Virus record (IMG/VR): IMGVR_UViG_2711768067_000021
Coordinates: 1-7,438 of that record
Source: a virus
Lineage: Duplodnaviria; Heunggongvirae; Uroviricota; Caudoviricetes
Strand: one strand, 5' to 3'
Length of the DNA stretch: 7,438 bases
The translations under genes were made by a program, and so were the position numbers. Under the pieces are notes generated by a model that was given only the letters and a program-made list of their open reading frames with translations, had not been told where the DNA came from and did not search any database. Of this stretch, positions 1 through 7,438 are shown piece by piece. Every line of letters starts with the position of its first letter. Positions within the stretch are counted from its first letter, which is position 1.

Positions 1-1284
1 TTACTTCTTCGCCTCTGCAACCACTTTACTACCCACGCCGCGGTTATTGTATTCCCACATGCGGTTGTAGTTAGTGTCATTCAGATTGCGCTGTATTTCG
101 TCGTTATCATCTACGCTGCCGGTATTACCCGCAAACGGACGATTAGAGATCACCGCATCGGCCCACGGTTTAGCCGTGTTAAAACCTTCGTTGATGGCGC
201 TATCACGGATCACCACCTGACCGTTGGTATTGGCATCAACATCCAGCGAGCGGCCCAGTTGCGCCACACCATCACCGAAAGCATTGAAACGGCTGTTTAC
301 GGCGAGGAAACCGTAGTAAATGTTGTACAGCGTAGCCGGTGCAAACACATACGCTTCTTGCTGAGTACGTGAGTTCACCACGCGGAATTCGGTGTTATCG
401 AACACCACTGCGCCGCGACCAGAAACGATATCCACATCCCCTTCAATGTAGCTGTTGGTCACCAGCGTACGCGGCTGACGGTTGGTTTCCAGACGGTTCT
501 GCACACCGCTGTTGGTGACAAAGAAGGTGTTCTGACGACCGAGAATGTTAACGTTGTTAATCTGTACCTGGTCACCATCAGTACGCAGTGCCACCGCCGG
601 ATGGTTACCTGCATCTACGCTATCGCCCAGCGTGTTTTCGATGGTCAGATTTTGCAGTTGCAGGCCATTGTTTTGTGACCAGAAGACCGCAGAGCAGAGA
701 ACACCGATACTGTCGCTGCGTTTGCTCTGGCAGCTATCGTACATATACCACGCTGGTTTACCTGGCATATATTTGCCGCGCGGGTTGACGTCGTGACGCC
801 AGTCGGCAGGGCTCATGCCACCATCAAGGGAAAGCCCAATCTTCACATCAATCGGTTTTTCACCTGTACCGTACAGAGTAATTCCACCCGGAGCGGCAGG
901 GACATATACCGTTCCCTGATACTCACCAGGCATCACGGCAATATACTGGCGCTTGTTGGTACGCTTGATAATTGCCGCATCTACCGCCGCCTGAATCGTG
1001 GTATGCGTTACACCTTGAGTGCCCGCCGGGCCGACAACAAAGTCAGGTTGCGCAGGCAGGGTAATCGGGGAAGGATTCCACGCTGCAGCACCTGGTGTCA
1101 GGGATGCAAAATAGTGTTGAGCATCGAAATTCTGCGCTTCTTTTGCCGACAGAATCGGGCGAGAAGAGGTACCAGGCGCGGTTTGATCAGAAGGACGTTG
1201 ATCGGGCGGGGTTGAGCTACAGGCGGTCAGCGTCACGCCAAAAGCCAATGCCAGCGCCAGACGGGAAACTGAAAATGTGTTCAC
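1..1284 (-). CDS. ybhC: Host outer-membrane lipoprotein YbhC (pectinesterase-family / putative acyl-CoA thioesterase), complete 427 aa
   Basis: Full ORF on the minus strand; window position 1 is the first base of its stop codon. Start is GTG at 1282-1284 with GGAG 7 nt upstream. N-terminus MNTFSVSRLALALAFGVTLTAC has a lipobox (LTAC) typical of lipoproteins. Protein recognised from memory as E. coli YbhC, the gene on the gal side of attλ. Confidence 0.9.
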   Translation of the reverse strand: MNTFSVSRLALALAFGVTLTACSSTPPDQRPSDQTAPGTSSRPILSAKEAQNFDAQHYFASLTPGAAAWNPSPITLPAQPDFVVGPAGTQGVTHTTIQAAVDAAIIKRTNKRQYIAVMPGEYQGTVYVPAAPGGITLYGTGEKPIDVKIGLSLDGGMSPADWRHDVNPRGKYMPGKPAWYMYDSCQSKRSDSIGVLCSAVFWSQNNGLQLQNLTIENTLGDSVDAGNHPAVALRTDGDQVQINNVNILGRQNTFFVTNSGVQNRLETNRQPRTLVTNSYIEGDVDIVSGRGAVVFDNTEFRVVNSRTQQEAYVFAPATLYNIYYGFLAVNSRFNAFGDGVAQLGRSLDVDANTNGQVVIRDSAINEGFNTAKPWADAVISNRPFAGNTGSVDDNDEIQRNLNDTNYNRMWEYNNRGVGSKVVAEAKK

Positions 1285-1328
1285 AGGTTGCTCCGGGCTA
1301 TGAAATAGAAAAATGAATCCGTTGAAGC

Positions 1329-1349
1329 CTGCTTTTTTATACTAAGTTG
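1329..1349. other. attL: attL core (B-O-P'): ctgcttt / TTTATAC / taagttg; 15-bp common core GCTTTTTTATACTAA at 1331-1345
   Basis: Exact match to the lambda att common core as I recall it. The left half-site CTGCTTT is the attB type (attP has CAGCTTT) and the right half-site TAAGTTG is the attP C' type (attB has TAACTTG), so this is a hybrid BOP' site, i.e. attL of an integrated prophage. Confidence 0.9.
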
Positions 1350-1370
1350 GCATTATAAAAAAGCATTGCT

Positions 1371-1383
1371 TATCAATTTGTTG
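1371..1383. promoter_or_regulatory. IHF binding site H' in the P' arm (TATCAATTTGTTG)
   Basis: Matches the IHF consensus WATCAANNNNTTR; position relative to the core fits the lambda H' site. Confidence 0.7.
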
Positions 1384-1390
1384 CAACGAA

Positions 1391-1422
1391 CAGGTCACTA
1401 TCAGTCAAAATAAAATCATTAT
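1391..1422. promoter_or_regulatory. Int arm-type binding sites P'1, P'2, P'3 (caggtcactat / cagtcaaaat / aaaatcattat)
   Basis: Three tandem repeats resembling the arm-type consensus (C/A)AGTCACTAT, lying between the core and the int stop codon; the third overlaps the int stop (1419-1421). Confidence 0.75.
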
Positions 1423-2489
1423 TTGATTTCAATTTTGTCCCACTCCCTGCCTCTGTCATCACGATACTGTGATGCCATGGTGTCCGACTTATGCCCGAGA
1501 AGATGTTGAGCAAACTTATCGCTTATCTGCTTCTCATAGAGTCTTGCAGACAAACTGCGCAACTCGTGAAAGGTAGGCGGATCCCCTTCGAAGGAAAGAC
1601 CTGATGCTTTTCGTGCGCGCATAAAATACCTTGATACTGTGCCGGATGAAAGCGGTTCGCGACGAGTAGATGCAATTATGGTTTCTCCGCCAAGAATCTC
1701 TTTGCATTTATCAAGTGTTTCCTTCATTGATATTCCGAGAGCATCAACATGCAATACTGTTGGGATGGCAATTTTTACGCCTGTTTTGCTTTGCTCGACA
1801 TAAAGATATCCATCTACGATATCAGACCACTTCATTTCGCATAAATCACCAACTCGTTGCCCGGTAACAACAGCCAGTTCCATTGCAAGTCTGAGCCAAC
1901 ATGGTGATGATTCTGCTGCTTGATAAATTTTCAGGTATTCGTCAGCCGTAAGTCTTGATCTCCTTACCTCTGATTTTGCTGCGCGAGTGGCAGCGACAGG
2001 GTTTGTTGTTATATGGCCTTCAGCTATTGCCTCTCGGAATGCATCGCTCAGTGTTGATCTGATTAACTTGGCTGACGCCGCCTTGCCCTCGTCTATGTAT
2101 CCATTGAGCATTGCCGCAATTTCTTTTGTGGTGATGTCTTCAAGTGGAGCATCAGGCAGACCCCTCCTTATTGCTTTAATTTTGCTCATGTAATTTATGA
2201 GTGTCTTCTGCTTGATTCCTCTGCTGGCCAGGATTTTTTCGTAGCGATCAAGCCATGAATGTAACGTAACGGAATTATCACTGTTGATTCTCGCTGTCAG
2301 AGGCTTGTGTTTGTGTCCTGAAAATAACTCAATGTTGGCCTGTATAGCTTCAGTGATTGCGATTCGCCTGTCTCTGCCTAATCCAAACTCTTTACCCGTC
2401 CTTGGGTCCCTGTAGCAGTAATATCCATTGTTTCTTATATAAAGGTTAGGGGGTAAATCCCGGCGCTCATGACTTCGCCTTCTTCCCAT
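1419..2489 (-). CDS. int: Lambda-type integrase Int (tyrosine recombinase), 356 aa
   Basis: 356-aa ORF beginning MGRRRSHERRDLPPNLYIRNNGYYCYRDPRTGKEFGLGRD, recognised as lambda Int. Stop lies 74 bp from the att core as in lambda; 23-nt overlap with xis. Confidence 0.97.
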   Translation of the reverse strand: MGRRRSHERRDLPPNLYIRNNGYYCYRDPRTGKEFGLGRDRRIAITEAIQANIELFSGHKHKPLTARINSDNSVTLHSWLDRYEKILASRGIKQKTLINYMSKIKAIRRGLPDAPLEDITTKEIAAMLNGYIDEGKAASAKLIRSTLSDAFREAIAEGHITTNPVAATRAAKSEVRRSRLTADEYLKIYQAAESSPCWLRLAMELAVVTGQRVGDLCEMKWSDIVDGYLYVEQSKTGVKIAIPTVLHVDALGISMKETLDKCKEILGGETIIASTRREPLSSGTVSRYFMRARKASGLSFEGDPPTFHELRSLSARLYEKQISDKFAQHLLGHKSDTMASQYRDDRGREWDKIEIK

Positions 2490-2685
2490 TTCTGATCCTC
2501 TTCAAAAGGCTACCTGTTACTGGTCGATTTAAGTCAACCTTTACCGCTGATTCGTGGAACAGATACTCTCTTCCATCCTTAACTGGAGGAGGGAATATCC
2601 TGCACTCGCGTACCCATCGACGAACTGTTTCAAGGCTTCTTGGGCGTCGCTGGCGTGCGTTCCACTCCTGAAGTGTCAAGTACAT
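2467..2685 (-). CDS. xis: Excisionase Xis, 72 aa
   Basis: 72-aa ORF MYLTLQEWNARQRRPRSLETVRRWV..., recognised as lambda Xis. GGAG 8 nt upstream of ATG; 3' end overlaps the int start. Confidence 0.95.
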   Translation of the reverse strand: MYLTLQEWNARQRRPRSLETVRRWVRECRIFPPPVKDGREYLFHESAVKVDLNRPVTGSLLKRIRNGKKAKS

Positions 2686-2697
2686 CGCAAAGTCTCC

Positions 2698-2711
2698 GCA
2701 ATTACACGCAA
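2698..2711 (-). promoter_or_regulatory. Putative cII activator site of the pI promoter (TTGC-N6-TTGC; minus-strand TTGCGTGTAATTGC)
   Basis: Direct-repeat TTGC tetramers spaced by 6 nt, just upstream of the xis ATG, so a transcript initiating about 30 bp downstream would start inside xis and encode Int but not Xis, as described for lambda pI. The -10 element was not pinned down. Confidence 0.5.
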
Positions 2712-2712
2712 G

Positions 2713-2732
2713 AAAAAACCGCCATCAGGCGG
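2713..2732 (-). terminator. Possible weak intrinsic terminator or attenuator hairpin (CCGCC-UGAU-GGCGG followed by UUUUUU on the minus-strand RNA)
   Basis: 5-bp all-GC stem with 4-nt loop followed by six U in the transcribed (minus) direction; the loop contains the stop codon of the 55-aa ORF. Short stem, so low confidence. Confidence 0.3.
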
Positions 2733-2892
2733 CTTGGTGTTCTTTCAGTTCTTCAATTCGAATATTGGTTACGTCTGCATGTGCTATCTGCGCCCACAGC
2801 ATCCAGTGGTCATAGCAGTCGCTGATGTTCTCGGCTTCGATAACTCTGTTGAATGGTTCTCCATTCCATTCACCTGTAACTCGGAAGTGCAT
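2725..2892 (-). CDS. Small hypothetical protein, 55 aa (lambda orf55 position); not in the supplied ORF track
   Basis: Hand-translated from the minus strand: ATG at 2890-2892, TGA at 2725-2727, giving MHFRVTGEWNGEPFNRVIEAENISDCYDHWMLWAQIAHADVTNIRIEELKEHQAA. GGAG 7 nt upstream of ATG. Position between xis and ea8.5 matches the small ORF annotated there in lambda (recollection). Confidence 0.7.
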   Translation of the reverse strand: MHFRVTGEWNGEPFNRVIEAENISDCYDHWMLWAQIAHADVTNIRIEELKEHQAA

Positions 2893-2903
2893 TTATCATC
2901 TCC

Positions 2904-2930
2904 ATAAAACAAAACTCGCCGTAGCGAGTT
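2904..2930 (-). terminator. Putative intrinsic terminator (AACUCGC-UACG-GCGAGUU followed by UUGUUUUAU on the minus-strand RNA)
   Basis: Perfect 7-bp inverted repeat with 4-nt loop and a U-rich tail in the leftward transcript, between the ea8.5 stop and the 55-aa ORF RBS. Confidence 0.45.
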
Positions 2931-2980
2931 CAGATAAAAGAAATCCCCGCGAGTGCGAGGATAGTTACTTGTTCATATTA

Positions 2981-3262
2981 TTAATCGTCAATGTATTTTG
3001 AGCATTGTGGGCAATCATCGATCCCACAATACGATTCATATGCATCCTTTATTGCGTCGCGGGCTTCAGTAAGAGTATTGAATAAGTTGCAGCTATTATC
3101 TTTTTGATATAGGTAAGTTCCTAATTTATAAGCAGAAGAAGCATCATTTCCGCTGTCTAAAATTACATCGTTATGGATTCTGCACCTTGCAAGAACTCCT
3201 GATCCCATAAGGGTCTGCATAGCCCATTGCTCTTGATCTTCACACAAATCATGAATGCTCAT
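2981..3262 (-). CDS. ea8.5: Ea8.5-like protein, 93 aa (probable Cys-rich zinc-binding C-terminus)
   Basis: ORF in track is 99 aa (2981-3280). The second Met (MSIHDLCEDQ..., start 3262) has a strong RBS (AGAGAGGTG) and gives 93 aa, the length I recall for lambda Ea8.5; spacing from xis also matches lambda. The C-terminus contains CGIDDCPQC. Confidence 0.8.
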   Translation of the reverse strand: MSIHDLCEDQEQWAMQTLMGSGVLARCRIHNDVILDSGNDASSAYKLGTYLYQKDNSCNLFNTLTEARDAIKDAYESYCGIDDCPQCSKYIDD

Positions 3263-3361
3263 TTCAACACCTCTCTTCACGTTTCACACACGTTAAGATT
3301 AACAGTGTTTTTACATGCTTTGGAAGATTTATTTTATAAAAACTCTTTTAATACAAATAGA

Positions 3362-3381
3362 TATAATAGTTCACTATTATA
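3362..3381. repeat. 20-bp palindrome TATAATAG-TTCA-CTATTATA overlapping the stop codon of the 367-aa gene
   Basis: 8-bp perfect inverted arms around a 4-bp centre, seen directly in the sequence; sits in the AT-rich spacer where similarity to lambda appears to end. Confidence 0.5.
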
Positions 3382-4480
3382 GCTCCTTTAATCGAGGCGG
3401 TTCTGGTAGAGGCATCCAGTGGGTTACACCGCCAATTGGCTCATCGTCGTCGTACTCCAATGCGGCTATATAGAACCCGTCACGACGAGAATAAGAAATC
3501 CCGGACATTACAATGCCATCCGAAACAACAATAATGTCACCCGTTTCTTTCGGCATTCGCTCACTACAGCTTATCCAACCATCCGGAGTCACCGGAAGCG
3601 AGAACGGCAGCACATCTCTGTGAACAAGTTTTTGCTGTGACAGGTTATCCAGAACTTTCTGTACTGCTGCATCACCGAATACACCAAGCGCATCTGCCAT
3701 AACTCCTACAACCTGATAAGCCTCAGCGCATACCGTGGATAAACCATCCGGAATTACCGGAGAGTTGCCTGCCAATCTACGCAAAACAGCCTTAACAGCC
3801 TCAATACGGTCATCATCGTAACTTTCCGCCGTATCTATGCGGTCAAGCATGATGATGGCGTTATCAATATCAGGATTGCCGGTCCACTCATTACCGCGAT
3901 TGGATTCGGCAGCCTGGTTGCCGCGTACTGGTTGATTCTCGGCTTTACCCTGTCTGTCGTCGCTGCATGAATGCCCTTCCAGCCAGACCAGTGCTTGTCG
4001 CATGAAATACGCAATATGCTTGCCGTGGTAATCGTCTTCATCGATGTGAAAAGCGATACTGCGGATATATTCAATTGCGTTTTCAATGGCCTCCGGCGTT
4101 ATCGGTGCTGACATATTTTGATTTTGGAGTGCCAAGACGCGGCTGGCATCCTCTACGCCTTTAACTGCATCTGCGCAGTAGTTATAGCGATTGCATTCCA
4201 CTAACTTCTGCTTGAGATTTTCAATTGCTTGTGCGACATCAGCCTGCAATTCCGGAACTGGCGGAGTGGCATATAACGGCACCCACTTTGGTGCTTTATC
4301 CCCGACCGAACGCTGATACCAGTCACCCGGTTTGTATTCATAAAACTCACCAACAGGCTCTGCTTCCAGCGATGCCAGCGCAATTTCATAAGCACGGCGC
4401 TCAATATTGTCTCGCACGTCCAGACTGCCTATGCGCTCTTTGATTTCTTTAATCAGTTCTTTGTCGGTTAAAGTGGTCAT
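3377..4480 (-). CDS. Hypothetical acidic prophage protein, 367 aa, C-terminal DUF551-like domain; cargo gene absent from canonical lambda
   Basis: Long ORF with GAGG 8 nt upstream of ATG. C-terminus ...DGWISCSERMPKETGDIIVVSDG...GGVTHWMPLPEPP resembles the DUF551 signature (recognised from memory, not searched). N-terminal ~300 aa is acidic with no family I can name. GC content looks similar to the neighbouring phage genes. Confidence 0.8.
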   Translation of the reverse strand: MTTLTDKELIKEIKERIGSLDVRDNIERRAYEIALASLEAEPVGEFYEYKPGDWYQRSVGDKAPKWVPLYATPPVPELQADVAQAIENLKQKLVECNRYNYCADAVKGVEDASRVLALQNQNMSAPITPEAIENAIEYIRSIAFHIDEDDYHGKHIAYFMRQALVWLEGHSCSDDRQGKAENQPVRGNQAAESNRGNEWTGNPDIDNAIIMLDRIDTAESYDDDRIEAVKAVLRRLAGNSPVIPDGLSTVCAEAYQVVGVMADALGVFGDAAVQKVLDNLSQQKLVHRDVLPFSLPVTPDGWISCSERMPKETGDIIVVSDGIVMSGISYSRRDGFYIAALEYDDDEPIGGVTHWMPLPEPPRLKEL

Positions 4481-4490
4481 AAATTATGCC

Positions 4491-5024
4491 TCAGTTGTAT
4501 CCGATTGGATTAACCGCAACAATAACGCCATCCGCGAACAAATCTTTAATGAGGTGTTCGCTCGGCTCGCCTTTTTCGTACTCTTCAATAAGGTAAGTGT
4601 CTCCATCCTCATTGATATAAACTGGAAGAATGGAACCGTTGATGAAGTAGGTTCCGTTGTTATCGAGGATTTTTGCCTCGGCGATTTGTTTTTTGGTAAA
4701 ACGATCTTCTTTTTTCAAAGTTGCCATATCTGTTTCCTTATGTGGGTTAATTTTATTGTGTAGCTTCCTGAATGGGGTCCACACTATATCGATATACAGT
4801 TCAACTAACGGTTCAAATACTTTCCCCATTAGAACAGTCACTAATATTGAGGCTATTGGTATCAGCAACACGAAAAACAGAATGATAAACAGCAATTCTA
4901 TTGCTCTACTCTTTCGCGGATATTCTTTTCTGAATAAAGTGGGCATTTCCTCCCCATTAAATGCGTCAATGATTTCTCCAGTGTTTTGCGCTGCACCTGA
5001 ATTATCTTTAAATCCTTCTTTCAT
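4491..5024 (-). CDS. Hypothetical single-pass membrane protein, 177 aa, in an AT-rich segment (moron-like cargo gene)
   Basis: ORF with GAGGAA about 12 nt upstream of ATG. Hydrophobic stretch LLFIILFFVLLIPIASILVTVLMG preceded by basic residues (RKEYPRKSR), suggesting N-in topology. Its stop codon sits 10 nt from the start of the downstream 367-aa gene and overlaps that gene's RBS. Hand-counted GC is about 38% in two 60-nt samples versus about 48% in a flanking sample. An internal ATG (4725-4727) with a strong AAGGAA RBS could yield a 78-aa soluble C-terminal product. Confidence 0.7.
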   Translation of the reverse strand: MKEGFKDNSGAAQNTGEIIDAFNGEEMPTLFRKEYPRKSRAIELLFIILFFVLLIPIASILVTVLMGKVFEPLVELYIDIVWTPFRKLHNKINPHKETDMATLKKEDRFTKKQIAEAKILDNNGTYFINGSILPVYINEDGDTYLIEEYEKGEPSEHLIKDLFADGVIVAVNPIGYN

Positions 5025-5030
5025 CGTTTG

Positions 5031-5720
5031 CTATTCTTCCTCACACCCAAGATATGAAAGAGATGTAATTGCTTTTGCACGGAAACCACCAACCTTGCTA
5101 AGTGCGCTTTTAAGTGCGTCAAGGTCAGATTGTGATTTGATCATGAAAGTTAACCGCGCAATTCCAGACATAGAGTCAGAACCATTCACTGCGTTGTAGT
5201 GATATATGTATCGGGTGACTGATTGAGTCACGCCCTCCTGCTGGTGGTTTATATTGGCGTCCTGTCTTGTGTTGGCCTGCTCCAACTCTTCGATACGTTC
5301 AGCCATCGCAGCACACTCTTCAAAGTTGCTTAATGCTTTTCGCTCCGATTCAGCGCATTGTTTTTCCAGTTCTGCTATGCGCTTACCTCCATCCGCGATT
5401 ACTCCCTCGTAATGCTCGCGCTGCTCGTTGAGTTTTGATTTTGCCGACTCCAGTTGTTTTGTTAGTTCCGCAATACGGCAAACATCGTTGATACGCGTTT
5501 CCTCTAATGCGTTGATCTCATCCAGTAGTGCCAAAGCAACCTTTGGATTAAAGGCAGCAATAAATTCAGCGTTGTTTTTCAGAACGTGTTGCGCAATGGC
5601 CTGACTACTTAGTCGGACCTCATAACCACGTGCGCCACGGTGTGGTTTATATGAGTCCCAGTCTCCCCACGTTGCTTTCACTGCCGCCTCACGCAGTGCC
5701 TGATAGTTAATTTCGCTCAC
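5031..5720 (-). CDS. ea22: Ea22-like protein, 229 aa (conserved N-terminus and coiled-coil centre, divergent C-terminus)
   Basis: GTG start at 5718-5720 with AGAGAGG 6 nt upstream; the start overlaps the stop of the 73-aa gene (GTGA). N-terminal MSEINYQALREAA... and the central ...AKSKLNEQREHYEGVIADGGKRIAELE... resemble what I recall of lambda Ea22 and the ead/Ea22-like family; lambda Ea22 is 182 aa by recollection, so the C-terminal part differs. Confidence 0.75.
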   Translation of the reverse strand: MSEINYQALREAAVKATWGDWDSYKPHRGARGYEVRLSSQAIAQHVLKNNAEFIAAFNPKVALALLDEINALEETRINDVCRIAELTKQLESAKSKLNEQREHYEGVIADGGKRIAELEKQCAESERKALSNFEECAAMAERIEELEQANTRQDANINHQQEGVTQSVTRYIYHYNAVNGSDSMSGIARLTFMIKSQSDLDALKSALSKVGGFRAKAITSLSYLGCEEE

Positions 5721-5938
5721 TTCGAACCTCTCTGTTTACTGATAAGCTCCAGATCCTCCTGGCAACTTGCACAAGTCCGACAACCCTGAACGACCAGGCG
5801 TCTTCGTTCATCTATGGGATCGCCACACTCACAACAATGAGTGGCGGATATAGTCTGGTAGTTCAGACGACGCATTTTTATTGCTGTATTGCGCTGTAAT
5901 TCTTCAATTTCTGATGCTGAATCAATGATGTCCGCCAT
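5717..5938 (-). CDS. TraR/DksA-family C4 zinc-finger protein, 73 aa (lambda Orf73-like RNA polymerase-binding regulator)
   Basis: Contains CCEC...14 aa...CRTCASC, a CxxC-spacer-CxxC zinc-finger pattern typical of TraR/DksA-family proteins; the 73-aa length matches the lambda TraR homologue Orf73 as I recall it. Confidence 0.8.
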   Translation of the reverse strand: MADIIDSASEIEELQRNTAIKMRRLNYQTISATHCCECGDPIDERRRLVVQGCRTCASCQEDLELISKQRGSK

Positions 5939-5987
5939 CTTTCATTAATCCCTGAATTGTTGGTTAATACGCTTGAGGGTGAATGCG

Positions 5988-6014
5988 AATAATAAAAAAG
6001 GAGCCTGTAGCTCC
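5988..6014 (-). terminator. Putative Rho-independent terminator (GGAGC-UACAG-GCUCC followed by UUUUUUAUUAUU on the minus-strand RNA)
   Basis: 5-bp GC-rich stem with a 5-nt loop and a U-tract immediately downstream (leftward) of the small ORF ending at 6037 and upstream of the 73-aa gene. Within the pL operon, so it would be read through under N antitermination. Confidence 0.55.
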
Positions 6015-6036
6015 CTGATGATTTTGCTTTTCATGT

Positions 6037-6252
6037 TCACCGTTCCTTAAAGACGCCGTTTAACATACCGATTGCCAGACTTAAGTGAGTCGGTGTGAAT
6101 CCCATCAGCGTTACCGTTTCGCGGTGCTTCTTCAGTACGCTACGGCAAATGTCATCGACGTTTTTATCCGGAAACTGCTGTCTGGCTTTTTTGATTTCAT
6201 AATTAGCCTGACGGGCAATACTGCGAAGGGCGTTTTCTTGCTGAGGTGTCAT
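6037..6252 (-). CDS. Hypothetical small protein, about 71 aa (start uncertain; track ORF extends to 6318 giving 93 aa)
   Basis: The protein-like part begins MTPQQENALRSIARQANYEIKKARQQFPDKNVDD...; the 22 residues upstream (MHFSGSGLHILCAYACRHGTCS) look non-protein-like and the 6318 ATG lacks an RBS. The RBS for 6252 is also weak (GGGA about 11 nt upstream), so the start call is tentative. Confidence 0.55.
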   Translation of the reverse strand: MTPQQENALRSIARQANYEIKKARQQFPDKNVDDICRSVLKKHRETVTLMGFTPTHLSLAIGMLNGVFKER

Positions 6253-6328
6253 TGAACAAGTCCCATGTCGGCAAGCATAAGCACACAGAATATGAAGCCC
6301 GCTGCCAGAAAAATGCATTCAGTGGTTG

Positions 6329-6520
6329 TCATACCTGGTCTCTCTCATCTGCTTCTGCTTTCGCCACCATCATTTCCAGCTTTTGTGAAAGGGATGTGGC
6401 TAACGTATGAAATTCTTCGTCTGTTTCTACTGGTATTGGCACAAACCTGACTCCAATTTGAGCAAGGCTATGTGCCATCTCAATGCTCGTTCTTAACTCA
6501 ACAGGAGATGCTTTGTGCAT
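6329..6520 (-). CDS. orf63: Small early protein, 63 aa (lambda orf63 position)
   Basis: 63-aa ORF with GAGGGG RBS; overlaps the upstream orf60a by 28 nt, the same arrangement and length I recall for lambda orf63. Confidence 0.75.
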   Translation of the reverse strand: MHKASPVELRTSIEMAHSLAQIGVRFVPIPVETDEEFHTLATSLSQKLEMMVAKAEADERDQV

Positions 6521-6675
6521 ACAGCCCCTCGTTTATTATTTATCTCCTCAGCCAGCCGCTGGGCTTTCAGTGGATTTTGGATAACAGAAAGGCCGGGAAA
6601 TACCCAGCCTCGCTTTGTAACGGAGTAGACGAAAGTGATCGCACCTACCCGGATATTATCGTGAGGATGCTTCAT
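6493..6675 (-). CDS. orf60a: Small early protein, 60 aa (lambda orf60a position)
   Basis: Track ORF is 62 aa from 6681. The second ATG (6673-6675) overlaps the exo stop codon (ATGA) and sits 8 nt downstream of GGGGAG, giving 60 aa as in lambda orf60a. Confidence 0.7.
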
Positions 6676-7352
6676 CGCCATTGCTCCCCAAATACAAAAC
6701 CAATTTCAGCCAGTGCCTCGTCCATTTTTTCGATGAACTCCGGCACCATCTCGTCAAAACTCGCCATGTACTTTTCATCCTGCTCAATCACGACATAATG
6801 CAGGCCTTCACGCTTCATCCGCGGGTCATAGTTAGCAAAGTACCAGGCATCTTTTCGTGTCACCCACATGCTGTACTGCACCTGGGCCATGTAAGCCGAC
6901 TTTATGGCCTCGAAACCACCGAGCCGGAATTTCATGAAATCCCGGGAGGTAAACGGGCATTTCAGTTCAAGGCCGTTGCCGTCACTGCATAAACCATCGG
7001 GAGAGCAGGCGGTGCGCATACTTTCGTCGCGATAGATGATCGGGGATTCATTAACATTCACGCCGGAAGTGAACTCAAAGAGGGCTCTGGCGTCGTTCTC
7101 GTACTGTTTTCCCCAGGCCAGCGCCTTAGCGTTAACTTCCGGAGCCACACCGGTGCAAACCTCGGCAAGCAGGGTGTGGAAGTAGGACATTTTCATGTCA
7201 GGCCATTTCTTTCCGGAGCGGGGTTTTGCTATCACATTGTGAACTTCTGAAGCGGTGATGACGCCGAGCCGTAATTTGTGCCACGCATCATCCCCCTGTT
7301 CGACAGCTCTCACGTCGATCCCGGTACGCTGCAGGATAATGTCCGGTGTCAT
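6672..7352 (-). CDS. exo: Lambda exonuclease (Red-alpha, 5'-3' dsDNA exonuclease), 226 aa
   Basis: 226-aa [43 protein letters not shown]..., recognised as lambda Exo; start codon overlaps the bet stop (ATGA). Confidence 0.97.
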
Positions 7353-7438
7353 GCAGCCACCTTCTGTTCAGAGGCTTTCTGTTTCAGGAATCCAAGAGCT
7401 TTCACTGCTTCGGCCTGTGTCAGTTCTGACGATGCGCG
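7349..7438 (-). CDS. bet: Bet (Red-beta single-strand annealing protein), C-terminal 29 codons only; gene continues beyond the window
   Basis: Hand translation of the minus strand from the window end gives [29 protein letters not shown] then TGA, consistent with the lambda Bet C-terminus; the stop overlaps the exo start. Confidence 0.85.

Follow-up and report, generated by a model that had tools for sequence, protein, structure and literature searches.

Layout of the locus

The window analysed here is a stretch of 7,438 nucleotides from a lambda-like prophage (IMG/VR record IMGVR_UViG_2711768067_000021, positions 1 to 7,438) and matches contig CYFS01000020.1 of GCA_001286245.1 with 100% identity. 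Its features are collected in Table 1. Comparison with the lambda genome (NC_001416) by blastn recovered lambda-like DNA at 1331-2967 (98.7%) and 5672-7435 (96.6%), with breaks in similarity at 2967/2968 and 5671/5672. Since the matches end at 2967 and resume at 5672, the divergent block was defined as 2968-5671, which represents a gain of 1718 bp over the lambda counterpart. Inside the block, a single 82-bp stretch resembles lambda (85% identity, 5363-5444), in the coiled-coil region of ea22. A preliminary description of this DNA had set the replaced interval at 3263-5720; that interval does differ from lambda, but the true block starts further left and takes in an ea8.5 allele and almost the whole of ea22, besides two extra genes encoding proteins of 367 and 177 aa. 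These two ORFs lie where they had been placed, and the Ea22-like protein is indeed longer than its lambda counterpart. The distances between ea8.5 and exo given in the preliminary description proved exact: counted from the start codon of ea8.5 at 3262 to the stop codon of exo at 6672, the span is 3410 bp here versus 1693 bp in lambda (29655 to 31348). Laboratory lambda carries a short version of the region.

Table 1. Features of the window, ordered from the host gene to orf73, and the basis of each assignment
Feature	Position	Strand	Basis and remarks
ybhC, host, pectinesterase-like	1-1284	-	Left of attL core; Pfam Pectinesterase match to ORF
attL core	1331-1345		blastn lambda match starts at 27724, the annotated att core
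Block without lambda-level DNA similarity	2968-5671	-	2704 bp; replaces lambda 29361-30346 (986 bp); blastn
ea8.5 homologue, 93 aa, non-lambda allele	2981-3262	-	Pfam Lambda_ea8_5 (PF20735), E 1.1e-15
AT-rich spacer between Eaa gene and ea8.5, 96 bp	3281-3376	-	Sequence reading; GC about 0.39; no minus-strand promoter-like site
Eaa-family protein, 367 aa	3377-4480	-	Identical to NCBI 'Eaa prophage protein' (P0001); module-wise PHROG matches
DUF551 domain, residues 301-362, small, beta-rich, C-terminal	3395-3580	-	Pfam PF04448
Linker 2, CCGGATGGT, encoding ...PVTPDGW	3578-3586	-	Homology to D6-like plasmids stops here
Linker 1, CCGGATGGT, encoding ...PVIPDG	3743-3751	-	Homology to phage D6 stops here (D6 match 3742-4945)
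177-aa ORF	4491-5024	-	N-terminal extension (1-26), DUF4014 membrane module (27-98), SH3-like beta-barrel (111-177)
SH3-like beta-barrel, C-terminal, residues 111-177, about 65 aa	4494-4694	-	Stand-alone gene in other phages
Fusion joint, AAGGAAACAGATATG	4725-4739	-	Unfused relatives AAGGAAAGCTGAtATG; DNA alignment with the relative L047 and Stx2 phage II
DUF4014 module	4734-4943	-	One hydrophobic helix (about residues 41-67), basic cluster before the helix
Ea22-like, 229 aa (lambda Ea22, 182 aa)	5031-5720	-	Pfam Ead_Ea22; lambda match only from 5672
orf73, TraR/DksA-type zinc finger, conserved exo-xis block	5717-5938	-	Pfam zf-dskA_traR

The genes for the 367-aa, 177-aa, Ea8.5, and Ea22-like proteins are all located on the minus strand. 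Long plus-strand ORFs at 4657-5199 and 4407-4763 matched no family and were considered spurious. No RNA family of Rfam matched the window. Family membership (DUF551, DUF4014, Ead_Ea22, and Lambda_ea8_5) was assigned when the score exceeded the gathering cutoff of the Pfam model. The ea8.5 product scored 58.4 bits against PF20735 (cutoff 27), its 93 aa being counted from the ATG at 3262, which is preceded by an AGAGAGG ribosome-binding site; a GTG at 3280 upstream extends the ORF. Although this allele has the length of lambda ea8.5, as the preliminary description noted for everything from attL to ea8.5, it has no DNA similarity to the lambda gene. Its product is instead 100% identical, across 93 residues, to the solved structure 2M7A, a homologue of lambda Ea8.5, while the other solved homologue (2M7B) gave an E-value of merely 0.05. 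The Ea22-like protein (PF13935, 77.1 bits for a cutoff of 27, residues 2-119) combines a lambda-like extreme N terminus of about 16 codons, a coiled coil, and a non-lambda C-terminal domain, with phrog_29890 matching residues 170-228. Its GTG start overlaps the orf73 stop codon (GTGA).

Architecture of the two extra proteins

The 177-aa protein matched PF13198 (DUF4014) with 70.7 bits (cutoff 23.2), residues 28-97 aligning to profile positions 2-71 of 72, and phrog_1832 with an E-value of 2e-30. Residues 41-67 are strongly hydrophobic (GRAVY 2.7) and are predicted to form a single-pass membrane helix, the topology being read from the positive-inside rule alone. A whole-library search retrieved each half of the ORF as a stand-alone protein of 64-75 aa. 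At the position where the window reads AAGGAAACAGATATG, unfused relatives (AAGGAAAGCTGAtATG) have a TGA stop codon ahead of the ATG that opens the next gene. The alignments show that the 177-aa ORF arose by fusion of two normally separate small genes, via an indel that destroyed the stop codon. Three candidate starts are found in this ORF: M1, 6 nt past the Ea22-like stop; M27, where both the D6 homologue and the Pfam model start; and M100, at the fusion joint, which retains its ATG and its own AAGGAA ribosome-binding site. The fused allele forms a cluster of 160 sequences from at least 133 contigs.

The AlphaFold2 model of the 177-aa protein reached a mean pLDDT of 76.7, with high confidence for the C-terminal domain. 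Foldseek against the PDB returned just weak SH3, Tudor, and KOW-like matches for this model, with E-values of 0.25 and above. The comparison, via the predicted model, with Gp54 of Bas11 (PDB 9AXB), the trigger of the CapRelSJ46 immunity protein, gave 18% identity with the C-terminal domain, and a profile built from 21 relatives of this domain did not retrieve 9AXB at E-values up to 10. Unlike Bas11 Gp54, the barrel is here fused to a membrane anchor.

The 367-aa protein is acidic (pI 4.6, net charge of about -25) and can be divided into five modules, i.e., residues 1-42, 43-75, 76-240 (core), 241-300, and 301-362 (DUF551). The first is a helical hairpin ending in ...SLEAEPV. The protein matched phrog_60 with an E-value of 6.9e-54 and is related to more than 7600 clusters, making up a very large mosaic family. 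Its last module matched PF04448 with 52.7 bits (cutoff 22), residues 301-362 aligning to profile positions 1-67 of 68. The AlphaFold2 model, computed with 66 relatives, had a mean pLDDT of 41.7 and is reliable for residues 6-38 and 301-360 only, which leaves three quarters of the protein outside structural interpretation; DUF551 itself was modelled with four strands at a pLDDT of about 65-78. No Foldseek match to the PDB fell under an E-value of 0.9, the model being too poor for interpretation. DUF551 alleles have the flanks PDGWISCSERMP and THWMPLPEPP in common around a highly variable center, and the C-terminal modules are exchanged among relatives, which also include truncated remnants of 55 aa; D6-like plasmids hold frameshifted or pseudogene copies. 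The TCCGG-N5-CCGGA inverted repeats visible in both linkers were dismissed as a by-product of two Pro-Gly/Pro-Val CCGG codon junctions.

The preliminary description had seen in the extra genes the most likely place for an undescribed function. The genes themselves are not novel, since the 367-aa protein has an identical deposited counterpart and the thousands of related clusters mentioned above, and 160 sequences make up the cluster of the 177-aa protein. Nonetheless, neither protein has a characterized function, the Eaa/DUF551 and DUF4014 families being both uncharacterized, as the preliminary description had anticipated. In addition, the literature searches found no paper mentioning DUF4014 and nothing relevant on Eaa or on pmgU.

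Recurrence of the gene order

The order Ea22-like, DUF4014, small gene, and Eaa/DUF551 recurs in Stx phages, P22-like phages, and D6-like phage-plasmids, with D6, D6-like plasmids, Stx2 phage II, and the P22-like BIS08P22 as examples. The same four-gene block is also present in lambda-like prophages with different integrases and integration sites. In the variable exo-xis region of Stx/933W-like phages, for example Stx2 phage II (ORFs c48 to c43), the genes are ordered as in the window, with exo, orf60a, orf63, orf61, orf73, an Ea22-like gene, a DUF4014 gene (72 aa), a small ORF, and a DUF551 protein gene before xis and int. Families and operon are alike, and the function of the members is uncharacterized in both. 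The window differs in three respects: its DUF4014 gene is fused in frame with the next small gene, its Eaa protein is longer (367 versus 207 aa) with extra modules, and its block ends in an ea8.5 allele, which Stx/933W-like phages do not have at that position.

Close relatives of the block also occur on a different type of replicon, D6 being a P1-like phage-plasmid. D6 orf103 and orf104 share 93% DNA identity with the window over 3742-4945, a span that comprises the DUF4014 fusion and Eaa codons 1-246; orf103 starts at M27 of the 177-aa ORF, and orf104 has another C terminus, with a sequence differing from that of the Eaa protein past the PDG linker. The annotation of orf104 as "pmgU-like, putative morphogenetic" found no support in our results. 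D6-like plasmids (about 90 kb) and contigs are 98-99% identical to the window over 3575-5546 and have the same 10-nt junction between the two genes, and the matches of plasmid MINF_7C and of the relative L015 stop at 3575. In the P22 lineage, P22-like phages carry the EaA gene directly after a 72-aa DUF4014 gene. P22-type EaA and E. coli YfdS have a C-terminal DUF551 and an Eaa-type N-terminal module ("MTT.T...AL.SLEAEPV"), as in the Eaa protein of the window, which otherwise shares negligible pairwise similarity with P22-like EaA except for short motifs. YfdS resides in another gene cluster, yfdQRST (PMC4776307).

Mosaic joints were located at 5546, 4945, about 4354, 3742, 3575, and 2967. The joint at about 4354 falls just past ...EAEPV, and those at 3742 and 3575 fall just past the PDG(W) linkers; in these alignments, module boundaries coincide with recombination joints.

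Linkage, selection and expression of the two genes

The TGA of the 177-aa ORF (4493-4491) and the ATG of the Eaa gene at 4480 are separated by 10 nt, and a GAGG overlaps the stop codon. The preliminary description had taken the genes to be translationally coupled. The spacing and the GAGG at the stop are compatible with coupling, but the genes do not overlap and coupling is not thereby demonstrated. The 10-nt junction is constant in close relatives, which fits a shared function and a shared recombination history equally.

To count the pairing, 59 non-identical loci were inspected. An Eaa/DUF551-type ORF was present within 2 kb downstream in 43 of the 59 and absent in the remaining 16. Partner Eaa-like genes also vary in length (191-367 aa) and in modules, and among phage records, Eaa family pieces occur in 419 and DUF4014 in 132. 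The two genes are thus frequent neighbors but not an obligate pair, which lends no support to the proposal that they act together.

Relative to D6, the fusion gene had a dN/dS of 0.16 at a dS of 0.38, and codons 1-246 of Eaa had a dN/dS of 0.25 at a dS of 0.10. These values indicate purifying selection on both genes, and the unequal dS points to separate histories for the two. They also bear on the idea that the genes are decaying, functionless remnants carried along by recombination, to which the truncated 55-aa Eaa-like copies, the frameshifted or pseudogene copies in D6-like plasmids, and the origin of the 177-aa ORF in an indel would lend some weight. Such decay is very doubtful given that the reading frames are uninterrupted and have good ribosome-binding sites, that dN/dS is low, that the fused allele has been kept in so many sequences and contigs, and that the C-terminal domain of the 177-aa protein is predicted to fold with high confidence.

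The genes of the block are co-oriented with the pL operon and tightly spaced. A simple consensus scan of 2800-6000 detected no sigma-70-like promoter on the minus (coding) strand; its only two promoter-like sites lay on the noncoding strand, fewer than the 6.3 expected from shuffled sequence. Terminator-like sites (six in total versus 3.2 +/- 2.0 expected) were within chance, and the two that fall within the Eaa ORF on its coding strand, having stems of 5 bp only, were not retained. As a scan of this kind could overlook a weak or non-sigma-70 promoter, the genes may still be expressed in a lysogen.

Searches for defense, counter-defense and enzymatic functions

In PADLOC-DB v2, the 367-aa, 177-aa, and Ea8.5 proteins had no match at E-values up to 1. 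The Ea22-like protein weakly matched JetC and LmuB (E 8e-4 to 0.013), and also SMC, which reflects its coiled-coil composition. NCBIfam gave no significant match, and Pfam, PHROG, and NCBIfam searches revealed no enzymatic or nucleic-acid-binding domain in the 367-aa or 177-aa proteins. Solved structures were searched with the 367-aa and 177-aa proteins as well as with profiles of the C-terminal domain and of DUF551, without any meaningful result; matches to GITR ligand, xylanase, and FGF (E 0.1-1) were attributed to chance. Database annotations such as "released from the phage upon host infection" and "putative sugar acetyl transferase inhibitor" were not backed by any result.

Defense and exclusion were the functions that the preliminary description named first. 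In this reading, a prophage system would guard the lysogen, its membrane protein blocking the entry of incoming phage DNA. Many exclusion proteins are membrane anchored, such as P22 SieA, HK97 gp15, and T4 Imm. The 177-aa protein is predicted to be anchored as well, and the locus is variable. However, neither protein was matched in PADLOC, no ATPase, nuclease, or other effector domain was present, the pair is not obligate, and the genes, which have no coding-strand promoter-like site, sit inside the repressor-controlled, N-dependent pL operon. Given the lack of a PADLOC match, of an enzymatic or nucleic-acid-binding domain, and of a coding-strand promoter, a system protecting the lysogen appears very unlikely.

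One or both proteins might instead bind and neutralize, early in infection, an anti-phage immunity protein of the host, the shuffling of modules being the mark of an arms race. The genes belong to the early pL operon and adjoin the recombination genes. In the same region, a 2026 preprint describes an anti-OLD inhibitor, Oad2, which is related to P22 EaE, and locates there a hotspot of anti-immunity genes (10.64898/2026.07.10.737580). The strong acidity of the Eaa protein, the DUF551 alleles with conserved flanks and a highly variable center, and the swapping of C-terminal modules among relatives are in line with this reading, as is the D6-like phage-plasmid accessory region, where the same block is accompanied by a gene for a Tad2-like (PF11195) protein. 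On the other hand, BLASTP revealed no similarity to P22-type EaE or EaF (none of the four block proteins matched P22-like EaE at E-values up to 10), sequence searches found no solved-structure relative, structure comparisons recovered no known anti-defense fold, and the variability may just come from relaxed constraint and recombination. Counter-defense is therefore possible, albeit with a minor share of the probability. A bolder version, in which the DUF4014-barrel fusion and the acidic Eaa protein would form an undescribed early counter-defense or exclusion module, with variable DUF551 heads tracking diverse host immunity proteins and the Gp54-like barrel serving as ligand or decoy for a host sensor, is speculative and improbable.

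Alternatively, the proteins could modulate the lysis-lysogeny decision or host physiology, like their neighbors orf60a, orf63, orf61, orf73, and ea22. Operon and timing are shared with these exo-xis genes, and the homologous arrangement of the Stx phage holds DUF4014 and DUF551 genes. One Ea22 variant bears a C-terminal DUF551, and YfdS has been linked to oxidative-stress tolerance and to effects on replication initiation (PMC10834534, PMC4776307). Yet the published phenotypes belong to the conserved five-gene block or to deletions of the whole region and not to these genes, and the links to YfdS are indirect. We consider such a modulating role possible as well, while giving it a limited likelihood.

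A probable mosaic allele of the exo-xis region

The interval had been regarded as cargo in place of a short lambda interval. As proposed, it does belong to that part of the exo-xis (early-left) region which is known to vary, but the order found here is standard in Stx2 phage II/933W-like phages, P22-like phages, and D6-like phage-plasmids. Genes downstream of ea22 vary in number and kind and are expressed early from pL (PMC8614690), and the whole exo-xis region modulates lytic versus lysogenic development and host gene expression (PMC10789677). Because the extra genes belong to common, catalogued families situated at the same spot in many related phages, the interval is in all probability an ordinary mosaic version of the variable part of the exo-xis (early-left, "ea") region of lambdoid phages, with nonessential accessory genes that belong to the pL operon. 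It is more apt to call lambda the short variant than to see inserted cargo in this phage. Behind this interpretation stand the boundaries of the block, the families of its genes, and the recurring order of the genes, all apparent from the sequence comparisons.

What the proteins do is less firm, and we infer the following mechanism from architecture and context. Recombination would have assembled the interval from modules shared by lambda-like, Stx/933W-like, and P22-like phages and by D6/P1-like phage-plasmids, and the accessory proteins would be transcribed within the N-antiterminated pL operon. With such transcription, the products would appear at an early stage of infection or upon induction, and not in the repressed lysogen. 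The DUF4014 helix is predicted to anchor the 177-aa product in the inner membrane, where it would carry a small SH3-like protein-binding barrel, which may also be produced separately from the internal start M100. The Eaa protein may act as a soluble, strongly acidic scaffold with exchangeable modules, DUF551, a portable domain with no assigned function (PMC10834534, PMC4776307), serving as its target-binding head through its conserved flanks and variable center. Both proteins most likely bind host or competitor proteins and could thereby tune, in early development, the physiology of the host, its immunity, or the choice between lysis and lysogeny. They would do so as independent modules that are often adjacent, and not as a two-component system.

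These results describe one more mosaic allele, built from catalogued families, of a region already known to be variable, and not a new system. The finding in itself matters little, and its modest value is that of a pointer to uncharacterized families under purifying selection, for which the module map and the fusion joint could aid construct design. Genes of the DUF551/Eaa and DUF4014 families are nevertheless very widespread in temperate phages of E. coli and Salmonella, Stx phages included, and they sit in a recombination-adjacent early region that also holds a recently reported anti-immunity gene. A function assigned to either family would provide annotation for thousands of genes in prophages.

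The non-lambda block and its limits

The window is the left, attL-bearing arm of a lambda-like prophage, adjoining the host gene ybhC, and is 100% identical to contig CYFS01000020.1 of E. coli assembly GCA_001286245.1. The gene order is int, xis, orf55, an ea8.5 homologue, three more minus-strand genes, the conserved exo-xis genes, and exo. The ATG of ea8.5 (3262) lies 3410 bp from the stop of exo (6672), compared to 1693 bp in lambda (29655 to 31348), and the values of 3410 and about 1693 bp in the preliminary description are thus exact according to the ORF coordinates of both genomes. The same description placed a replacement at 3263-5720. This interval does differ from lambda, but since blastn matches to NC_001416 stop at 2967 and resume at 5672, the true block is wider and stands where lambda has 986 bp (+1718 bp). 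The whole ea8.5 gene lies inside it, as does the Ea22-like gene except for ~16 codons. The ea8.5 gene has the length of its lambda counterpart but is another allele without DNA similarity to it, and its product is 100% identical to the protein in NMR structure PDB 2M7A, one of two solved prophage Ea8.5 homologues. At the other end, orf73 (TraR/DksA-type zinc finger) and the Ea22-like gene overlap in a GTGA, in which the stop codon of the former shares nucleotides with the GTG start of the latter, an arrangement compatible with translational coupling inside the conserved exo-xis block.

Coordinates of features in and around the non-lambda block
Feature	Position (strand) or residues	Detail
Lambda-like DNA	1331-2967	98.7% identity
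Non-lambda block	2968-5671	2704 bp
ea8.5	2981-3262 (-)	
Eaa/DUF551 gene	3377-4480 (-)	367 aa
DUF551 region	3395-3580 (-)	alignment A6
177-aa ORF	4491-5024 (-)	fusion
DUF4014 membrane module	residues 27-98	Pfam 70.7 bits
C-terminal domain	residues 111-177	~65 aa
Fusion junction	4725-4739 (-)	1-nt deletion
Antisense ORF	4657-5199 (+)	180 aa
Ea22-like gene	5031-5720 (-)	
GTGA overlap	5717-5720 (-)	
orf73	5717-5938 (-)	
Lambda-like DNA	5672-7435	96.6% identity

The 177-aa protein is a fusion

The 177-aa ORF joins two units, each of which occurs elsewhere as a small protein of its own. The junction reads AAGGAAAGCTGAtATGGCAAC in unfused relatives and AAGGAAA-CAGAtATGGCAAC in the window, where a 1-nt deletion took out the TGA of the DUF4014 gene and brought the downstream ATG into frame. 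Given that this ATG (M100) and its ribosome-binding site (AAGGAA) are intact at the joint, the barrel may also arise as a separate product, making two products from the fused ORF possible. Relatives numbered only 34 among 1.84 billion representative proteins searched; the fused allele itself is common (160 sequences, on at least 133 contigs). In the AlphaFold2 model (mean pLDDT of 76.7), a long helix (residues 40-92), which includes a hydrophobic segment (41-67), is accompanied by a confident beta-barrel (pLDDT >90), and this small domain may adopt a fold like that of Gp54 from phage Bas11 (PDB 9AXB).

In some phages (proteins P0137, P0156, and P0128), an Ead/Ea22 N-terminal and coiled-coil region has the DUF4014 module or the barrel as its fusion partner, and repeated fusion of neighbouring genes appears to have occurred here. 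DUF4014 homologues are annotated as "released from the phage upon host infection" in Stx2 phage II (L101 3507-3725, ORF c45, PHROG 1832) and as "putative sugar acetyl transferase inhibitor" in phage ArgO145; no support for either annotation was found, and both may be propagated mis-annotations. The antisense ORF opposite the AT-rich DUF4014 gene had no family match and is probably spurious.

The 367-aa protein is modular

The 367-aa ORF encodes a protein already deposited, in identical form, as "Eaa prophage protein"; its related 90%-identity clusters number >7600 and come mainly from prophages of E. coli and Salmonella and from phage-plasmid contigs of ~90 kb. The protein is strongly acidic (pI 4.6, net charge of ~-25) and carries at its C terminus DUF551 (Pfam, 52.7 bits), a domain described as portable and of unknown function (PMC10834534, PMC4776307). 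PHROG matches proceed module by module, each to a family of unknown function, and among relatives some modules are common and others swapped, including alternative C termini. Between modules stand two conserved motifs, ...SLEAEPV and ...P(V/I)(I/T)PDGW, and it is exactly there (~4354, 3742, and 3575) that homology to D6 (a P1-like phage-plasmid), D6-like plasmids, and other prophages stops, with edges after ...EAEPV or ...PDG(W); further breakpoints lie at 5546 and 4945. The coincidence of homology breaks and linker motifs suggests that the latter act as joints for recombination. In DUF551 alleles, a highly variable center is framed by the retained flanks PDGWISCSERMP and THWMPLPEPP; in the alignment, near-invariant PDGWISCSERMP and THWMPLPEPPQEV enclose 35 to 45 aa varying in sequence and length, which looks like a cassette. 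The AlphaFold2 model was poor overall (mean pLDDT of 41.7), reaching moderate confidence only for an N-terminal helical hairpin and the beta-rich DUF551, and PDB searches by sequence and by fold, the latter with this poor model, returned no relative.

Frequent neighbours with probably separate histories

The Ea22-like, 177-aa, 367-aa, and Ea8.5 block is unchanged in lambda-like prophages with other integrases and attachment sites, and ~2 kb of it is 98 to 99% identical between lambdoid prophages and P1/D6-like phage-plasmids (L010-L019, ~90 kb; L002 and L003). The D6-like plasmids carry it within an accessory region alongside phd/doc, humD, hot, and a Tad2-like (PF11195) gene. In lambdoid prophages and D6-like phage-plasmids alike, the 177-aa gene is followed every time by the same 10 nt and an Eaa-type gene (191 to 367 aa). 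Stx2 phage II and a P22-like phage share the order Ea22-like, DUF4014, small ORF, and DUF551/EaA. Across 59 non-identical IMG/VR loci, an Eaa/DUF551-type ORF lay ≤2 kb downstream in 43 and was absent in 16; phage records with Eaa pieces numbered 419, and those with DUF4014, 132. The two genes are frequent neighbours in a common neighbourhood rather than an obligate pair.

Comparison of window positions 3742-4945 with D6 (L003 6001-7204) gave dN/dS of 0.16 (dS 0.38) for the fusion gene and 0.25 (dS 0.10) for Eaa codons 1-246. Both genes are under purifying selection. Their synonymous divergence differs almost four-fold. Although the D6 match is contiguous, this implies that recombination has joined them and suggests separate histories.

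Public databases already contain the proteins, families, and gene order, and earlier work has described how variable the region is. The present additions are descriptive: the exact limits of the block relative to lambda, a map of modules and joints, the fusion of the DUF4014 gene through stop loss, and a putative Gp54-like fold for the small domain in the predicted model.

Possible roles

The block genes are co-oriented and tightly packed inside the pL operon, and published work describes genes downstream of ea22 as a varying set with early expression from pL (PMC8614690). A simple consensus scan of 2800-6000 detected no promoter-like site on the coding strand, neither protein matched a PADLOC model, and domain-profile searches found no enzymatic or nucleic-acid-binding domain in them. 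This location and these negative results make a defence system protecting the lysogen, one of the undescribed functions first envisaged for the pair, unlikely. No RNA family was found in the window. Modulation of the host or of the lysis-lysogeny decision and counter-defence are about equally plausible as specific roles. The exo-xis region as a whole affects lytic versus lysogenic development and host physiology (PMC10789677). Counter-defence gains from an anti-OLD inhibitor related to P22 EaE, reported in the same recombination-adjacent region (2026 preprint, 10.64898/2026.07.10.737580), although no block protein resembles P22-type EaE. Most likely, the 367-aa and 177-aa proteins are ordinary, non-essential, early-expressed accessory proteins acting by protein binding; the 177-aa protein would work at the membrane through its predicted anchor, and the 367-aa protein would be a soluble, acidic scaffold bearing a head that can be exchanged.

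Follow-up and report, generated by a model that had tools for sequence, protein, structure and literature searches.

A minus-strand open reading frame (ORF) of 177 codons, running from an ATG at 5022-5024 to a stop codon at 4491-4493, raises the question of whether it encodes a two-domain membrane protein equipped with a second, internal translation start, or whether this architecture was assembled from genes that were formerly separate. All coordinates refer to the window, that is, the whole stretch of 7,438 nucleotides that was analysed. The original prediction had pointed to a gene that could yield both a membrane-anchored protein and a free C-terminal domain. The comparisons described below speak for a different origin: the ORF is probably an in-frame weld of three consecutive small accessory genes of the lambdoid early-left (exo-xis) region, joined through 1-nt deletions at stop-N-start junctions. 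Its parts are as follows:

4491..5024, minus strand: composite ORF, 177 aa (cluster at 99% identity with 160 members, 133 contigs)
4947..5024, minus strand: decayed remnant of the upstream gene, codons 1-26 (DNA alignment to TUM2820, PEC178 and EC361)
4728..4946, minus strand: DUF4014 module, codons 27-99 (Pfam PF13198, phrog_1832 and canonical 72-aa homologues)
4824..4904, minus strand: transmembrane (TM) helix, aa 41-67 (Kyte-Doolittle hydropathy, flank charges and AlphaFold2)
4732..4739, minus strand: AAGGAAAC, Shine-Dalgarno sequence (SD) for the 78-aa gene, at which the 1-nt deletion behind the fusion also occurred (junction alignment)
4491..4727, minus strand: 78-aa gene of the phrog_8930 family, starting at ATG 4725-4727 (phrog_8930 match and stand-alone homologues)

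The window represents the left arm of a prophage of the lambdoid type that is integrated at the lambda attachment site, and the surroundings of the composite ORF comprise the following features:

1-1284: chromosomal gene for a pectinesterase-family lipoprotein, GC 53%
1285-1418: intergenic stretch between the pectinesterase-family gene and int, GC 34%
1419-2489: lambda-type int
2467-2685: xis
3377..4480, minus strand: DUF551 protein of 367 aa (Pfam PF04448), with an SD overlapping the 78-aa stop codon
5031..5720, minus strand: Ead/Ea22-like gene (Pfam PF13935 at 2.6e-21), whose stop lies 6 nt before ATG 5022-5024
6672-7352: YqaJ/Exo gene, at the end of the small leftward gene run

The sequence GCTTTTTTATACTAA occurs at 1330-1344 and is presumably the common core of lambda att, by which the window is recognized as spanning the prophage/chromosome junction at the lambda attachment site. 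From exo toward xis, the gene order is DUF1317 (orf60a), DUF1382 (orf63), phrog_303, a DksA-like zinc finger gene (orf73), Ead/Ea22, the composite ORF, DUF551 and an ea8.5-like gene. This arrangement resembles the lambdoid exo-xis region, with counterparts of orf60a, orf63, orf73 and ea22 upstream and ea8.5-like, xis and int genes downstream (PMC8614690). The published gene list of that region comprises orf60a, orf63, orf61, orf73 and ea22, followed by a variable block that is left uncharacterised (PMC8614690). Lambda itself has neither a DUF4014 nor a phrog_8930 gene; the composite ORF belongs to the variable downstream set, and the exo-xis papers do not treat it.

Several observations concern the neighbors themselves. 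At the 3' end of the Ea22 gene (5024-5040), a 1-nt indel distinguishes GAAGAATAG in the window from GGAAGATAGC in the loci L003 and L004; as a result, TAG 5031-5033 ends Ea22 here, and in near-identical plasmid copies its stop is a TGA that overlaps with the following ATG (ATGA). A terminator-like hairpin of 8 pairs followed by TTTTATTATT is located on the minus strand at 5998-6016, between the phrog_303 and DksA-like zinc-finger genes, and thus on the coding strand within the early-left operon. The DUF551 protein (3377-4480, minus strand) matches 12 different PHROGs over different segments and therefore looks mosaic or multi-module, while related copies are annotated by PGAP as partial or, as in L003, as pseudogenes with internal stops. 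Among 5,426 complete E. coli genomes, none reproduces this arrangement over 80% or more of positions 1200-7438; in the best matches, the int-xis and exo flanks are about 98.5% identical and the central block is different, with a dATP/dGTP pyrophosphohydrolase gene. An Rfam gathering scan of the whole window for structured RNA returned no matches.

The base composition of the ORF had originally been taken as a sign of distinct acquisition. GC is indeed not uniform, amounting to 38.8% for the 177-aa ORF in comparison to 48.9% for the DUF551 gene (3377-4480), 47.1% for the Ea22 gene (5031-5720) and 46.0% for the whole prophage part, which agrees with a mosaic module of lower GC. This dip is genuine, yet it is not exceptional for the prophage: when the prophage part is scanned in 534-nt windows, 7.0% of them have a GC content equal to or below that of the ORF, the minimum of 36.5% falling within the ea8.5 region near 2847.

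Profile searches split the 177-aa product into DUF4014 (residues 27-97) and phrog_8930 (residues 100-177). The DUF4014 part scores 70.7 bits with PF13198 (gathering cutoff 23.2), where aa 28-97 fall on profile positions 2-71 of 72, and matches phrog_1832 (profile length 72) at 2e-30. Canonical DUF4014 proteins have 72 aa in nearly all clusters, begin with GTG or ATG and end at a TGA stop of their own. The module shares with the DUF4014/PHROG 1832 family, small membrane proteins from temperate phages of enterobacteria, the TM helix, the basic N-terminal flank and the position of a small early-left gene after Ead/Ea22, but in the window its stop has left the frame, its usual start comes after 26 foreign codons, and the ORF continues for 78 more codons beyond the point where a stand-alone protein of about 72 aa would end. 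The single TM helix with basic residues before it, as originally predicted, is borne out by a Kyte-Doolittle 19-mer peak of 3.24 at aa 44-62 inside a hydrophobic run at aa 41-67, by net charges of +4 over the 14 residues before and -2 over the 15 residues after the TM segment, and by a continuous helix at aa 40-92 in the AlphaFold2 model (pLDDT 80-90). Under the positive-inside rule, DUF4014 is probably a bitopic inner-membrane peptide of about 72 aa with N-in/C-out orientation, a topology derived purely from hydropathy and charge. A literature search for DUF4014 or PF13198 found no paper, and the label attached to PHROG 1832, 'released from the phage upon host infection', was not traced to any paper.

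What had been described as a C-terminal domain of roughly 110 aa consists in fact of three pieces: the helical last 32 aa of DUF4014, a linker of low confidence and the 78-aa module. In the full-length AlphaFold2 model (pTM 0.33), pLDDT falls below 50 in the linker (aa 98-109) and below 52 in aa 1-36; with such a low pTM and low-confidence linker, the model offers no evidence of packing between the modules.

The 78-aa module is soluble, acidic (net charge -6) and beta-rich, and its AlphaFold2 model (pLDDT 75) describes a small beta-rich domain; structure and sequence searches with it returned no significant structural neighbor and no likeness to a characterised protein. It matches phrog_8930 at 9.7e-52 over aa 1-78, and its 20 homologues of 67-110 aa include stand-alone proteins that it matches over their full length. 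Among 1.84 billion representatives, the family forms 25 clusters at 50% identity, nearly all of them consisting of stand-alone proteins of 64-106 aa, and a core of about 67 aa is found in phages of Enterobacteriaceae such as Salmonella phage STP03. Values of dN/dS between 0.04 and 0.15 indicate strong purifying selection on the module. In most family members, the column corresponding to residue S56 of the window holds Cys (motif EPCEH); Ser (EPSEH) is found in the window, in phage D6 and in other copies with the MATL extension.

Whether the ATG at 4725-4727 is a genuine start is central to the origin of the ORF. The AAGGAA at 4734-4739, to which the original prediction had drawn attention, is present at a spacing of 6 nt with an SD:anti-SD duplex energy of -6.2 kcal/mol, within the range of accepted gene starts in the window (-5.6 to -7.7 kcal/mol). 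Given that 15% of the ATGs on the minus strand have an equally strong SD match within 20 nt upstream, this signal is not decisive alone. More informative are the loci in which the gene stands by itself. In the P22-like phage APC_JM3.2, the 78-aa gene occurs alone, directly after Ead/Ea22, and the stand-alone protein of APC_JM3.2 and L147 shows 100% identity to residues 100-177 of the composite ORF, without a single nucleotide difference in the underlying DNA. E. coli TUM2820 has two adjacent genes, one for DUF4014 (72 aa) and one for a hypothetical protein of 78 aa, with 1 nt between them, and the SD and ATG of the 78-aa gene are identical in split loci. Even on plasmid MINF_7C, which carries a fused copy, PGAP calls the 78-aa coding sequence separately as WP_000212569.1. 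The copy in the window differs from stand-alone proteins of the phrog_8930 or WP_000212569.1 type in that no stop precedes the gene, which also forms the C-terminus of a longer ORF. Judged by these comparisons, ATG 4725-4727 is the native start of an independent gene, as in APC_JM3.2, TUM2820 and other loci, and it is probably still used for initiation; the earlier proposal of a 78-aa soluble product is thus credible.

The profile of phrog_8930 itself is 116 positions long and spans aa 62-177 of the fused ORF (4491-4841), beginning at an internal GTG within the TM helix that has no SD. Such a length is apparently due to many members having been called from the internal GTG of the fused ORF; hence PHROG 8930 seems to have been built partly from mis-started calls on fused loci, with the true unit corresponding to the last 78 positions. 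At 4695-4727, the 78-aa gene and the unrelated 87-aa phrog_1714 gene (L006, 1591-1854) share about 8 first codons (MATLTKKE and MATLKKED), and other members of the 78-aa family do not have the 10-residue N-terminal extension. In view of both observations, the 5' end of the 78-aa gene looks like a recombination joint that moves ribosome-binding site and start between genes.

The junction sequences reveal how the two modules came into one frame. In the loci of relatives, the canonical DUF4014/78-aa junction reads ...AAGGAAAGC TGA T ATG..., or in codons ...CCA TAT AAG GAA AGC TGA T ATG GCA.... DNA alignment gives AAGGAAA(G/A)C TGA T ATG GCA for TUM2820 and PEC178, and AAGGAAA-C(A/T)GAT ATG GCA for the window, phage D6 and near-identical P1-like plasmid copies, in which one base of the run is missing. 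The AAGGAAAC at 4732..4739 is accordingly the deleted form of the canonical AAGGAAAGC or AAGGAAAAC. Loss of this base from the A-run places the TGA out of frame and brings DUF4014 into register with the next gene. Codons 1-26, for which no PHROG match was found, can be aligned as DNA with the 3' portion of a gene of about 63 aa that precedes DUF4014 in TUM2820, PEC178 and EC361. In this alignment, MKEGFKDNSGAAQN is the counterpart of ...REGIKDKRSAAQN, after which the frame shifts: a second 1-nt deletion, after CAAAAC (about 4982-4988), takes the frame of the upstream remnant into the DUF4014 start. Most of the ~63-aa gene has been removed by an internal deletion, and the ancestral frame of the remnant now holds stops. 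In the canonical relatives, genes end in the order stop - 1 nt - start with the next gene in the +1 frame, and with this spacing a 1-nt deletion near the 3' end of an upstream gene always yields an in-frame fusion.

Two other accounts of the junction were considered. A sequencing or assembly error is ruled out, since the same junction recurs in phage D6, plasmids, chromosomes, 9 IMG/VR loci and a cluster of 133 contigs. A programmed +1 frameshift of the prfB type at the canonical junction, where an SD-like element precedes UGA, was rejected on the basis of the junction sequences and general knowledge, given that the P-site codons AGC and AAC cannot re-pair and that the SD is already accounted for as the ribosome-binding site of the next gene. 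For the same reason, namely that these last sense codons cannot re-pair in the +1 frame, it is unlikely that the canonical junction, with AAGGA a few nt before the last sense codon and UGA, already allows some +1 read-through that the deletion then hard-wired.

A census of relatives places the fusion in a wider setting. Among the IMG/VR matches listed, at least 117 true DUF4014 junctions are of the split type and 12 of the fused type, and most split loci carry a different downstream gene of the 87-aa phrog_1714 type. This 78-aa gene is present at 12 IMG/VR loci (9 fused to DUF4014, 1 split and 2 directly after Ea22), so that it is fused in 9 of the 10 in which it lies downstream of DUF4014. 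D6-like fused forms of 151 aa exist beside the 177-aa cluster. The same fused DUF4014 allele is joined to three downstream genes, namely the 78-aa type, the 87-aa phrog_1714 type and a MATITRE... type; for instance, P0005, L150 and L151 carry the DUF4014 deletion allele fused to the 87-aa gene, P0005 and L150 being of the window type, while P0049, a close relative at the DUF4014 protein level, is split. The fusion therefore tracks the DUF4014 allele and not one partner, and in place of the fixed partner expected of a conserved unit, three partners were found, with split relatives in the majority. In the IMG/VR loci L013 and L016, DUF4014 is cut to ...PTLFRK|LHNKINPH by an in-frame internal deletion, apparently placed between two FRK-encoding repeats, that removes the TM helix; the remainder continues in the frame of the following gene, which is of a third kind (MATITRESAEIK...).

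The fused alleles form a DUF4014 subclade of their own, with at least 22% DNA divergence from split alleles and up to about 8% internally, and dS between the window type and the D6 type is 0.31-0.44. From this divergence, the fusion is not an assembly error and is both old and tolerated. The dN/dS of DUF4014 is 0.32-0.57 in fused-versus-fused and 0.31-0.35 in fused-versus-split comparisons; constraint on DUF4014 is thus weaker than on the 78-aa module and similar in the two kinds of comparison. A DUF4014 frame kept open in an old subclade could mean that the fusion protein itself is functional.

A rather unlikely reading, though one that deserves some weight, holds that DUF4014 is dead, the upstream two-thirds of the ORF being an untranslated or poorly translated pseudogene and the 78-aa gene the only functional part. 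PGAP labels fused copies as a DUF4014 family protein, pseudogene, missing C-terminus; the upstream gene is visibly decayed, the TM segment has been lost in L013 and L016, and dN/dS of DUF4014 reaches 0.57. In addition, the canonical start (AAGGAG, 6 nt, GTG) has been replaced by GGGGAGGAA-ATG, with an SD 1 nt from M27 and another 12 nt from M1, neither of which is well spaced. Nevertheless, predictions from ribosome-binding-site spacing are approximate, and coupled reinitiation at M1 would be possible in near-identical copies, whose Ea22 stop shares bases with the M1 ATG (ATGA); moreover, the fused subclade has kept both the DUF4014 frame and its TM helix throughout, even at a dS of 0.3-0.4, with dN/dS no higher than in fused-versus-split comparisons. 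At the opposite pole, a selected innovation, in which one ORF deliberately provides a membrane-tethered and a free 78-aa domain in the manner of nested in-frame genes, appears improbable. The persistence of the fused state in a diversified subclade (160 members on 133 contigs), the retention of the internal SD and ATG, and the fused state of nine of ten loci where the 78-aa gene follows DUF4014 would fit it. They are outweighed by the welding of the same deletion allele to three unrelated downstream genes, by the split state of the close relative P0049, by the lack of predicted inter-module packing and by the first fusion in the same ORF, a 26-codon remnant that is plainly decay; furthermore, an N-in/C-out anchor would place a signal-less protein of cytoplasmic type in the periplasm.

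Two further readings concern function and strand. The pL operon is repressed in lysogens, as is established for lambda. The original prediction had suggested superinfection exclusion, abortive infection or a toxin/regulator pair, and a prophage-expressed factor of this kind is now very improbable. What speaks for it is generic, namely a small single-pass membrane protein in a lower-GC prophage accessory region. PADLOC at E <= 0.1 gave nothing for either the full ORF or the 78-aa module and NCBIfam nothing meaningful; neither part showed homology to a fold known from toxins, antitoxins or regulators, and no fold or sequence likeness to any characterised protein was found, nor was any DUF4014 literature. 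The ORF also lies inside the pL operon (PMC8614690), and no promoter-like site was seen on the coding strand within 3300-6100. Still harder to credit is a real gene on the opposite strand, the 180-aa plus-strand ORF at 4657..5199. It is open here and in 29 of 37 unique DUF4014 variants, it matches phrog_20982 at 4e-16, and pooled pN/pS (0.56 antisense versus 0.47 sense) is too close to discriminate the strand for DUF4014. However, the antisense frame contains stops in the remaining 8 of the 37 variants, crosses the boundaries of Ea22, DUF4014 and the 78-aa gene against the direction of the operon, and has its nearest plus-strand promoter-like sites at 3507 and 5964, while a curated Pfam match, a TM helix obeying the positive-inside rule and stop-N-start coupling to both neighbors are all found on the sense strand. 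It was accordingly dismissed as a shadow ORF, and the stops in 8 of 37 variants suggest that phrog_20982 is probably a family of wrong-strand calls.

Under the preferred reading, the weld of three genes, the ancestral genes would have been translationally coupled, and two 1-nt deletions, one after CAAAAC in the ~63-aa gene and the other in the GGAAA(G/A)C run that ends DUF4014, joined them into one frame. The functional units would then be the DUF4014 membrane peptide and the soluble, acidic, beta-rich 78-aa protein, with the latter most likely still made in free form from its own SD and ATG. Ribosomes starting at M27 or M1 would in addition produce a membrane-anchored fusion of 151 or 177 aa; M1 has no well-spaced SD, but it lies 6 nt past the Ea22 stop here and overlaps it in the near-identical copies. 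Such a fusion is most likely a tolerated by-product rather than a design. With an N-in/C-out anchor, an acidic domain that has no signal and is normally cytoplasmic would end up facing the periplasm, and this predicted placement makes a design doubtful.

With respect to timing, a consensus scan for sigma-70-like sites on the minus strand found none within 3300-6100, a scan that weak or non-canonical promoters could escape. Together with the position in the pL operon, this suggests that expression would be expected upon infection or induction and not in the lysogen. The exo-xis region is transcribed early from pL, and its gene set after ea22 is variable (PMC8614690). By position and by analogy with exo-xis neighbors that modulate the lysis-lysogeny decision, both modules may be regarded as accessory early genes. 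A more speculative version, which we consider a long shot, is that the fused subclade represents a maintained innovation in which one transcript gives rise to the free 78-aa protein and to a second copy that the DUF4014 anchor holds at the inner membrane or carries across it; if true, the phage would thereby partition or titrate a small early product between compartments.

Genes nested in frame behind an internal start are well known in phages, including lambda C/Nu3 and S107/S105, T7 gene 4A/4B and phiX174 A/A*, all of which are conserved designs with demonstrated dual products. The composite ORF resembles them in having one frame with an upstream start and an internal SD and ATG that could give a shorter product with an identical C-terminus. 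It differs from them in being a frameshift fusion of separate genes with a variable partner and with dual products that are predicted.

The 177-aa ORF is therefore best described as an ordinary frameshift fusion of members of catalogued families, located in the mosaic accessory block of a phage. The appropriate annotation is a DUF4014 gene frameshift-fused to an intact 78-aa gene, and not a novel two-domain membrane protein of 177 aa. Should the fusion prove functional, it would provide a small natural example of tethered and free isoforms, although nothing here requires it. More generally, in phage operons with stop - 1 nt - start spacing, a single-base deletion results in an in-frame fusion rather than a truncation, and the start of the downstream gene is kept, so that apparent internal-start genes can arise trivially.
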